This document shows positions 1 to 62,788 of a DNA stretch of 62,788 nt, piece after piece. A model generated the notes under the pieces. It was not told the origin of the DNA. It saw nothing but the letters and a program-made list of their open reading frames with translations, and searched no databases. Positions within the stretch are counted from its first letter, which is position 1; each line of letters begins with the position of its first letter. Origin of the DNA: Candidatus Uhrbacteria bacterium (GTDB lineage: Bacteria > Patescibacteriota > Patescibacteriia > UBA9934 > GWF2-40-263); assembly GCA_023246355.1 (NCBI GenBank), contig JAHFIQ010000006.1, positions 1-62,788 on the forward strand, given 5' to 3'. Both the position numbers and the translations under genes were made by a program.

Positions 1-287
1 CGAGCCCACCTTAGAGCCCAGTCAACGATCCTGCCAAAACCTCTAATTCCTTGTCCTACGTGGTGAATGTGCATACTCCTGAGCCTTCTCAGGAGTGCAG
101 AATGTATCTGGCCTTAGGCATCCCGATCTTCTCGGCGTTGGGGTGTGCGAAGGGCGAGCCAGTGAAAGGACCACTGTCCATGGGAAACTCCTGAGGGCAA
201 AATCCGCAGAAAACAATACAGCAAAAACCAAGACTTGTCAACACCCTCTCTGTCCTTTCGGCACAAGATTCTGTACGATTTGCGCAT

Positions 288-1502
288 ATGAAAAAATCCC
301 TTCTCATTGCCCTTTCTGTTCTTATTTTGATTGCGCTCCTTGTCTTGGCCTGGTTTTTTGTTCGCTCTGCTGAGCCTTCCGCTGCTCTCAATGACGAGAA
401 TGCCCAAACGGAAACGGATACAACCAACAGTCCTGCAGGAGCCGTCGAGGAGGGAACAGAAGCTGCATCAGAGCCTGAGATCGCGTTCTTCTATCAAATC
501 GTCGGGGCATTCCAAAATGGGATTGGGACGAATGCAACCCTCATTGGTCATACCGCCGATGGAAAAAAAGTTGAAAGTTACGACGCGACCGCGCTTGAAT
601 GGGATCAGGGTCCTGACATTGTGGATTCCTATGGCGATCCCACGTTTAGTCGCCTGCCGGACGGCACCTGGACGCTGACCTCTTGGACAACCAATGACGA
701 CCCTCGTGGCTCTGGAGCCATGATGTACTGGGAAGGCGAGTGTCCCCTTGTTGATGACAGTGAAGTGATAGCCATCAATCCTTCCTCAGCAGCAGGATGT
801 GAGAAATCAAACAAACTTCAGCTTGGCAAAACCTCGCAAGTGTTTGCCGCGTACGGTGGAACGTTTGTTTTTCACAGCACGCTGACAGGTCTTCACCTGG
901 CTCACTTGAGCGATGCAACGCATGACGTCACAGATCTGGACACGATGTGTGTCTTGCCAGAGGCTGTGGACACCATCCGAGATTTGGATTGGGGAGAGTC
1001 AACGCCTGTGCCTGCTCCAGACGATCTGTTGATGAGCGATTCCGCCATTGCACAGCGTGCAGATGGAACCTGGGTCTTGTTTATAAAAGGCATTGAGAAA
1101 GACAGTGGCTGTACAGAACGAGGTGGACTTTGTGAGCTCTGTGCTCGAGGCATTTATCGGACAACGAGTGATGATCTTGTGAATTGGTCAGAGTGGGAGC
1201 GGGTGGTCTCACAAGCGAGTGTTCCAGAAGCAACGCAAACCACGGATGGCACCGTCTGGCTGTACTATCAAGATTTTTCTGATACCTGTGATGCTGACAA
1301 TCTTCAGTTGGCCAACATTTCACCGATCTCTGGTGTGCATGAAACAGGCGCCACGTACAAGATGTCCACACCGGTTCGTGTCAATTTTGTGGATGAAGCC
1401 TTTCAAACAAACAAACAGATGCACTACGCCACCAACGGCAATCCAATCTTCTTGCCTGACTTGGACGCCCAGGAGGCGCTGGAAGCGTGTGTGGCACAGT
1501 AG
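288..1502 (+). CDS. Secreted or membrane-anchored hypothetical protein, possibly beta-propeller-like
   Basis: 404-aa ORF. The N-terminus MKKSLLIALSVLILIALLVLAWFF looks like a signal/anchor. Motifs LPDGTWTL, ADGTWVLF and TDGTVWLYY recur. No family recognised with certainty. Confidence 0.5.
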   Translation: MKKSLLIALSVLILIALLVLAWFFVRSAEPSAALNDENAQTETDTTNSPAGAVEEGTEAASEPEIAFFYQIVGAFQNGIGTNATLIGHTADGKKVESYDATALEWDQGPDIVDSYGDPTFSRLPDGTWTLTSWTTNDDPRGSGAMMYWEGECPLVDDSEVIAINPSSAAGCEKSNKLQLGKTSQVFAAYGGTFVFHSTLTGLHLAHLSDATHDVTDLDTMCVLPEAVDTIRDLDWGESTPVPAPDDLLMSDSAIAQRADGTWVLFIKGIEKDSGCTERGGLCELCARGIYRTTSDDLVNWSEWERVVSQASVPEATQTTDGTVWLYYQDFSDTCDADNLQLANISPISGVHETGATYKMSTPVRVNFVDEAFQTNKQMHYATNGNPIFLPDLDAQEALEACVAQ

Positions 1503-1560
1503 ACCAGAATCAAAAAGAGTCTCACGTCTGTGAGGCTCTTTTTTGTCTGGTAGGTATTGT

Positions 1561-1634
1561 TGGAGCGGGATACGGGAATCGGACCCGCGCCTTCAGCTTG
1601 GGAAGCTGACATACTGCCACTATACTAATCCCGC
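1561..1634 (-). tRNA. tRNA-Gly (anticodon CCC)
   Basis: The reverse complement folds as a cloverleaf: acceptor GCGGGAT/ATCCCGC, anticodon stem TCAGC/GCTGA, loop TTCCCAA, encoded CCA. The T-loop reads TCCGATT rather than the usual TTCGATT. Confidence 0.8.
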
Positions 1635-1663
1635 GTCGGACGGTATCATATAGAAGATCTTTT

Positions 1664-2473
1664 ATGATGACAAGAAATTATTCTCTTTCTTTTTTTCTTT
1701 TCGTTCTTCTTCTTACAGGAGCCGTGGCTCCTGCCTATGCCGCTGACGAACTCGAGGTCATTGTTTCAACCACCTTCGATGCGGACACGATCGTCAAAGG
1801 CTATACGCTTGAGTCCAGTGATGGGTTGATGCGACTGGGTATTCGTCCTAACACCCTGAATGTCTCCACACGAGTGGATGTGAAAACGCTTGATCCTTCG
1901 ATCATGTCGGAAACCTTATCCACCTTCTCCACCTCGTCCACCTTTCCACCTTCTCTCTTGGGCAACATCTATCTTTTTGATATCCTGAATAAGGATTCCT
2001 ACGACGGAAGCGATTTCTTTTTTCTGGAGATCAAGTATCCGGTCGAGTCACAAGACACAGACACGCTTCATGGTCGCCGTCGAATCTATTTCTACAACGG
2101 CGTGAAGAGTGATTGGGAAGTCTTGCCCTCCACGGATAATCCCGAGACTCAATCCGTGAGGGCGCTGATTCATCTGCCGTATGCGCGTCTGGCCATTTTC
2201 GAGGATTCTGAAATCCCAGAAGTGGGAGAGGCCAGTTGGTATGGATACAAAAGTTGTGATTGCGCTGCGTCGCCAGATTATCCCAAAGGCTCTTCGCTTT
2301 TGGTGACACGCATCGACGATCCGACGAAGTCTGTCACGGTGACGGTGAATGATTACGGACCCGATCGCGCTGTGCATCCTGATCGCATTATCGATTTGGA
2401 TAAAGTCGCCTTTGCAAAACTTGTTTCTCTGGGTGCTGGACTCATTAATGTTCGAGTCACGTTTCTTGAGTAA
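1664..2473 (+). CDS. Secreted protein with C-terminal RlpA-like double-psi beta-barrel domain
   Basis: Signal peptide FFLFVLLLTGAVAPAYA. The C-terminus ASWYGYKSCDCAASPDYPKGSSLLVTRIDDPTKSVTVTVNDYGPD...IIDLDKVAFAKL matches the RlpA/DPBB pattern. Confidence 0.7.
   Translation: MMTRNYSLSFFLFVLLLTGAVAPAYAADELEVIVSTTFDADTIVKGYTLESSDGLMRLGIRPNTLNVSTRVDVKTLDPSIMSETLSTFSTSSTFPPSLLGNIYLFDILNKDSYDGSDFFFLEIKYPVESQDTDTLHGRRRIYFYNGVKSDWEVLPSTDNPETQSVRALIHLPYARLAIFEDSEIPEVGEASWYGYKSCDCAASPDYPKGSSLLVTRIDDPTKSVTVTVNDYGPDRAVHPDRIIDLDKVAFAKLVSLGAGLINVRVTFLE
1919..1954 (+). repeat. TCCACCT-type tandem element, in frame (encodes STFSTSSTFPPS)
   Basis: tccaccttctccacctcgtccacctttccaccttct contains four CCACCT units at 9-10 nt spacing, read in the TCC-ACC frame. 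Confidence 0.7.
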
Positions 2474-2481
2474 CTGCTCCC

Positions 2482-2514
2482 TTTTCCACCTCATCCACCT
2501 CTTCCACCTTTCCC
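2482..2514 (+). repeat. TCCACCT-type tandem element forming the ftsE leader
   Basis: ttttccacctcatccacctcttccacctttccc lies directly before the ftsE ATG at 2515. It is nearly identical to the element before the lgt ATG at 50073. Confidence 0.75.
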
Positions 2515-3195
2515 ATGATCCGCTTTAAAAACGTTTCCAAAATTTATCCTCCCAACGTTGTCGGCGTTGAGGGCATCAGCCTCCACATTCGTCCTGGAGA
2601 GTTTGTTTCGATCGTGGGAAAAAGTGGTACGGGCAAGTCCACGCTTGCCAAGCTCTTGTTTGCCGAGGAACGTCCCACACGTGGAAGCATCGAGATTGGC
2701 GGTTGGGATATCACCAACATCCATGATCGCGATGTCCCTCTGTTGCGTCGCCAGATTGGGGTGGTGTTTCAAGATTTTAAGTTGCTTCCCATGAAAACCG
2801 TGTACGAGAACATCGCCTTTGCCCTGCAAGTGGCAGGCGAGAGACCTCACCGTATACGCGAGGTGGTCCCAGCGGTTTTGAAGATCGTCAATCTGGAACC
2901 CATGATCGATCGCTATCCTCGCCAGCTCTCAGGGGGCGAGCAACAGCGTGTGGCGATCGGCAGAGCCCTTGTGCATTCACCCAAAGTTTTGGTGGCCGAT
3001 GAGCCCACCGGGAATCTTGATACCGTGACGACTCGCGAGATTATCGATCTGTTGAAGAAGATCAACGAGTTTGGCACAACGGTCGCGTTGGTCACGCACG
3101 ATCGGGAAGTGGTGAATGCCCTCAAGAAGCGGGTCATTACTCTTGAAGACGGGAAAATAAGTTCAGACATTGAAGAGGGGAGGTATAAACTTTGA
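2515..3195 (+). CDS. ftsE: Cell division ATP-binding protein FtsE
   Basis: Walker [13 protein letters not shown] signature [15 protein letters not shown], Walker B VLVADEPT. It is followed by an overlapping ftsX. Confidence 0.9.
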
Positions 3196-4115
3196 GGAGT
3201 ATGTTTGTATCGAGTTATCGCGTCACAAAATTTGCCTTCCAAAATTTCTGGAGGAATTTTTGGCTGTCCGTCATCACCATCAGTATGCTTGTGATGACGC
3301 TCATGACCGTGAATATTTTGCTGGTGCTCAACGTGGTCACGCAGCAGGCGATAGAGCTGGTCGAGGACAAAGTAGAGGTCTCGGTATATTTTCAGGAGTA
3401 TGTGGAACAGGAAACCGTTGACCAAGCCGTCTCCTATTTGCGAGGACTGTCTCAAGTGAGAGATGTGGAAACGATCACGGCTGAGGAAGCCTACGACCAA
3501 TTCGTGGCGCGCCATGCCAATGATGAGGAAATTATGGCGTCGCTTCAAGAGTTGGGAGAAAATCCGTTTGGCCCAACGCTGGTTGTGAAAGCCCATGACG
3601 CTGCGGATTTTGAAATCATTTTGGATGCACTCGAAAACCCTCAGTTTCGCGATGACATCCGCGACAAAGATTTTTCAGACTACGAACAAATTGTAGAGCG
3701 CATTCGCTCGACTACGGATCGGATCCAGGCCTTTGGTGTGGCACTGTCCGTGATCTTTCTGCTCATCGCGATCTTGATTGTCTTTAACACGGTGCGTATC
3801 GGCATCTTCATCCACCGCGAGGAGATCGGCATCATGCGACTGGTCGGTGCTTCCAACTGGTTTATCAAGGCCCCGTTTTATCTGGAGATGATTCTCATGA
3901 GTTCTATCGCTCTGGCGATCACCCTTATCATGTTGTTTCCAGCCCTCGCGGCGCTCGAACCACAATTTGGTGTCTACTTTGGCACGCAGTCCGCCGGGCT
4001 CATGGAATACTTTACTCAGCACGGTTTAGTCATCTTTGGCCTTGAGTTTATGGGGCTTGTCCTGGTTTCGATTTTTTCAACGATCCTGGCCATGAGACGA
4101 TTTTTGAGAGTGTGA
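3192..4115 (+). CDS. ftsX: Cell division permease FtsX
   Basis: 307 aa with an N-terminal TM segment, an extracytoplasmic domain and three C-terminal TM segments. It overlaps the ftsE stop by 4 nt. Confidence 0.85.
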
Positions 4116-4153
4116 GCAAAACAAAAGCCGCCAGTGTTTGCTGGTGGCTTTTG

Positions 4154-4227
4154 TGGTTCGGGGACTTGGAATCGAACCAAGATTCACAGCTTCAAAGGCT
4201 GCTGTCCTGCCGTTAGACGATCCCCGA
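4154..4227 (-). tRNA. tRNA-Gln (anticodon UUG)
   Basis: Reverse complement TCGGGGATCGTCTAACGGCAGGACAGCAGCCTTTGAAGCTGTGAATCTTGGTTCGATTCCAAGTCCCCGAACCA. Acceptor UCGGGGA/UCCCCGA, anticodon loop CTTTGAA, T-loop TTCGATT, encoded CCA. Confidence 0.9.
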
Positions 4228-4396
4228 GTGTAGTGAGTAAAATCGACAAGCCGTAGGCTTGAGCTCCGGTGCGAGCACACAGGCAGAAGCTTGCTGATGT
4301 CTGTGTGTGAGCACTGGAGCGTACAACCCGGAGGGTTGTCGATTTTCGAACGAAGCGAGAGGGATGCGGCGTTTTCGCCGCCGCCCCGAGTGTAGT
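4222..4396. repeat. tRNA-Gln-linked repeat module bounded by a 13-nt direct repeat that includes the tRNA 5' end
   Basis: CCCCGAGTGTAGT occurs at 4222-4234 (covering tRNA nt 1-6 plus leader) and again at 4384-4396. Between the copies lie an 11-bp stem (aaaatcgacaa 4239-4249 / ttgtcgatttt 4336-4346) around an imperfect long hairpin, the box CGAACGAAGCGA (4347-4358), and a GC hairpin gcggcgttttcgccgc. Confidence 0.7.
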
Positions 4397-4433
4397 TAAA
4401 GCACGGAGATCATAAGCATTCTGGAGTTTTTTT

Positions 4434-5237
4434 TCAAGCCTTCTGAAACTCAATTGCTGATCCGTAGAACATCGACGCGAGATTCGAGATGTTTTCATCT
4501 TGTGTGGTGAAGTAGGTTCTAGCCGATTTCTTTTCAAGCCGATGGCTGATCTCCGGATGTCGCAGCAGGTAATCCTTCAAGGATTTTGCAACGAGATCGC
4601 CCTGGGTGAGGACATTCATAAACCCGGGAACGGCTTTGCGAAAGGGAAGGAAGACCAGAGGGTAATGGGTGCACGCAAGCAGCACTTGTTCGATCATCGG
4701 ATCTTGTGTGAGGAGTTCTTGTACGAATTGGGTGACAAGATGATGACACTCGGCTGTATCCTGTTGTCCCTTCTCGATCATGTCTGTGAGCCCTGGGCAC
4801 GCAACCTGACTCACGACGATTTCTGGATTGAGCTTTTGAAATTCATGGACATACGCCTCAGAGGTTACGGTCGCAGGTGTTGCCAAGATTCCAACACGCC
4901 GGCTGTTTGCGGCCAGATATTCAACCGCTGGTCGAATCACCCCCAGCACGCGTCGGTCAGGAAATTCTCCGGGAAGCACTTCTTGCTGAATCCGTCGCAG
5001 GGCCTGCGATGAGGCCGTGTTGCATGCCAGGATCACCAACGGACAGCCTTTCTCAAATAAAAATCTGACCCCTTCCAATGTGAACTGAAAAATTTCTTCT
5101 TGAGTGCGAATGCCATACGGTGCTCGAGCATTGTCGCCAAGATAGACTGTTGAAATCTCAGGAAGTCGTTCGTGGATCGGTTTCAAGACCGTGAGACCGC
5201 CAAAGCCGGAATCAAAAATACCAAGCATATGACCCAT
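4434..5237 (-). CDS. murI: Glutamate racemase
   Basis: Motifs IFDSGFGGLTV, GDNARAPYG, LACNTAS and ACTHYP. Confidence 0.9.
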   Translation of the reverse strand: MGHMLGIFDSGFGGLTVLKPIHERLPEISTVYLGDNARAPYGIRTQEEIFQFTLEGVRFLFEKGCPLVILACNTASSQALRRIQQEVLPGEFPDRRVLGVIRPAVEYLAANSRRVGILATPATVTSEAYVHEFQKLNPEIVVSQVACPGLTDMIEKGQQDTAECHHLVTQFVQELLTQDPMIEQVLLACTHYPLVFLPFRKAVPGFMNVLTQGDLVAKSLKDYLLRHPEISHRLEKKSARTYFTTQDENISNLASMFYGSAIEFQKA

Positions 5238-5259
5238 AGCTTGGCATGAGCTTTTAGTT

Positions 5260-5772
5260 ATGGCAACATACTCTCGTATGGCAAAACCTACCTGTCTTTT
5301 TCCCGGTCGCTTTCAGCCCTATCACAACGGTCATCATCTTGTGGTGCAAGGCATGACCAAACTGTGTGGCAAAATTATCATTGCGATTGGCAGCTCGGAC
5401 AAATCTCGATCTGCAGAGAACCCCTACAGCGCTCAAGAACGCAAAGAAATGATCCAAGCCGCGCTCCAAGATGAGGATCTTATTCCGATGTTTGATATCA
5501 ATTTTATTTTGCTTCCTGATGTGGCTGACGATGAGTCGTGGACAAAACAAGCCATGGAGCTCGCCGGTCCCATCGATATGGTGTGGACAGGCAATGAGCA
5601 CACAAAAAAATGTTTTGAAGGCAAACTTCCGATCAAAGCCATCAAGGAAGTCCCTGGCATCAGCTCGACGGCCATCCGAGCTCTCGTGAAAACCGGTGGT
5701 GACTGGGGGAGCAAAGTTCCCGACGAAGTGGCTCGGTCCATGCGCGAGATCGGATTGGATCGGCTGAAATAA
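5260..5772 (+). CDS. Nicotinamide-nucleotide adenylyltransferase (archaeal NadM-like cytidylyltransferase fold)
   Basis: Nucleotidyltransferase motif GRFQPYHNGH plus the C-terminal ISSTAIR motif; 170 aa. Confidence 0.65.
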   Translation: MATYSRMAKPTCLFPGRFQPYHNGHHLVVQGMTKLCGKIIIAIGSSDKSRSAENPYSAQERKEMIQAALQDEDLIPMFDINFILLPDVADDESWTKQAMELAGPIDMVWTGNEHTKKCFEGKLPIKAIKEVPGISSTAIRALVKTGGDWGSKVPDEVARSMREIGLDRLK

Positions 5773-5773
5773 C

Positions 5774-6091
5774 ATGCATCGTTTTTCCCGCGCCATGATC
5801 GCTCTCACCCTGTTCGGCTCCATGTGGATGCACGGAGTGCTTCCTGTTGCCGCTGCCTCTCACGACATGATGAACGACATGGGCTCTCCCTCGTGTCTGA
5901 GTCATTGTCTCGCGGCTATTCATGCAGACTCTGCTCACAACGCGACAAGTCCGTCTGTTCTTCGTCTCATGATTCCTGCGAAATCAGATGCCCTTACCTC
6001 ATCCACCTCCTCTGCCTCTTTTCTCTCTTCCACCTTGTCCACCTCTTTTCATGACCCATGGCTCATTCTCACAACGATCAAACGTGAATGA
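5774..6091 (+). CDS. Small secreted His/Met/Cys-rich protein, possibly metal binding
   Basis: Signal-like N-terminus, then SHDMMNDMGSPSCLSHCLAAIHADSAH. It sits at the head of the copper cluster. The C-terminal half is largely encoded by a TCCACCT-type element. Confidence 0.4.
   Translation: MHRFSRAMIALTLFGSMWMHGVLPVAAASHDMMNDMGSPSCLSHCLAAIHADSAHNATSPSVLRLMIPAKSDALTSSTSSASFLSSTLSTSFHDPWLILTTIKRE
5995..6050 (+). repeat. TCCACCT-type tandem element, in frame (encodes TSSTSSASFLSSTLSTSF)
   Basis: acctcatccacctcctctgcctcttttctctcttccaccttgtccacctcttttc. Confidence 0.6.
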
Positions 6092-6143
6092 ACACAAAAT
6101 GCTTCGCCCTGTGCGTTAACTCATTTTGTGTTTTTTGATTCAT

Positions 6144-7262
6144 ATGTCTGAACGTCCATTCAATGCTAAACGAGCGCTCGGGATTCTGGTGATCGTTTTC
6201 GCTCTCTGGTACCTCCTCAATAGCCTTGGCTTTCTCTCTGTCTCTCCAAGCGTGAATGCAGCTGGGGGACTTGTTGCGATTTTCTTCATCGGCTTGGTTG
6301 CCTCTGTTTCATCTTGCACAGCGATCCTCTCGGGACTTATCGTCGCTATCTCAGCCAATCATGCCAAGCTCCATGCAGGTGAGTCCTTGAACACTCGACT
6401 GCGTCCTCATGTCCTTTTCAATCTTGGTCGGCTCATTGGGTTCGCTGTGTTCGGTGCCATGATCGGTGCGATCGGTTCCGTGCTCTCGCTCTCAACAGAG
6501 CTTAACGCCCTGTTCGTCATGGTTGTTTCTATTTTGATGTTGGGCCTTGGAGCGAACTTGCTTGATCTCCTTCCGCCTGGATTTTTTCGATTTCACCCAC
6601 CGCTTTGGCTGGCGCGACGCATCTTGAAGCTTCAGGAGTCACATCATCCTGCGGTCTTGTTTGCCCTTGGCGCACTCACATTTTTTCTCCCCTGTGGATT
6701 CACCCAGAGCGTTCAACTTTACGCACTGTCAACCGGCAGTCCAGCCACGGCCGCGTCCATCATGATGGTATTTGCGCTGGGAACACTTCCGGTGTTGCTT
6801 GGATTGGGAGCCGCGACGTCTTCTGCTCACGGCAAGCGACTCAAGAGGATCACCCAAGTCGCTGGTATCTTGGTTCTCGTGATCGGTCTTTCACAACTCT
6901 TGAACGGAATGACCTTGCTTGGCATTTCTCTCCCCACAGCAGACAGTCAAGAAACAGCTGCGCAGCAAACAGACGTGGCGGTTATTGATGGAAAACAAGT
7001 GATCCAGATGGAACTTGGAAGCGGTTTTTACGCGCCAGACGTTCTTACGGTTGTTGAAGACGTTCCTGTGGAGTGGGACATTTACGCACCAGAGTTTATG
7101 GGCTGTGCCACACAGTTGGTCTCTCGGGGGCTTGGGATCAGTCAAACATTAAAGCCAGGTGACAATGTGGTGACGTTCACACCGAAAGATCCTGGAGAGT
7201 ATGTTTTTAGTTGTTCGATGGGGATGGTGCGCGGCACGATGATCGTCACGAAAAGTCTATGA
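6144..7262 (+). CDS. Polytopic membrane protein (TauE/SafE or DsbD-like transporter fold) fused to a C-terminal cupredoxin-like domain
   Basis: Multiple TM helices. The C-terminal soluble domain ends [18 protein letters not shown], which is Cys/Met ligand-like. Its stop overlaps the copA start (ATGA). Confidence 0.55.
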
Positions 7263-9379
7263 CGCACACACAATTCAAAATCACTGGTATGCACTGTGCG
7301 TCCTGTGCGGTGAATATCGAATCGGAACTTGGCAAACAGCCAGGCGTGAAATCTGCGAATGTGAATTACGCGCTTGCCTCTGCTGCCGTCGAGCACGAGG
7401 AGCATGTTCATGAAACGGATCTCCATACAGTCGTGAAGAACATGGGGTACAGCGTGGCGGCGTCACAAGACGATCATGCCCATCACAGCCACGATGCAGC
7501 AGCTGGTCGGCGTGCAGGGTTTTCTTTGGCGCTGGCCATTCCTGCCGTCATTCTGGCGATGATGGGAATCCTTCCCTGGGCACAAGCGATTCTATCCACG
7601 ATTGTGGTGCTAGGACCTGGCATGGAATTTCATCGGATGACGTTTCAACAACTGAAGCGCGGCCGTGCCAACATGGACACACTCATAACCATGGGCACAC
7701 TGGTTGCCCTGGCGTTCAGCTGGTGGCAGTTTTCAGTGGGAGGTGCGTTGTACTTTGAGACCGCCGCGCTTATCACAGGATTTATTTTGCTGGGTCGCTA
7801 TTTTGAAGCGCGCGCAAAAGGAAAGGCGAGTGAGGCCATTTCCAAGTTGATGGAACTTGGGGCGAAGATGGCGCATAAAGTGGTGGCTGCGGATACACAG
7901 GATGTTCCCGTTGAATCGTTGAAGATCGGTGATCGCGTTCTCGTGAAGCCAGGGGAAAAAATTCCCTTGGACGGAAAAATTATTTCTGGAGAGTCGTCCG
8001 TGGATGAATCCATGCTCACAGGGGAGAGTATGCCGATTGGGAAACGCCCGGGTGATTCCGTGTTCGGTGCGACCGTGAACCAGCAAGGCGTGCTGACGAT
8101 TGCGATCACGGCGATCTCGGGGAATACGGTGCTCGCCCAAATTGTGAGACTTGTGGAGCAGGCGCAGCAACAGAAAGCGCCGATTCAAAAGTTAGTCGAT
8201 AGGATCTCGGGCATCTTTGTCCCGGTGGTGATCGGCATCGCCGGCATCACGTTTGTTATCTGGTACATGATCACAGGCGACGTAAGTACATCCCTCATTC
8301 CAGCCGTCGCCGTGCTTGTGATCGCCTGTCCCTGCGCTCTTGGACTGGCGACTCCTACGGCGATCCTGGTTGGTACCGGCCGTGGAGCAAGAGAGGGAAT
8401 CTTGATCAAGAGCGGCGAGGCGCTTGAACGCAACCGACATTTGGATGTGGTTCTCTTCGACAAAACAGGAACGCTCACAGAAGGCAGACCTGTGGTGACA
8501 GACATGGAAGTTTCCCCCCTTGGCAAGGGGGGAGCAAGGGGGGTCTTGGAGCTCATTGCCTCCCTCGAATCCTCTTCTGAGCATCCTCTGGCTCAGGCCG
8601 TCGTGCGGTATGCAAAGGATCAGGGAGTGATCCTGAAGCCAGCTTCGAATGTGCAGTCGGTCACAGGGAAGGGAATCGAGGGGATAGTTGAAGGAAAAAA
8701 AGTCGCGATTGGGTCACCTGACTTCTTGTCTCACATTGTATCGATCGATACAAAACGGAATCAAATTGAACTGTGGCAGTCACAAGCCAAGACCGTTATT
8801 GTCGCAGCTGTCGACGGGGAAATGCTGGGCATACTGGCGATTGCTGACGCGCCAAAGCCACAAGCCAAAGAGTCCATTGCTGAGCTCAGACGCATGGGAC
8901 TCGATGTGGTGATGGTGACAGGTGATAACAGAAAGACGGCTGAGGTGATCGCGCGCGGACTTGGCATCGAGCAAGTCGAAGCAGATGTCTTGCCTGGGAC
9001 AAAACTTGAAGTCGTGAAAGCGTGGCAGGCGAAAGGCAAGCGTGTGGCATTTGTGGGAGACGGCATTAACGACGCTCCAGCGCTCACGCAAGCTGACCTC
9101 GGGATTGCCATGGGAACAGGCACGGATGTCGCGATCGAGGCTGGGCAAATTGTGCTGGTGGGTGGAGGGCCTGAGAAAGTCGTCGCCGGCATTAAGCTTG
9201 CCGCAGCCACGTATCGCGGGATCAAGCAAAATTTGTTTTGGGCATTCTTCTACAATGTGATCGCGATTCCATTGGCAGCGCTCGGGCTTCTCAATCCGTT
9301 GATTGCCTCGGCAGCCATGGCGTTCTCCAGCGTGTCGGTGGTGTTGAATTCGCTTCGGATCAAGAGAGCAAAGATTTGA
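7259..9379 (+). CDS. copA: Copper-translocating P1B-type ATPase
   Basis: HMA motif [11 protein letters not shown] transmembrane motif, DKTGTLT phosphorylation site, and GDGINDAP. The start is taken at [13 protein letters not shown]. Confidence 0.95.
8513..8545 (+). repeat. G/C-palindromic mini-insert, in frame in copA (encodes [11 protein letters not shown])
   Basis: tCCCCCCTtggcaAGGGGGGagcaaGGGGGGtc: a 7-bp perfect stem with a 5-nt loop plus a third G6 run. It lies between DKTGTLT and the SEHPLA region. Confidence 0.75.
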
Positions 9380-9403
9380 CTTTTGTCCTGAAATCTGCTA
9401 TTA

Positions 9404-9727
9404 TTGGCTCATATGGAAATCAAAGGTCCAGAATATTATGCCCAGTGGCGAGCGGATCAAGCGAAAAAACGTGAGGCTCCGCCAGCGCCTGCTGCGCCAG
9501 CTCAGCGTCCACGAGAACGTGCTCCCGTCAACATGGAAGCACAGCGAGCACACCTGATGGGACAGATTCGCGAAACACAATCGCTCATGGATGAAGCCAC
9601 TCGTGCCGCAGAACGATTTCGTCGCGATGGGCTTCCTGATTATGCGGAAAGAAAAGAAGCATCCGTACAAACGTATAAATTTCGAATGAAGCAATTGCGC
9701 GAAGATTTAGGAAAGCTTGCAAGCTAA
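9404..9727 (+). CDS. Hypothetical protein, Pro/Ala-rich then coiled-coil-like
   Basis: 107-aa ORF followed by the hairpin terminator aaaaacagttctggtgagaatcagagctgttttt. Confidence 0.45.
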   Translation: MAHMEIKGPEYYAQWRADQAKKREAPPAPAAPAQRPRERAPVNMEAQRAHLMGQIRETQSLMDEATRAAERFRRDGLPDYAERKEASVQTYKFRMKQLREDLGKLAS

Positions 9728-9809
9728 TCCATAAAAACAGTTCTGGTGAGAATCAGAGCTGTTTTTGATTTGTTTACGACGTCATGATAGGGTCGATTCA
9801 GGAGTCACC

Positions 9810-10235
9810 ATGGACGCACTTCTTTCTCGAGATGGTCGGTGTCGGTTCGTGTGCAAAAGCGATCCGGCGGTGCAGGCGGTGATCAACGCTGTGTACGAGA
9901 GAAAACTCGGCGACGACGTCATCTACGCCTACATGGCCGAGACCTACCCGCTGCTTCGCGATGCGGAGAATTGGCGGAGGCTTTCCGGAACACGCAACGG
10001 CGTCTACGTGGCGCTCTTTCTCAACACCCTTCACGCCTGGGATGCCTGGGTTGTGGATGTGGCGCGTGAGCTTCCTGGGACCATGTTGTCGCCCGTGCAG
10101 CGTCTGTTCATCGCCTGGATCCAGGGTAGGCTTCCGGCGAAGTTCCACTCCCGCGCACCGGAGCTTGCCCAAGTCGCTGAGCTTCGTCTCATCGGGGGCT
10201 TCTCACAGGAGGCGCCGGAGGACGTTGCCAATTGA
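9810..10235 (+). CDS. Hypothetical protein (GC3-rich, SD-bearing; foreign-looking)
   Basis: AGGAG lies 6 nt upstream of the ATG at 9810. Third-position G/C bias is visible by eye. It has its own terminator at 10252-10280. Confidence 0.55.
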   Translation: MDALLSRDGRCRFVCKSDPAVQAVINAVYERKLGDDVIYAYMAETYPLLRDAENWRRLSGTRNGVYVALFLNTLHAWDAWVVDVARELPGTMLSPVQRLFIAWIQGRLPAKFHSRAPELAQVAELRLIGGFSQEAPEDVAN

Positions 10236-10251
10236 GAACAGCACTCGCGAT

Positions 10252-10280
10252 CGACCACTCACGGTGGTCGTTTTCTATTT
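10252..10280 (+). terminator. Intrinsic terminator
   Basis: CGACCAC-tcacg-GTGGTCG followed by TTTTCTATTTC. The same TTTTCTATTT tail is seen at the two RNA-locus terminators. Confidence 0.6.
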
Positions 10281-10284
10281 CTAA

Positions 10285-10348
10285 GTTGGGAGCCAGGCTC
10301 CCAACGTAGGCCGTAAAATCAGCTCGAGTTGGGAGCCTGGCTCCCAAC
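10285..10348. repeat. Two 21-nt perfect palindromes GTTGGGAGCC-N-GGCTCCCAAC upstream of uvrB
   Basis: Copies at 10285-10305 and 10328-10348 are identical except for the central base (A vs T). Confidence 0.8.
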
Positions 10349-10395
10349 TATGGAAACATTGTGCTATCCTGATCCTCGTGAAGACACTGATCCCA

Positions 10396-10421
10396 CCCCC
10401 TAGGACAACCGTTCTAGGGGG
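10396..10421. repeat. GC hairpin CCCCCTAG-N10-CTAGGGGG just upstream of the uvrB start
   Basis: 8-bp perfect stem, preceded by TCCCACCCCC, which also occurs in the rimK-like insert. Confidence 0.6.
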
Positions 10422-10434
10422 CGATTATGCATCT

Positions 10435-12468
10435 ATGGATTTTAAACTCCACTCTCCTTACCAACCTGCGGGCGACCAACCCAAGGCCATCGAGCAATTG
10501 ACGGCTGGTGTTTTGGCTGGTGAGACTCGGCAGACCTTGCTTGGTGTGACCGGGTCCGGGAAGACGTTTACGATGGCCAACGTCATCCAGAATGTCCAGC
10601 GACCCACGCTGGTGATCGCCCACAACAAAACCCTTGCCGCGCAGTTGTGCAACGAGTTTCGAGAATTTTTTCCCGAGAATGCGGTGGAGTATTTTGTGAG
10701 TTACTACGATTATTACCAACCCGAGGCGTACATGCCACGCACTGATACCTACATCGAGAAAGAAGCCATGATCAACGAAGAGATCGATCGGCTCCGCCAC
10801 GCAGCAACGCAATCCGTGCTCTCTCGTCGTGACGTGATCATTGTCGCGAGTGTGTCGTGTATTTATGCCCTGGGAAGTCCAGAGGAATATCAGAGAACAG
10901 TGCTGCATGTAGAAGGTGGACAAGGGAGACAAGGTGGATCAGGTGGTCAAGGACTCACTCGTAATGAATTGCTTCGCAGGCTCACCGATATGCAGTTTGA
11001 ACGAACAACGGCTGACTTGACCCGTGGACATTTTCGAGCGCGAGGCGACATTGTTGAGGTGATGCCCATGCAGGAGGAAGTCGTGTATCGACTTGTTTTT
11101 GACGATGAAAAAATCACGACCATCCAAGCTCTGGATCCGATCACACGCAAAATCAAAGAGACCGTGAACGATGTTTGGATTTTTCCAGCGAAGCACTACG
11201 TGGTCTCTCAACCGCGTCAGGCTCAAGCTCTGCGCGATATTCGTTTTGAACTCCAGCAACAACTCGATCAATTCGATACGGAAGGCAAGGTGCTTGAGGC
11301 GGAACGTCTGTCTCGTCGTACGCGGTTTGATCTTGAGATGATCCAGAACATCGGTTATTGCAACGGGATTGAAAATTACTCTCGCCACTTTGACGGCCGC
11401 GCGCCTGATGAACCGCCATTTACGCTCATGGATTATTTCCCAAAGGATTTTTTGATGATGATCGACGAAAGTCATGTGACGGTGTCTCAAGTCGGTGGCA
11501 TGTACAACGGTGATCGCGCTCGGAAAAACACCCTTGTGGAACACGGCTTTCGTTTGCCCAGTGCGAAAGATAACCGCCCGCTCCAGTTTTCTGAATTTGA
11601 ACAGCGGATGGGTCAGGTCATTTTTGTGAGTGCGACGCCTGGGAAGTACGAGCAGGAAAAATCAGGAAAGGTCGTGGAGCAGATCATCCGTCCAACAGGT
11701 CTTGTGGATCCTGAAATCACAGTCCGTGGAGTGACCTCTGACGGAGAGTATCCTGGCCAGGTTGAGGATTTGATCGCTGAAATCGTGAAGCGCGTTCCAA
11801 ACAAGGAACGCACACTTGTGACAACGCTGACCAAAAAAATGGCCGAAGACCTGACCGAGTTTTTGATCGAGAAAGGCATCAAGGTTCAGTATCTGCATTC
11901 AGATGTTCAGACGCTTGATCGCATCACGACACTCTCGGATCTGCGGCGTGGTGTGTATGACGTGATCGTTGGTGTGAACCTGCTTCGTGAAGGTCTGGAT
12001 TTGCCAGAAGTGACCCTCGTGGCCATTTTGGATGCGGACAAAGAAGGATTCCTCCGATCTGAAACATCAATCATCCAGACCATCGGCCGTGCGGCGCGCA
12101 ATGTGAAGGGCGAGGTGATTCTCTACGCGGACGAAATGACCGGCTCAGTGAAACGCGCGATCAAAGAAACAGAACGTCGTCGCAAAATCCAGCTTGCGTA
12201 CAATAAGGATCACAACATTACCCCACAGTCGATTGAAAAAGAGATCCATGACATTCGGGCGATGCTCAGGGGGGATCAGAAATCTACGGAAGCCATTTTG
12301 AAACTCGAGCTGACCGCTGAACCACATGAGATCGAGTTGGTCATCAAGGAAAAGACGTACGACATGAAAGAGGCCGCGAAGAAACTCGACTTCGAAACCG
12401 CAGCCATCCTGCGCGATGAGATTACCCTGCTTTCAAAAGAATTAAAAACGAAGAAAAAACACCTATGA
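10435..12468 (+). CDS. uvrB: Excinuclease ABC subunit B
   Basis: [10 protein letters not shown] Walker A, DESH box, and the C-terminal UVR motif [11 protein letters not shown]. The start is taken at [16 protein letters not shown]. Confidence 0.95.
10913..10952 (-). repeat. TCCACCT-type element in antisense orientation inside uvrB (encodes [13 protein letters not shown])
   Basis: The + strand reads aaggtggacaagggagacaaggtggatcaggtggtcaagg. Its reverse complement carries three CCACCT units. Confidence 0.6.
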
Positions 12469-13037
12469 GTAGACAATCACAGTATCCCATCCAGCCATAT
12501 CTCTTGAATCGTTGGTCGCCACGAGCCATGAGTGGTGAGACGTTGACGCCAGATGAGTTGATGCCTCTGTTTGAAGCCGCGCGCTTCGCGCCGTCATCTT
12601 ATAACGCCCAGCCGTGGAGATTTCTCTACGCTCATCGCGAGACAGATTCTTGGCAACCTTTTTTTGATCTGCTCGTGCCGTTCAATCAGAGTTGGGCTCA
12701 CAAGGCGGCCGTGTTCATTGTCGTCGTTGCTAAAACGACCTTCGACCACAATAACAAACCCAGCGTGACACATGCGTTTGATGCCGGTGCCGCCTGGGAG
12801 AACCTCGCACTCGAGGCATCAGCTCGCGGTTTGGTTGCCCACGGCATGGAGGGATTTGATTATGGAGCGGCCAAGACCAAGCTCAACATCCCCGACGACC
12901 ACGTGGTGCTCGCCATGATCGCGATTGGGAAACCTGGTCGAAAAGAAGATTTGCCCGCAGAACTCCAGGAGCGCGAAGAACCCTCTGATCGTCGGCCACT
13001 GTCGGAGATCGTGATGGAGGGAGGATTCAAGGGCTAA
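12465..13037 (+). CDS. Nitroreductase family protein
   Basis: RWSPRAM...[18 protein letters not shown] is the typical nitroreductase N-terminus; 190 aa. Confidence 0.8.
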
Positions 13038-13043
13038 GAGAGT

Positions 13044-15584
13044 ATGCAAGATAAAATCACCATCAAAGGAGCGCGCGAACACAACCTCAAGAATATTTCG
13101 CTTGAGTTGCCACGCAATAAACTCATCTGCTTCACCGGCGTGTCAGGGTCGGGGAAGTCGTCTTTGGCATTTGATACGATTTTTGCCGAAGGGCAGCGTC
13201 GGTATGTGGAATCGTTGTCAGCCTATGCACGGCAATTTTTGGGGCAGATGGAAAAGCCAGATGTGGACGAGATCGAAGGTCTGTCGCCTGCAATTTCGAT
13301 CGACCAGAAGGCCCATGGCAGCAACCCGCGTTCCACGGTCGCCACGATCACTGAGATTTACGATTATCTTCGCGTCTTGTTTGCACGTGTGGGAACGCCA
13401 CACTGTGTGACCTGTGGTGAGGCGATTCAGAAGTTGACCAATGAAGAGATGGTGGACTTGGTTCTGGAGAAGGCAACAGGAACAACGGGCTCGATCAAGA
13501 TTTTGGCGCCGGTCGTGCGCGGCAGAAAAGGTGAGTACTACCAGATGTTGTACGATCTCTATAATTCAGGATTTGCTCGTGTCCGCATCGACGGGAAAGA
13601 ATTTCGGCTCGATGAGCCGATTAAATTGGCGCGGTACAAACAGCACACGATTGAGATCGTTGTGGATACGATTGCGGTTGCGTCGTTTTCCACCACACCC
13701 AAGGACGCCCGTCAGCGCCTTGCCGATGCCCTGGAGATCGCGGTGGATCGCGGCAATGACGTTGTGACGATCATCTACCCCGACCAGAGTGAACAGCTGC
13801 TGTCTGCCAAGTTTAGCTGTCCCAAGGATGGATTTTCATTTCCTGAAATTGAGCCGCGGTTGTTTTCCTTCAACTCGCCCTACGGTGCATGTCCTCAGTG
13901 CACAGGTCTTGGAACCGCAGAATTATTCTCGGAAGAGTTGTGTGGCCTGTGTTCTGGGGCGCGGTTGAGAAAAGAGTCGTTGTTTGTGTGGCTTCCAAAT
14001 CAGACCTCCCCCAGCCCCTCCTTGGCAAGGAGGGGAGTATCCATCGTGGATATTACCAAGATGTCGATTGCCGAGGCGGTTGAGTATTTCAAAAAGTTAA
14101 AACTTACGGAGAAACAGACGCAGATCGCCCTGTCGATCCTGAAAGAAATTCAGAATCGTTTGCAGTTTATGTTGGACGTGGGTTTGCATTATCTTACGCT
14201 CGATCGTATGGCTGGGACGCTCTCAGGTGGGGAAGCGCAGCGCATTCGACTCGCTAGTCAGGTTGGCTCCAAACTCGTTGGCGCGATGTATGTTCTGGAT
14301 GAACCAACGATCGGACTTCATCAACGAGACAATGATCGGTTGATCGAGACGCTCGAAGATTTGCGCGACATCGGCAACACGGTGATCGTGGTGGAGCATG
14401 ACGAGGACACGATTCTCGCCAGCGATTACATGGTTGAAATCGGACCAGGGGCTGGTGTGAATGGGGGGCATGTCATCGCCGCTGGGGAGATGTCAAAAAT
14501 GATCGACGATAAAAAGTCTCTGACGGCTGCGTATCTTCGTGGCGATAAAAAGATTGAAGTGCCGACAGAACGCCGTGCTCCTGGCAAGGACGCGATCAAA
14601 ATCAAGGGCGCTTCGCAGAATAATCTGAAACACATCGACGTAGAAATTCCTCTGCGACGCTTCGTGTGCGTCACGGGTGTTTCAGGGTCAGGGAAATCCA
14701 CCCTTGCCTACGAGACCATGTACAAAGCCATCTCCAAAAAACTCTATGCAACGAAGCACACGCCAGGTGCGCATCAGGCCCTGCTGGGAGTCGAGTACTT
14801 GGATAAAGCGATTCTGATCGATCAAGGCGCAATCGGTCGAACGTCGCGATCAAACCCTGCGACCTACACAGGAGCCTGGGATCCGATTCGAGACATGTTT
14901 GCTTCCACGGCTGAAGCCCGATATCGCGGGTACAAAAAAGGCCGGTTCAGTTTTAATCGTCCTGGCGGACGTTGCGAAAATTGTGAGGGCCATGGACTCA
15001 TCGCCATCGAGATGCATTTTTTGCCAACCGTGTATGTCACCTGTGATATTTGTAAAGGACGACGATTTGATCGCGAGACCCTGGAAATTACTTACAAAGA
15101 GAAAACTATTTTTCAGGTGCTGGAGATGGAGGTCGAAGAAGCGGCGACGTTTTTTAAGGACGTGCCTGCGGTGTCAGACAAACTTGAGACACTCAAACGG
15201 GTGGGGCTTGGCTATGTGAAGCTTGGTCAGCCAGCGCCCACGCTCTCGGGTGGTGAAGCACAGAGGGTGAAATTATCGACCGAGCTTGCCAAGCGGCAAA
15301 CAGGGAAGACGTTGTATCTTCTGGACGAGCCAACAACAGGGCTGCATTTTGAGGACGTAAAAAAACTCCTCGAGGTTCTCCATGAGCTTGTAAGCAAAGG
15401 CAACTCCGTGATCGTGATCGAGCACAACCTGGACGTGATCAAGACGGCTGATTGGATTATTGATCTCGGTCCAGAGGGTGGCGACCTTGGTGGGGAAGTC
15501 GTGATCGCGGGGACGCCAGAGGATGTCGCACGACATGCAAAGAGCTATACCGGACAGTATCTGAAACGGGTGTTAAAAAAATGA
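13044..15584 (+). CDS. uvrA: Excinuclease ABC subunit A
   Basis: Two ABC modules (GVSGSGKSS twice, LSGGEAQR twice) and zinc-finger Cys pairs. Confidence 0.97.
14007..14039 (+). repeat. G/C-palindromic mini-insert, in frame in uvrA (encodes [11 protein letters not shown])
   Basis: tcccccagCCCCTCCTTGgCAAGGAGGGGagta: 10-nt inverted arms at 14015-14035 that share the CCTTGGCAAGG core with the copA copy. Confidence 0.7.
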
Positions 15585-15593
15585 GCCGACCGT

Positions 15594-15738
15594 CCAGCTA
15601 CCTGACTTGTTTTCAGACACGCCTGGCCCGCTCCAGCGGCGGGCTGGCGGCTCGTGCTCTCGGCGATCCACCACTCGCAGAGCTCGTGGACCGAGCTGGA
15701 TCGCCTCGAGACGGTCTTCAAACAAGTCAGGTAGCTGG
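15594..15738. repeat. Long inverted-repeat element (19-bp perfect arms, 107-nt GC-rich interior)
   Basis: CCAGCTACCTGACTTGTTT at 15594-15612 pairs with AAACAAGTCAGGTAGCTGG at 15720-15738. Confidence 0.75.
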
Positions 15739-15752
15739 CGATCGGTAGAATC

Positions 15753-15777
15753 AAAAAACGGGCCGAGCCCGTTTTCG
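15753..15777. terminator. Bidirectional intrinsic terminator between convergent uvrA and the cupredoxin gene
   Basis: aaaaaACGGGCcgaGCCCGTtttc. Confidence 0.65.
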
Positions 15778-15782
15778 ATGTC

Positions 15783-16319
15783 TTATTTAACGATCAGAGT
15801 TCCTTCCATCCCAAACGCTCGATGTGATCCAATGTCGCAGTAGAAGGGATAGGATCCAGGTTCGCTCGGAGCCGTGAAGTTCAGCACCTCACCTTCAGCG
15901 ACCGTGAAGTCCAAATCGATTTCGTCAATGACGAACGTGTGGAAACCTTCATTCTTGGTAAAGGTGATGCTGATCAGATCTCCAGGAGCCGCGTTGATGA
16001 CATTTGGCGTGAAGAAGAAGTTACCTGCTTCCATGCTGATTTCAACGTCTGCCTGTTCGCCCAAGGTGATTTCTGTGACCGGGACGCCATCTTCGTTGAC
16101 CGTGGCACCGGTATCGACATCCTCAAATACTACGTCTGCATCAACAGGCTTAGCGTTTGGATCCGTTTCTTGATCGACTTCTGTTGGTTCGCCAACGTCT
16201 TGTCCGACGACCAGCTGTGTATCTGCATTTGCCTCAGCAGATGTTTGTGAATCAGTTTGTGCAGCGCATCCGGCTCCAACCAGAGCAAGGACGGCCAAGA
16301 GTGAAAGGATATTTTTCAT
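15783..16319 (-). CDS. Cupredoxin (plastocyanin/azurin-like) lipoprotein
   Basis: Lipobox LVGAGCA. Type-1 copper ligand pattern GFHTF ... YCDIGSHRAFGMEG. Confidence 0.75.
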   Translation of the reverse strand: MKNILSLLAVLALVGAGCAAQTDSQTSAEANADTQLVVGQDVGEPTEVDQETDPNAKPVDADVVFEDVDTGATVNEDGVPVTEITLGEQADVEISMEAGNFFFTPNVINAAPGDLISITFTKNEGFHTFVIDEIDLDFTVAEGEVLNFTAPSEPGSYPFYCDIGSHRAFGMEGTLIVK

Positions 16320-16378
16320 AGTGCCTGAAGAGTAACAGGTTTTTTCGCCGTTGGCAAGGGTGTGATAGGATTTTGGCT

Positions 16379-17677
16379 ATGATTCCTCCAGAAATCAAGG
16401 TGAAGAATGACGAACTGCCGGATGCGCCCGGCGTGTATTTTTATTACGATCAAAAGGATCATCTTTTGTATATTGGAAAGGCGACGTCTCTCAAACGTCG
16501 TGTGGGTTCGTATTTCGTGAAAGCACACACAGACAGAATCGGGGAGATGGTTTCACAGATTCACAGAATCGATTATCACGAAACACCCACCGTGATCGAA
16601 GCGCTCATCTTGGAGGCAAACGAGATTCACGCACGTCGTCCGAAGTACAATATCTTGGGTCGTGATGACAAAACGTTTTTGTATCTGGTGATCACGGACG
16701 AGCCTTACCCGCGACCACAATTGATTCGGGGACATGAACTTAAAGTCAGGAAGAATTATTTGCGAGTCTTTGGTCCGTACACGAGCAGTCGTTCTTTGAA
16801 GATGGCCTTGGAGATGATCCGTCGGGGTATTCCGTGGTCGACCTGTCTGCCAGGACAGCGCCGTCCGTGTTTTGATGCGCAGATCGGCAAATGTCCTGGG
16901 GTGTGCACAGGCAGGATCAGCAAACCAGAGTATCGACGCGTGATTCGGCAGTTGATTCTGTTCTTTGAAGGGAAGAAAGCGAAGCTTGAGCGGGAGCTCA
17001 AAAAAGAGATGGTGCTCGCAGCGAAGAACCTTCAGTTTGAAAAAGCGGCGTTGCTGCGTCGACGATTATTCGCACTTGAGCATATCCAAGACATTGCGCT
17101 CATCTCGCGTGAGGATCACGAACTGCCATTTACAAAAAAAGATTCCGATGGAGCCATCGATCTGATGGGACGCATCGAAGCGTATGACATCAGCAATATT
17201 TCAGGGACCTCAGCAACCGGATCCATGGTGGTGTTTATAGAAGGGAAGCCGGCGAAACAGTTGTATCGCAAGTTCAAGATCAAGACTGTGAAGGGTGCAA
17301 ACGATGTCGCGTGTTTGGAAGAAGTGATCAGGAGAAGGCTGAAGAGGGGTTTCCCCCCTGCCAGAGGGGGGACACAGGGGGGAGGGAGTAAAGAGCGAGG
17401 ATGGGAATTACCGGAGGTCATGGTCATCGACGGAGGAGAGCCGCAGGTCAATCGGGTGCAGGAGATTTTGGATGAGCTGGGTGTGGAGGTGCCGATCATT
17501 GGCATTGCCAAAGGGTTTGATCGCAAGCAGGATCGCCTTGTCTTCGATCAGGAGAATCGAGATTTGCAGCGCGTTGTCACTCGTGGGAAAGAACTATTCC
17601 AGCGCGCCCGCGACGAAGCGCATCGGTTTGCGGTAAAATACCATCGAGTCTTAAGAGGGAAGTCAATGAAACTATGA
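16379..17677 (+). CDS. uvrC: Excinuclease ABC subunit C, short form without a C-terminal (HhH)2 domain
   Basis: GIY-YIG motif (GVYFYYD...LYIGKA), UVR motif FEKAALLRRRLFALEHI, endonuclease-domain ending DEAHRFAVKYHR. Only 432 aa. Confidence 0.9.
   Translation: MIPPEIKVKNDELPDAPGVYFYYDQKDHLLYIGKATSLKRRVGSYFVKAHTDRIGEMVSQIHRIDYHETPTVIEALILEANEIHARRPKYNILGRDDKTFLYLVITDEPYPRPQLIRGHELKVRKNYLRVFGPYTSSRSLKMALEMIRRGIPWSTCLPGQRRPCFDAQIGKCPGVCTGRISKPEYRRVIRQLILFFEGKKAKLERELKKEMVLAAKNLQFEKAALLRRRLFALEHIQDIALISREDHELPFTKKDSDGAIDLMGRIEAYDISNISGTSATGSMVVFIEGKPAKQLYRKFKIKTVKGANDVACLEEVIRRRLKRGFPPARGGTQGGGSKERGWELPEVMVIDGGEPQVNRVQEILDELGVEVPIIGIAKGFDRKQDRLVFDQENRDLQRVVTRGKELFQRARDEAHRFAVKYHRVLRGKSMKL
17351..17386 (+). 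repeat. G/C-palindromic mini-insert, in frame in uvrC (encodes FPPARGGTQGGG)
   Basis: ttCCCCCCTgccagAGGGGGGacacaGGGGGGaggg has the same architecture as the copA copy. Confidence 0.75.
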
Positions 17678-18258
17678 GAACTATTTATTTTGTCACTTCT
17701 AACACAGGCAAGGTCGCCAACGCCCAGGCCGCGCTTAAGCCGTTTGGTATTTCTGTGAAGCAGTTGAAGGTCGATCTTGTGGAGAGCCGTTCAGAAGATC
17801 CAGCTGAGATCGCTTTGGAAAAAGCCCAACAGGCGTACAAGAAATTTCGCAAGCCCTGCCTGGTGGAAGATTCTGGATTCTTCATCGAGGCTCTTGGCGG
17901 GTTCCCGATGACGCATATCAAGTTTTCGCTGAGGACGCTCGGGATCGACGGGATCCTTCGAGCTCTTCGAGGAGCCACGTCTCGAAGATGTGAATGGCGG
18001 ATGACCGTCGCCTACGTTTACGGTGCGGGCAAACACAAGTCGTTTACGTTCGTTGAGAAAGGCGTGATCGCCAACAGACCACGACCAGTGAAGCGACCCA
18101 TGATGTCAGATTACTGGCGGCTCTATGTTCCCAAGATGCTCGACTCGAAGAATACCAAGGCGCTTTCAGAGATGACGGACAAACAGATGGAGGAGTGGCT
18201 GAATTATTTTTCTGCTCACAACCAGTTCTTGCAATTAGGGGAGTGGTTATTGTCTTAG
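17674..18258 (+). CDS. Non-canonical purine NTP pyrophosphatase (HAM1/RdgB family)
   Basis: IYFVTSNTGKV ... VEDSGFFIEALGGFPM. Confidence 0.7.
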   Translation: MRTIYFVTSNTGKVANAQAALKPFGISVKQLKVDLVESRSEDPAEIALEKAQQAYKKFRKPCLVEDSGFFIEALGGFPMTHIKFSLRTLGIDGILRALRGATSRRCEWRMTVAYVYGAGKHKSFTFVEKGVIANRPRPVKRPMMSDYWRLYVPKMLDSKNTKALSEMTDKQMEEWLNYFSAHNQFLQLGEWLLS

Positions 18259-18337
18259 TTATCCACACATTTTGGCGACGTTAAAAGAATGGCCTGTTTT
18301 GCAGGCTTTTTTGGTTGTGAAAAGTGGAGAGAACTGT

Positions 18338-18366
18338 TTGACCAGTGTCAGAGAGTGGTTTAGAAT
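18338..18366 (+). promoter_or_regulatory. Putative sigma-70 promoter of the mraZ operon
   Basis: TTGACC-N17-TAGAAT, followed by GTGG-type direct repeats (ggtgatagGTGGAgacaaGTGGGg) that could be MraZ boxes. Confidence 0.45.
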
Positions 18367-18459
18367 GGTGATAGGTGGAGACAAGTGGGGATCGATCGAG
18401 CATGTCTCGATTGATGCTCACTTTTATTTAAGTCCCATCTGATAACGGCTCGGCAAGTT

Positions 18460-18891
18460 ATGTTTATAGGCGAGTATAAACATGCCATCGATGAAAAAGG
18501 ACGTCTTGCGATTCCAGTCAAGTTTCGCAAGAGCCTTGCCAAGGGAGCCGTGGTTACGAGGGGACTCGACACGTCGCTGTTCCTGTTCCCCAAGGAGGAG
18601 TGGGGCAAGCTCGCAGAAAAGTTAGCTAGTTTGCCCCTGGGGCAATCCAATAGCCGCGCCTTCGCCCGTCTCATGCTTGCGGGTGCCATGGACGTGGACA
18701 TGGATAAACAGGGACGCGTCGTGTTGCCGGAATATCTTCGGGCTTACGCAAGCCTTGAAAAAACCACCGTCGTGGCCGGTCTCTACAATCGCGTGGAGAT
18801 TTGGAATGAGGCGCGATGGGATGCGTATAAGAAAAAAGTTGAGAGCGATGCAGACGCGGTCGCAGAAAAACTCGGAGAGCTTGGTGTGTAG
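18460..18891 (+). CDS. mraZ: Transcriptional regulator MraZ
   Basis: MFIGEYKHAIDEKGRLAIPVKFR, with a second SpoVT/AbrB-like repeat DKQGRVVLP. Confidence 0.9.
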   Translation: MFIGEYKHAIDEKGRLAIPVKFRKSLAKGAVVTRGLDTSLFLFPKEEWGKLAEKLASLPLGQSNSRAFARLMLAGAMDVDMDKQGRVVLPEYLRAYASLEKTTVVAGLYNRVEIWNEARWDAYKKKVESDADAVAEKLGELGV

Positions 18892-18986
18892 TTTGAGTGC
18901 CAGGCTTGGAGTGTGTCTCGTGGTTAATGAACCTTTCCACGAGAAGCACTTCAATCCCGGCATCCTAACAGGGGGCAGAATTTTTT

Positions 18987-19850
18987 ATGCACCAACCTGT
19001 TCTCCTGACCGAGGTCGTAGAACACCTCAAGCCGGAGCCGAACCATCTTTTGATAGACGGCACAGTGGGGCTGGGAGGGCACGCACAAGTCTTACTTGCG
19101 CGCGTCCTTCCTGGCGGCCGTCTGCTGGGCATCGATCGTGATGCCAACAATCTGGCGAGTGCGCGAGAGCGTCTCTCTGGATTTGGGAATAGCACCGTGT
19201 TGGTTCGCGGGAGTTATTCCGAGGTAAAGACCCTTGCCTATGCTCATGGATTTACTCATGTCAATGCGATCCTCTTGGATCTCGGGTTCTCGTCTGTTCA
19301 TGTCGATGATCCGAGTCGCGGTTTCTCGTTTGCACACGAGGGTCCATTAGACATGCGCTATGACCAGTCACAAGCGCTCACCGCCGGGGTGATCGTGAAT
19401 GAGTGGTCGCAGGATGAGCTTGCACGGATATTTCGCCAGCTTGGTGAAGAACCGAAAGCGGCGCGTGCTGCAGAGGCGATCGTCACGTGTCGAAGAGACG
19501 CGCGGATCGAAACGACTCTGCAACTTGCCCAGTGTCTTGAGCTTGTGCTTCCTCGAATGGGGAAGACCCATGGCGCGACCCGTGTCTTCCAAGCACTCAG
19601 GATCGCGGTGAACGACGAATTGGGAGAGCTTGAAAGAGCGCTTCCGGATCTCGTTGACCTGCTCGTGCCTGGCGGAAGAATTGCCATCATCAGTTTCCAT
19701 TCTCTGGAAGATCGACTGGTGAAACAGTTCCTCAAGTCGCGCTCGGATCTGCATCTGGTGAACAAGCACGTGATCACTCCTTCCCAAGAGGAGGTGAGAA
19801 AGAACCCTCGCGCTCGCAGTGCCAAACTGCGGGTTGCTGAGAAAATTTAA
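18987..19850 (+). CDS. rsmH: 16S rRNA (cytosine1402-N4)-methyltransferase
   Basis: HQPVLL ... DGTVGLGGH ... DLGFSS ... ISFHSLEDR. Confidence 0.92.
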   Translation: MHQPVLLTEVVEHLKPEPNHLLIDGTVGLGGHAQVLLARVLPGGRLLGIDRDANNLASARERLSGFGNSTVLVRGSYSEVKTLAYAHGFTHVNAILLDLGFSSVHVDDPSRGFSFAHEGPLDMRYDQSQALTAGVIVNEWSQDELARIFRQLGEEPKAARAAEAIVTCRRDARIETTLQLAQCLELVLPRMGKTHGATRVFQALRIAVNDELGELERALPDLVDLLVPGGRIAIISFHSLEDRLVKQFLKSRSDLHLVNKHVITPSQEEVRKNPRARSAKLRVAEKI

Positions 19851-19873
19851 TGTGAGACATCCCCACTGTCGAT

Positions 19874-20239
19874 ATGTATTCGATCCCCGTACAAGCGGCT
19901 GTTTATTCTCCGCAAACTCTTTCACCGCGAATCTCTCTGAGCGTGTTTTTTCGTGAGCACACGGTTGCTCTCAACGTTGCTTCCTTGGTGATTCTGGGTG
20001 TTCTGCTTGTCGTGCAGATCATCCAAGTGAATGCAGCGACGACCAAAGGCTATCAAATGCGCGAGCTGGAGAATCAAATCAGTGAGCTTTCTCTTTTGCA
20101 ACAAAACTTACAACTCGAGGCCCGCAAAGTGCAGTCGCTTGATCATGTCTCTCACTCAGTGAAGATGCTCGGCTTCGTCGAGTCAGAACAACCAACCTAT
20201 CTCTCTTCTACGACTCCATCCGTCGCCATGGCGCAATAA
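19874..20239 (+). CDS. FtsL-like single-pass membrane protein
   Basis: It occupies the position after rsmH. One TM segment (VASLVILGVLLVV) is followed by a coiled-coil-like segment. Confidence 0.5.
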   Translation: MYSIPVQAAVYSPQTLSPRISLSVFFREHTVALNVASLVILGVLLVVQIIQVNAATTKGYQMRELENQISELSLLQQNLQLEARKVQSLDHVSHSVKMLGFVESEQPTYLSSTTPSVAMAQ

Positions 20240-20412
20240 TCGACGTAGGTAGCCGCAGGCTTCAGCCTGCGCCAGCCAAGCCTATATAACAGCCAAACGG
20301 CTGTTTTTCTTTGAATTTATACAGGCCGCTATTTGACATTCAGGCCAATTTCAACTATCTTTTTGAGTCGCAAGACTCCTACGGCAGGGAGAGCCGCACA
20401 CAAGGAGATGTC

Positions 20413-20781
20413 ATGGAAGACTGGAAATTGTCGAGCTCGATCGAAGAAAAGGATCGGTTGATGAAGGAGAAGTGGGGTGACGCGCCTCCACGCTACCTCT
20501 GGTTCGCCATCCTCTCGCCCAGGTCGAGTGAGCTGAGTCGTGATGAGCTGGCGCTCCTGCGCATCTTCTTCTTTGGTCCCCGAGAGCCGGACACCGAAGC
20601 CATCGAGCTGTCGATGTACACCGACGGTCCCACCGAGGATGGTGTCTACGGTGACCTGCGGATCCGTGGTTTCACGAGCCCGGTCTACTTCACCCTCACG
20701 ATGGATGGACAGGAGATGCCGCTCATGCGAGTGGCTGACCCCACCGACAGCCAGCTGATCGACTTCCGTCCGGCGGCGTGA
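20413..20781 (+). CDS. Hypothetical protein (GC3-rich, SD-bearing)
   Basis: AAGGAG lies 5 nt upstream of the ATG at 20413. Strong third-position G/C bias by eye. Confidence 0.5.
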   Translation: MEDWKLSSSIEEKDRLMKEKWGDAPPRYLWFAILSPRSSELSRDELALLRIFFFGPREPDTEAIELSMYTDGPTEDGVYGDLRIRGFTSPVYFTLTMDGQEMPLMRVADPTDSQLIDFRPAA

Positions 20782-20839
20782 TCTCGATTTCCACTCTCAC
20801 CTCAACCCCTCGGCTGGGTAAAAGCCTCCTGGAGCTCCC

Positions 20840-20992
20840 ATGAACTTCTGGTCCGCAATCGTGCTGATCACCATGGCTGGTGTCGTAGGAGATGCCGTTC
20901 ACCTCACCGGTACGGCCTGGCCCATCTGGGGGTTCGTGCCGATCGTCATGCTGGGGTCGGTGATCCTCAAGTGGAATCCGAACAACCCCTGA
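20840..20992 (+). CDS. Small (50 aa) two-helix hydrophobic protein, GC3-rich
   Basis: The ORF, below the track cutoff, reads MNFWSAIVLITMAGVVGDAVHLTGTAWPIWGFVPIVMLGSVILKWNPNNP. Its composition matches the upstream ORF. A terminator hairpin gccccgtc...ggcatggggc plus a T-run lies downstream. Confidence 0.4.
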   Translation: MNFWSAIVLITMAGVVGDAVHLTGTAWPIWGFVPIVMLGSVILKWNPNNP

Positions 20993-21206
20993 TCCTCCTT
21001 CGCGCGTCTGTGCCTAGGGAATAGTAAGCTACGTCTGCCCCGTCCCACCGCAAGGTCTGGCATGGGGCTATTATTTTTTGGTGACAGAACTGGGGACATC
21101 TTTTCGCAGGTACGAAGATATGTCTCCGACTGCTCTTACCTAGCTTCGACGCACTTGTGACCATATGGTTAAGAGTTCGTCGTGATGATATTCTTGGTCT
21201 CGACAT

Positions 21207-21827
21207 ATGTTGAAGTTTATTAACCCAACCAGCTGGGAAGACGTGTTTCAAGATTGGAAACAACGTGAAGGCAACGATCCTGGTTGGATCCACTGTGCGA
21301 CCACGATCAAAGGTTGGCCTGATTGGGAATCGTGGAGACGGTTTAGCGCAGAACAAATTCACGCAGCAGATCGTGATTGGGAGATCTACGAATGTACGGA
21401 TCCGATGCGCGAGATTCCCGCTATGCTGGTTGGACCATTCACCGGTTGGCAGTCGCGATTGCCAAAGCCCAACGTCTCTTCATTTGCAGAGCTTGTTGCC
21501 ATCCCTGAGCAGACTCAGTTTTTTCGCGAGCACGAAAAAGTCGCAGGCATGATGAAGCATTTCCCTCCGTCAACCATGTTTATTGGATTGTGTCGCGAGG
21601 ATTCTGGATCGATTGTTTGCCTTGAAGGTCATCATCGAGCCACGGCTGTTGCCCTGTCTCTGAAAGCAGGGAGTGAAATCGATTTCGGTGGTCCTGTGCA
21701 GATTGCGTTGGCAGTCTTGCGATCCGATGAGTCCTCGTTGCTTGACCGTGTCCTTGCCCGTGGATCATCCAAGGAACCAAAAGACGCGAGTCATTCCGCC
21801 CTTTCCTACATCGCTCATCCAACATGA
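21207..21827 (+). CDS. Hypothetical protein, possible ParB/Srx-like nuclease motif
   Basis: IVCLEGHHRATAVAL resembles the DGxHR motif of ParB-like nuclease domains. Weak assignment. Confidence 0.35.
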   Translation: MLKFINPTSWEDVFQDWKQREGNDPGWIHCATTIKGWPDWESWRRFSAEQIHAADRDWEIYECTDPMREIPAMLVGPFTGWQSRLPKPNVSSFAELVAIPEQTQFFREHEKVAGMMKHFPPSTMFIGLCREDSGSIVCLEGHHRATAVALSLKAGSEIDFGGPVQIALAVLRSDESSLLDRVLARGSSKEPKDASHSALSYIAHPT

Positions 21828-21859
21828 CCGTGCTATACTGGTCATAACACAAGGAGGAT

Positions 21860-22432
21860 ATGTTACAAACCGCGATCTTTGACCAAGCAGCCGCGGTGCA
21901 GGCGCTTGAAAATATCAACTGGCTCAATCCATCGTGGGATCTCTTCATCCTCATCTTTTTTGTAGTCGCGTCGCTCATCTACGGGATCTCCCTTGGACGC
22001 GACCGCATCATTGTGATCCTCGTGTCCATCTACATGTCGCTTGCGATCGTAAATTACATTCCATTCGTCGCCGAGTTCAATGCGAAGATTTCTGTAAACG
22101 ATGCCTTTGCCCTTCGGGTCACTGTGTTTCTCGGAATCTTCATCCTCTTATTTTTCTTCCTTTCGCATTCGGCTCTCATGCGGACACTCGGCCATGGCGC
22201 TACGCAGGGACGTCTTTGGCAAGTGATGATTTTTTCCTTTCTTCACGTGGGGCTGCTCATCAGTGTGACCCTTTCATTTTTTCCGTCCGATCTCGCTGGG
22301 GTTCTGTCTCCTTTTACTCGCGCTTTATTTTTGAGCGACATTGCTCGTGCCGTCTGGGTTCTGTTGCCCGTGCTTGCCATGGCTTTGCTTGGCGGAGGGA
22401 GCGATGATCGCAGATACGGGTCTTACAATTGA
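21860..22432 (+). CDS. Integral membrane protein (CvpA-like topology)
   Basis: 190 aa with four to five hydrophobic helices. Confidence 0.45.
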   Translation: MLQTAIFDQAAAVQALENINWLNPSWDLFILIFFVVASLIYGISLGRDRIIVILVSIYMSLAIVNYIPFVAEFNAKISVNDAFALRVTVFLGIFILLFFFLSHSALMRTLGHGATQGRLWQVMIFSFLHVGLLISVTLSFFPSDLAGVLSPFTRALFLSDIARAVWVLLPVLAMALLGGGSDDRRYGSYN

Positions 22433-22616
22433 CAGAGTCACGTATATCGTCTATCTGTGTAGAGTGGTTGAGAGACCGTCGCAAAACTCGCGATCTTGCG
22501 TTTCACGGGGCCCCTCCACCACCTCAACGTAGGATTTACCTACGTCTCGGCGGCTGGTTTCCCCGTTCAACGCAATCTCATCGAGTTTTTCAACGGTCTC
22601 GTTGGGATCCATTTTC

Positions 22617-23108
22617 ATGGATAAACGATCATTTGAAGCATTCTATAAAGCAAATCTTGACCGTATCTATCGATACGTTTTTTTTCGTGTCGGCCGTAAT
22701 GAGAGCGTGACTCAGGATCTTGTCTCGGAAATTTTTATTAAGGCGCTCCAGCATTTTGAAAAATACGACGAAGCTATTTCACGCTCAGCCTGGATTTATC
22801 GCATCGCGCACAATCATCTCGCCAACTATTTTCGTGACAAAAAGCCGCAGGTTGATCTTGAGGACGTTTCCTTTACGCTCGTAGGTGAAGACGGTCGCAG
22901 GTCCATGGAAACTTGGGAGGAACACTCAAAACTTGAAAAAGCCTTGCAACAATTGCCTGTGGAGGATCGGCGTCTGGTAACGCTCAAGTACATCGAAGGG
23001 TATGCATATGCAGAAATGGGCGAGATTCTGGATCGCACAGCTGATGCCCTCAAAGTGGCAACGCATCGAGCGGTGGTGAAACTCAGATCGCTCCTGAAAG
23101 AAACCTAG
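22617..23108 (+). CDS. ECF-type RNA polymerase sigma-70 family factor
   Basis: Region 2 (DLVSEIFIKALQHFEKYD ... AWIYRIAHNHLANYFR) and region 4 (LPVEDRRLVTLKYIEGYAYAEMGEIL). Confidence 0.85.
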   Translation: MDKRSFEAFYKANLDRIYRYVFFRVGRNESVTQDLVSEIFIKALQHFEKYDEAISRSAWIYRIAHNHLANYFRDKKPQVDLEDVSFTLVGEDGRRSMETWEEHSKLEKALQQLPVEDRRLVTLKYIEGYAYAEMGEILDRTADALKVATHRAVVKLRSLLKET

Positions 23109-23111
23109 ACT

Positions 23112-23777
23112 ATGTTTTTTCTTAAACGACAACTTAGACATCTGTCAAAACAAGGACAGCCATCCAAAGCTTTTCGCCAAGCCCTGTGGTTGAAGCTGTC
23201 TCAGGAACATGCGTGTTTGTATCCTACGACGACGTTCTATTCGCCACATGTTCGATTTGCGGCCGTCGGTCTCACAGCCCTTGTTGTTGTGTTCACGATG
23301 GGAACGGGTGTCTATGCCTACGAAAGCCCTGACGTGGTTGAAGGCCACCCACTGTTTGTTGTGAAAACCTCCCTTGAGGCTGTTCAAGAATCGTTGGCAC
23401 GGACTCCAGAGGCCCGTGCGGAGTTTCATGCGCGGATGATGGAGCGACGCTTGGCAGAAGGGGAGCATCATCTTTCTCGTGAGCCTGAGCAGGTGCAGGC
23501 ATCGCTTGATGCCGCGGCAGATCAGTTAGAACAAACCGTCGAGGAGCTCGCACCAGCGGTCGAGGATCCTGCACGGCGCGCACAGATGATTGAAGAGTTG
23601 TCCATTCACAACGCCCGTTACCTTGAGCTGTCAGCGCGTGTACAAGACAGCGAGGCAGAGAACAGGGAGCCGGCACACCTTCGATCGCGCGTCGAGGGAC
23701 ATGGGCTTTCTGAAGACGAACAGGTTCGGTTGTTTGAGAGGAAGGCGCGTGCCAGCGATCTCAACGACTCACCTTAA
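23112..23777 (+). CDS. Putative anti-sigma factor (single-pass membrane protein)
   Basis: It lies immediately downstream of the ECF sigma gene and has one TM segment (FAAVGLTALVVVFTMG) and a helical extracytoplasmic part. Confidence 0.4.
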   Translation: MFFLKRQLRHLSKQGQPSKAFRQALWLKLSQEHACLYPTTTFYSPHVRFAAVGLTALVVVFTMGTGVYAYESPDVVEGHPLFVVKTSLEAVQESLARTPEARAEFHARMMERRLAEGEHHLSREPEQVQASLDAAADQLEQTVEELAPAVEDPARRAQMIEELSIHNARYLELSARVQDSEAENREPAHLRSRVEGHGLSEDEQVRLFERKARASDLNDSP

Positions 23778-23787
23778 AACTAATTTT

Positions 23788-24291
23788 ATGCAAACAGCTC
23801 TCCTGAAGTCCTTGCGTTTCCCTGCGGCGATGCTCATTCTTGGCGCGATCATCCTGGCTCCAGCGTATTTCGTATCTGCAGATGAGGATACAAACTCTTC
23901 CGACGATGGATCCTCACAGCAACATCATCCACGTCATCCAGCTGGCATTCCTATGGAGATCACCTCTATCTCCGTTGACGCCGACGGTGTAGGAACGATC
24001 GAGGCCGAGCTCGTGCGTGTCCCGGATCAAGTCACACAGGACAAGGGTGTTGATGATGGCACAGGTGTGACCGTCACAACCACATCTGAGACAAAGTTTG
24101 TTGTCGATGGTGAGGAAGCAGACGCGAGTGACTTCTCTGTCGGTGAAACGATTTTCGTGGGAGGTAAAATCGATTTTGAGGAGCTCACCATTGAGGCCAA
24201 GGTTGTGAGTGACGAGCACCTACGTCCAAAACGACCCGGCTGCGATCCTGATGCTGAGCAAGCAGAACCATCCGATGATATCAGAGAGTAA
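23788..24291 (+). CDS. Secreted hypothetical protein
   Basis: Signal peptide LRFPAAMLILGAIILAPAYFVSA. Third gene of the sigma module. Confidence 0.45.
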   Translation: MQTALLKSLRFPAAMLILGAIILAPAYFVSADEDTNSSDDGSSQQHHPRHPAGIPMEITSISVDADGVGTIEAELVRVPDQVTQDKGVDDGTGVTVTTTSETKFVVDGEEADASDFSVGETIFVGGKIDFEELTIEAKVVSDEHLRPKRPGCDPDAEQAEPSDDIRE

Positions 24292-24354
24292 TCACAGCGC
24301 CGGCCCCATGGCCGGCTTTTGTTTTTCAATAACGGAGGTTATACTGACCCCGTT

Positions 24355-25740
24355 ATGCTTCACCTCTACAACACCCTCACCCGACAACAGGAGGCGTTCA
24401 AGCCGATTCATGAAGGCAAAGTTTCTCTCTATGCCTGTGGACCGACCGTCTATTGGTTTGCCCACATTGGGAACATGCGTTACTTCCTGTTTGTGGATGT
24501 CGTGCGTCGGACGCTTGCATTGAATGGTTATGAAGTGAAGATGGTCATGAACATCACAGACGTTGGTCATCTCACCGGGGATGTCGACGAAGGTGAGGAC
24601 AAGATGATCGTCGCGATGCGACGGGAGGGGAAGACCGCGACAGAGATCGCGCAGTTTTATACCGATGCTTTTTTGCAAGATATTGATCGGCTGAATATCA
24701 AGCGCGCCAACATCTACCCCAAGGCCACCGAACATATTCCTGAACAGATCGAGATGATCAAACATCTCGAAAAGAATGGGTTCACGTATCGGACAAGTGA
24801 CGGCGTCTATTTTGATACCGCGAAGCTTCAACGCTATGGTCGACTGTCTGGTCAACGATCGGAAGAAAAAAAAGCAGGAGCACGCGTTGAGATGGGAGAG
24901 AAGCACAACGCCACGGACTTTGCCCTGTGGAAGCTGAGCCCTTCGACAGGCTCAGGGCATTTGGCGGGGCGCCAAATGGAATGGGACTCTCCCTGGGGCG
25001 TGGGGTTTCCTGGTTGGCACATTGAGTGTTCAGCCATGTCGATGAAGTATCTCGATGTGCCATTTGATATTCACACCGGTGGTGTCGATCACATTGCGGT
25101 CCATCATGAAAATGAACTGGCTCAAACACAAGGAGCAGAGAATGAGCTCGAGGCGCATGTCTGGATGCATAGCGAGTTTCTGACGGTCGACAACGGCAAG
25201 ATGAGCAAGTCGCTGGGGAATCTCTACACCGTCGACGACCTCATCCAAAAAGGCTATGACCCGTTGGCCTTTCGGTATCTTGTGCTTGGCGCGCATTATC
25301 GGTCCAAGATTAATTTTACCTTTGAAGCCCTCGATGCGGCTCAGAATGCACTGAACAAATTGCGCCAGACCGTTCGAGATTGGGATGAGCCCGAGGTCGG
25401 ATGTGCTGAGTTGGAGGAAAAGTTTTTTGCGGCCGTAAACGATGATCTCAACACATCTCAAGCACTCGCTGTTGTCTGGGAGCTTGTGAATGCTGATCTC
25501 CCTACAAGCGCGAAAGCTGAATCGCTTCTGCGGATGGATCAGGTTCTTGGATTGCGACTGAAGGAGTTTGTGGCCCGTCCTCACCACATTCCAAAAGAGG
25601 TCCAGGAGCTTGTTACACTCAGAGAAGAAGCTCGAAAAACGAAGCAATGGGAGCGTTCTGATGAGTTGCGTTTACAGATCGAGAAGCTTGGGTTTCATGT
25701 GGAGGACACAGCAGCAGGTCCACAGATCAAAAAGCTGTAA
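24355..25740 (+). CDS. cysS: Cysteine--tRNA ligase
   Basis: HIGN (class I HIGH-type motif), KMSKS, and zinc-ligand Cys residues. Confidence 0.95.
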   Translation: MLHLYNTLTRQQEAFKPIHEGKVSLYACGPTVYWFAHIGNMRYFLFVDVVRRTLALNGYEVKMVMNITDVGHLTGDVDEGEDKMIVAMRREGKTATEIAQFYTDAFLQDIDRLNIKRANIYPKATEHIPEQIEMIKHLEKNGFTYRTSDGVYFDTAKLQRYGRLSGQRSEEKKAGARVEMGEKHNATDFALWKLSPSTGSGHLAGRQMEWDSPWGVGFPGWHIECSAMSMKYLDVPFDIHTGGVDHIAVHHENELAQTQGAENELEAHVWMHSEFLTVDNGKMSKSLGNLYTVDDLIQKGYDPLAFRYLVLGAHYRSKINFTFEALDAAQNALNKLRQTVRDWDEPEVGCAELEEKFFAAVNDDLNTSQALAVVWELVNADLPTSAKAESLLRMDQVLGLRLKEFVARPHHIPKEVQELVTLREEARKTKQWERSDELRLQIEKLGFHVEDTAAGPQIKKL

Positions 25741-25793
25741 AGCCGTGGGGATAACCCGCGGTTTTTTATTTCTATGGTAAAATAGGATCGATT

Positions 25794-26321
25794 ATGGCTG
25801 ATGGACGAGAAAAAGATTTGCCCGTGGTAAAGCCGTTTGAAAAGCCGGCTGTGATTGGTGCTCCCCGTGAGACGACTCCGGTTGTAGAAACACGGGAGGT
25901 ACGTGAGGGGGAGGAAGGAGTCTCAGAACCCGTAGCGATGGAGGAACCGCGCGCCATGGAGACCGCAGCTGCTCCTGCTTCGGTTGTTTCGGTACCGGTG
26001 CGCATCGCTCCCAAAATAGACGATCGTCTGGCAAAAGAAATCGAGGGAATTCTTTCAGAGGATTTGACAGATCTCTATTTGGCAATGCCTCCTGAGAAAC
26101 AGCAATTATTTAAAACCAAGGGCGAGGAGACTGCATCGAAGGTGCGCGAGTTGGTGCGGGCAGCCAAAATTAACGCCAAGAAAATTTTTCAGCTTATTCG
26201 CGACTGGCTGAAAATCGTTCCCGGTGTCAATCGATTTTTTCTCGAGCAAGAAGCAAAAATCAAAACAGATAAAATCCTGCTCGTGAGTGAGGAAGAAAAA
26301 AAACGAAACGAAACCGTGTGA
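25794..26321 (+). CDS. Hypothetical protein, first gene of the TraD/VirD4-like ATPase operon
   Basis: 175 aa with an acidic/Pro-rich N-terminus. Its stop overlaps the next start (ATGA). Confidence 0.5.
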   Translation: MADGREKDLPVVKPFEKPAVIGAPRETTPVVETREVREGEEGVSEPVAMEEPRAMETAAAPASVVSVPVRIAPKIDDRLAKEIEGILSEDLTDLYLAMPPEKQQLFKTKGEETASKVRELVRAAKINAKKIFQLIRDWLKIVPGVNRFFLEQEAKIKTDKILLVSEEEKKRNETV

Positions 26322-28867
26322 TGAGTCTATTCCAATTTGGTCTTCAAGCAACGACAGAACCTGCACGAGCCGTCACACAGGGGGATCTTTATATTTCCGG
26401 GTTGATTCTTTGGGGATTGGCCGGCGTGGGAGTGGTCATTGGACTCTTGTATGTCCTGCGTTTTGTTCTGCGCCGTGTCTCAAAAGCCAAACAAGCTACG
26501 TTTCAACGCGTGACCCTACTCATCACGCTGCCAAAATTTCGACATGAGGAGGAAAGCGAGCGGACAGGGTCCAAAGAACAAATCAAAGAAGCCATTGCGG
26601 CCGCGGAGATTTTTTTCTCTGCCGTGGGTGGACTCAAGGCTCAGCACGGATTTCATGCTTGGTTATTTGGTCGTCATGATGAAGTCGCGTTTGAAATTGT
26701 CTCGCACAACAAGCTCATCCGGTTTTACGTGTCCGTTCCTGTGGCCATGCGTCACATGATCGAACAGCAGCTTTCCGCTGCCTATCCTGACGTGTACATT
26801 GAGGAAGTTGAGGACTATAACATTTTCCAACCAACCGGCGTGATTGTGGGAAGCCACTTGGTCTTTCGACGGCAAAATTTCTTTCCGATTAAAACGTACA
26901 CGACTCTAGAAAAAGATCCGCTGAACGGCATCACTAACATTCTCTCGAAAATTCCCGAGGGTGATGGAGCTGCGTTTCAATTTTTGGTGCGTTCCTCGCC
27001 TGGCAAATGGCGAAAGCAGGGCATTCGTGTGGCGTCCAACATGCAACAAGGGATGAAGCTGGATGAGGCCATCAAAGGAAAGAAACACAAAAAAACCGAT
27101 TACTTGGAACTGGCTGGTCTTGGCGGGGACAAACAAAAAGAACCAGAAAAAGATTATCGCCTTTCGCCGCTTGAGGATCAGACAGTTAAAGGGTTACAAG
27201 AAAAGGCGAGCAAAGCTGGGATGGATGTGTGTATACGTCTGGTGAGTGCCTCGAAATCGGCTGAGTCAGCTCAGACGCTCATGCAAAACATGTTGAACGC
27301 CTTTGCGCAGTTTAACATTTACGAGTACGGCAATTCCTTTGTGAAGGTCGTGCCACGTCGCAAGAAACGAATTATCCAAAATTTCATCCATCGCATTTTT
27401 GATGAACGAAATACCATCGTCTTGAACGCCGAAGAAATGGCAAGCATCTGGCATCTCCCGCTCCCTTGGACAGATACACCAAACATCCAATGGCTTTTGG
27501 CACGCAAGGGTCCGGCGCCAGCCAATGTTCCTGGGCCTGAAGAAGGCGACATTGAACTGGGTTACAACATGTTTCGTGGGATCAAGACGCCGGTCTGGAT
27601 GAAATCTCTTGATCGGACGCGTCATACGTACATCATTGGAAAATCTGGATCCGGTAAGTCACAGTTGATCGCTAGTCTTGCCCTGCAAGATATTCGTGCA
27701 GGTCATGGGGTGGCGGTGGTTGAGCCGCATGGCGATCTGATTGAGCAAATTTTGGCCAACATTCCCAAAGAGCGCGTGGATGACGTGATTGTGTTTAATC
27801 CTTCTGACGTGGATCGGCCGATGGGACTCAACATGCTGGAAGCGAAAGACGAGAGCATGAAGGACTTTGCCGCACAGGAAATGGTCGCGATTTTTTACAA
27901 GCTGTTTCCACCGGAGATGATCGGGCCGATGTTTGAGCACCACATGCGAAACGTGATGCTCACCCTCATGTCTGACACGGAAAATCCTGGAACGATTGCG
28001 GAGATTCCTCGGATGTTCTCGGATGCTGATTTTCAACAGATTTGGCGAGCGAAGGTGAAAGACCCGGTTATTCAATCCTACTGGGTGAACGAGGTGGACA
28101 AAACCTCTGACTTTCATAAATCGGAAATGTTGGGATACCTCATTTCCAAAGTCGGTCGATTTGTGGAAAACGAAATGATGCGCAACATCATCGGCCAAAC
28201 GCGGTCCAGTTTTGATTTTCGTGAGGTGATGGACAAGAAGAAAATCTTGCTCGTGAATCTCTCCAAAGGAAAAACCGGCGATGTCAATGCCGAGCTCTTG
28301 GGACTCATCATCGTTTCTAAACTTCAGATGGCAGCGCTCACACGTGCGGACATTCCTGAGGATCAACGTCATGATTTTTATTTGTACATCGACGAGTTTC
28401 AAAACTTTATCACTGATTCGATTGCAACCATTTTGTCCGAGGCGCGTAAGTATCGTCTGAATCTCATCATTGCTCATCAATACATTGGCCAGCTCGTAAA
28501 AAATAATGACACGAAAATTCGCGATGCCGTATTTGGAAACGTTGGAACCAACTTCGTGGCGCGTATCGGACCTGAAGACGTGGAGACGCTTGAGAAACTC
28601 TACGCGCCTGAGTTCACCGGGTATGATATGATCAACTCGGATAAATTCACGTGGTACGTGAAAATGATCGTGGACAACGCGCAGATCAAACCCTTTACCC
28701 TCAACTTTAAACCACCGCCAAAGGGAGACGTTGAGCTCGCCACAGCGATCAAAGAACTTTCACGTCTGAAGTATGGCCGAGATCGGGCCATTGTGACAGC
28801 GGATATTACCGAGAGAATGCAGATGGTGAATATGGGGCCGGTAACAACGAAGCCAGGAGAGTTTTAG
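26318..28867 (+). CDS. Membrane-anchored TraD/VirD4/TraG-like (type IV secretion coupling-protein-like) P-loop ATPase
   Basis: N-terminal TM segment (LILWGLAGVGVVIGLLYVL), Walker A GKSGSGKS, Walker B FYLYIDEFQNF, then ARKYRLNLIIAHQYIGQL, typical of TraD/TraG C-terminal modules. Confidence 0.7.
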   Translation: MMSLFQFGLQATTEPARAVTQGDLYISGLILWGLAGVGVVIGLLYVLRFVLRRVSKAKQATFQRVTLLITLPKFRHEEESERTGSKEQIKEAIAAAEIFFSAVGGLKAQHGFHAWLFGRHDEVAFEIVSHNKLIRFYVSVPVAMRHMIEQQLSAAYPDVYIEEVEDYNIFQPTGVIVGSHLVFRRQNFFPIKTYTTLEKDPLNGITNILSKIPEGDGAAFQFLVRSSPGKWRKQGIRVASNMQQGMKLDEAIKGKKHKKTDYLELAGLGGDKQKEPEKDYRLSPLEDQTVKGLQEKASKAGMDVCIRLVSASKSAESAQTLMQNMLNAFAQFNIYEYGNSFVKVVPRRKKRIIQNFIHRIFDERNTIVLNAEEMASIWHLPLPWTDTPNIQWLLARKGPAPANVPGPEEGDIELGYNMFRGIKTPVWMKSLDRTRHTYIIGKSGSGKSQLIASLALQDIRAGHGVAVVEPHGDLIEQILANIPKERVDDVIVFNPSDVDRPMGLNMLEAKDESMKDFAAQEMVAIFYKLFPPEMIGPMFEHHMRNVMLTLMSDTENPGTIAEIPRMFSDADFQQIWRAKVKDPVIQSYWVNEVDKTSDFHKSEMLGYLISKVGRFVENEMMRNIIGQTRSSFDFREVMDKKKILLVNLSKGKTGDVNAELLGLIIVSKLQMAALTRADIPEDQRHDFYLYIDEFQNFITDSIATILSEARKYRLNLIIAHQYIGQLVKNNDTKIRDAVFGNVGTNFVARIGPEDVETLEKLYAPEFTGYDMINSDKFTWYVKMIVDNAQIKPFTLNFKPPPKGDVELATAIKELSRLKYGRDRAIVTADITERMQMVNMGPVTTKPGEF

Positions 28868-28868
28868 T

Positions 28869-29495
28869 ATGTACGCATTCTCTGAAGACGAAATTGAAGA
28901 TCACGCATTTGAAGCTGAGCCTGATGTCGAGCTTCATGCCAACCGCGCTGAGCACGGCGATGTCCGTGGGCGTTTGGCGTTACAGATGTTGCGGCAGGTG
29001 CGTGACTCGATGAACCATGTCATTCAGTTGCTGGAAGAAGGCGATACGGCTCGTGCGACCCGGCACATGGTCGATTTCGTTTCAAGCAAGAAACATACAG
29101 AAGCAGAACTTGAAACGCTTTCCGGTTCTCGAGTCTTGGAAGGTGTCTTTGATGGTCAGGCGATGATTGGAGCTGATGGTATGCGTTACGCTGTGCCAGA
29201 AAATTACGCCTCGAAATCCAAACTGGTGGAAGGGGATATTTTGAAGCTCATCATCCAACCCGATGGAACAAATGTGTTCAAGCAAATTGGACCGATTGAG
29301 CGCAAGCGGCTCGTGGGCCAACTCGCGGTTGATGCTGCTTCGCAGCTGCCGGTTGTGATCTGTGGTGAGGACGTGTATAAAGTCTTGGCCGCAACGGTCT
29401 CGTACTTTAAGGGAATTCCAGGTGATGAGGTTGTCATTCTTGTTCCAAGCGGCGGCCGCTGTGCTTGGGCAGCTGTTGAACGAATCAGTCATTAG
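28869..29495 (+). CDS. Hypothetical protein, third gene of the ATPase operon
   Basis: 208 aa, starting 1 nt after the ATPase stop. Confidence 0.5.
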   Translation: MYAFSEDEIEDHAFEAEPDVELHANRAEHGDVRGRLALQMLRQVRDSMNHVIQLLEEGDTARATRHMVDFVSSKKHTEAELETLSGSRVLEGVFDGQAMIGADGMRYAVPENYASKSKLVEGDILKLIIQPDGTNVFKQIGPIERKRLVGQLAVDAASQLPVVICGEDVYKVLAATVSYFKGIPGDEVVILVPSGGRCAWAAVERISH

Positions 29496-29507
29496 GTTGT
29501 AGCTCTT

Positions 29508-31013
29508 ATGTCAAAAGTTCTCTATCGCGTTTATCGGCCATCGCTGTTTGATGAAGTCAGTGGACAGAGTCATGTCGTCAAGACCCTCCAAAACCAATAC
29601 GCCTCTGAGTCTCTGGCTCATGCCTATGTGTTTACTGGTCCACGCGGCGTTGGCAAAACCACGATCGCCAGGCTTTTGGCTAAGCTCGTGAATTGTTTGA
29701 GTCCCAAAAAAAATGAGCCATGCAATACGTGTGCAGCTTGTGTGGCCGTGAGTTCGGGAACAGCGCTCGATGTTTTTGAAATCGACGCGGCTTCTCATAC
29801 GGATGTTGAGCATGTGCGAGAAACGATCATTCAGTCCGTTCGTTTTGCTCCAAGCTCGCTCAAAAAGAAAGTCTACATTATCGACGAAGTGCACATGCTC
29901 TCAGGCTCAGCGTTTAATGCTCTGTTGAAGACGCTGGAAGAACCTCCTGAACATGCCTTGTTTATTTTGGCCACGACGGAAATTCACAAAGTTCCCGAAA
30001 CCATTGTGAGTCGTTGTCAGCGATTTGATTTTCGAAAAATTTCGTCTGAGGAATTGGTTGCTCGGATGCAGGGCATTGTCAAAGAAGAAGGCGTGAAGGT
30101 TGATGTGGATGTTCTTGAGGCGATTGCCAAGCACAGTGGTGGCTGCGCACGGGATGCGGAGAGTCTGCTTGGCCAAGTCCTCGCGCTTGGAGAAAAACAG
30201 ATCAGCATGAAAGAAGCCTCGCTTGTGTTGCCAGCCACCGCAGAGATTTTGGTGGAAGATTTCGTGGCGGCGCTTCAACAATCAGATGCATCGCAGGCGA
30301 TCACACTCCTGAATACCTATCTTGATCAAGGCGTTGATCTTCATCAGTTTCTATCAGACACCACATCGTGGCTGCGAGATCGATTACTCGAGTCTGTCTC
30401 AGGGAAGCAGACAGCCTTGGATACGGACTTCCTGCAAAGAACGATTGGAGAGCTTTTGGCAGCTGAGCGATTGATTCGCTCCGAGCACATTGCCCAACTC
30501 CCGGTAGAGCTCGCGATTATCAGAATCTGCACAGCGGCAGCGAAAAAAAAGGATTTTCATGAACAGGAGGTTGATTCAGTGCGAGTAGAAAAAGTCATGA
30601 AGGCCGTAGAGATCGTACAGGTCAAAGATGAGGTAGTCCCAGGCTTCAGCCTGGGTGCGATTGAGCGGGCTGTAGAGAGTACGGTCTTCGACACCATCCC
30701 TGTCATCAGCATCGACGAGGTCAAAGAAAAGTGGCCGCAGGTGTATGAGCAGATCAAGTCCTGCAATGCCTCTCTGCCATTGTTTATGAATTCGTGCGAG
30801 GTGTGTGATGTGATTGGCGACCGAGTGGAACTTGGGTTTGAGTATGATCTCTATGTGCAGACCGTGAATCAAGATAAAAATCGTCGTACCATAGAAGATG
30901 TGTTTGAAAAAGTGCTTGGGAAACGCATGCGGGTGAATGCTATCCAATCCAAGCGACCAGAAGAGGAAACGGTCCAGGAACTTCTTACGGAGTTTGGTGG
31001 GAGCGTGATCTAG
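29508..31013 (+). CDS. dnaX: DNA polymerase III subunit gamma/tau
   Basis: GPRGVGKTT Walker A, zinc module CNTCAAC, DEVHML, SRCQRF. Confidence 0.92.
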   Translation: MSKVLYRVYRPSLFDEVSGQSHVVKTLQNQYASESLAHAYVFTGPRGVGKTTIARLLAKLVNCLSPKKNEPCNTCAACVAVSSGTALDVFEIDAASHTDVEHVRETIIQSVRFAPSSLKKKVYIIDEVHMLSGSAFNALLKTLEEPPEHALFILATTEIHKVPETIVSRCQRFDFRKISSEELVARMQGIVKEEGVKVDVDVLEAIAKHSGGCARDAESLLGQVLALGEKQISMKEASLVLPATAEILVEDFVAALQQSDASQAITLLNTYLDQGVDLHQFLSDTTSWLRDRLLESVSGKQTALDTDFLQRTIGELLAAERLIRSEHIAQLPVELAIIRICTAAAKKKDFHEQEVDSVRVEKVMKAVEIVQVKDEVVPGFSLGAIERAVESTVFDTIPVISIDEVKEKWPQVYEQIKSCNASLPLFMNSCEVCDVIGDRVELGFEYDLYVQTVNQDKNRRTIEDVFEKVLGKRMRVNAIQSKRPEEETVQELLTEFGGSVI

Positions 31014-31152
31014 GAAAAGAAAAAGCGACCATCCGTTGATGGTCGTTTTTTGGTTCTGCGGCCCGGTCTCGATTGATGCCTTTAAGGGGGCTTTGAAGCA
31101 CCCCTCTATAGCCACCCGACTCTGTCCCGGTCGGATAGAACTCAAGGGATTT

Positions 31153-31983
31153 TTATTTAAATGATCCCAGTTTCTTGTATGCGCTAAACTCGCCCTCGCC
31201 ATGAAGCGTGGGGTCAAAGTTGCCATCGTATAGGTCGAATGAATCAGTTTCGTGTACGTAGTGAATGAAGCCAATATCGCCTTGAATGGTTTTTAGAACA
31301 TCGGTTTTATCGATTAGGACGTTTGCGTTCACATCCCACAGCAGAAGTTTTCGGTTGTCGCCTTCGGGACTTACATCGCCAGTGACAAAGGCGATCTTCG
31401 TGTTTTCCCAGTTATGACCCGGACGAGAGCTAACATTTGCTGCGTCAATTGATGCGAGGATATTGCCATCTGTCGTACTTCCCAAGGCAATTTTGGTGTT
31501 TTCCGGATTTACTGCAAAGAATGTCGTGAGGTCCCATTCGTCAACGATGCTTTTCACACAATACTCAGTGCGCGATATTGTGAATTTTTCTTTCTCCATT
31601 TTTGTTCTGTCGAGGTAGAGAATGTTTCGCTGGCATCCATTCGAATTTGGGTCATCAAACGTGTGGACGATCTTTTGCGGCGAAGCTCCGATAAGCGCAA
31701 TGTTTGGGGCTATAAATTCGGGGTAGCGAGGATCATCTGACGGGATCGCATCGACAACCGCGCGGACGTCCCAATTTTTTGGATCATCTAAACTATAATC
31801 GTAATCATTATAAATAAGCTCAGTTTGTCCTTTTTCGTAGGTAACAAGGGAAAGATCGTACAATGATGACGCGGAAAGAACTTTTCCCCGCATGATTTCG
31901 GGATGAAGCACTTGGATGCCAATAATAATCCCGATTCCTGCAATGAAAAGCGCTGTATGCTTAAGGAATACCTGTTTTTCCAT
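31153..31983 (-). CDS. Membrane-anchored hypothetical protein (AT-richer than its surroundings)
   Basis: 276 aa; N-terminal anchor LFIAGIGIIIGIQVL. Confidence 0.5.
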   Translation of the reverse strand: MEKQVFLKHTALFIAGIGIIIGIQVLHPEIMRGKVLSASSLYDLSLVTYEKGQTELIYNDYDYSLDDPKNWDVRAVVDAIPSDDPRYPEFIAPNIALIGASPQKIVHTFDDPNSNGCQRNILYLDRTKMEKEKFTISRTEYCVKSIVDEWDLTTFFAVNPENTKIALGSTTDGNILASIDAANVSSRPGHNWENTKIAFVTGDVSPEGDNRKLLLWDVNANVLIDKTDVLKTIQGDIGFIHYVHETDSFDLYDGNFDPTLHGEGEFSAYKKLGSFK

Positions 31984-32097
31984 ATGTACGAAAGTATATG
32001 ACAGAAAGAGCTATTCCACAATGCAAAAGCCCGGAGTCTTGCGACTTCGGGCTTTTTGCTGGTCACCTCCTGTTCCGGTAATCGGAACAGGTTGTGA

Positions 32098-32171
32098 TGG
32101 TTCCGGGACTTGGATTCGAACCAAGATAAACAGATTCAGAGTCTGTTGTCCTGCCATTAGACGATCCCGGA
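32098..32171 (-). tRNA. tRNA-Gln (anticodon CUG)
   Basis: Reverse complement TCCGGGATCGTCTAATGGCAGGACAACAGACTCTGAATCTGTTTATCTTGGTTCGAATCCAAGTCCCGGAACCA, with anticodon loop CTCTGAA and encoded CCA. Confidence 0.9.
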
Positions 32172-32393
32172 GTGAAGTGAGTGTTCTAAAAAAGTGTCTT
32201 TACACTTTTTTAGAACCGAACGAAGCGACGTGGATCTGGCACCCAGATCCCGGAGTGAGTGAGCGCAGTGACAAGCCCATGGCTTGATCACTGCCGAACG
32301 AACGACGGGAATCTGACCGAGTCGATCTACGACGAGGGCAGATCCCGGAGTGGATCCAAGTGGGTGTTATCTGATCACCCAGATCCCGGAGTT
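32163..32393. repeat. Array of four copies of the 12-mer GATCCCGGAGTG (antisense of tRNA-Gln nt 1-9 plus 3 leader nt) separated by hairpin modules
   Basis: Copies lie at 32163-32174 (within the tRNA), 32246-32257, 32341-32352 and 32382-32393 (11/12 match). Spacers contain AGTGAG, variable hairpins, the box CGAACGAAGCGA (32217-32228) or CGAACGAACGA (32295-32305), and the GGATCTGG-cac-CCAGATCC hairpin. Confidence 0.8.
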
Positions 32394-32428
32394 TTAATTC
32401 GGCAAAAGTATATCGAGATCAAGCCGGA

Positions 32429-32457
32429 TTGACAAGAACGGCCGGATCTGCTATCTT
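32429..32457 (+). promoter_or_regulatory. Putative promoter of the small zinc-finger-like ORF
   Basis: TTGACA-N17-TATCTT. Confidence 0.45.
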
Positions 32458-32511
32458 ATCGTCACTCAAAGCATCCCTTGCTGCGAGTTCCACACCAACC
32501 TCGGGAAAGCA

Positions 32512-32700
32512 ATGGCCAAGTGCGCGGATCCTCACTGTCGTTTCTCGTCGACCAAGCCCGGCGGCATGGCGAACCACTACCTGCAGAAGCCGCACCACCA
32601 GCCCGGTGCGAAGTTCAAGGACTTCAAGGGTGACAACGCCAACAAGAAGGCCCCCAAGAACGGCGGCAAGAACCAGGGCGGCGAGGCCACGGCCAAGTAG
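32512..32700 (+). CDS. Small basic protein with a C2H2-type zinc-finger spacing and a Lys/Gly-rich tail
   Basis: KCADPHCRFSSTKPGGMANHYLQKPHH fits C-X4-C-X12-H-X5-H. GC3-rich. A terminator hairpin cccgcctgctg...cagcaaggcggg plus a T-run lies downstream. Confidence 0.5.
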   Translation: MAKCADPHCRFSSTKPGGMANHYLQKPHHQPGAKFKDFKGDNANKKAPKNGGKNQGGEATAK

Positions 32701-32787
32701 TTCATCGATCCACGACGATCAGGGATGAGGCAGTCAGAACTCTCCCACCTCGCCCGCCTGCTGTCTGGGGAGTCAGCAAGGCGGGTA

Positions 32788-33702
32788 TTATTTTTGGACA
32801 GCGAATTCGATAATAGCTCCTGCGATATCTTGTCCTGTCACGCGTTCAAGTTCTTTGAATCCAGGATTGGCGTTTACTTCGAGCAGCAGTGGGCCTCTTG
32901 CTGAACGGATGATGTCCACACCAGCGATTTCAAGATCGAAAATTTTTGCCACGTGCACAGCGAGATCCTGTTCTTCTTGTGTCAGTACGGTCACAGAACC
33001 TGTCCCGCCGTTGGATGTATTGGCTCTCACGTCACCCGTTGGCGCTGTTCGTTCCATGGCTGCCAGGACGCGTCCCCCGAGGATAAAAATTCTCAGGTCC
33101 TTGTTTTGCGCTTCCTGGATGTATTCCTCAACGATCATCGGGTTGCCATCTCGGATCGCCAGGTACTCCGCGATCGGCTGGAGCGTCTGCGCATCAGGCG
33201 TAAAGAACACGCCCTTGCCATGCGTGCCAAAGGCGACTTTCAAGATCACAGGAAAGCCGATGTCCTGTGCGATCTTGAGAGCATCATCTGGACGGCGACA
33301 CACCCCCCATCGTGGACATGGAAGATTGTGCTCAGCAAAGATCATGTGCTGAGTGATTTTATTTTTGGCTGAGGCAAAGCTTGGAGATGCATTGATAATC
33401 TTGTAACCCGCTGCTGTGAGCATCTGAGACGCATAGGTTCTGAGAGTCGGTTCTTCAATAAAGTTTGGTCGAGAGATGATGACGTCCAGACGTGGAAGTG
33501 GTTCTCCACCATGTAAAATCTGTGGCTGCACTCCCACCCCCCTTGATCCCCCCTCGGGCAGGGGGGAAATTTCAAAAGACAAATACGGCTCGTAGATTTT
33601 TACGAGCTGATGTCCACGTTCACGTGCGGCTGCCTCAAATCGGTCAGCGCCCGTGAATTGTTCCATGGAAGGATCAGAGAAGATGAGGAGGCCTATGTGC
33701 AT
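32788..33702 (-). CDS. RimK-type ATP-grasp ligase (alpha-L-glutamate ligase family)
   Basis: ATP-grasp motifs FPVILKVAFGTHGKGV, EEYI, DLRIFILGGRV, AGVDIIRS...LLLEVNANPGF. Confidence 0.8.
   Translation of the reverse strand: MHIGLLIFSDPSMEQFTGADRFEAAARERGHQLVKIYEPYLSFEISPLPEGGSRGVGVQPQILHGGEPLPRLDVIISRPNFIEEPTLRTYASQMLTAAGYKIINASPSFASAKNKITQHMIFAEHNLPCPRWGVCRRPDDALKIAQDIGFPVILKVAFGTHGKGVFFTPDAQTLQPIAEYLAIRDGNPMIVEEYIQEAQNKDLRIFILGGRVLAAMERTAPTGDVRANTSNGGTGSVTVLTQEEQDLAVHVAKIFDLEIAGVDIIRSARGPLLLEVNANPGFKELERVTGQDIAGAIIEFAVQK
33535..33567 (-). repeat. G/C-palindromic mini-insert, in frame in the rimK-like gene (encodes SPLPEGGSRGVG)
   Basis: The sense (minus) strand reads tCCCCCCTgcccgAGGGGGGatcaaGGGGGGtggg, with the same architecture, orientation and frame as the copA and uvrC copies. 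Confidence 0.75.
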
Positions 33703-33703
33703 A

Positions 33704-34747
33704 TCATTTCGCCATGAACACACGCTCCGTTGCAACAGGATTCACGGCGTCGCGGTCACTAAGAGCATCATGCAAAAGTCCGTCTAACAAGATTTCGTCC
33801 AAGATTTGGTAAACCGTTTCCACTGCATCTGCCGTATGGAGTCGTTCTTTGAATGGCCGTGCACCCGGCACGCCTCGGAAATACCAAGACAGATGTTTGC
33901 GGAATGTTTTAATTCCTGGCGCTCCGTATTGCTCAAGATGAAAGGTGAGGTGCTGTTTCACAACCCGGATACGTTCCTCGAGGGTGATCTGTTGCGGTGC
34001 TTGACCACGCAGCACGTCGGTGATCTGTGAAAAGATCCATGGATTGCCCAGCGCGCCGCGAGCGATCAAGACGCCGTCTGTTTTTGTTTGGTCAAGTGCT
34101 GTGCGTGTAAGTGGGGCTGTGTGAATATCGCCGTTGGCAAGGACGGGGATCGAGAGCGTGCGTTTGAGCTCACCGATCAAATTCCAATCTGATTGTCCTG
34201 AGTATCCCTGGGCCTTTGTCCGTCCATGGATCGTGATCATGTCCGCGCCTGCTTCTTCGATGACTTTGGCAAACGAAAAACATTCTCGAGGATCATCCCA
34301 ACCTGTCCGGATTTTGATGGAAAGCGGAACCGTGATCGCGGCTTTCATTTTTTTGATGATCTGCGTGGCGAGTTCTGGTTCCCGCATGAGCGCCGCGCCA
34401 TTGAAGTTGTGGACGATTTTATATACGGGGCAGCCCATGTTCACATCAAAGCCTTCTGGGTGATGTTCTTTTTCGATGATGCGTGCAGCCTGCGCCATCG
34501 TGTCAGGATCTGAGCCAAAGAGTTGCTGCACGATCGGACGCTCGTCTTCGTGAATGTCGGTCATGGCGAGCGTTTTGTTGTTGTGACGTACGACAGCTTC
34601 GGCTGAGACCATTTCGCGGAAGACGATGGGAGAGTTGGAAGAGGTGGATACTGATCGAACTGTGCGGCAAAAAGAACTATCCGTCATGTCGGCCATGGGG
34701 GAGAGGGCAATGATGGGCCGCGGGATCGCCTTCCAATCGAGTTTCAT
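33704..34747 (-). CDS. dus: tRNA-dihydrouridine synthase
   Basis: LSPMADMTD, DVNMGCP, IKIRTGWD, ITIHGRT. Confidence 0.9.
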   Translation of the reverse strand: MKLDWKAIPRPIIALSPMADMTDSSFCRTVRSVSTSSNSPIVFREMVSAEAVVRHNNKTLAMTDIHEDERPIVQQLFGSDPDTMAQAARIIEKEHHPEGFDVNMGCPVYKIVHNFNGAALMREPELATQIIKKMKAAITVPLSIKIRTGWDDPRECFSFAKVIEEAGADMITIHGRTKAQGYSGQSDWNLIGELKRTLSIPVLANGDIHTAPLTRTALDQTKTDGVLIARGALGNPWIFSQITDVLRGQAPQQITLEERIRVVKQHLTFHLEQYGAPGIKTFRKHLSWYFRGVPGARPFKERLHTADAVETVYQILDEILLDGLLHDALSDRDAVNPVATERVFMAK

Positions 34748-34805
34748 AGGAGATCTGCAAGAGGATAGTCGCTTTTTTGTTTTTCATCAAGTATAATCGG
34801 CCTGT

Positions 34806-35192
34806 ATGAAAGACAATACTTCTGCTTACTATCTCTACGGCGCAGCGGCCCTGGTGGTCGTTGGGCTTATCGCTTTTGCTGCCACGCAGGAAGCAGCTCC
34901 ATCTCCCTACGATGGTTTTGCCCAGTGTCTCTCAGACAGTGGGGTGAAAATGTACGGCGCCTGGTGGTGTCCACATTGCCAGAATCAAAAAAAACTTTTT
35001 GGAAACTCGTTTGATTTTGTGACCTACATTGAGTGTTCCAATGCAGACAAGAGCATGAACCAAACCTGCAAGGATGCTGGCGTCGAAGGATATCCCACCT
35101 GGGAACTCGGGGACGGCACACGACTTGGCGGGGAACAAAGTTTAGAAACGCTCGCAACCAAGTCAGATTGTGAGTTGCCAGCAGCCGAGTGA
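34806..35192 (+). CDS. Membrane-anchored thioredoxin-like protein (CPHC active site), VKOR partner
   Basis: YGAWWCPHCQNQKKLFG resembles the Trx-like domain of bacterial VKOR fusions. A VKOR gene follows. Confidence 0.6.
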   Translation: MKDNTSAYYLYGAAALVVVGLIAFAATQEAAPSPYDGFAQCLSDSGVKMYGAWWCPHCQNQKKLFGNSFDFVTYIECSNADKSMNQTCKDAGVEGYPTWELGDGTRLGGEQSLETLATKSDCELPAAE

Positions 35193-35195
35193 TGT

Positions 35196-35633
35196 ATGAG
35201 CACGAAACGGATCATCACGATCATATGCTGTCTCGCGATTCTCGGTTTGGGAGTTTCTGTGTATTCGCTTCTGCACAATCAAGGATTTGCCTCTGGGGAG
35301 TTTTGCACCATCGGTGAAAAGTTGAATTGTGATGTCGTGAATAAAGGTCCGTATTCGACGATCGGTGTGATCCCCGTTTCCTTGATTGGAGTGATCGGAT
35401 ATCTGTTTCTGGCTGCGGCTGCTGGAATGAAGCTCAAGAATCCCAAGGACAAAGGTCTCACGAGATTTCTCTCACTGGCATCTACTGGTGGCTTTCTCTT
35501 CGCTCTTTATCTGTCTGGGATCGAAGCGTTTATTTTGGAAACCTGGTGTCTGCTGTGTCTTACCTCGCAGGTTACGATTTTGCTGATCGCGATTTTTTCT
35601 CTTTTGCTCACTCGAAAAGAAAAACAGCTATGA
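35196..35633 (+). CDS. Vitamin K epoxide reductase family protein
   Basis: Loop Cys pair CTIGEKLNCDVV, a CLLC active site in a TM helix, and four TM segments. Confidence 0.7.
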   Translation: MSTKRIITIICCLAILGLGVSVYSLLHNQGFASGEFCTIGEKLNCDVVNKGPYSTIGVIPVSLIGVIGYLFLAAAAGMKLKNPKDKGLTRFLSLASTGGFLFALYLSGIEAFILETWCLLCLTSQVTILLIAIFSLLLTRKEKQL

Positions 35634-36997
35634 AATTATCCTTCCACGGCGCGGCAAGAGAAGTCACTGGATCTTGTCATCAAGTTGAAGTCAAAGACGC
35701 CAACGGTAAAACGCATCAGTATCTGTTTGACTGCGGCATGTTTCAAGGCGAGCACATGTGCGGATCCAAAAACCAAGATGAGTTTGGGTTTGATCCAAAA
35801 ACCATTGAAGCGGTATTTGTCTCCCATCCACATGCCGATCATACGGGTCGTCTTGCTAAAATCGTCAGCCAAGGTTTTACCGGACCGATCTACATGGTTG
35901 AGCCATGCGTGGGTTTGTCCAAATTGGTTTTGGAAGACGCCCTGCACATCATGAAGGAGGAGGCGGAAAAGTGCGGAAGCGGGGTGTTGTATGAGATGGC
36001 AGATGTTGAACGAGCCTTTGAGCAAGTAAAAGCCGTGAGTTATCACGAGCATCTGGAAGTCGCGCCAGGGATCGTGGTGATGTTTCATGAGGCTGGGCAT
36101 GTGCTGGGTTCGTCCTATATCTCCGTCGATGCAGAGGGGAAACGGCTCGTCTACTCGGGTGATATTGGTAACGACAACGTGCCGATTTTGCCAGACACCG
36201 AACCGCTGTCTCATGCGGACGTTGTGATTTGTGAATCCACGTACGGTCACCGCGAACACGAGCCGATTGAGCAGCGTTCGCGTTTGCTGAAGGAGGCGAT
36301 CCAGCAAATTATTCACGACCGAGGCGTGCTCATGATCCCAGCGTTCTCGATCGAGCGAACACAGGAGTTGCTCTACGAGATTGATCAGCTGCTCCAAAAA
36401 GATTTGAAAACAAAGATGCCCATTTTTCTTGATAGCCCCATGGCGATTCGTGCAACCGAGTTGTATCGCCACTTTCAAAATTACTTGCAGTTTGATGCTT
36501 CGCTCGTTGCTCAGCCAGATAAAGATTTTTTTAGCTTTCCGAATTTACGCGAAACGCTGAGTCGCGAAGAATCTAAAAAGATTAACGATCAGACGCCGCC
36601 CATGATCATCATCGCCGGGTCTGGGATGATGTCCGGTGGACGCATCATGCATCATCTGCGCCGCTATCTTCCTGATCATAAAAATCGCGTGCTCATTATT
36701 GGCTACCAAGCCGCCGGGACCCTGGGACGAAAAATTTACGAAGGGGCCAAGCGGGTCAAAATTTTTGGCGATGAGATTCCTGTTCACGCGCAGGTCAGCG
36801 CCATCGGTGCGTTTTCAGCCCACGGCGACATGAATAAACTCACCCGATGGTTGAAGCCCGAGGATGGCAAGGTCCCAAGCAAAATTTTTCTGGTGCATGG
36901 CGATCCGGAAGCCAAAGAAGTTTTCGCCACGCACTTGCGCCACACACTGGGTACAGAGGTGGTGATTCCCGAGTACCAGAGTAGACATGAGGTTTAG
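35630..36997 (+). CDS. Metallo-beta-lactamase / beta-CASP family ribonuclease (CPSF/RNase J-like)
   Basis: HPHADHTG motif, later ESTYG, and C-terminal SAHGD / LVHGD motifs typical of beta-CASP. Confidence 0.8.
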   Translation: MKLSFHGAAREVTGSCHQVEVKDANGKTHQYLFDCGMFQGEHMCGSKNQDEFGFDPKTIEAVFVSHPHADHTGRLAKIVSQGFTGPIYMVEPCVGLSKLVLEDALHIMKEEAEKCGSGVLYEMADVERAFEQVKAVSYHEHLEVAPGIVVMFHEAGHVLGSSYISVDAEGKRLVYSGDIGNDNVPILPDTEPLSHADVVICESTYGHREHEPIEQRSRLLKEAIQQIIHDRGVLMIPAFSIERTQELLYEIDQLLQKDLKTKMPIFLDSPMAIRATELYRHFQNYLQFDASLVAQPDKDFFSFPNLRETLSREESKKINDQTPPMIIIAGSGMMSGGRIMHHLRRYLPDHKNRVLIIGYQAAGTLGRKIYEGAKRVKIFGDEIPVHAQVSAIGAFSAHGDMNKLTRWLKPEDGKVPSKIFLVHGDPEAKEVFATHLRHTLGTEVVIPEYQSRHEV

Positions 36998-37042
36998 CCT
37001 TCGTCATCCCGAGCAACAGCGAGGGATCCCATTATGCACTCC

Positions 37043-37071
37043 TTGACTGGAGCGAGAGTTTGAGGTAGAAC
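37043..37071 (+). promoter_or_regulatory. Putative promoter of structured RNA locus A
   Basis: TTGACT-N17-TAGAAC. The same arrangement (TTGACG-N17-TAGAAC) heads locus B. Confidence 0.5.
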
Positions 37072-37554
37072 CTTCTGTCGTGCGAGGAAACTACTGTCTT
37101 CGGATGACTGGGTGTCTGCACGACAAACGGCTCGACGATATTGTGGTTGTCAAAAGACGAAGGTTGGAGTGTCGAGCTAAATCATCGGGCGATTATCGTG
37201 CTGTCGAAAGACGACGAGGTTCTTGCCCGAGCATGAGTGACGACAGCTTCTTTGTCGTAAGACGCGGTAGCGGATGTCACCGACCACGGTATGTCGGTCA
37301 GACCGACAGATTTGCCGGACGACCCCAGGATTGCAGTCTGTGCGAATGGAAGTCTGTCCAGCAATTGCTCGACGATACATGCTGTGTCGAAAGACGTTAG
37401 TAGCCGTGTCGAGCAAACCATCGGGCGCACTTGTATCTGTCTGAAAAGACGAGAAGGGTAATGCCCGAGCATGAGTGACGAGCCGTCGTTTGTCTTTCGA
37501 CGATAGGCGCCCTGTCGCTCTCCTGCCTGGAATCACCTCCAGGCTTTTCTATTT
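37072..37554 (+). ncRNA. Large structured RNA candidate, locus A (~480 nt, two tandem sub-units)
   Basis: Conserved helices are shared with locus B: CTGTCGTGC 37075-37083 / GCACGACA 37118-37125; GCTCGAC/GTCGAGC at 37130-37136/37171-37177 and 37367-37373/37408-37414; CATCGGGCG with GCCCGA. It ends in the terminator 37525-37554 (GCCTGGA-N6-TCCAGGC + TTTTCTATTT). No ORF is conserved between the loci. Confidence 0.55.
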
Positions 37555-37682
37555 GGGGACAGGCTTGACATAAGGGGTTTTTACGATTAGTTTGATCATG
37601 CTGTTGCGGGGATTCCCTCTGCAATCATGCCCCATCGCGGCCCAGCCCCGTCTGGAACAAGCCCGGTGGATCGGAGGTCAAC

Positions 37683-38222
37683 ATGTACGGTCATCTCATT
37701 CTACACGCAAAGCCCGAGGCGGTTGGCATCAAGGACGTAAGCGCTCTCGGTACGCGTGGCGAAAACCTGTCACGTCCGAGTCTCGATGAAGTCACGGCCA
37801 CGTTCACGGGTTCCAAGCTTGAAGGTTTCGTCGCAGCAAACAACCTCAGTCACCATGGCCACGTGATGGTGCAGGCGGACGGCTCCCTGAAGGTCAACGT
37901 GGACGTGGTGATCGAACCGTTCACCGAAACGTTTACGTGCGAAAGCACCTGGAAGGACACGGAGTTCCTTGACGTCATGCTGCTGTGCTGGGTGAGTGTG
38001 CAACGCGACCCCAGCCAGGAGGCGCTGCGCAACGGCATTTGGAAAAACAGTCGAGCTGACTGGACCGGCCAGGTGGCTGCTGTCATCGTGAACGATCCCA
38101 GCGAACGTGACAATCGTCGCCGGAAGATTACTTTGGTGGGCAAATCGATCAAGGCTGTTCGAGAGGTTCTCTTCAAGGTCCTGCAAGGGGAGATCACTCC
38201 CGACAAGCCCTGGGTCATCTGA
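37683..38222 (+). CDS. Hypothetical protein (GC3-rich, strong SD) embedded between the two RNA loci
   Basis: GGAGGT plus a 4-nt spacer precedes the ATG. 179 aa, no recognisable family. Own terminator at 38231-38266. Confidence 0.6.
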   Translation: MYGHLILHAKPEAVGIKDVSALGTRGENLSRPSLDEVTATFTGSKLEGFVAANNLSHHGHVMVQADGSLKVNVDVVIEPFTETFTCESTWKDTEFLDVMLLCWVSVQRDPSQEALRNGIWKNSRADWTGQVAAVIVNDPSERDNRRRKITLVGKSIKAVREVLFKVLQGEITPDKPWVI

Positions 38223-38230
38223 CCCACGCC

Positions 38231-38266
38231 GGCGCGCTCCACTCGAGTGCGCCTTTTATTTTTTCC
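38231..38266 (+). terminator. Intrinsic terminator of ORF 37683..38222
   Basis: GGCGCgctccactcgagtGCGCC followed by TTTTATTTTTT. Confidence 0.6.
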
Positions 38267-38276
38267 AGGAGATCCC

Positions 38277-38305
38277 TTGACGAATTGGTCCTTATGAGGT
38301 AGAAC
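38277..38305 (+). promoter_or_regulatory. Putative promoter of structured RNA locus B
   Basis: TTGACG-N17-TAGAAC. Confidence 0.5.
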
Positions 38306-50072: not shown

Positions 50073-50849
50073 ATGATCCCTTACTTCCAATTCACTTCTT
50101 TTCACCTTGGTCCCGTCCCGATTCAAGTGTGGGGATTGTTTGTGTCGCTGGGCATTTTGGCCGGTGCTTGGGCGGCGGCGCGGATGGCCAAGATGAGGGG
50201 ACAGGATCCAGAAATCATTTGGGACTTGTCGGCCACGGTGATTGTCGCAGCGTTTATCGGAGCGCGGCTCGTTCACATGGTCTACGAGCCGAGCACCTAC
50301 CTTCAGGATCCTGTCGAGTTTTTCCGTATCTGGCATGGCGGGTTCTCGATCATGGGAGGATTTCTCGGTGCGCTTCCAGCTGGGATTTGGTTTTTACGAA
50401 AACGTCAGGTAGATGTTTTTGCCTACGCGGACACCGCCATATTTGGTCTTCCACTCGGAATTTTCATTGGTCGCATTGGCTGTTTCCTCATCCACGATCA
50501 TCCAGGAACGCTGACGAATTTTCCCCTCGGCGTTCAGTACCCCGACGGCGTGCGGCATGATCTTGGTCTCTACGATTCAATTAACGGGTTGATATTGTTC
50601 CTCGTGTTCCTTCTGCTCGTGCATCGAAAGGCCAAGACCGGAACCTTCGTTGTCGTGTTTCTTTTTTGGTACGGCATCGTAAGGTTCCTCCTCGATTTTC
50701 TCCGCGCCACCAACGGCCCGATCGTGGACACGCGTTACTTCAACCTCACTCCCGCCCAGTATCTCGCTGTGGTCATGGTGGTGGGAGGGGTGTGGGTGTG
50801 GAGGAAAAAGTTTTTCCATCCTTCTGTCCGTGGACCCATGGGGGATTGA
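50073..50849 (+). CDS. lgt: Phosphatidylglycerol--prolipoprotein diacylglyceryl transferase
   Basis: HGGFSIMGGFLG and GRIGCFLIHDHPG motifs. The start is taken at MIPYFQF, because the longer track ORF overlaps gatA. Confidence 0.85.
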   Translation: MIPYFQFTSFHLGPVPIQVWGLFVSLGILAGAWAAARMAKMRGQDPEIIWDLSATVIVAAFIGARLVHMVYEPSTYLQDPVEFFRIWHGGFSIMGGFLGALPAGIWFLRKRQVDVFAYADTAIFGLPLGIFIGRIGCFLIHDHPGTLTNFPLGVQYPDGVRHDLGLYDSINGLILFLVFLLLVHRKAKTGTFVVVFLFWYGIVRFLLDFLRATNGPIVDTRYFNLTPAQYLAVVMVVGGVWVWRKKFFHPSVRGPMGD

Positions 50850-51205
50850 ACGACGAGGATAGCGAGAGAAGAACAAAATGATATTTTGTTCTTTCGAGCG
50901 ACGCAGTCGTTCCTGCTCGAGCGAAGCGAGAGCAACACCCCAGTCACCATGGGTGATAATCCTGGTGACGCACCAAGCTGGGCCCACGGGCAGAAAGACA
51001 CAAAATAAAACACTCCTCCAAAAGTAAAAGACATTACATCATCACTTATATGGGGGAGTATTTATTTTTCACCAGGATTATCACTTATTCCTATTCAATC
51101 ATTGTTTTTATTTTGTGTCAATTAGCATGGTGTGAATAAGTCAGCGTATGAAAGAAAAACACCAACAGCATGTTGGTGTGTGCGAGGAGATAGGTTCCCC
51201 CTGTA

Positions 51206-51706
51206 TTAGCGACGTCGAAGCGAGATGACCATTCCGTGACGATCCGGTTCGTAAGGTCCGAGTGGATCCATCTCGTGACGGCGGATGTACTCGGCCAGAT
51301 CGGCCGCGTGATTGGCTTCGTTCACGGCCCGACGATGGAGCTCATCGTAGTACAGTGAGATGTAGTACGTTGAGAATCCTTTCTCGCGAAGGAGATCGCG
51401 AAGATTTACCGAATGAAACGATTTGGTGTCGCGCCAGGGCGGAAATTGAGGCCAGAGAGTTTCGAGCCCCTCCTCGAGGATGTCTTTCTTCCCTGAGCAG
51501 GCCAGCCGGTAGGCTTGTTCGAGAATCTCGCCAAGGTAGAGATCAAGATCCTCCTTGCTGAATCCCATTTTCTTGAGTCGTTCGAAGGCGCCTGGGATCG
51601 AACCAGTGCCTGGGTATGTCACGTTCCCGTTTTCGTGCGCGATGATTCTCAGGAGCATCACGGCCTGGGCTCGATCCCATCCTTCAGTCCAATTCCGACC
51701 TGACAT
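51206..51706 (-). CDS. Hypothetical protein (GC3-rich, SD-bearing)
   Basis: AAGGAG lies upstream of the ATG. 166 aa, no family recognised. Confidence 0.55.
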   Translation of the reverse strand: MSGRNWTEGWDRAQAVMLLRIIAHENGNVTYPGTGSIPGAFERLKKMGFSKEDLDLYLGEILEQAYRLACSGKKDILEEGLETLWPQFPPWRDTKSFHSVNLRDLLREKGFSTYYISLYYDELHRRAVNEANHAADLAEYIRRHEMDPLGPYEPDRHGMVISLRRR

Positions 51707-52022
51707 GGCTTCTCCTTTGTTGTCTTGACTGCGTGGCGTTCACGCATGGCAAGCATAGATACTGGTCAAGACCGGAGCAAAGAAATCATCTTGTTATCCT
51801 GCAAGAATAAAAATTCCCCACGTTTTCAGTCCGTTTCATGCATAGGCATTGTCAGAATTTGGCCGGCATTGATAGCAGCTGTTTTGTTCAGCAGACAACA
51901 TCAAAATTATGGAAAATTAGAAAATTGCCGCCGAAAAGTTGACAAAACTGCCAACAAAAAATAGCCTAGAGATAGGCTGTTTTTTATTTATCCACACAGA
52001 GGAACGATTTTTGTTCACACCT

Positions 52023-52778
52023 ATGCCACGTATCCCTAAACTGTCTGAGGAAACGCTTGAACTGCTTGGACTTACGGCCAAGGACATGGCGGTCTACACC
52101 GCGCTTCTGAAACTCGGTACCGCGCCTTTGCGACGGATCGCAGAGGAATCGAGCTTCAACCGAGGCACTGTGTACGACGCGCTGAAGCGACTTCTGGATC
52201 TTGGTCTCGTGTCACACATGGATGCCAAGACCCATCGGTATTTTACGGCAGAAGATCCGCACAAGCTCCGCGGCCTTGCGACACGTCGTGAGGTCGCCAT
52301 CCAAGAGGCGCAACTCAAACTTGCAGACGTCGTGCCTCAGTTGCAAGACCTTCTTGGAAAAAGCGCACACCGTCCGAGTGTGTGGTACTACGAGGGAGAG
52401 CAAGGAGTCCACGACATTCTTGAGGACGTGCTCAAGACCGCGGAGCATGCGGAGTCAAAATTGTTTCGGATCTATTCGTCCGAAGGAATCCGCGACTTGA
52501 TTGCAAACGCCTGGCCAGGGTTTATTCAACACCGTATTCGCAAACACATTCGTGTGAAGGCGATCGCGATCGGCAAAGGCGGTCGTGTGCATGGACTGGA
52601 TGAGCGCAAGTGGTTGTCACAGTCTGATTCTGCACCGACGTATATCTTCATCTACCCAGGCAAGACCGCGTTTGTGTCACTGGATGATCATCGACAACTA
52701 TTTGGCGTGATTGTCGATGACGAAGCCATTTCAGCGACCCAGGTGATGATTTTCGACGCTCTTTGGAAGATGATGTGA
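52023..52778 (+). CDS. TrmB-family winged-helix transcriptional regulator
   Basis: The N-terminus LGLTAKDMAVYTALLKLGTAPLRRIAEESSFNRGTVYDALKRLLDLGLVS is a TrmB-type wHTH. Confidence 0.6.
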   Translation: MPRIPKLSEETLELLGLTAKDMAVYTALLKLGTAPLRRIAEESSFNRGTVYDALKRLLDLGLVSHMDAKTHRYFTAEDPHKLRGLATRREVAIQEAQLKLADVVPQLQDLLGKSAHRPSVWYYEGEQGVHDILEDVLKTAEHAESKLFRIYSSEGIRDLIANAWPGFIQHRIRKHIRVKAIAIGKGGRVHGLDERKWLSQSDSAPTYIFIYPGKTAFVSLDDHRQLFGVIVDDEAISATQVMIFDALWKMM

Positions 52779-52781
52779 ATT

Positions 52782-52842
52782 TGGGGTCAGGTCTGGCTAT
52801 CGGCTTTTTCAAAAAAAAAACCGATAGCCAGACCTGACCCCA
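52782..52842 (+). terminator. Long perfect hairpin terminator
   Basis: TGGGGTCAGGTCTGGCTATCGG-ctttttcaaaaaaaaaa-CCGATAGCCAGACCTGACCCCA. The 15-mer TGGGGTCAGGTCTGG recurs at 61117-61131. Confidence 0.7.
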
Positions 52843-52855
52843 TTCTGGAGGATCG

Positions 52856-53413
52856 ATGTCCCTGCACCCGTTCTACCGCTCTGTTGTCGCGATGTTCTGC
52901 GGCCCGCACGACGAGGGCGAAGGCGCTCCGACCCGTCGGATCGACAGAGCCATCGAGCTCTCGGTCGAGCTCTGCTCACCCCTGCTCATTGCTGGCGACG
53001 GCAATCACGGAGAGGATGTCCGTCGGTTTGCCCGGCATGCCGAGCAAAACGGTGTCGCTTACATTCGTGCACTCTTTGATGCGCGCCGCTGCACACCTTC
53101 TGACGCAGAGTCCATTGTGCACGAGCTCGTCAACAACCCGCCGTTCATGTCCGTGCGTCACGTTTATCTGGTGACCGATGACTGGCACATGGCTCGAGCA
53201 AGTGGGATCCTCGAGGGGCAACTGCAGAGGCTCCTCTCAAGACCGACTCTGGAAGTCATTCGCTGCCCGGTCACGACTGGTCCTCGTCCACCCGATCCTG
53301 TCCTTCAAGGCGAACGTCAGGGTCTCTTGGATTATCTCGCTGGCCGCTATGGCGAGCGCAAAGCCCATGCTCCCTACGGCAAACCTGCCGAGGAGCAAAT
53401 GGTCGCCGAATAA
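52856..53413 (+). CDS. DUF218 (YdcF/ElyC-like) domain protein, GC3-rich
   Basis: LLIAGDGNHGEDV ... VYLVTDDWHMARA resembles the DUF218 pattern. SD TGGAGGA. Confidence 0.5.
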   Translation: MSLHPFYRSVVAMFCGPHDEGEGAPTRRIDRAIELSVELCSPLLIAGDGNHGEDVRRFARHAEQNGVAYIRALFDARRCTPSDAESIVHELVNNPPFMSVRHVYLVTDDWHMARASGILEGQLQRLLSRPTLEVIRCPVTTGPRPPDPVLQGERQGLLDYLAGRYGERKAHAPYGKPAEEQMVAE

Positions 53414-53450
53414 AACGCAAGCGCCGAGTACGAGACTCAGCGCTTTTTCA

Positions 53451-53810
53451 TTATCCCCAAAATCCTTTTGTGCTTTTTGTTGATGGGGGAGCAACAGGCT
53501 TGTGTTCTGTTTTGAGTCCTTGGACAAATTGCGCAATTCGTTGCATCTCTCGTTCAACCAGTGGTCCCTCATACTCGCCAGCATGGGCTGACGTCCCTTC
53601 ATAGCTCGCGGCTTTTTGATCCACGTGGAGATTCACTTGCACCCCACCGTCTTTGTCCTCGATGTAGGCATGATAGCGTGGAAAAAGTTCTCCGGTCACA
53701 CGCAGCGTGTAGCTCAACTGTCCTTCGTGTCCACGGTGTTCACCGTAGCCGAGGCGACGGATGAGACCACGGGCGTTTTCGTTTAAGGGTCCTGAAAAAA
53801 ATTGTTTCAT
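53451..53810 (-). CDS. Hypothetical protein, tandem paralog 1
   Basis: Shares FPR(Y/F)HA...G(V/I)(Q/E)V(N/D)LH(V/F)D...YEG..V..EM.R(I/L)(A/I)Q with the adjacent ORF. Confidence 0.5.
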   Translation of the reverse strand: MKQFFSGPLNENARGLIRRLGYGEHRGHEGQLSYTLRVTGELFPRYHAYIEDKDGGVQVNLHVDQKAASYEGTSAHAGEYEGPLVEREMQRIAQFVQGLKTEHKPVAPPSTKSTKGFWG

Positions 53811-53813
53811 AAA

Positions 53814-54224
53814 TTACGACTTGTACGTAAACAAAATTTCAAACAGAGATCGTTTGGGTTTTGAAGGAGGCACCGTGGTGCGACCTGTTGCATGCATTGG
53901 GTGATTGATTGATCCCAGTGATGGCGCTCCACGCATCGCCTGGATAAGACGTCGCATTTCCTCATCAACACGCACGCCTTCATACGCCCATGGCTGATCG
54001 TGATTTCCTTTGTGGGTGATACTGTCCAGTGCATCAAAATGCAAGTCGACTTCGATGCCTTGACCACGAACAGCGACGAGCGCATGGAATCGTGGAAAGG
54101 CTGGATCATTGAGACGCCGATGGTAACACGCTCTTCCAGACTCGACACAATGCCGAACATAGCCAGCACGAGCCATGAGTGCATCAGAGGTTTGTTTTTC
54201 TGTGTTTGAGATAAAGCGTCTCAT
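53814..54224 (-). CDS. Hypothetical protein, tandem paralog 2
   Basis: See paralog 1; 136 aa. Confidence 0.5.
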   Translation of the reverse strand: MRRFISNTEKQTSDALMARAGYVRHCVESGRACYHRRLNDPAFPRFHALVAVRGQGIEVDLHFDALDSITHKGNHDQPWAYEGVRVDEEMRRLIQAMRGAPSLGSINHPMHATGRTTVPPSKPKRSLFEILFTYKS

Positions 54225-54310
54225 ACCCCACTTTTACTGTACACGTTCTTGACATTTTGGCCAAAAACTGGTTCACTCTTGGTGCTCTTGTCCGAGCAGA
54301 GGTACCTCTC

Positions 54311-54844
54311 ATGCGACATGTCCTCTCTGTCTGCTCCATGGTGATGATGCTCGCGAGTCCGGCCTTGGCCAGTCCAAATATCTGCGAAACAGCGCAGAGC
54401 GAGCCGCGGCTGACCTACAGCTACACGTCGCTCCCAACACAGTCCTTGGATGGACAACAGTATGCCCTGGTTCCCATTGCCAGTGCGCCGATCCTCGGCG
54501 GTGAAGGATCTGTCACTACCATCTCGATGATCATGTCGCCCGACACCGTGGCGCACCAGGCCTTCCAGATGAAGGCGGTCGAGTCCTCGTGGCTCGTGCC
54601 GTTCACCTGTGCAGAGCTTGATCGCATCGTCCAGGCTGTCTACGCGCGGCATGGGTTCTACTTCCCGCAGCCACAGACTCGCGCCTTCTTCTGCGGCTTC
54701 GACCGCAACTACCAACCACGTCCCGAGTTGTCGGTCGCGGAGGTGGAGGCCAAGTTCACGAGCCGCGACCAGTTGACGCTCCTGCGTGTCGAGATGGCCA
54801 TGGACAGCCATGGCTGCGCAAGCGAAAAGCGCGCCGCAGATTGA
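54311..54844 (+). CDS. Secreted YARHG-domain protein, GC3-rich
   Basis: Signal-like MRHVLSVCSMVMMLASPALA. Motif LDRIVQAVYARHGFYFPQPQTRAFF. Confidence 0.6.
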   Translation: MRHVLSVCSMVMMLASPALASPNICETAQSEPRLTYSYTSLPTQSLDGQQYALVPIASAPILGGEGSVTTISMIMSPDTVAHQAFQMKAVESSWLVPFTCAELDRIVQAVYARHGFYFPQPQTRAFFCGFDRNYQPRPELSVAEVEAKFTSRDQLTLLRVEMAMDSHGCASEKRAAD

Positions 54845-54916
54845 TCCCGTTTCCCTAGGATGCACCTGGGGATTTTCTTTTGTGGAAGACTTTGTTATAG
54901 TTTGCCGCGTCATTTC

Positions 54917-55004
54917 GGAGAGGTCGCATAGTGGCCTAGTGCGCTCGCTTGGAAAGCGAGTATACCGAAAGGTATCCAGGGTTCGAATCCCTGCCTCTCC
55001 GCCA
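54917..55004 (+). tRNA. tRNA-Ser (anticodon GGA)
   Basis: Acceptor GGAGAGG/CCTCTCC, anticodon loop TTGGAAA, long variable arm TACC-GAAA-GGTA, T-arm CAGGG-TTCGAAT-CCCTG, encoded CCA. A hairpin TTCGACTACCGTT...AACGGTAGTCGAA follows. Confidence 0.92.
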
Positions 55005-55109
55005 TTCGACTACCGTTGTATTGTTTAGAACGGTAGTCGAATGCCCTGAGCTTGTCGAAGGGCAGAAGTGGAGATGTAGACAACCGCTCATGGTCGTTGA
55101 CCATTCGTT

Positions 55110-55472
55110 ATGGAGGAAATTTACTACGTCTACATACTTGCATGCGATGATGGAAGCTACTACGTCGGTTCGGCAAACGATGTCTTGCAAAGAGTCGTAC
55201 GTCACAACGCCGGTGAAGGAGCGGGTTGGACGAAGGATCGACGTCCTGTGAAGCTTGTGTATCAGGAAAAACATGAGTCGTTACTATCCGCGAGACAAAG
55301 AGAAGAGCAGATAAAGGGTTGGACACGTCGAAAAAAAAGAAAATTTGATCAGCGGATTTTGGAAAAAAATATAAAGAGTACTTCACCTAGGTATGAAAGT
55401 TATTCTCTACATGGCAATGACTGTCAACGGAATGATTGCTGGCACGGACGACAAGACAAATTGGTTGACTAA
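55110..55472 (+). CDS. GIY-YIG nuclease family protein
   Basis: YYVYILACDDGSYYVGSANDVLQRVVRHN ... REEQIKGW. Confidence 0.75.
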   Translation: MEEIYYVYILACDDGSYYVGSANDVLQRVVRHNAGEGAGWTKDRRPVKLVYQEKHESLLSARQREEQIKGWTRRKKRKFDQRILEKNIKSTSPRYESYSLHGNDCQRNDCWHGRQDKLVD

Positions 55473-55917
55473 AGAAGAAGCAGAAAGCTACTGCTCAATC
55501 GTTCGCGAGGCTGGGTGCCTGATTGTTGGAAGACGCACATATCACATTCTTACCAAGCAACCAGAGTTTCAAGAGTTTAACAACGCCAAGCTCATTGTTG
55601 TCTCGCATAATGATGTTAGGCTGGTCGACCCGTCGCACGCTGTTGCTCACTCACCACAAGAAGCTGTCGATTTGTTATCTGACTTTCGTGAAATTATTGT
55701 TGCTGGTGGTGGTATCCTCAATGCGTCCTTTCTTGCTGCTAATCTTGTAGACGAGATTTTTCTTGACATAGAACCAGTCATTCTTGGTGCTGGGATTCCT
55801 CTTTTCAAGGGTCAATCATTTGAACGAGACTTAAAGTTTCTTGGTCAAAAAATGATCTCGGATAGCGAGATTCAACTTCATTACGAGATCGTTAAGGAAA
55901 ATAGTTACAAAGGTTAA
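55393..55917 (+). CDS. Dihydrofolate reductase-like (RibD C-terminal domain) protein
   Basis: MKVILYMAMTVNGMIAG ... VAGGGILNASFL. AT-richer than its neighbours. Confidence 0.65.
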   Translation: MKVILYMAMTVNGMIAGTDDKTNWLTKEEAESYCSIVREAGCLIVGRRTYHILTKQPEFQEFNNAKLIVVSHNDVRLVDPSHAVAHSPQEAVDLLSDFREIIVAGGGILNASFLAANLVDEIFLDIEPVILGAGIPLFKGQSFERDLKFLGQKMISDSEIQLHYEIVKENSYKG

Positions 55918-55972
55918 CTCAGTGCATAATAATTCTCCGCAATGTGCTGAGAGTTTTTGCTGGCCACTTTCT

Positions 55973-56377
55973 TTATTTCACCTTCACCACACAACTTGCC
56001 ATGACCGGGTCGGGTTTGAAGCCTTCGATTTTGGCGCCTCGTCCTTTGCTTAAATCACGCAGGACGTTCATCACCTCACCAGCGATCGCGCCGGTGCCAT
56101 GGCCGTAGATGATTCGAACCATCCTTCCTGGATTCTCACTGAGGAGTTTATCGATGCCAAACGCGACATCTTCACGATGCATGCCGTGGAAGTCGACGTT
56201 TGGGAGCAACCGGTCCATCATGGCGATGTTGAATTGTTGATCGAGCGTCAGTTCCTCAGGTGGATTCTGAGCAGCTCGTTTGGAGGCTAAGCGCTCTTCT
56301 TTGGGTGGCGCGACCCAACTGTCTGGTTGGTTTTTTTCAGGTTGAGCACCTCGAGCCATTTCTGCACGTCTTCCCAT
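55973..56377 (-). CDS. Smr domain protein
   Basis: VDFHGMHREDVAFGIDKLL ... RIIYGHGTG. Confidence 0.7.
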   Translation of the reverse strand: MGRRAEMARGAQPEKNQPDSWVAPPKEERLASKRAAQNPPEELTLDQQFNIAMMDRLLPNVDFHGMHREDVAFGIDKLLSENPGRMVRIIYGHGTGAIAGEVMNVLRDLSKGRGAKIEGFKPDPVMASCVVKVK

Positions 56378-56437
56378 AGATAGTAAAGTTAGTGATTGCC
56401 TGGATTATAGCAGGATAGAAAAACCCGAGGCAAAACC

Positions 56438-56983
56438 TCAGGTCTGGGAGATGACCGCGTCCAGTTGTTCGGTTGCTCGTTGAAGACGGGTGAGTTCGGT
56501 GAGCAGAACCTGGTATGTACTCCAGGCGATCGCGCTTGTTTCCTTGGCCTGCGAGTGGCAGAGTCTGCGCCACTTAAACGGCTGCGGGCGGTGAGAGGTG
56601 AGCGTGATTTCCATGGCCGTGCTCTTGAACCACTCAAGTTCACGCGCAAATCTTTCCAGATCTTTTGCCTGCTTCTCGATCCTGTGCATGCTCTCAAGGA
56701 CCGTCGCGCTCAGAATGCGCAGCTGGGCTTCAACCTGTGCCTCTGAGGTGAGTCGATCATGTTCTGCTTGAACACGGATGCTGTCCAAGCCCACGAGCGT
56801 CGTTCTGGTGAGCAGGGTCGAGTGCACCACGACGAGCGATTGAAGCTCGTAGCTTGTGAGGATTTCCTCTGCTGAGTCCACCCCTTTGCACGTTTCGTGG
56901 ATGACGCGATCGGGATCTCTCCATTCACGGGCGATGGGCTGGGCGAGAGCCGAGGTGAGGCACAGGATCAGAGAGAGAATCAT
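56438..56983 (-). CDS. Secreted coiled-coil hypothetical protein
   Basis: The start is taken at MILSLILCLTSALAQ (signal peptide). The longer track ORF would overlap dnaG. Confidence 0.4.
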   Translation of the reverse strand: MILSLILCLTSALAQPIAREWRDPDRVIHETCKGVDSAEEILTSYELQSLVVVHSTLLTRTTLVGLDSIRVQAEHDRLTSEAQVEAQLRILSATVLESMHRIEKQAKDLERFARELEWFKSTAMEITLTSHRPQPFKWRRLCHSQAKETSAIAWSTYQVLLTELTRLQRATEQLDAVISQT

Positions 56984-57055
56984 TTCTGCTCCGTATCTGA
57001 TCTCCACCCTAGAGCGAGTAGATGAAACGGTCAATTGTGGTAGGCTATCAGCAGT

Positions 57056-58825
57056 ATGGACCCCAAGGATGAGATCAAACAAAAAATCGATATTGTGGAG
57101 CTGATCGGTGAGACGATTCAGTTGAAGGTGGCCGGTTCTTCTGGTCTCAAAGGACTGTGCCCATTCCACGCGGAGAAGACGCCCAGTTTTCACGTCTCGC
57201 GCGATCGGCAGATTTGGCATTGTTTTGGCTGTGGTGAGGGTGGGGATTGTTTTGCGTTCGTGATGAAGATGGATGGTATGACGTTTCCTGAGGCGCTCAT
57301 GCATCTTGGAAAAAAGACCGGTGTGGAAGTGCGACGACTTCCAACCGTGGAATCAAACACAAAGCAACGGCTGTATCAGGTGAATGAGCTCGCGCAGAAA
57401 TTTTTTCGAAAAGTCCTTCTTGATGCTGCTGGTGCAGAGGCAGCTCGGGCATATGTTGAGTCGCGGAGCATTCCCGCCGAGCTGGCAGACATTTTTGGCA
57501 TTGGCTATGCGCCGGACGAATGGGATGCGCTCTCAGGATTTCTACAAAAGCGTGGGTTCTCAGAAAACGAAATCATCCAAGGCGGCTTGGCTCTTAAAAA
57601 GAAAAGTGGATCAGGCGTGATCGATCGTTTTCGCCATCGTCTCATGATTCCATTGCGTGATCATCATGGCAATGTTGTTGGGTTTACGGGGAGAAGCATG
57701 CCAGGAGATGATCAGGGTCCAAAATACATGAACTCACCTGAGACGCCGATCTACCACAAAGGGAGTTTTGTGTTTGGACTGGATTTGGCCAAGCGCGCAA
57801 TTCGGGAAAAAGGATTTGTTGTGATCGTGGAGGGAAATCTCGACGTCGTTGCCTCTCACAAGGTAGGTGTACAAAACATCATTGCAAGTTCTGGGACAGC
57901 CCTTACTCAGGATCAGCTCACTCTGCTCAAACGTTATACAGAGACGATTGTTTTTTCTTTTGATGCAGACGCTGCTGGATTTGCCGCGGCGAAAAAGGGA
58001 ATCAGTCTTGCTCGCGGTCTTGGGTTTGATGTGCGCTCAGCTATTCTTCCTGACGGGGTGAAAGATCCTGACGAGCTTGTGCAGCAGAATCCTCTGGCCT
58101 GGGAAACGCTCGTCGTCAAGTCAGTACCGATCATGGAATTTTTGATCGCCCATGTCACAAAAGGAAAAGACTTGCGACAGGTTGACGATAAGCGAGAAGT
58201 TGCCAAAGAATTGTTGCCAGCGATTTCTGACATGTCATCAGTGGTAGAACGCGAGCATTGGTTGCAAGTGGTGGCTGATCTTCTGTCTATTTCAGCGGAT
58301 CAACTGCGAGCTTCTTTGCAGCCTCCGACATCCGTGAAGCCATCGACGTCATCGACAGTTTCAAAACCTTCTCTTCCCAAAGACGAACAAGCCCGCCGTC
58401 TTTTGTTTGGCTTTGCCATTCAAACGCCGTCTCAGTTTGAGAGCGTTGTTGCACGACTCAAGCCTCTGGCTCTGAACAGCCAGCTGTGGATAACCCTTTA
58501 CAATCTGGCTCTCAGCGCGTATGATCCAAGCAGTCAAGCAGCACAAACATCGCATTTTTCAAGGATTCGATCTCTCACGTCCGGCCATGCAGATCAAGAA
58601 GCCCTCGAGGCACTTCTTGATACATCTATTTTAATGGCCGAAGAAACGTTTGCGGATATTCCTGAGAATCAATGGCTGCCAAGAATCGAAGAGCTTTTTT
58701 CTGTTTTAAGCACGCTTGGCCTCAGTCGTGACCGTGAGGCTCTTGCGCGAGCTTTGCGTCAAGCGGAACTCGTAGGGGATCAGGAAGAAGTCAAACGTTT
58801 GTTAAATTCCATGCCTCGATTATGA
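57056..58825 (+). CDS. dnaG: DNA primase
   Basis: Zinc finger [13 protein letters not shown]...CFGCG and TOPRIM motif VIVEGNLDV...DADAAG. Confidence 0.95.
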
Positions 58826-60099
58826 AGAAGCACCCAAAGTCCGGCCTAAAGGCCGGATCCGGCTACGCCGGAAAAAAAAATCGTCCTCACGTACAAAAGA
58901 AAAAAGTCGTGGTGAAGCCGAAGCAGAAAAAAAAGGTTCAAGTGAAAAAAGTTCACGCCATGAAAAAGCCTGTTCATGCACCTGAGCCGAAAGTTCGTTA
59001 CAAGCGCGCAGAACCTCCATCGGAAATCGTTTTGGAAAAACTCGTTGACAAAGGCATGCGCCGCGGGTACATCACCGAAAACGAGATTCTTTTTACGTTT
59101 ACGGATCTCGAGGACTATCTGGAGGTGTTTGAAGACTTTCTCGACGAGCTGGATCGAGTCGGTGTGCACTTTGTTGAAGTCAAGGAAGGCATTTTGGGTC
59201 GTGACAAAGAGCGTGGCGACGTGTACGACAAAATTCGCGTCAGTGAGGATGCACGTCGGACCGTGCTTCCAGACATCACACAGGACTCGATCCAAATGTA
59301 CTTACGTGAGATCGGAAAAATTCCTCTGCTTACCGGTGAAATGGAAGTTGCACTTGCCAAGCGTAAGGAACGCAATGAAAAAGAAGCTGAGCGTCGGCTT
59401 ATCGAAGCCAATCTGCGCTTGGTGGTTTCGATTGCGAAAAAATTCGTGGGCAAGTCCATGTCGCTTTTGGATTTGATCCAAGAAGGCAACATTGGTTTGT
59501 TTCGCGCCGTGAAAAAATTTGAGTATCGCAAGGGTTACAAATTTTCTACCTATGCGACCTGGTGGATTCGCCAGGCAATCACCCGCGCCTTGGCTGACCA
59601 GTCTCGCACCATTCGTATTCCGGTTCACATGGTGGAGACCATCAACAAGTTTCAACAGATCGAACGTCAGCTCATCCAAGACTTGGGACGCGAGCCTCTC
59701 GCCGAGGAAATTGCCGCTGAGATGGGCCAGCCGATCGAGAAGGTTCGGCATATCAGAAAAATTTCGCAAGAGACGGTGTCTCTTGAAACGTCCGTGGGTG
59801 ATGACGACGAAGATTCCAAGCTTGAAGATTTTATCGAGGACGTGAAGACAATCTCGCCTGACCGCACGGCCGCGCGAGAACTCCTCAAGGACTACGTGAA
59901 TAAAGCTATGGAAGGTCTCACCCCGCGCGAGCAGAAAATTCTTGAAATGCGTTTTGGTCTCACCGATGGTGTCAGCCACACCCTGGAAGAAGTCGGCCGC
60001 GAGTTTGACGTCACCCGCGAACGTATCCGTCAAATCGAAGCCAAGGCGCTCGAGAAAATTCAGGCGAATCCGTTGATTGAGAAGTTAAGGGATTATTAG
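58822..60099 (+). CDS. rpoD: RNA polymerase primary sigma factor with a Lys-rich N-terminal extension
   Basis: Region 2 ([30 protein letters not shown]) and region 4 ([24 protein letters not shown]). Confidence 0.95.
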
Positions 60100-60101
60100 C
60101 T

Positions 60102-61040
60102 ATGGAAACTCAGAGAAATCCAGAAGAACAGCGCGTCCGCGAGTTAGCAAATCGGTGGCATCGAAGTTTTGAAAAAATGAAAGAGGAATGGTTGGCTCGT
60201 CCGGAAACAACATTGGACGATCTTGTTGATTTGTATTGGGACGGATATATTCTTGGTCGAATTGCTCCTCTAGATCAGGACGAGAAGGATGCCAGAGCAA
60301 CATTGAAAAAAGATGTGTGGGCAGGAACGCGGGACGACAAAGAACTTTATGAAAGAATTCTTTACTCGATCCTAAACGGCAAAGAAGCATTGGGGAAAAA
60401 TCTTTCAGCGATTAGTCCAGGTTATGCCGCCGGTGCTGTGATGGATTCCATGCAGATTGTTTATAGAAAATTTTTGCATCAACTCCCAAAAGCAAAATAT
60501 AGGAGTGAACCCGACGTGCATTATTTTGCCGATAAGTTTGTTGAGAAAGCAAGACAGGAGTTTGTTCGTCACGGGGGTCAAGGGGACAAGCTCCTTCGGG
60601 TTGGTTCACATGGAAGGGTGGGTGACATTCTTGTAACCGTGGAGGGGATTACTCCAGACGGAAAGGTCTGGCTAGTGGCAGATAATCCAGGACGTGATTA
60701 CATGCGCCTATATGATACGATTCAGTCGCTAGATCCTGACGCTTCTGGTACAGCTATTCTGGCGAGTAAGCTTGATCTTGCATCCTTTACTAATCCAGAA
60801 TTGCCAAGCCAATTTTCTACAGAGATCCGTTTTACTTTTTCACGTCGTACCAACCATAATGTGACTCGATCAATCAGTCAGGATCTCGAAGCACATGGAA
60901 TTCCTGTACACTTGGTCGATCTACGTCCGGTTTGGGATAGACTCTTTTTAGACAAGAAAGAGGGAGATGAAGTACAGGCGAAGATTATTTTTAGCAAAGA
61001 GGATGGAATGCGTTGTGAGGTGAGCGGGACCTCGGCATAG
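60102..61040 (+). CDS. Hypothetical protein inserted between rpoD and a displaced copy of the rpoD 3' end
   Basis: 312-aa ORF starting 2 nt after the rpoD stop. No family recognised. Confidence 0.6.
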   Translation: METQRNPEEQRVRELANRWHRSFEKMKEEWLARPETTLDDLVDLYWDGYILGRIAPLDQDEKDARATLKKDVWAGTRDDKELYERILYSILNGKEALGKNLSAISPGYAAGAVMDSMQIVYRKFLHQLPKAKYRSEPDVHYFADKFVEKARQEFVRHGGQGDKLLRVGSHGRVGDILVTVEGITPDGKVWLVADNPGRDYMRLYDTIQSLDPDASGTAILASKLDLASFTNPELPSQFSTEIRFTFSRRTNHNVTRSISQDLEAHGIPVHLVDLRPVWDRLFLDKKEGDEVQAKIIFSKEDGMRCEVSGTSA

Positions 61041-61046
61041 ATGTAG

Positions 61047-61112
61047 ATCGAGGCCAAGGCTCTGGAGAAGATCCAAGCCAATCCATTGATTGAGAAGTTG
61101 AGGGATTATTAG
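61047..61112 (+). pseudogene. Orphan duplicate of the last 21 codons plus stop of rpoD
   Basis: Aligns codon for codon with 60034-60099 ([21 protein letters not shown]). There are 9 differences, all third-position and synonymous. Confidence 0.9.
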
Positions 61113-61153
61113 CGAAGTGGGGTCAGGTCTGGAATCTGGAATTTTACGTAGCA

Positions 61154-61181
61154 ATCAGGCCATCCGGCCTGATTTTGTTTT
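61154..61181 (+). terminator. Intrinsic terminator after the rpoD remnant
   Basis: TCAGGCC-atcc-GGCCTGA followed by TTTTGTTTT. Confidence 0.65.
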
Positions 61182-61381
61182 CTGGAAGGACAAAGAATGG
61201 TCAACTATTTTTCATACAGATAAAAGAAGAGAAAAGATTTGGAGAAAAAAAGAAAAAGACTCTCCGCCAAGTTGGGGCTTATGAACCCCGGCCGAAAGCC
61301 TTTTTCATATTTAAGATACTTATAGGATCACGAGTTGTCAAATGCAAATTGAAAACCTACCCGGGTGGGTAGGTGCGTGGG

Positions 61382-62536
61382 CTAGCGGCTGGTCGTATCG
61401 ACGACTCGCATGGCGAACCAGCGAGCGTCCTCATCTTTCAGCGAGCCAGGAAGTTTCTCGAAGAGGGGCTGCCTTTTTTCGTAGGTCGTGATGGCTCCGA
61501 TCGCGATGCTGATGATCGTCTGGTCGTAGGCGATCTGGATCGGACCCTCGTCTGCGGTGATCGTGATGGGCCCACGGAGCTTGCGATCCATGGCCGAGAG
61601 CACGTCGCTGGTCGTGGCCTGGCCCAGATGCTTGTGCTCCCTGCGCGAACGCGGAGGCCGAGCCAGCATCACACGATCCGTGTGGTCCAGCTGCGGCTGC
61701 AGACCCATCCACTTGGTACCGAGCTGGCGTGCGAACAGGGTCCACGTCGGCCCCTCGATCGAGACAGCTTGCTCCCTCCACACCTGGGCTGCCTCATTGA
61801 ACGAGACGAAGTGTTCACAGAGGCCGCTTTCACGGATCGCGGCGAACAGCTCCTCCCAGATCGTCAGCCCGTGATGGGAGCCGACCAGTGGCGCCTCCAG
61901 ATCGAGGAAGAAGACCAGGACGTCGTCCTTGCCATCCTTCGCGACCGCGCGGATCTCGCCGAGGAGCTTGTCCAGGTTTTCCTGGCTCTTGAAGCGCTGC
62001 CACAGGAAGAACGCGTCCTGCATGGGCTTCACGCCCAGCATCGGCACCACGATCTTGTCGTGGAAGCGGATGGCCTTGTAGCCCTCGAGCTTGGAGCCGG
62101 GTTCTACGTCACCGGTCGAGCACTCCGAGTAGAGCACGGTCTGACCCGGGAGAGCGAACAGGATCTGTTCACCTTCGGGCAGGATGTCCGTACGTGGAAT
62201 GTCGAACTCGGGCGTGAAGTAGCCAGGCACGTTGCCGACCACACGACCCTCGTTCAGGAGGTACCTCGCGTGTTCGCTCAGCCTCGGGTGCTTCTCGAAG
62301 CGGGAGGGGAGGAAGTGGTTGCCAGGGGCAGAGAGCAGCTCGATCCCAGCGAACGCCTTCTCGTCGACGCCGAACATGTCCAGGTCGTCGCGTTGGAACG
62401 AGACGGAGACAGGGAATCCGGCGGTCTTCAGGACCTTGTGCCAGTCCCAGAATCCGAGGATGTACTCACGCCGCCTCTTGGCCTGGACGTTGCTATGCCG
62501 GGTATTGCCCGGTAGGTACAGATGAATCCGACTCAC
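61382..62536 (-). CDS. Hypothetical protein, GC3-rich, GTG start with SD
   Basis: GAGGT-caac-GTG start. Very strong GC3 bias on this strand. Downstream hairpin CCTACCCACCCGGGTAGG plus a T-run. The weak LDLEAPLVG / IWEELF similarity to GH57-like or deacetylase-like folds is speculative. Confidence 0.6.
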   Translation of the reverse strand: MSRIHLYLPGNTRHSNVQAKRRREYILGFWDWHKVLKTAGFPVSVSFQRDDLDMFGVDEKAFAGIELLSAPGNHFLPSRFEKHPRLSEHARYLLNEGRVVGNVPGYFTPEFDIPRTDILPEGEQILFALPGQTVLYSECSTGDVEPGSKLEGYKAIRFHDKIVVPMLGVKPMQDAFFLWQRFKSQENLDKLLGEIRAVAKDGKDDVLVFFLDLEAPLVGSHHGLTIWEELFAAIRESGLCEHFVSFNEAAQVWREQAVSIEGPTWTLFARQLGTKWMGLQPQLDHTDRVMLARPPRSRREHKHLGQATTSDVLSAMDRKLRGPITITADEGPIQIAYDQTIISIAIGAITTYEKRQPLFEKLPGSLKDEDARWFAMRVVDTTSR

Positions 62537-62788
62537 GTTGACCTCTGCCTACGGCTGTTCGTAGGCGAACGATTGATTGAGACATGCGTCCCAAGTCACC
62601 CAGGTTATTCCAGGCGACGCTTGATAATAGGTCAATTCGGCCAAAAAGTCAATGGTTTGGTTGACAACCCGAATTCTATACATATTGCCCCACCCCCTGG
62701 AATGAGCCGGATTTCCTTGAGAATATGGCTCGTATGCGTCGACTCACATTCCTTGAGAGGCAGATCATTGAATTGTTACTAGCCAGGA

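Follow-up and report, generated by a model that had tools for sequence, protein, structure and literature searches.

In-frame palindromic inserts of 33–42 nt in conserved genes of a Candidatus Uhrbacteria bacterium resemble untagged, REP-like miniature mobile DNA

Introduction

Intragenic GTAG- and CGTC-tagged REPs are palindromes of 20–40 nt with G/C-rich stems of 5–13 bp and short loops (Di Nocera, De Gregorio and Rocco 2013, PMC3733652). These tagged REPs are dispersed, often as inverted dimers, and some of them lie wholly within the ORFs of known proteins, where they are read in frame and add about 10–30 residues; uvrA and uvrB are among the replication and repair genes reported to carry them, and the survey did not cover CPR bacteria (PMC3733652). 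REPINs are extragenic, non-autonomous inverted doublets with a short spacer, which are associated with a RAYT gene that is present in single copy and has repeats on either side (Bertels and Rainey 2011, PMC3116915). A further precedent is provided by the RPEs, palindromic selfish DNA of about 100–150 bp that sits in frame within conserved but mutually unrelated genes and is translated with them (Ogata et al. 2000, 2002). As that work is summarised in PMC10969869, the inserts are held to be tolerated owing to their surface positions, encode a conserved peptide and are confined to Rickettsia.

The element described here was found in a Candidatus Uhrbacteria contig, in a stretch of 62,788 nt (hereafter the window) that covers about 6% of a genome of roughly 1 Mb. 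Like the tagged REPs, it is short, G/C-rich in its stem, dispersed and present in frame in genes that include uvrA. Unlike them, it has GTAG or CGTC next to the stem in none of the aligned copies, it has homopolymer arms (C6/G6) and a further G6 run, one subfamily also bears a tail that is not palindromic, and no RAYT gene was seen in the 62.8-kb window or in related loci of up to 21 kb. REPs and REPINs are predominantly extragenic, whereas all four copies in the window are intragenic singlets; inverted doublets, as in REPINs, are present in other loci (L036, L072 and, head-to-head, the uvrB gene of L121). The element shares with the RPEs the presence of a palindromic repeat in frame in conserved protein genes. 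However, RPEs are three to four times longer than its 33–42 nt, it occurs in several frames and both orientations so that its peptides vary with phase and orientation, and its core motif is found in many phyla; homology to RPE-1 to RPE-10, judged by homopolymer-arm composition only, is unlikely. MITEs are usually 50–500 bp long with IS-derived terminal inverted repeats and target-site duplications, whereas this element is smaller and shows no flanking direct repeat where filled and empty sites were compared.

Cyanobacteria such as Nostoc reportedly carry SDRs, hairpin-forming mobile repeats of 21–27 nt that are nested in themselves or in other repeats; these are not known to have been described in CPR bacteria or as a cross-phylum family. 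By description only, the element resembles them in its very small size, in its loop-nested palindromes and in a motif that is common in cyanobacteria. G+C-rich clusters and double-hairpin elements have also spread in the compact mitochondrial genomes of fungi, sponges and placozoans, occasionally in frame in genes, although this analogy concerns behaviour only, as these elements are organellar and unrelated in sequence. In the literature on palindromic repeats, REPs and encoded peptides of CPR/Patescibacteria, no description of the element was found.

Anatomy of the element and its copies in the window

Matches to CCCCCCT-N5-AGGGGGG with up to two mismatches number four in the 62.8-kb window, against 0.08 expected, and the 30-nt pattern CCCCCCT-N5-AGGGGGG-N5-GGGGGG with up to three mismatches recovers the same four loci, where 100 shuffles give an expectation of 0.00. 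Each of the four copies lies within a long ORF and leaves the host reading frame intact, and further copies are present on every related contig examined. The copies, and a hairpin in the uvrB leader discussed below, are as follows:

copA copy: 8513..8545, plus strand, sense; TCCCCCCTTGGCAAGGGGGGAGCAAGGGGGGTC; 33-nt 'cosmopolitan' subfamily; ORF 7211-9379 (+)
uvrC copy: 17350..17391, plus strand, sense; TTTCCCCCCTGCCAGAGGGGGGACACAGGGGGG with the diverged tail AGGGAGTAA; tail-bearing subfamily; ORF 16373-17677 (+)
RimK-family ATP-grasp gene copy: 33528..33569, minus strand, sense; TTTCCCCCCTGCCCGAGGGGGGATCAAGGGGGGTGGGAGTGC, 42 nt; ORF 32788-33735 (-), with a Pfam RimK match
uvrA copy: 14007..14039, minus strand, antisense to the gene; plus strand TCCCCCAGCCCCTCCTTGGCAAGGAGGGGAGTA; interrupted-run subfamily; ORF 13044-15584 (+)
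uvrB 5' leader hairpin: 10389..10424 (hairpin 10396-10421), plus strand; GATCCCACCCCCTAG-N10-CTAGGGGG; outside the family

The element is a short, G/C-rich, dispersed palindrome, as are REPs and REPINs. Its hairpin consists of C6T(T) and (A)AG6 arms around a variable loop of 3–5 nt, and it is followed on the 3' side by a 5-nt spacer and a second G6 run, which is a possible alternative pairing partner for the C6 arm. In the copA copy this layout reads C6TT-GGC-AAG6, then AGCAA, then G6. The left flank of C6 is (T)TT and the right side carries A-N3-A-G6, with or without TGGGAGTGC. The copA and uvrA copies share the core CCTTGGCAAGG and are 33 nt long, in agreement with the insert size of about 33 nt given by the first-pass annotation, but the uvrC and rimK copies carry the additional TGGGAGTGC and reach about 42 nt. 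Across the window and related copies, stems measure 8–9 bp, loops 3–5 nt and units 33–42 nt. The predicted stems are stable (-16 to -20 kcal/mol), but the fold z-scores of the inserts (+0.35 to -0.94) are uninformative, because dinucleotide-preserving shuffles, in which the runs of C and G are retained, fold just as well. At the gathering threshold, Rfam yields only four tRNAs in the 62.8-kb window and no family over the motif, and its sole match in 18 motif-bearing loci is a HEARO RNA away from the motif.

The sequences, coordinates and translated peptides originally reported for the four copies were all reproduced from the window, but the accompanying claim that they are read in one phase (xCC CCC CTx) does not hold. 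The copA copy is read TCC CCC CTT... (ORF start 7211, first C at 8514) and encodes 11 residues, and the rimK copy, which encodes (E)ISPLPEGGSRGVGV(Q), likewise has its first C at codon position 2 (TCC CCC CTx). The uvrC copy, read TTC CCC CCT... (ORF start 16373, first C at 17353) to give FPPARGGTQGGGS, has it at codon position 3, a difference that was already visible in the first reported peptides (SPL.. vs FPP..). A common sense orientation was confirmed for copA, uvrC and rimK, but not for uvrA. There the reverse complement forms the hairpin CCCCTCC-TTGCCAA-GGAGGGG, followed by CT and GGGGGA; the copy is antisense because the extra run consists of C and lies upstream of the hairpin, so that the full pattern matches the minus strand only, and the gene reads it as an 11-residue peptide.

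The third phase (CCC CCC; PPFQGGVRGG) occurs in RimK of relatives, where the element as a whole is found in all three frames and both orientations, including an antisense copy in the gene of an LTD protein. Going by these sequences, the element is conserved as DNA and not as peptide. Constant frame and orientation had been offered as support for a selfish element, and random frame and orientation as grounds for its rejection; both properties in fact vary in the window and in relatives. Such variability fits an element acting at the DNA level and is evidence for it, not against it, and the proposed ground for rejection was therefore mis-specified. One phase is in excess because the other contains stop codons.

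Insertion status of the four copies

On the present alignments, the four window copies are lineage-specific insertions, since the closest UvrC, UvrA, RimK and CopA orthologues all lack the window insert. As anticipated in the first reading, each insert also coincides with a gap or a loop when compared with solved or predicted structures.

In the very close UvrA of L122, exactly these 33 nt are missing (LPAHK|SIVDIT), and the Bacillus stearothermophilus protein aligns with a 12-residue gap at the insert. In RimK, the five closest homologues (73–82% identity) read YLSF-L-GER-ILH where the window protein reads YLSF-EISPLPEGGSRGVGVQPQ-ILH, a gain of 14 residues (42 nt). An 8-residue gap is found at this position in the alignment with E. 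coli RimK, and the AlphaFold model places the insert in a coil between two strands (residues 45–60) with a pLDDT of about 65, compared with a model mean of 92.5.

An alignment with A. fulgidus CopA places the copA insert in the linker that directly follows the DKTGT phosphorylation motif. At this site, over 25 close Uhrbacteria orthologues (70–78% identity) have VTD-xx-LS-AES-LALVA, and the window protein is 7 residues longer than these; the net gain is thus only 21 nt, and the insertion is not clean there. One CopA of 87% identity (P0244) shares with the window a decayed copy, SHLAKGGPRGV, and another (P0265) carries an independent SPLPEGGLRGEGV in the same loop.

The uvrC insert lies about 9 residues ahead of the IDGG strand in the RNase H-like endonuclease domain, at a position where the Bacillus and Deinococcus UvrC structures align with a 13-residue gap. 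It is absent from 112 of 120 Uhrbacteria UvrC homologues, including the closest (P0002, 85% identity), and a decayed copy is found in L247. The eight UvrC copies, from different lineages, agree in site, phase and subfamily, and for uvrC one old insertion followed by many losses is therefore inseparable from repeated gain. We considered whether TGGGAGTGCAG, 3' of the uvrC copy, belongs to native uvrC, and do not take this as the simplest reading, since the tail also follows the copies in rimK, mnmA, transaldolase and the LTD gene. In L123 the tail is present without the hairpin, from which it may be that the tail is a 3' flank carried along from uvrC.

The hairpin in the uvrB leader had been presented as a related hairpin. 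It exists, with an RNA MFE of -23.4 kcal/mol (z = -5.3), but its position upstream of uvrB is kept in three other Uhrbacteria (L121, L247 and partly L248) with differing loops, and it is therefore an orthologous leader structure and not a copy of the family.

Nesting, turnover and mobility

Other small palindromes are nested within the hairpin loop of the element. A 71-nt composite of the element and a nested palindrome is identical in uvrC of L122 and mnmA of L127, where the flanks are unrelated, and uvrC of L121 contains a three-level composite of about 113 nt in two copies at two sites that differ by 1 nt. The rimK copy of the window is the base element of both composites, tail included, and this tailed type is also found in uvrC and mnmA of relatives. 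The occurrence of near-unchanged composites at unrelated sites points to copy-and-paste mobility, although gene conversion between pre-existing copies could produce identical composites instead of transposition.

The uvrA site illustrates turnover: the window, L247 and L121 all have it filled, whereas in L122, which is closer, it is empty. The L247 copy is of the same type, orientation and site with a different loop sequence, whereas L121 carries a nested composite at this position. In L249, the arms of one copy (CTCCCCCT/AGGGGGAG vs TCCCCCCT/AGGGGGGA) differ by two compensatory pair changes, a pattern by which the stem is seen to matter.

No target-site duplication or target motif is evident in about 10 copies at a few filled/empty pairs, and no transposase is found among the called genes of related contigs (loci up to 21 kb). 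In the window, ten unannotated ORFs have no Pfam match; the other ORFs were judged to be housekeeping genes on visual inspection or from their synteny with annotated relatives, with a partial profile scan.

Hosts and distribution beyond the window

The distribution of the motif C6TT-N3-AAG6-N5-G6 extends to cyanobacteria, Planctomycetota and Nitrospirae, among other phyla; it is frequently arranged there in inverted doublets and frequently lies within genuine genes. Among the matches listed, it is present in at least 120 GTDB stretches and abundant in contigs of Nostoc, Microcoleus, Microcystis and Scytonema; about two thirds of the listed matches in other phyla (115 of 174) lie outside long ORFs. 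One intergenic copy, on a contig of a planctomycete (Phycisphaeraceae), is identical to the uvrA copy over 34 of 34 nt. Sense-only copies are present in 17 and antisense-only copies in 15 of the 43 host ORFs from other phyla, again among the matches listed.

The first reading counted three of the four hosts as DNA-repair genes; an association with DNA repair is suggestive only. In its favour, uvrA, uvrB and uvrC carry many copies in related Uhrbacteria and there is the published precedent. Against it, large housekeeping enzymes predominate among the 43 host ORFs from other phyla; about four of the 43 are repair-related, and aminoacyl-tRNA synthetases are at least as frequent. Furthermore, the Uhrbacteria loci were fetched around uvrC and are a biased sample for host-gene preference, so that a specific tropism for DNA repair is not established.

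Proposed origin and alternative explanations

We consider it likely that the four segments are copies of a very small (33–42 nt), non-autonomous family of palindromic repeats that is gained and lost at the DNA level, and they are best read as a miniature mobile palindrome of REP-like type that lacks the tag and persists only where a loop is permissive. The core of the original proposal, a selfish, insertion-tolerated palindromic element, is thereby upheld, as the inserts are absent in orthologues, lie in loops and have identical copies in unrelated genes. The chromosome would gain and lose copies at the DNA level and, because this CPR genome is almost all coding, most insertions would land in genes. 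Survivors would be those whose length gain is a multiple of three, whose phase and orientation are free of stop codons and whose site is a permissive surface loop, and they would be translated as Pro/Gly-rich loops such as S/F-P-P/L-x-x-G-G-x-x-G-G/V, presumably neutral or near-neutral for the host protein. Mobilisation might be provided in trans by an enzyme acting on single-stranded DNA hairpins, for example a RAYT, an IS200/IS605-like HUH tyrosine transposase or a comparable activity.

An alternative is that the repeats are domesticated cis-acting structures, which pause ribosomes, transcription or replication within these operons or stabilise mRNA, or that their three slippage-prone hexanucleotide homopolymer runs switch excision-repair genes off and on as a mutator contingency locus. 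In its favour, stems are kept while loops vary between orthologous copies (window vs L247 uvrA), the L249 copy shows paired changes, the predicted stems are stable, and the load carried by the three uvr genes of relatives is accompanied by published doubt that the REP load of repair genes is fortuitous (PMC3733652). However, stem conservation is equally expected if a mobilising machinery recognises the hairpin, each copy is missing from the closest relatives and some are decaying, so that none is required, and the hosts in other phyla are functionally unrelated. Runs of G6 or C6 are moreover shorter than typical phase-variable tracts, and this explanation is on the whole unlikely. We regard as very unlikely a local origin without mobility, in which slippage or template switching (quasi-palindrome correction) in variable linkers generates the inserts and their likeness is a product of G/C runs. 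It would account for their location in length-variable linkers, for palindromes that nest and expand at the same spots, as template switching predicts, and for the lack of target-site duplications at the pairs compared; it is disfavoured by the (near-)identical 71-nt and ~113-nt composites at unrelated sites, by a 42-nt element whose non-palindromic tail is common to rimK, uvrC, mnmA, transaldolase and the LTD gene, and by the 34-nt identity between a CPR uvrA and a planctomycete intergenic region.

That selection acts on the protein, with (S/F)P..GG..G convergently recruited as a useful flexible linker, is highly improbable: Pro/Gly-rich loops are structurally benign and the inserts are indeed located in loops, yet the nucleotides are conserved across phases and in both orientations, which yield different peptides, and intergenic regions of other phyla commonly contain this DNA as well. 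Hardly any weight can be given to an assembly or sequencing artefact, although the contig is of metagenome type, with homopolymer runs prone to poly-G errors and a risk of chimeric joins. The copies preserve frame, the same proteins are encoded on 3–8 independent contigs, and related copies are present in independent ENA, NCBI, JGI and Logan assemblies and in cyanobacterial isolate genomes.

A bolder extension of the mobile-palindrome reading, which we hold to be doubtful but conceivable, is that C6TT-N3-AAG6-N5-G6 may be among the smallest mobile DNAs and may form one cross-phylum family that includes CPR bacteria, moved by a widely conserved hairpin-processing activity with a preference for hairpin loops and excision-repair genes. 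If this were true, a cross-phylum element would remodel protein loops and modulate repair capacity.

Significance

To conclude, the element behaves like miniature mobile DNA and adds a new family to a phenomenon already represented by Rickettsia palindromic elements and intragenic REPs. It extends in-frame palindromic 'gene parasites' to the ultra-compact genomes of CPR bacteria, which are almost without intergenic space, and lies near the lower size limit of mobile DNA. The odd Pro/Gly-rich 'low-complexity' loops (PPLxKGG.., SLGEGG..) in proteins of CPR bacteria, cyanobacteria and planctomycetes are probably translated mobile palindromes and not functional motifs, and such loops ought to be masked when sequences are aligned, phylogenies built or structures predicted. 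Nested composites that move as units would offer a tractable system for defining the minimal structure that is sufficient for mobilisation. Finally, the recurrent loading of uvrA, uvrB and uvrC, both here and in the REP survey (PMC3733652), raises the possibility that such elements may target or modulate excision-repair genes.

Four in-frame hairpin repeats in the window

The core CCCCCCT-N5-AGGGGGG is matched four times in the window when up to two mismatches are allowed, against 0.08 expected, and the 30-nt architecture CCCCCCT-N5-AGGGGGG-N5-GGGGGG is matched at these four loci when the limit is three mismatches, against 0.00 expected. The strings quoted in the first-pass annotation are found where it placed them, and the feature is genuine, the observation being confirmed in part.

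Copies of the element in the window
8514-8543, + strand: copA copy, exact match to the 30-nt architecture
17353-17382, + strand: uvrC copy, exact match
33537-33566, - strand: copy in the RimK-family gene, exact match
14007-14039: uvrA copy, inexact; architecture matched on the - strand only, host uvrA on the + strand

All four copies keep the reading frame. A single common phase had been proposed, but the copA and rimK copies are read as TCC CCC CTx, whereas the uvrC copy is read as TTC CCC CCT. A common sense orientation does not hold for uvrA either, since only the strand opposite to the gene matches the full architecture in this copy, which is thus inverted relative to its host. Alignment of the copies defines three subfamilies, and folding predicts that either G6 run can pair with the C6 arm.

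Subfamilies of the element
33-nt 'cosmopolitan' form: TCCCCCCTT-NNN-AAGGGGGG-ANNNA-GGGGGG-TC; window copA and uvrB of L121, an Uhrbacteria relative
42-nt form: loop TGCCCGA and a non-palindromic tail, TTTCCCCCCTGCCCGAGGGGGGATCAAGGGGGGTGGGAGTGC; window rimK, and mnmA, transaldolase and lamin-tail-domain (LTD) genes of relatives; the window uvrC copy is this form with a diverged tail
Interrupted-run form: arms CCCCTCC or CCTCCCC, run GGGGGA or GGGAGGGG; window uvrA, and uvrA and uvrB of L121

Insertion relative to orthologues

The window has a G+C content of ~51%, its 39-47 kb portion is syntenic with a Patescibacteria contig, and the nearest homologues of its UvrC, RimK and CopA carry the source labels Candidatus Uhrbacteria or Patescibacteria; the window is accordingly assigned to a CPR bacterium. 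Alignment to such orthologues bears out that the copies are insertions. The UvrC site lacks an insert in 112 of 120 Uhrbacteria homologues, including the nearest (85% identity), and in uvrA precisely the 33 nt at 14007-14039 are missing from the very close relative L122. In RimK, the window reads YLSF-EISPLPEGGSRGVGVQPQ-ILH where the five nearest homologues (73-82% identity) read YLSF-L-GER-ILH, a gain of 14 residues or 42 nt. More than 25 close CopA relatives show VTD-xx-LS-AES-LALVA, to which the window adds 7 residues; this net gain of 21 nt, not 33, indicates that part of the target sequence was replaced. One CopA relative of 87% identity (P0244) shares the insert in decayed form, SHLAKGGPRGV.

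The expected location in variable linkers was also upheld. The insert falls in a clean 13-residue gap in the solved Bacillus and Deinococcus UvrC structures, in a 12-residue gap in B. stearothermophilus UvrA and in a gap in E. coli RimK, and in the AlphaFold model of RimK (mean pLDDT 92.5) it forms a coil between two strands (residues 45-60), which is the sole low-confidence block.

Conservation of the nucleotide sequence and distribution

It is the nucleotide sequence that is conserved, while its reading varies. The RimK loop holds independent copies in other lineages, SPPLTRGDKGGS and SPPFQGGVRGG, the latter of which requires the reading CCC CCC and therefore a third phase. The same CopA loop carries a copy of another subfamily, SPLPEGGLRGEGV, in the relative P0265, and an antisense copy in an LTD protein encodes TPTPLNPPSG.

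When one genome per species was scanned, at least 120 stretches proved to carry the pattern. Many cyanobacteria are among the matches listed, as are Planctomycetota, Nitrospirae, relatives of Geobacter and three Patescibacteria; in this set the consensus is CCCCCCTT-NNN-AAGGGGGG-AYTRA-GGGGGG, an upstream C6 often extends the motif to a full 41-nt palindrome, and inverted doublets are frequent. The cyanobacterial copies may be one of Elhai's small dispersed repeats. A Microcystis ichthyoblabe chromosome (L032 6482-6960) has twelve head-to-tail 37-nt units, CCCCCCTTATCAAGGGGGGACTAAGGGGGGATCGGCA; spacers are absent, which rules out a CRISPR array. Furthermore, 34 nt of the window uvrA copy recur with 100% identity in an intergenic copy on a Phycisphaeraceae contig (L072 2672-2760). 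That copy lies in apparently non-coding DNA, and a canonical C6/G6 copy stands tail-to-tail with it at a distance of 19 nt.

Within the matches listed, 59 of 174 lie in ORFs of at least 200 aa, and Pfam identifies these host ORFs as real genes, including several aminoacyl-tRNA synthetases, ValRS, kinases, CobN, an NRPS, a prepilin peptidase, UvrA (Nitrospirae), UvrC (Microcoleus) and PolX (Saccharibacteria). The 43 long host ORFs listed from other phyla comprise 17 with sense-only, 15 with antisense-only and 11 with both kinds of copy, and the sense-only copies occupy phases 1, 2 and 0 at 10:6:1. In phase 0 the common spacer AYTRA brings TAA or TGA into frame, so that a survival filter accounts for this bias.

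Nesting, copying and turnover

The element is a repeat at the DNA level. Orthologous sites gain and lose it, its loop admits further palindromes, it reaches new sites by copying of the whole unit, and it persists in protein loops in phases free of stops. In L122 and L121 two more palindromes sit in its hairpin loop, CCGCCGAAGCCTTGGCGAAGGCGG and, in both orientations, CCGCCCGAACGACCGTTCGACGGTCGGGCGG. A two-level composite of 71 nt is identical in uvrC of L122 and mnmA of L127, relatives from one groundwater sample, with unrelated flanks; a three-level composite of ~113 nt occurs twice in one uvrC (L121 positions 10397 and 11117) with one mismatch. The un-nested base of both composites is identical to the window rimK copy. 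At the uvrA site, the window, the relative L247 (same type, other loop) and L121 (composite) carry a copy, whereas L122 has none. The uvrC copy of the relative L249 has arms CTCCCCCT/AGGGGGAG versus TCCCCCCT/AGGGGGGA, two compensatory pair changes which indicate that the stem itself is maintained.

The UvrC sequences that carry the insert fall in scattered clades, with nearest neighbours that lack it. For uvrC only, a single old gain followed by many losses may apply instead of repeated gain, since all insert-bearing sequences share site, phase and subfamily. For the element as a whole, the proposal of a selfish, insertion-tolerated palindrome keeps its core, namely lineage-specific insertion and copying to unrelated sites, and loses the argument from constant frame and orientation. 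A mover acting in trans would agree with the nesting in hairpin loops and with the arrangement as doublets: the element would be mobilised by an activity recognising single-stranded hairpins, for which RAYT or IS200/IS605-type HUH transposases, by analogy with their action on REPs, could be a model, and the translated Pro/Gly loops would be near-neutral. No mobilising gene was found among ten unannotated ORFs of the window, compared with Pfam, and the called genes of related contigs, a small amount of sequence.

DNA-repair genes as hosts

The suggested association with DNA-repair genes receives mixed support. About seven of eight palindromic inserts in L121 (21.5 kb) lie in uvrA (3 sites), uvrB (2) and uvrC (2), and L247, L248 and L249, all Uhrbacteria relatives, carry copies in uvr genes only; this sample is biased and not independent, because insert-bearing uvrC genes were the anchor for choosing the loci and common descent accounts for some of the shared copies. 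Against the association, cross-phylum hosts among the matches listed are mainly large multidomain housekeeping enzymes in general. In a survey of tagged REPs, repair genes including uvrA and uvrB showed the same tendency, and chance was judged hard to accept (PMC3733652). The repair-gene bias is suggestive, and both targeting and tolerance are compatible with it.

The uvrB leader and neighbouring features

The hairpin GATCCCACCCCCTAG-loop-CTAGGGGG in the uvrB 5' leader (window 10389-10424, hairpin 10396-10421), previously related to the inserts, folds far better than shuffles (RNA z = -5.3) and occupies the same place in L121, L247 and partly L248 with differing loops. It is an orthologous leader structure, and its conservation in place led to its rejection as a copy of the mobile family. 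The intergenic region upstream of uvrB contains the inverted repeat GTTGGGAGC-N3-GCTCCCAAC twice (10285-10305 and 10327-10349, 42 nt apart), and the equivalent place in L121 has GGGAGCTAGACTCCC twice. The pair ahead of the uvrB-uvrA cluster resembles a double operator, perhaps a box of the SOS type.

Uhrbacteria UvrC (window 16373-17677) has only ~434 aa and stops short of the C-terminal helix-hairpin-helix domain that is usually present; the 120 homologues all have 406-506 aa. UvrA (13044-15584, 846 aa) lacks ~80 residues matching B. stearothermophilus UvrA 338-418. Relatives also have tiny in-frame palindromes of other families: a tandem pair of CCTTCAGGCCCGTTCGGAGGGAACGCCCCTGAAGG in copA of L121 (2225-2365), one of CTTCAAGGGCT / AGCCCTTGA type in its uvrA (7044-7184), and GCTCGCCTCGCTAACGCTTTGGCGTAGCGGGC, nested within an element that lies in an LTD protein (locus L125, ~620-680). 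The C6/G6 element is one among several families of tiny in-frame palindromes in these genomes.

Elsewhere in the window, two small paralogous ORFs lie side by side on the - strand (53451-53810 and 53814-54224; 119 and 136 aa). They have motifs such as PR(Y/F)HA...V(N/D)LH.D in common, and neither has a Pfam match. An 849-aa ORF (26318-28867), whose L121 counterpart matches the type IV secretion coupling-protein families T4SS-DNA_transf and TrwB_AAD_bind, is unusual beside a housekeeping cluster in a CPR genome.

Relation to known repeats and possible spread

The element behaves like the Rickettsia palindromic elements (RPEs), as palindromic repeats in frame inside genes, but differs from them in size and peptide. 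It likewise resembles intragenic REPs in behaviour (PMC3733652), but lacks the GTAG or CGTC tag of the REP superfamily, and it is too small for a MITE and has no TIR plus TSD. The searchable literature yielded no account of the element, nor of palindromic repeats in frame within genes of CPR bacteria. Among the palindromic repeats in frame inside genes, a known class, it represents a new variant, very small and untagged. The full motif is also present in 114 IMG/VR viral or proviral contigs (L133-L246), which represent a possible route of its spread between phyla.

Follow-up and report, generated by a model that had tools for sequence, protein, structure and literature searches.

The window analyzed here, a 62.8-kb stretch of DNA from a groundwater Uhrbacterium, contains two tRNA-Gln genes, both on the minus strand. 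The tRNA-Gln(CUG) gene (32098 to 32171, with its 5′ end at 32171) includes an encoded CCA and was detected with ARAGORN and as an Rfam tRNA (64.4 bits); the tRNA-Gln(UUG) gene lies at positions 4154 to 4227. A preliminary description had reported that the 5′ end of the former is reiterated upstream of the gene, and a sequence search confirmed this. The 12-mer GATCCCGGAGTG, which corresponds to nucleotides (nt) 1 to 9 of tRNA-Gln(CUG) plus three leader nt, is found exactly at 32163, 32246, and 32341 and with one mismatch (11/12) at 32382. The start-to-start distances are 83, 95, and 41, leaving the reported spacers of 71, 83, and 29 nt. A further one-mismatch match, at 4219, corresponds to the start of the second tRNA-Gln gene, so that all matches in the window fall at the two tRNA-Gln loci. 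Shuffled sequences contained 0.32 matches on average, and at least five matches in 0/100 cases.

The reiterated region has no ORF and consists of three tandem modules of 83, 95, and 41 bp (start to start), called M1 to M3, which separate the promoter from the body of tRNA-Gln(CUG). A sigma-70-like promoter sequence conserved in relatives, TTGTCA-17-TATACT, is located on the minus strand at 32407 to 32435. It directly precedes the outermost copy and overlaps with the promoter of a divergently oriented 62-amino-acid ORF. If transcription starts from this site, the modules would lie, on the tRNA strand, between the start and the tRNA +1. No promoter-like site was predicted inside them, no terminator-like site was found within 32172 to 32400, and no U-run, as intrinsic terminators would have, follows either of the hairpins described below. 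The 3′ trailer (32025 to 32097, minus strand) contains a hairpin without a U-tract (32063 to 32097), conserved in the related locus L159, and a terminator-like hairpin (32025 to 32056). A lineage-specific 276-amino-acid ORF is also found on the 3′ side of the gene.

The identical array is present in contigs of four independent groundwater sequencing runs and in two ENA assemblies and is therefore not an assembly artifact. Neither copy-number variants nor excision junctions were seen in the contigs of the four DNA runs, in which rare variants would be hidden. Three metatranscriptomes from the same study contained essentially no sequence from this organism.

Architecture and predicted folding of the modules

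Modules are also present at tRNA-Gln loci of four other Uhrbacteria-like genomes (L011, L134, L152, and L155), and their comparison yielded a common layout. In the tRNA sense, a full module comprises a stub, i.e., a decoy copy running from leader position −2 to tRNA nt 6 to 11; an arm complementary to it, with which it forms hairpin A; a box of consensus GTCG(C)TTCGTTCG; a hairpin B of 13 to 15 bp with freely variable sequence; a tail of consensus (A/G)CTCACTnCAC; and the regenerated leader and tRNA 5′ end. The preliminary description had recognized much of this layout in the two longer spacers, and its hairpin at 32183 to 32216, its boxes CGAACGAAGCGA (32217) and CGAACGAACGA (32295), and its hairpin GGATCTGG-cac-CCAGATCC running into the next 12-mer were all recovered.

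Starting from the gene, the tail of M1 (32172 to 32182; sense ACTCACTTCAC) is leader sequence abutting the true tRNA 5′ end, and its motif recurs before tRNA-Gln(UUG) and in L152 and L155. It is followed by hairpin B (32183 to 32216), whose 15 perfect bp and 4-nt loop make it the longest perfect small-loop hairpin of the window and which is supported by covariation across modules. Next come the box (32217 to 32229; sense GTCGCTTCGTTCG), hairpin A (32232 to 32250), formed by decoy copy 1 and the complementary arm borne by the module, and decoy copy 1 itself (32246 to 32257), which covers tRNA nt 1 to 9 and leader positions −1 to −3. M2 has a tail with the sense sequence GCTCACT (32258 to 32264), a hairpin B of 13 bp with one bulge (32265 to 32294), a box (32295 to 32306; sense GTCGTTCGTTCG), a hairpin A formed by GGGAUCUG...CAGAUUCCC with an inner stem-loop (32307 to 32346), and decoy copy 2 (32341 to 32352). 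The L011 module is orthologous to M2 and shows compensatory changes in both hairpins, with one compensatory pair in hairpin B and a C-G/A-U change in hairpin A. M3 (32353 to 32381) is a shortened module reduced to a hairpin (GGGUG...CACCC plus GGAUC/GAUCC), devoid of box, hairpin B, and tail, and is followed by the mismatched decoy copy 3 (32382 to 32393). All these elements are on the minus strand.

The tRNA-Gln(UUG) gene also bears a module (4228 to 4395, minus strand), which the preliminary description had missed. This module duplicates the 5′ end of its own tRNA and has the same box, tail, and layout as those of the CUG locus. It consists of the tail ACTCACTACAC (4228 to 4238), a branched hairpin B (4239 to 4346), a box identical to that of M1 at 12/12 positions (4347 to 4358), hairpin A (4359 to 4387), and the decoy CTACACTCGGGG (4384 to 4395), which is identical to positions 4222 to 4233. 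A promoter-like sequence conserved in relatives, TTGAAA-17-TATGAT (4409 to 4437, minus strand), is found immediately upstream of the decoy.

The pairing of hairpin B is maintained while its sequence changes: 93% of its positions are paired and 9/10 pairs have undergone double changes, a level that 0/500 shuffles matched and that compares with 33 to 47% in slid controls. Fold z-scores were −6.7 and −4.9. Simple homology-driven copying does not explain a hairpin B that is hypervariable yet perfectly paired between conserved feet, and no template for its arms was found elsewhere in the window. At loci with a single module, the predicted pairing of the 3′ acceptor strand favors the true 5′ end (0.66 to 0.97) over the decoy (0.00 to 0.32). 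For the triple array, in contrast, the equilibrium ensemble assigns the 3′ acceptor mostly to the outermost decoy, which is weakly masked (0.87 versus 0.08 for the true end), such that masking would fail at copy 3 unless it is rescued by cotranscriptional folding. In L155, the 5′ end of the leader is predicted to pair with the box in a long closing stem. The sense-strand joiners are pyrimidine-rich, and the loops are not standard stable RNA tetraloops. With RNA parameters, 7/8 modules fold at least as well on the plus (antisense) strand as on the sense strand, both in minimum free energy (MFE) and in z-score, and the plus strand shows tandem G·A loops and G·U clamps where the sense strand has U·C loops and A·C mismatches. 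With DNA energy parameters, the asymmetry was too small to decide on a strand preference.

Neither an ORF nor an ORF remnant is present in the window modules. Rfam searches returned only tRNA, at E ≤ 1 for positions 31000 to 33500, at E ≤ 5 for 3900 to 4700, and at the gathering score for the whole window. The array had no meaningful blastn match in phages or plasmids, a scan of viral contigs for the tail followed by the tRNA start gave 0 matches, and no integrase was found among the Pfam matches of the neighbors or of the 20 large ORFs of the window. Module motifs occur nowhere in the window beyond the two tRNA-Gln loci, including its tRNA-Gly and tRNA-Ser genes, which bear no module. The footed-hairpin motif is confined to modules in the window and in approximately 1 Mb of fetched loci, and a general dispersed repeat was rejected on that account. 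The modules are not decayed tRNA copies either, as similarity between their interiors and the tRNA does not exceed chance on either strand. A hammerhead-like core on the plus strand (GUGAG-stem-CGAAC) lacks the CUGA part and has no Rfam match, and was therefore rejected as well. Finally, the array does not have the features of CRISPR: the repeat is 12 to 17 nt long, the spacers of 29, 71, and 83 nt share motifs, Rfam gave no significant CRISPR match, and no cas genes were found in the Pfam scan of the 20 large ORFs.

Empty sites and distribution of the modules

At the CUG locus, relatives with the same gene order (L004, L006, L001, and L159) have the promoter, a leader of approximately 14 nt, longer in L159, and then the tRNA. 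Copy 3 of the window and the single copy of L011 align with the +1 of these empty sites. As the outermost copy thus marks the ancestral +1, about 222 bp sit inside the tRNA 5′ end. The UUG locus is likewise empty in L132, L133, L136, and L160, and the decoys of the window and of L134 align with the +1. The empty tRNA-Gln alleles have the sequences TCCGGGATC... and TCGGGGATC..., and the plain alleles have TCCCGAGTC... and TCGGGGGTC.... Module copy number ranges from 0 to 3, and none of the relatives has cargo at the CUG site. The flanking duplications measure 7, 9, 9, 10, 11 to 13, and 12 nt.

Modules occur in hosts that are 64 to 66% identical in Dus or FtsX and are missing from relatives at 73 to 84%; closer relatives have no module and different tRNA alleles. 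Among 143 tRNA-Gln sites whose 5′ end is of the same type, a decoy with its anti-decoy was found only at module loci. In a control set of at least 120 loci of this tRNA-Gln type across many phyla, an upstream 8-mer match was found in 3/120 listed loci, about chance level, and 5′-end duplication as a general trait of this tRNA-Gln type was therefore rejected. Two of the three matches (L017 and L058) are cassettes in which the promoter and a 5′ stub of tRNA-Gln are followed by an arm complementary to the end of that stub, then by a GIY-YIG ORF, and finally by an intact tRNA-Gln.

Within the module family, the fixed parts of M1 are 91% identical to the L155 module and 85% identical to the adjacent M2; M1 was therefore not recently copied from M2. 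The box and the hairpin A arms are identical between M1 and L155, with hosts approximately 66% identical in Dus and tRNAs 88% identical. Across hosts approximately 65% identical, the conservation of box and arms is similar to that of the promoter, which fits purifying selection for function as well as recent spread. Altogether, the modules are insertions relative to empty sites, form a family restricted to tRNA-Gln, have covarying stems, and are devoid of coding capacity and of Rfam matches.

Interpretation and alternatives

The reading that we favor, to which we give about an even chance, is that the modules form one family of ORF-less insertion cassettes that, in some Uhrbacteria (Patescibacteria/CPR), occupy the very start of tRNA-Gln genes. 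They would be transcribed as a long structured leader in which the decoys are masked, and would spread by recombination. As the conserved promoter-like site is upstream of the outermost stub and none is predicted inside the modules, the array is probably cotranscribed with the tRNA. A long structured pre-tRNA leader was one of three readings offered in the preliminary description, which as a whole are partly supported, and it is the one that fits best. The whole array would be transcribed as a leader of approximately 229 nt, and RNase P would cut at the last copy, the sole copy that runs on into a complete tRNA body. Hairpin A would form first in the course of transcription and hold each decoy off the 3′ acceptor strand of the tRNA in vivo. 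Because each module has identical tRNA-Gln sequence on either side, it could be copied, stacked, and precisely deleted by homology-dependent events. The target of copying would be another tRNA-Gln gene starting with TC(C/G)GGGATC, and the events might be gene conversion or the repair of double-strand breaks from an allele or paralogue that bears a module, unequal exchange, or slippage, perhaps started by a nuclease acting in trans. Several points speak against this reading: the direct repeats of 7 to 13 bp, which are short for RecA-type recombination; the predicted failure of masking at copy 3; the hypervariable but perfectly paired hairpin B; the conservation of box and arms, which selection for a function would explain equally well; and the good folding of the plus strand. 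In a bolder version, which we consider doubtful, the modules would represent a new class of gene-less, structure-defined mobile cassettes that home to the first nucleotides of tRNA-Gln in CPR, regenerate the 5′ end, use the tRNA promoter, and mask their own decoy. They would be moved in trans by a nuclease or recombinase recognizing tandem-G·A-footed hairpins, possibly as single-stranded DNA (ssDNA) on the lagging-strand template, and GIY-YIG cassettes would be their autonomous counterparts.

Several features of the plus strand would also be compatible with sites folded in ssDNA or with miniature elements, inserted 3′ of ...GATCCCGGAGTG by a structure-specific recombinase or an HUH nuclease encoded elsewhere, a concept akin to integron attC, REP/RAYT repeats, and IS200/IS605-derived hairpin elements. 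The plus strand is G-rich, with a positive GC skew, and is probably the lagging-strand template. Both of its hairpins share a 2-bp clamp, a tandem G·A loop, 1 bp with a 1-nt bulge, and a long variable stem. The hairpin B clamp swaps from GU/AC to AC/GU between M2 and L011, and clamps are G·U on the plus strand and A·C on the sense strand in hairpin A of M1, UUG, L011, and L155 and in hairpin B of L152. Lower plus-strand MFE and z-scores in 7/8 modules point the same way, and conserved feet with a hypervariable stem are the pattern of attC sites (PMC5027507). We nevertheless regard this explanation as unlikely, given that no integrase, HUH protein, or transposase was found in the 20 large ORFs or the annotated neighbors in relatives, that the modules have neither an attC core (GTTRRRY) nor a REP GTAG, that the motif is confined to tRNA-Gln rather than dispersed, and that the strand asymmetry is small with DNA parameters. 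In addition, the U·C/G·A asymmetry is partly forced because tRNA nt 1 and 2 are UC. A small probability likewise attaches to a functional structured RNA in the pre-tRNA leader, kept by selection and not by mobility. Such an RNA might regulate tRNA-Gln maturation in cis, give rise to a leader-derived small RNA upon RNase P cleavage, or represent a new small ribozyme or a motif bound by a protein. Conserved joiners (box and tail) between covarying helices are the usual signature of functional RNAs, and the identity of the box and hairpin A arms of M1 and L155 in divergent hosts and the predicted closing stem of L155 are in line with it. The window also encodes GatA, so that tRNA-Gln would be charged via transamidation and might plausibly be regulated. 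However, the modules are dispensable, as most close relatives lack them, and so do 120 other listed species of the same 5′ type. Their variable copy number, the lack of box and hairpin B in M3 and of hairpin B in L134, the pyrimidine-rich sense joiners, and the absence of Rfam matches and of standard stable tetraloops also weigh against a functional RNA.

The GIY-YIG cassettes raise the question of whether the modules are decayed or miniaturized relics of homing-endonuclease cassettes that target the tRNA-Gln 5′ end, ride the tRNA promoter, and regenerate the tRNA, and that would now be mobilized by a GIY-YIG enzyme in trans or by nothing. The stubs of these cassettes measure 18 nt in L017 (Saccharibacteria) and 36 nt in L058, a GIY-YIG ORF lies directly 5′ of tRNA-Gln in L024 and L035, a homologous ORF is present in the window beside tRNA-Ser (55119 to 55337), and the T4 GIY-YIG enzyme SegB homes in a tRNA gene cluster (PMC2330249). 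As modules and cassettes share no sequence beyond the tRNA stub, differ in stub length (6 to 11 nt versus 18 to 36 nt), and the modules contain no ORF remnant, this origin appears quite improbable. We give a similarly slim chance to modules arising in place, by fold-back template switching and tetranucleotide slippage at a hairpin-prone site followed by gene conversion between Gln loci, in which case they would be neutral and functionless. This would account for a hairpin A 3′ arm that is an inverted repeat of the stub, for a box that reads like (TCGT)n, i.e., tRNA nt 8 to 11, and a tail that reads like (CACT)n, i.e., the leader/tRNA junction, and for M3 being little beyond a stub and its fold-back, but not for the shared architecture with near-identical box and arms across lineages 64 to 66% identical, the compensatory changes that preserve stems, or the hairpin B sequences devoid of a local template. 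The two other readings of the preliminary description fared poorly, and we consider each to have hardly any chance. One was scars of serial excision, considered here as att scars that integrase-borne islands would have left by repeatedly entering and leaving the 5′ end of the tRNA. Islands leaving a 5′ tDNA fragment do exist but are rare (159 of 3919 in Islander, against 3760 with a 3′ fragment; PMC4383910), tandem arrays at tDNAs are known, and the 276-amino-acid ORF lies on the 3′ side of the tRNA. However, scanned ORFs and neighbors contain no integrase, phages, plasmids, and viral contigs gave no match, the site is cleanly empty in relatives or holds one orthologous module, with no cargo on the 5′ side, and inserts of 29 to 83 nt with a common architecture and compensatory stem changes are unlike random remnants. 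The other was an antisense RNA from the plus strand that would match the tRNA-Gln 5′ end, as its complement, at four sites. The plus strand does hold four copies of GAUCCCGGAGUG and folds well, slightly better than the sense strand, but it has no predicted promoter upstream, a bidirectional terminator-like hairpin stands between any upstream plus-strand transcription and the array, and the 5′ acceptor strand of the mature tRNA is base-paired and hence a poor antisense target.

At tRNA genes, almost all integrative elements insert on the 3′ side, because an insert on the 5′ side severs the gene from its promoter. The modules take the opposite side and are apparently tolerated, being small enough for read-through, rebuilding the 5′ end, and pairing the leftover decoy with an arm. 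If the cassette reading holds, they would offer a compact natural system for the tolerance of structured leaders by RNase P and tRNA folding, for the way in which repeated copies of the acceptor strand avoid tRNA misfolding, and for the role of very short direct repeats in driving gain, loss, and stacking of DNA in small CPR genomes.

Comparison with known systems

Close known systems include tyrosine-integrase islands at tRNAs (Islander; PMC4383910), which also target a tRNA gene, copy the displaced end so that an intact tRNA is regenerated, leave the displaced fragment as a direct repeat, and can form tandem arrays. The modules do have a displaced tDNA fragment, with stubs of 7 to 13 nt in direct orientation and an intact downstream tRNA. 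They differ in that the fragment covers only the first 6 to 11 nt of the tRNA, in that the inserts are 29 to 160 nt long, without an ORF or an integrase, in having spacers of 71, 83, and 29 nt and empty relatives instead of kb-scale cargo, and in that they separate the promoter from the tRNA, need read-through transcription, and share a conserved architecture of two hairpins. Integron attC sites (PMC5027507) resemble the modules in conserving structure over sequence, with feet, an internal unpaired loop, a bulged base, and a variable terminal stem, in their slightly strand-biased folding, and in units stacked beside a promoter. In contrast, the modules have no IntI or nearby intI, no RYYYAAC/GTTRRRY core, the sense feet being GTTCG...CTCAC, and no ORF cassettes; their repeated boundary is the tRNA 5′ end, and they occur at tRNA-Gln only. 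REP/BIME, BOX, and MITEs are likewise small, non-coding, hairpin-forming, and modular, and their presence varies between close relatives. Unlike these, the modules are confined to two loci per genome, each a tRNA-Gln gene, instead of being dispersed (two in the 62.8 kb; tRNA-Gln only in approximately 1 Mb of loci). They have no terminal inverted repeats, their ends being TGGGTG... and ...CACTTC, and their flanking duplication is, unlike that of MITEs, not fixed in length (7 to 13 nt). In structured pre-tRNA leaders and spacer-derived small RNAs, such as Escherichia coli 3′ETS-leuZ, extra structured RNA is cotranscribed and removed by processing. In the modules, the leader repeats the tRNA's own 5′ acceptor strand, each copy with a masking arm, and we found no described case of this. 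Literature on tRNA-upstream MITEs, long hairpin leaders, and GIY-YIG ORFs with tRNA genes in Patescibacteria did not describe the arrangement, and no described element or RNA family matching the modules was found. Free-standing GIY-YIG homing endonucleases such as T4 SegB (PMC2330249) share the tRNA target. The modules have neither an ORF nor any sequence in common with the CPR cassettes, in which the endonuclease ORF is present in the insert (L017 and L058), but the layout is identical: promoter, stub, complementary arm, insert, and intact tRNA-Gln. GIY-YIG cassettes of other lineages of CPR occupy this same target, which suggests that insertions land repeatedly at the 5′ end of tRNA-Gln.

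The repeat array and its insertion site

The 12-mer GATCCCGGAGTG, antisense to nucleotides 1 to 9 of tRNA-Gln(CUG) (32098-32171, minus strand) plus 3 leader nucleotides, occurs exactly at 32163, 32246 and 32341 and with one mismatch at 32382. The spacers between copies are 71, 83 and 29 nt, as in the preliminary description, whose hairpins and boxes were also confirmed in the sequence. In shuffled sequence 0.32 matches were expected, and five were reached in none of 100 shuffles. No perfect small-loop hairpin in the window is longer than that at 32183-32216. The same array sequence was recovered from four independent metagenome runs and from two further assemblies; the modules have no room for an ORF and match no Rfam family. 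The feature is real and belongs to a conserved family.

Judged by its RimK and MurI relatives, the host is a Candidatus Uhrbacteria bacterium (CPR), and relatives share the arrangement Dus, RimK, (small protein), tRNA-Gln(CUG), DnaX. At four loci (L004, L006, L001 and L159), a TTGTCA...TATAAT promoter and a short leader directly precede the tRNA; the leader has about 14 nt except in L159, where it is longer. The same promoter occurs in the window (TTGTCA-17-TATACT, 32435-32407), where it precedes the outermost copy of the tRNA 5' end. This copy and the tRNA start at empty sites align in every column, indicating that about 222 bp were inserted after approximately nucleotide 9 of the tRNA and that the 5' end was rebuilt downstream. 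The insert comprises three modules, from M1 nearest the tRNA to M3 (32353-32381), a truncated form reduced to a hairpin. Relative L011, whose RimK is 81% identical, carries a single module orthologous to the middle one, M2.

Between the 3' flank of the tRNA and dnaX, a 276-aa ORF (31153-31983, minus strand), hydrophobic in an N-terminal segment and without a Pfam match, is a lineage-specific insertion in a lower-GC stretch, absent in L001, L004 and L006. Directly after the encoded CCA lies a 15-bp hairpin without a U-tract (32063-32097, minus strand; TCACAACCTGTTCCG attac CGGAACAGGAGGTGA), present with changes in module-less L159, which may be a 3' processing element. On the other side lies a 62-aa ORF (32512-32700, plus strand) rich in Cys/His and Lys/Gly (MAKCADPHCRF...), of which L004 and L006 have counterparts of 56 to 63 aa. 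The promoter-like site of this ORF (TTGACA-17-TATCTT, 32429-32457) and the -35 element of the tRNA promoter overlap back to back (cTTGTCAAt/aTTGACAAg). The tRNA-Gln(CUG) of GCA_964359095 (L001, 4897-4970) has an A4.G69 mismatch in its acceptor stem (5' TCCAGAG versus 3' CTCGGGA).

A module family at tRNA-Gln genes

The second glutamine tRNA of the window, tRNA-Gln(UUG) (4154-4227), has the same upstream layout, in the order promoter, decoy, hairpin A, box, hairpin B, tail and tRNA. Its decoy, CTACACTCGGGG (4384-4395), repeats 12 nt of this tRNA's leader and 5' end (4222-4233) without a mismatch. The box is identical to that of the CUG locus, hairpin B is long and branched, and the tail is ACTCACTACAC. 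The closest relatives at this locus (L160, L132, L133 and L136) are empty sites, and L134 has a mini-module lacking hairpin B. A metagenome scan revealed two further canonical modules, one at a CUG locus beside Dus (L155) and one at a UUG locus beside FtsEX (L152). The consensus, in the tRNA sense, consists of a stub (leader position -2 to tRNA nucleotide 6-11), the complementary arm that forms hairpin A with it, GTCG(C)TTCGTTCG, hairpin B, (A/G)CTCACTnCAC and tRNA-Gln. Hairpin B has 13 to 15 bp and a loop of 3 to 4 nt, with no sequence kinship between modules. This anatomy is well supported.

In L155 (minus strand), the leader opens some 35 nt ahead of the decoy with AAACGAAGCGA, the box in reverse complement, and then the palindrome GCTCGATCGAGC; this segment is predicted to pair with the box, enclosing hairpin A. 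It may be an inverted partial module. In L152, the tRNA-Gln(UUG) with the module is preceded, at a distance of about 1.7 kb, by a 405-aa ORF (4701-5918, plus strand) that looked by eye like a putative reverse transcriptase; tblastn of this ORF against the window gave nothing significant.

Module motifs were found neither elsewhere in the window, whose tRNA-Gly and tRNA-Ser have no module, nor at any other place in the roughly 1 Mb of loci retrieved. Among 143 listed tRNA-Gln sites whose 5' ends are of the same type, drawn from many phyla, decoy and anti-decoy occur together only at module loci. All module-bearing alleles begin TC(C/G)GGGATC, whereas module-less close relatives have other alleles, TCCCGAGTC (CUG) and TCGGGGGTC (UUG), 76% and 86% identical to the tRNAs of the window. 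The hosts of L155 (Dus 66% identical) and L152 (FtsX 64%) are more distant from the window than the module-less relatives are (73-84%), and GCA_964359095 has a module at UUG but none at CUG. The distribution is thus patchy and tracks the tRNA allele, not the host tree.

Evidence of structural selection and predicted decoy masking

Between M2 and its L011 orthologue, a C-G pair became A-U in hairpin A and another became U-A in hairpin B, both compensated, and the loops are entirely different. Six hairpins B were aligned after trimming to the feet and 7 bp; paired cells make up 93%, and 9 of 10 pairs have changes on both sides. The alignment was built from the structure itself and so is biased towards it. 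Slid controls reached 33-47%, and 0 of 500 shuffles matched this pairing. In its fixed parts, M1 is 91% identical to the L155 module and only 85% to adjacent M2, showing that M1 is not a recent duplicate of M2.

As the sole predicted promoter lies upstream of the outermost stub, we infer that the whole array would be transcribed as a read-through leader of about 229 nt and that RNase P would cleave at the last copy. Partition-function folding supports masking of the decoy in single-module loci: the 3' acceptor strand is predicted to pair with the true 5' end and with the decoy at probabilities of 0.97 and 0.00 in L155, 0.92 and 0.02 in L134, 0.88 and 0.09 at the UUG locus of the window, and 0.66 and 0.32 in L152. 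In the predicted fold of the triple array (32098-32400, minus strand), masking holds for copies 1 and 2 (0.008 and 0.001), but at equilibrium the weakly paired outermost decoy captures the 3' acceptor strand (0.87, versus 0.08 for the true end). Either co-transcriptional folding would rescue the tRNA or the gene would be partly impaired, and tRNA-Gln(CUG) may thus be functionally compromised. This is perhaps tolerable because tRNA-Gln(UUG) can read CAG through wobble. The window also encodes an amidase-family, GatA-like protein (48593-50050, plus strand), with a possible GatC (101-aa ORF) ahead of it, so tRNA-Gln is probably charged via transamidation in this organism.

Proposed mode of spread and relation to known systems

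No integrase, transposase or reverse transcriptase was found among the neighbours or the 20 large ORFs of the window, which are core genes (e.g., UvrABC, LigA, GatA, DnaG and RpoD). Identical tRNA-Gln sequence borders each module on either side, and we infer that spread is driven by homology: an empty gene would gain a module when a module-bearing allele or the paralogous locus serves as template for repair or conversion, unequal exchange between differing module alleles would stack modules, and their loss by slippage would be scarless and give back the empty site. Such spread agrees with the heterogeneity of the array, with the patchy distribution of modules and with their mosaic similarity, M1 having flanks like those of the UUG module and a different hairpin B, but does not explain the hypervariability of hairpin B. 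Judged by the folding of the other strand, modules may also act as single-stranded DNA structures, like attC or REP sites. On the plus strand, whose GC skew is positive, both hairpins fold with the same foot, in which a 2-bp clamp leads into a tandem G.A loop and then 1 bp with a bulge, below the stem; several clamp pairs are G.U there and A.C in the sense strand, and the hairpin B clamp is GU/AC in M2 and AC/GU in L011. The plus strand is better in energy and z-score for seven of eight modules, although the difference between strands is small with DNA parameters.

A common layout without common sequence was found in GIY-YIG cassettes of L017 (a Saccharibacteria MAG, minus strand, ~328-670) and L058 (~1917-2249): promoter, partial tRNA-Gln 5' stub, hairpin complementary to the stub end, GIY-YIG ORF and intact tRNA-Gln. 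In L017 the stub is 18 nt long and has a D-loop insert, and in L058 it has 36 nt and reaches the anticodon; in L024 and L035 a GIY-YIG ORF lies immediately upstream of tRNA-Gln. The L058 record is labelled Gammaproteobacteria, and an in-frame TGA in its ORF, opposite a Gly codon of the L024 homologue, suggests use of genetic code 25. In the window, a small GIY-YIG (UPF0213-like) ORF (55119-55337, plus strand), 34-37% identical to those of L001 and L017, lies just 3' of tRNA-Ser(GGA) (54917-55004), with two hairpins between them (55003-55043 and GCCCTgagcttgtcgaAGGGC). A third style of 5' duplication, a pseudo-5'-half without an ORF, precedes tRNA-Gln(UUG) in Hainich groundwater contigs L140 and L146, in the order cgcTCGGGGATCGTCT, 25-nt insert, TGGTAGGACAA, 30 nt and real tRNA.

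The modules follow the logic of tDNA islands, in which the insert regenerates the tRNA and the displaced fragment stays; a 5' fragment is left by only 159 of 3919 such islands, and all have integrases (PMC4383910). Conserved feet with a variable stem recall attC sites (PMC5027507), and the tRNA-targeted GIY-YIG link recalls SegB (PMC2330249). The modules lack several defining features of each of these families, and their arrangement at the tRNA-Gln 5' end was not found described in the literature searched. We judge them to be a previously undescribed form of tRNA-targeted insertion.

Follow-up and report, generated by a model that had tools for sequence, protein, structure and literature searches.

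A displaced rpoD 3′ end behind an orphan gene in Candidatus Uhrbacteria, a candidate scar of one-sided recombination

In the window, i.e. the whole 62,788-nt stretch of DNA analyzed here, the 3′ end of the primary sigma factor gene rpoD occurs twice, and the two copies enclose a single orphan gene, which we refer to as ORF312. Rather than a classical mobile element, this arrangement may be a recombination scar left by a “3′-end displacement” at rpoD between two species-level Uhrbacteria lineages, a reading to which we give an even chance of being correct. Among the origins considered in the initial annotation of this region, capture of a relative’s DNA by a one-sided crossover fits best. Read this way, the locus would be a clean and datable record of DNA having been exchanged, within an uncultured group, between lineages that differ at species level, and it would illustrate that the conserved tail of an essential gene can act as a landing pad.

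The source of the window is a Candidatus Uhrbacteria bacterium and belongs to the uncultured CPR group. Its rpoD (58822..60099, + strand) is intact and encodes a 425-aa sigma-70 factor with the Pfam domains Sigma70 r1.2, r2, r3 and r4, the protein being 94–97% identical to Uhrbacteria RpoD. The rpoD start is overlapped by dnaG (57056..58825, +), a 589-aa primase gene identified from the open reading frame list and from Pfam matches of the identical gene at locus L001. ORF312 (60102..61040, +; 312 aa), a representative of an unannotated Patescibacteria-type orphan family, starts 2 nt past the rpoD stop, and dnaG, rpoD and ORF312 form a co-oriented unit with dnaG in first position. Judging from the TAG-CT-ATG arrangement, ORF312 is probably read through from dnaG–rpoD by termination–reinitiation, and its transcript would end at the old rpoD terminator, the unit presumably being co-transcribed. 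This intrinsic terminator (61153..61182, +) consists of a 9-bp stem, an ATCC loop and a T-run; homologues of the hairpin follow rpoD in relatives, in agreement with its initial designation as the original rpoD terminator, and in L010 and L037 the stem is kept and the loop variable. Upstream of it lies the block GGGGTCAGGTCTGGAATCTGGAATTTT (61119..61145, +), which is located directly after the rpoD stop in L017 and after the ORF312 homologue (ORF307) in L010. A search for Rfam families in 59800–61500 returned nothing meaningful.

Copy 1 (60034..60100, +) comprises the last 21 codons and the stop of rpoD (the end of region 4.2) plus 1 nt and is the working gene end, while copy 2 (61047..61113, +) is an untranslated relic. 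Translation of 60034–60099 and 61047–61112 yielded the same 21-residue RpoD tail peptide, and alignment confirmed the previously noted pattern of 57 shared nucleotides out of 66, with all nine mismatches falling on third codon positions and all being synonymous; once the C after the stop is included, the repeat measures 67 nt. In local alignments against shuffled flanks, the repeat reached z = 32, and a chance origin is excluded. Copy 2 sits in the ORF312 frame, directly preceded by TAG ATG TAG, and directly precedes the native downstream block and terminator, so that a displaced end of a conserved gene has been retained. Fusion of ORF312 to copy 2 by TAG read-through was ruled out, because rpoD itself ends in TAG and two stops intervene. 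The joint between the ORF312 end and the displaced tail, ATGTAG (61041..61046, +), is unlike rpoD upstream of 60034 save for AG, which matches a CAG codon at that position in relatives, and the sequence GGCATAGATGTAG to the left of copy 2 is likewise unrelated to rpoD to the left of copy 1 apart from this AG. Such dissimilar left edges are as expected of an illegitimate joint. No further gene-end relics were found elsewhere in the window.

The divergence between the copies (pS 0.72, pN 0) compares with a pS of 0.59–0.66 for whole rpoD between the window and related species, and the peptide encoded by this tail does not vary among 16 Uhrbacteria species. As had been proposed at the outset, this pattern points to coding evolution of the two copies in separate lineages, with a divergence at the level of between-species rpoD. 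If both copies had started out identical and copy 2 had decayed neutrally, the probability of all nine differences being synonymous would be about 4.5e-5, which is incompatible with a duplicated target that subsequently drifted. Synonymous divergence is saturated and yet the relic has stayed untouched, which further indicates that the exchange event was recent.

Comparison with related loci supported the earlier notion of ORF312 as an insertion, as empty sites were identified in several relatives. In L041 and L042, synteny is preserved on both sides, with 88 nt from rpoD to a 384-aa gene and no ORF312; in L017, only AT separates the rpoD stop from the GGGGTCAGG block that follows copy 2 in the window; and in L037, the terminator comes after the rpoD stop. 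The distribution of the gene is patchy: a gene of this type behind rpoD was observed only in the window population and in L010, is lacking from the downstream-synteny partner of either (L041 and L037, respectively), and 16 GTDB species have no ORF312-type gene near rpoD. Its composition is odd as well, with a GC3 of 0.38 vs. 0.557 ± 0.064 (minimum 0.463) in 30 other genes, and the drop in GC3 coincides exactly with the rpoD/ORF312 boundary.

The recombination scar could have arisen from two parental arrangements, a lineage A with the orphan gene directly behind rpoD and a lineage B in which rpoD was directly followed by the terminator region. An incoming fragment would have paired on one side only, via conserved flanking sequence, namely rpoD in the case of an incoming ORF312 and the terminator region in the case of an incoming fragment lacking the ORF, and its other end would have been joined without homology, 6 nt past the ORF312 stop. 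The product would be an rpoD with the tail of one lineage, followed by ORF312, the last 66 nt of the other lineage’s gene as a dead relic, and the native terminator. We favor, with modest confidence, the direction in which ORF312 and copy 1 are the incoming DNA. A point against such a scar is that homologous pairing is inefficient at 15–19% divergence. The closest relatives are only 81–85% identical, and our search turned up neither a donor nor a recipient lineage exceeding about 85% nucleotide identity. Sliding identity along rpoD against four relatives showed no clear breakpoint, and the GC3 profile gave no signal of a recombination breakpoint inside the gene.

[quoted passage not shown] 2009, PMC2935791; for the mechanism, see PMC3240628), and this documented precedent speaks for the scar reading. 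As in those systems, a conserved upstream coding sequence would here anchor a fragment that delivers cargo together with a new gene end, the previous end would be shifted downstream and persist as an orphan, and one junction would be homologous, the other not. Unlike there, the anchor is an essential housekeeping sigma factor rather than a polymorphic toxin, the cargo a single orphan gene rather than a toxin tip with its immunity gene, and the displacement a single one rather than an array. Moreover, the new and the old rpoD end encode an identical peptide, so the host protein is unchanged.

The same kind of event might have run in the opposite direction, with ORF312 a long-standing resident behind rpoD and only the relic being foreign. 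A fragment from an ORF-free relative would then have recombined via the terminator region, its free end within the tail being joined after ORF312. Though unlikely, this reversal draws on several observations, among them that L010 carries the gene in this position but shows no relic. The initial annotation had named the ORF standing behind rpoD without a duplicated tail as an observation that would count against its reading, and L010 in part provides one: this locus of another lineage carries a 54%-identical ORF312 homologue (ORF307) after rpoD and no significant second tail, as the sequence CGTTGATTaaGAGAA at the ORF307 stop, considered as a decayed rpoD tail, was matched in score by 68 of 1000 shuffles. 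Only a short spacer separates the ORF from the GGGGTCAGG block, which would account for a joint adjoining the stop codon, and copy 2, which shares 90% identity with the end of rpoD in L041, a syntenic relative, is slightly nearer to most relatives than copy 1 (6 vs. 8, 6 vs. 10 and 7 vs. 10 differences). Against long residence, the GC3 of ORF312 lies far outside the genome range, which argues for recent arrival, L041 lacks the gene despite its synteny, and the codon-usage log-likelihood slightly, if weakly, favors copy 2 as the native end (−10.0 vs. −10.9).

The family to which ORF312 belongs is rare, lacks annotation and comprises about 86 clusters; it was revealed by an exhaustive HMMER scan, whereas word-indexed homologue searches had returned one and three proteins. 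The family is fast-evolving (dN about ten times that of rpoD) and represented by a lone co-oriented gene at many different sites. Flanks were read at 12 sampled loci, where family members were found just after conserved genes, including rpoD (twice), secD (twice), ychF, atpC and others, and in one case before ruvB. Given this distribution, nothing points to an element targeting rpoD specifically; the originally suggested element that targets the 3′ end of an essential gene is further weakened by the lack of any recombinase or nuclease feature in ORF312 and of terminal inverted repeats. Gene-end duplications occurred at two of the 12 loci, enclosing 1013 and 993 nt with nothing but an ORF312-family gene. 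In the second case (L014), a homologue with 36% identity is flanked by a 34-nt repeat of the first codons of the downstream gene, with a single, synonymous mismatch; the start of the downstream gene being duplicated, this locus is the mirror image of the rpoD case. At both duplicated loci, the non-homologous joint lies within 6–22 nt of an ORF boundary. For a single small family, two duplicated loci out of 12 exceed the regularity to be expected from random one-sided recombination, and this regularity, including the position of the joints, leaves room for an element-defined mechanism.

The family could accordingly constitute a new self-mobile single-gene element, homing-like or equipped with a novel recombinase, that inserts by conserved gene ends and carries or creates a replacement of the gene end, which we consider rather unlikely. 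Such mobility would account for the lone gene recurring beside conserved genes, for the two duplications around about 1 kb, and for a site behind rpoD that is filled in two lineages and empty in their downstream-synteny partners; in L014 and L045, the beginning of the ORF is also similar to that of the downstream host gene. The predicted fold of ORF312 is confident (pLDDT 95.5), and a Foldseek search of the model against PDB and BFVD retrieved no match (best E = 0.18), as did sequence and profile searches against Pfam, PHROGs, PADLOC, NCBIfam and PDB. The conserved residues R65, R77, Y83, R85 and Y88 could bind nucleic acid. However, domain, profile and structure searches detected no recombinase, nuclease or transposase signature, and the conserved residues of the family are W, P, G, R and Y, with no acidic or His set that could be catalytic. 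Neither terminal inverted repeats nor shared end sequences surround the insert, 10 of the 12 loci are devoid of a flanking repeat, and a staggered-cut duplication cannot yield nine synonymous differences. The family is absent from the viral, phage and plasmid collections searched: tblastn searches of plasmids, viral contigs and phage genomes gave nothing, and a scan for the motif DPELYWR..Y returned four JGI metagenome loci and no viral locus. Within the window, ORF312 has no paralogues.

Free-standing homing endonuclease genes of phages, which spread by intronless homing, offer a precedent for a lone, selfish-looking gene beside a conserved essential gene, and they too are patchy among relatives and co-transferred with flanking markers. 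Homing normally uses two-sided homology and leaves no duplication. ORF312 differs in that no endonuclease domain or fold (LAGLIDADG, GIY-YIG, HNH, PD-(D/E)xK and similar) was detected in it, and an acidic/His set is likewise missing from its conserved residues. In its fullest form, the case for mobility would make the family an unrecognized self-propagating Patescibacteria element with a new fold, inserting right at the ends of conserved, well-expressed genes (rpoD, secD, ychF, atpC, ruvB) and keeping host genes intact through brought or copied ends without a known recombinase or nuclease, a reading that we regard as improbable. Given the recombination scar reading, ORF312 would instead be a fast-evolving accessory gene that spreads via a conserved neighbor serving as homology anchor, and not a self-moving enzyme. 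Either way, the locus draws attention to a rare, fast-evolving orphan family with a confident yet unmatched predicted fold that repeatedly sits behind housekeeping genes: if self-mobilizing, it would represent a new class of minimal mobile gene, and if not, it is still useful as a recombination marker and as a structural-genomics target.

The anatomy of the locus also recalls the E. coli icd gene, at whose 3′ end e14 and phage 21 are described to integrate, leaving the icdC pseudogene (PMC13626634, citing Hill, Gray & Brody 1989). By that account, the insert supplies the 3′ end with which the essential or central gene there keeps working, a short pseudogene beyond the insert is what is left of the original end, and the differences between copies are largely synonymous; e14, as portrayed there, measures about 15 kb, encodes a site-specific integrase of its own and can excise, in contrast to the 947-nt rpoD insert with one gene and no recombinase signature. 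It is very unlikely that the window holds a remnant of an element of this type, for which the 3′ end of rpoD would have served as attB and which would have carried a replacement tail and later suffered deletion of its integrase, leaving attL, one cargo gene and attR. Imperfect direct repeats that restore an essential gene and differ synonymously, as reported for icd/icdC in the same source, are present alongside the empty sites in L041/L042, L017 and L037, and the longest identical cores between the copies, TTGATTGAGAAGTT (14 nt) and AGGGATTATTAGC (13 nt), could be a crossover region. As already noted initially, though, no integrase lies between the repeats, and none of 22 related rpoD loci harbors an island or integrase at this site. 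L014 constitutes an independent insert of near-equal size with the same family, at a different gene and the opposite gene end, and two decays converging in this way are unlikely.

An insertion sequence or transposon with target-site duplication was rejected for want of a transposase and terminal inverted repeats and in view of the P value of 4.5e-5, as was a diversity-generating retroelement, since no reverse transcriptase is present and the differences affect all bases and are all synonymous rather than adenine-specific. The same P value argues against drift after a target-site or tandem duplication, a scenario that, together with an artefact of collapsed strain variants, is extremely improbable. 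The sequence is of metagenome origin, and several contigs break at 54975 and 62667, indicating nearby strain-level structural variants. The assembly error that the initial annotation had raised is nevertheless contradicted by the data: the junction between the ORF312 end and copy 2 has no sequence (shared k-mer) in common with the rpoD body that would allow de Bruijn mis-joining, and ORF312 is present on at least 16 contigs, which come from several samples and were built by two assemblers, megahit (k141) and Logan. In all nine fetched loci, the 1.5 kb spanning both junctions is 100% identical, and this identity across contigs and assemblers shows that the locus is not an assembly artefact.

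The last 66 nt of rpoD occur twice on the forward strand, once as the working 3′ end of the gene (copy 1, 60034–60099) and once as a relic tail (copy 2, 61047–61112), and both copies encode the same 21-residue peptide. The purely synonymous divergence described in the initial annotation was confirmed: 57 of 66 nt are shared, and all nine differences are third-position changes that leave the peptide intact. With the C after the stop included, the repeat measures 67 nt at a spacing of 1013 nt, and local alignment of the sequences flanking the intervening 312-aa gene (ORF312; 60102–61040, +) scored z = 32 over shuffles. ORF312 starts 2 nt past the rpoD stop, and TAG-ATG-TAG directly precedes copy 2, which lies in the ORF312 frame. 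A stem-loop with a 9-bp stem and a T-run (61153–61182, +) follows copy 2. Most probably, recent recombination left this scar around an orphan gene that spreads laterally.

A GTDB search with a degenerate pattern for 12 residues of the tail returned 16 species genomes, nine titled Candidatus Uhrbacteria, two uncultured Gammaproteobacteria, and others Parcubacteria, Patescibacteria or generic "bacterium". The 21-residue tail was identical in all 16, with varying synonymous codons. The nearest RpoD proteins share 94–97% identity with that of the window, their genes only 81–85% at the nucleotide level. By Nei-Gojobori counts, the two copies differ with pS 0.72 and pN 0, and whole rpoD differs from that of three relatives (L017, L037 and L041) with pS 0.59–0.66 and pN 0.02–0.035. 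Divergence between the copies thus matches that between rpoD genes from separate species, without amino-acid change. Given an identical start and a copy 2 drifting as non-coding DNA, nine of nine synonymous differences would arise with P ~4.5 × 10⁻⁵. Both results uphold the proposal that each copy had a coding history in a separate lineage, and so, as the initial annotation argued, one of the two rpoD ends derives from a foreign lineage.

The suggested comparison with related rpoD downstream regions revealed empty sites, which mark the ORF as an insertion, as had been claimed; none of the 16 GTDB loci carried an ORF312 relative near rpoD. In L041 and its counterpart L042, the upstream genes (TrmB, DUF218, dnaG, rpoD) are those of the window, and downstream a 384-aa gene on the other strand and a 436-aa gene are likewise shared; just 88 nt separate the 384-aa gene from rpoD. 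L017, which is syntenic upstream and the nearest species in GTDB, has AT and then GGGGTCAGGTCCGGAATCGGGAATT behind its rpoD stop; in the window, this block stands 3′ of copy 2 (61119–61145). In L037, AATCAGGCCACACGGCCTGATTTTGC stands 4 nt past the rpoD stop and is homologous to the window terminator, its stem kept and its loop different. Copy 2 therefore adjoins DNA native to the rpoD-downstream region of the clade, and the hairpin is the original rpoD terminator, as the initial annotation had suggested. Between this terminator and that of the 384-aa gene lie ~180 A-rich nt (61175–61354), compared with 88 nt for the whole spacer in L041; this surplus may stem from the same recombination. Beyond this spacer, a GC-rich stretch (~60% by eye) has long ORFs on both strands (61382–62536, −; 61373–62515, +), and most gene calls in public assemblies choose the 380-aa plus-strand ORF. 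The 384-aa minus-strand ORF has its own terminator (61374–61355), is 81% conserved in L041 at the nucleotide level and looks like the real gene; searches of Pfam, NCBIfam, PHROG and PADLOC gave no match for it.

ORF312 itself had no match in Pfam, PHROGs, PADLOC, NCBIfam or PDB sequences. When 1.84 billion cluster representatives were scanned exhaustively with HMMER, 86 relatives emerged, most of them ~230 aa long and aligning to ORF312 residues 1–205, and a few of ~300–320 aa with the additional C-terminal domain. Ten family clusters that we checked were singletons, each on 1–3 contigs, and the family was not found in viral contigs, phage genomes or plasmids. AlphaFold2 (42-sequence alignment; pLDDT 95.5, pTM 0.91) predicts seven helices in the N-terminal domain, then a small middle part resembling a beta-barrel, and an alpha/beta C-terminal domain; the best Foldseek hit of this model in PDB and BFVD had E = 0.18. 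Conserved family residues (W19, P56, R65, R77, Y83, R85, Y88, G187) include no nuclease-style acidic/His set. The GC3 of ORF312 is 0.38, whereas 30 other long ORFs of the window lie at 0.557 ± 0.064 (minimum 0.463), and the fall coincides exactly with the rpoD/ORF312 boundary.

Its closest relative, ORF307, shares 54% identity (synonymous sites saturated) with a pN of 0.29, ~10 times that of rpoD, and also follows rpoD, in another lineage (L010). There, the rpoD stop, a 22-nt spacer and ORF307 precede a GGGGTCAG block and terminator as in the window, with no second rpoD tail; a decayed tail overlapping the ORF307 stop was considered, its likeness being weak and not significant. Judged by the sequence downstream, L010 belongs with L037 and the window with L041. 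Both partners lack the gene, which is therefore patchy, holding the same site in two lineages.

In all 12 family loci whose genomic context we read, the ORF is co-oriented with a conserved upstream gene, mostly at a gap of 1–25 nt: rpoD (window, L010), secD (L011 and L012, where it is parted from secF), ychF (L043, ahead of the ychF terminator), a short atpC-like gene (L035), a PIN gene (L045, with ruvB 5 nt downstream), a glycosidase-like gene (L015) and a HAD-like gene (L034), with other contexts in L014, L016 and L033. An element targeting rpoD, as initially proposed, is not borne out by this spread behind secD, ychF and other genes, nor by L010, where ORF307 adjoins rpoD without a duplicated tail, in part the situation that the initial annotation had named as refuting its reading. 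What makes the locus interesting is mainly the gene family, still unexplained, and the recurrence of its placement.

Shuffle-controlled tests found significant ORF-flanking repeats in the window and L014, and none in the other ten loci. L014, with a 36% homologue, mirrors the window: a 993-nt unit is flanked by a 34-nt repeat, TATGAACACAGACCAACTCGGCATGCTGCT(T/C)AAT. Its downstream copy opens an intact gene, its upstream copy is a truncated relic, and the one mismatch between them is synonymous. The family ORF start in L014 (TATGGAACACAGAGAAC, 79–95) also resembles that of the downstream host gene (TATGAACACAGACCAAC, 1019–1036), as do its first codons in L045 (TATGAGCGAAC, 581–605) the ruvB start (TATGATCGAAC, 1516–1535); either could reflect insertion microhomology or a captured start. 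In L035 (reverse-complemented), a low-complexity, AT-rich 13-nt direct repeat, TTAAAAAATAATT, occurs ~25 nt 5′ of the family ORF and again at the ORF stop; tested on shuffles, it reaches a borderline z of 3.5. The JGI contig L011 begins with an inverted copy (29–140) of 1826–1937 inside its secF region, where secF falls into two ORFs; misassembly, or a local inversion beside the family gene, may be the cause.

We propose that ORF-bearing and ORF-free rpoD alleles of two diverged lineages recombined, pairing by homology on one side only and being joined without homology 6 nt past the ORF312 stop. The incoming DNA would be ORF312 with copy 1, a direction modestly favored by their tight coupling (2 nt), the foreign composition of ORF312 and the syntenic relative without the gene; the reverse, in which ORF312 was already in place and copy 2 entered via terminator-side homology, is less likely. 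No breakpoint is visible inside rpoD in comparison with relatives of at most ~85% nucleotide identity. The anatomy follows the same logic as homology-facilitated illegitimate recombination and "C-terminal displacement" in rhs, CDI and T6SS loci (PMC5361080; PMC3240628). It also resembles what e14 leaves at icd/icdC (PMC13626634), but without an integrase.

Alternatively, the family might mobilize itself through some novel activity. Gene-end relics in two of 12 loci of one small family, both in ~1-kb inserts holding this gene alone, with non-homologous joints 6–22 nt from the ORF, form a more regular pattern than expected of one-sided recombination by chance and would fit self-mobility, as would the host-like first codons in L014 and L045. 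However, the family displays no catalytic signature and no element ends, ten of 12 loci lack repeats, and the nine synonymous differences cannot stem from simple target duplication. Target-site or tandem duplication followed by drift was rejected at the probability of about 4.5 × 10⁻⁵ for the all-synonymous pattern. An assembly artefact is ruled out: at least 16 contigs, drawn from several samples and two pipelines (megahit k141 assemblies in ENA; Logan contigs), carry ORF312, both junctions are 100% identical in all nine fetched loci, and the ORF312-end/copy-2 junction has no sequence in common with the rpoD body, so that a graph mis-join of strain variants could not create it.

Contigs from other samples are 99.9–100% identical to the window between 54975, within tRNA-Ser (54917–55004), and 62667. 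L003 diverges upstream of this interval, L001, L002 and L005 diverge downstream, and the Logan contig L004 covers exactly 54977–62667, so that structural variants exist on both sides, one breaking inside the tRNA gene. Past 62667, the window leaves the syntenic order (a 438-aa gene in L001, a 436-aa gene in L041), and an ORF opening at 62725 (MARMRRLTFLERQIIELLLAR...), near the contig end, is possibly a mobile-element gene. Some 100 nt past tRNA-Ser, a small ORF (55110–55472, +; 120 aa) encodes a stand-alone GIY-YIG domain; no other kilobase of the window has a GC content as low as the one that holds it (0.438). Elsewhere, direct repeats of 80–175 nt, 75–78% identical, cluster at 37061–38813 (37061–37230 with 38295–38465, 37407–37555 with 38666–38813, and others), which suggests tandem paralogues or a protein with repeat domains, and a ~40-nt sequence recurs three times at 87–88% identity (1910–1949, 2480–2521 and 50033–50079).
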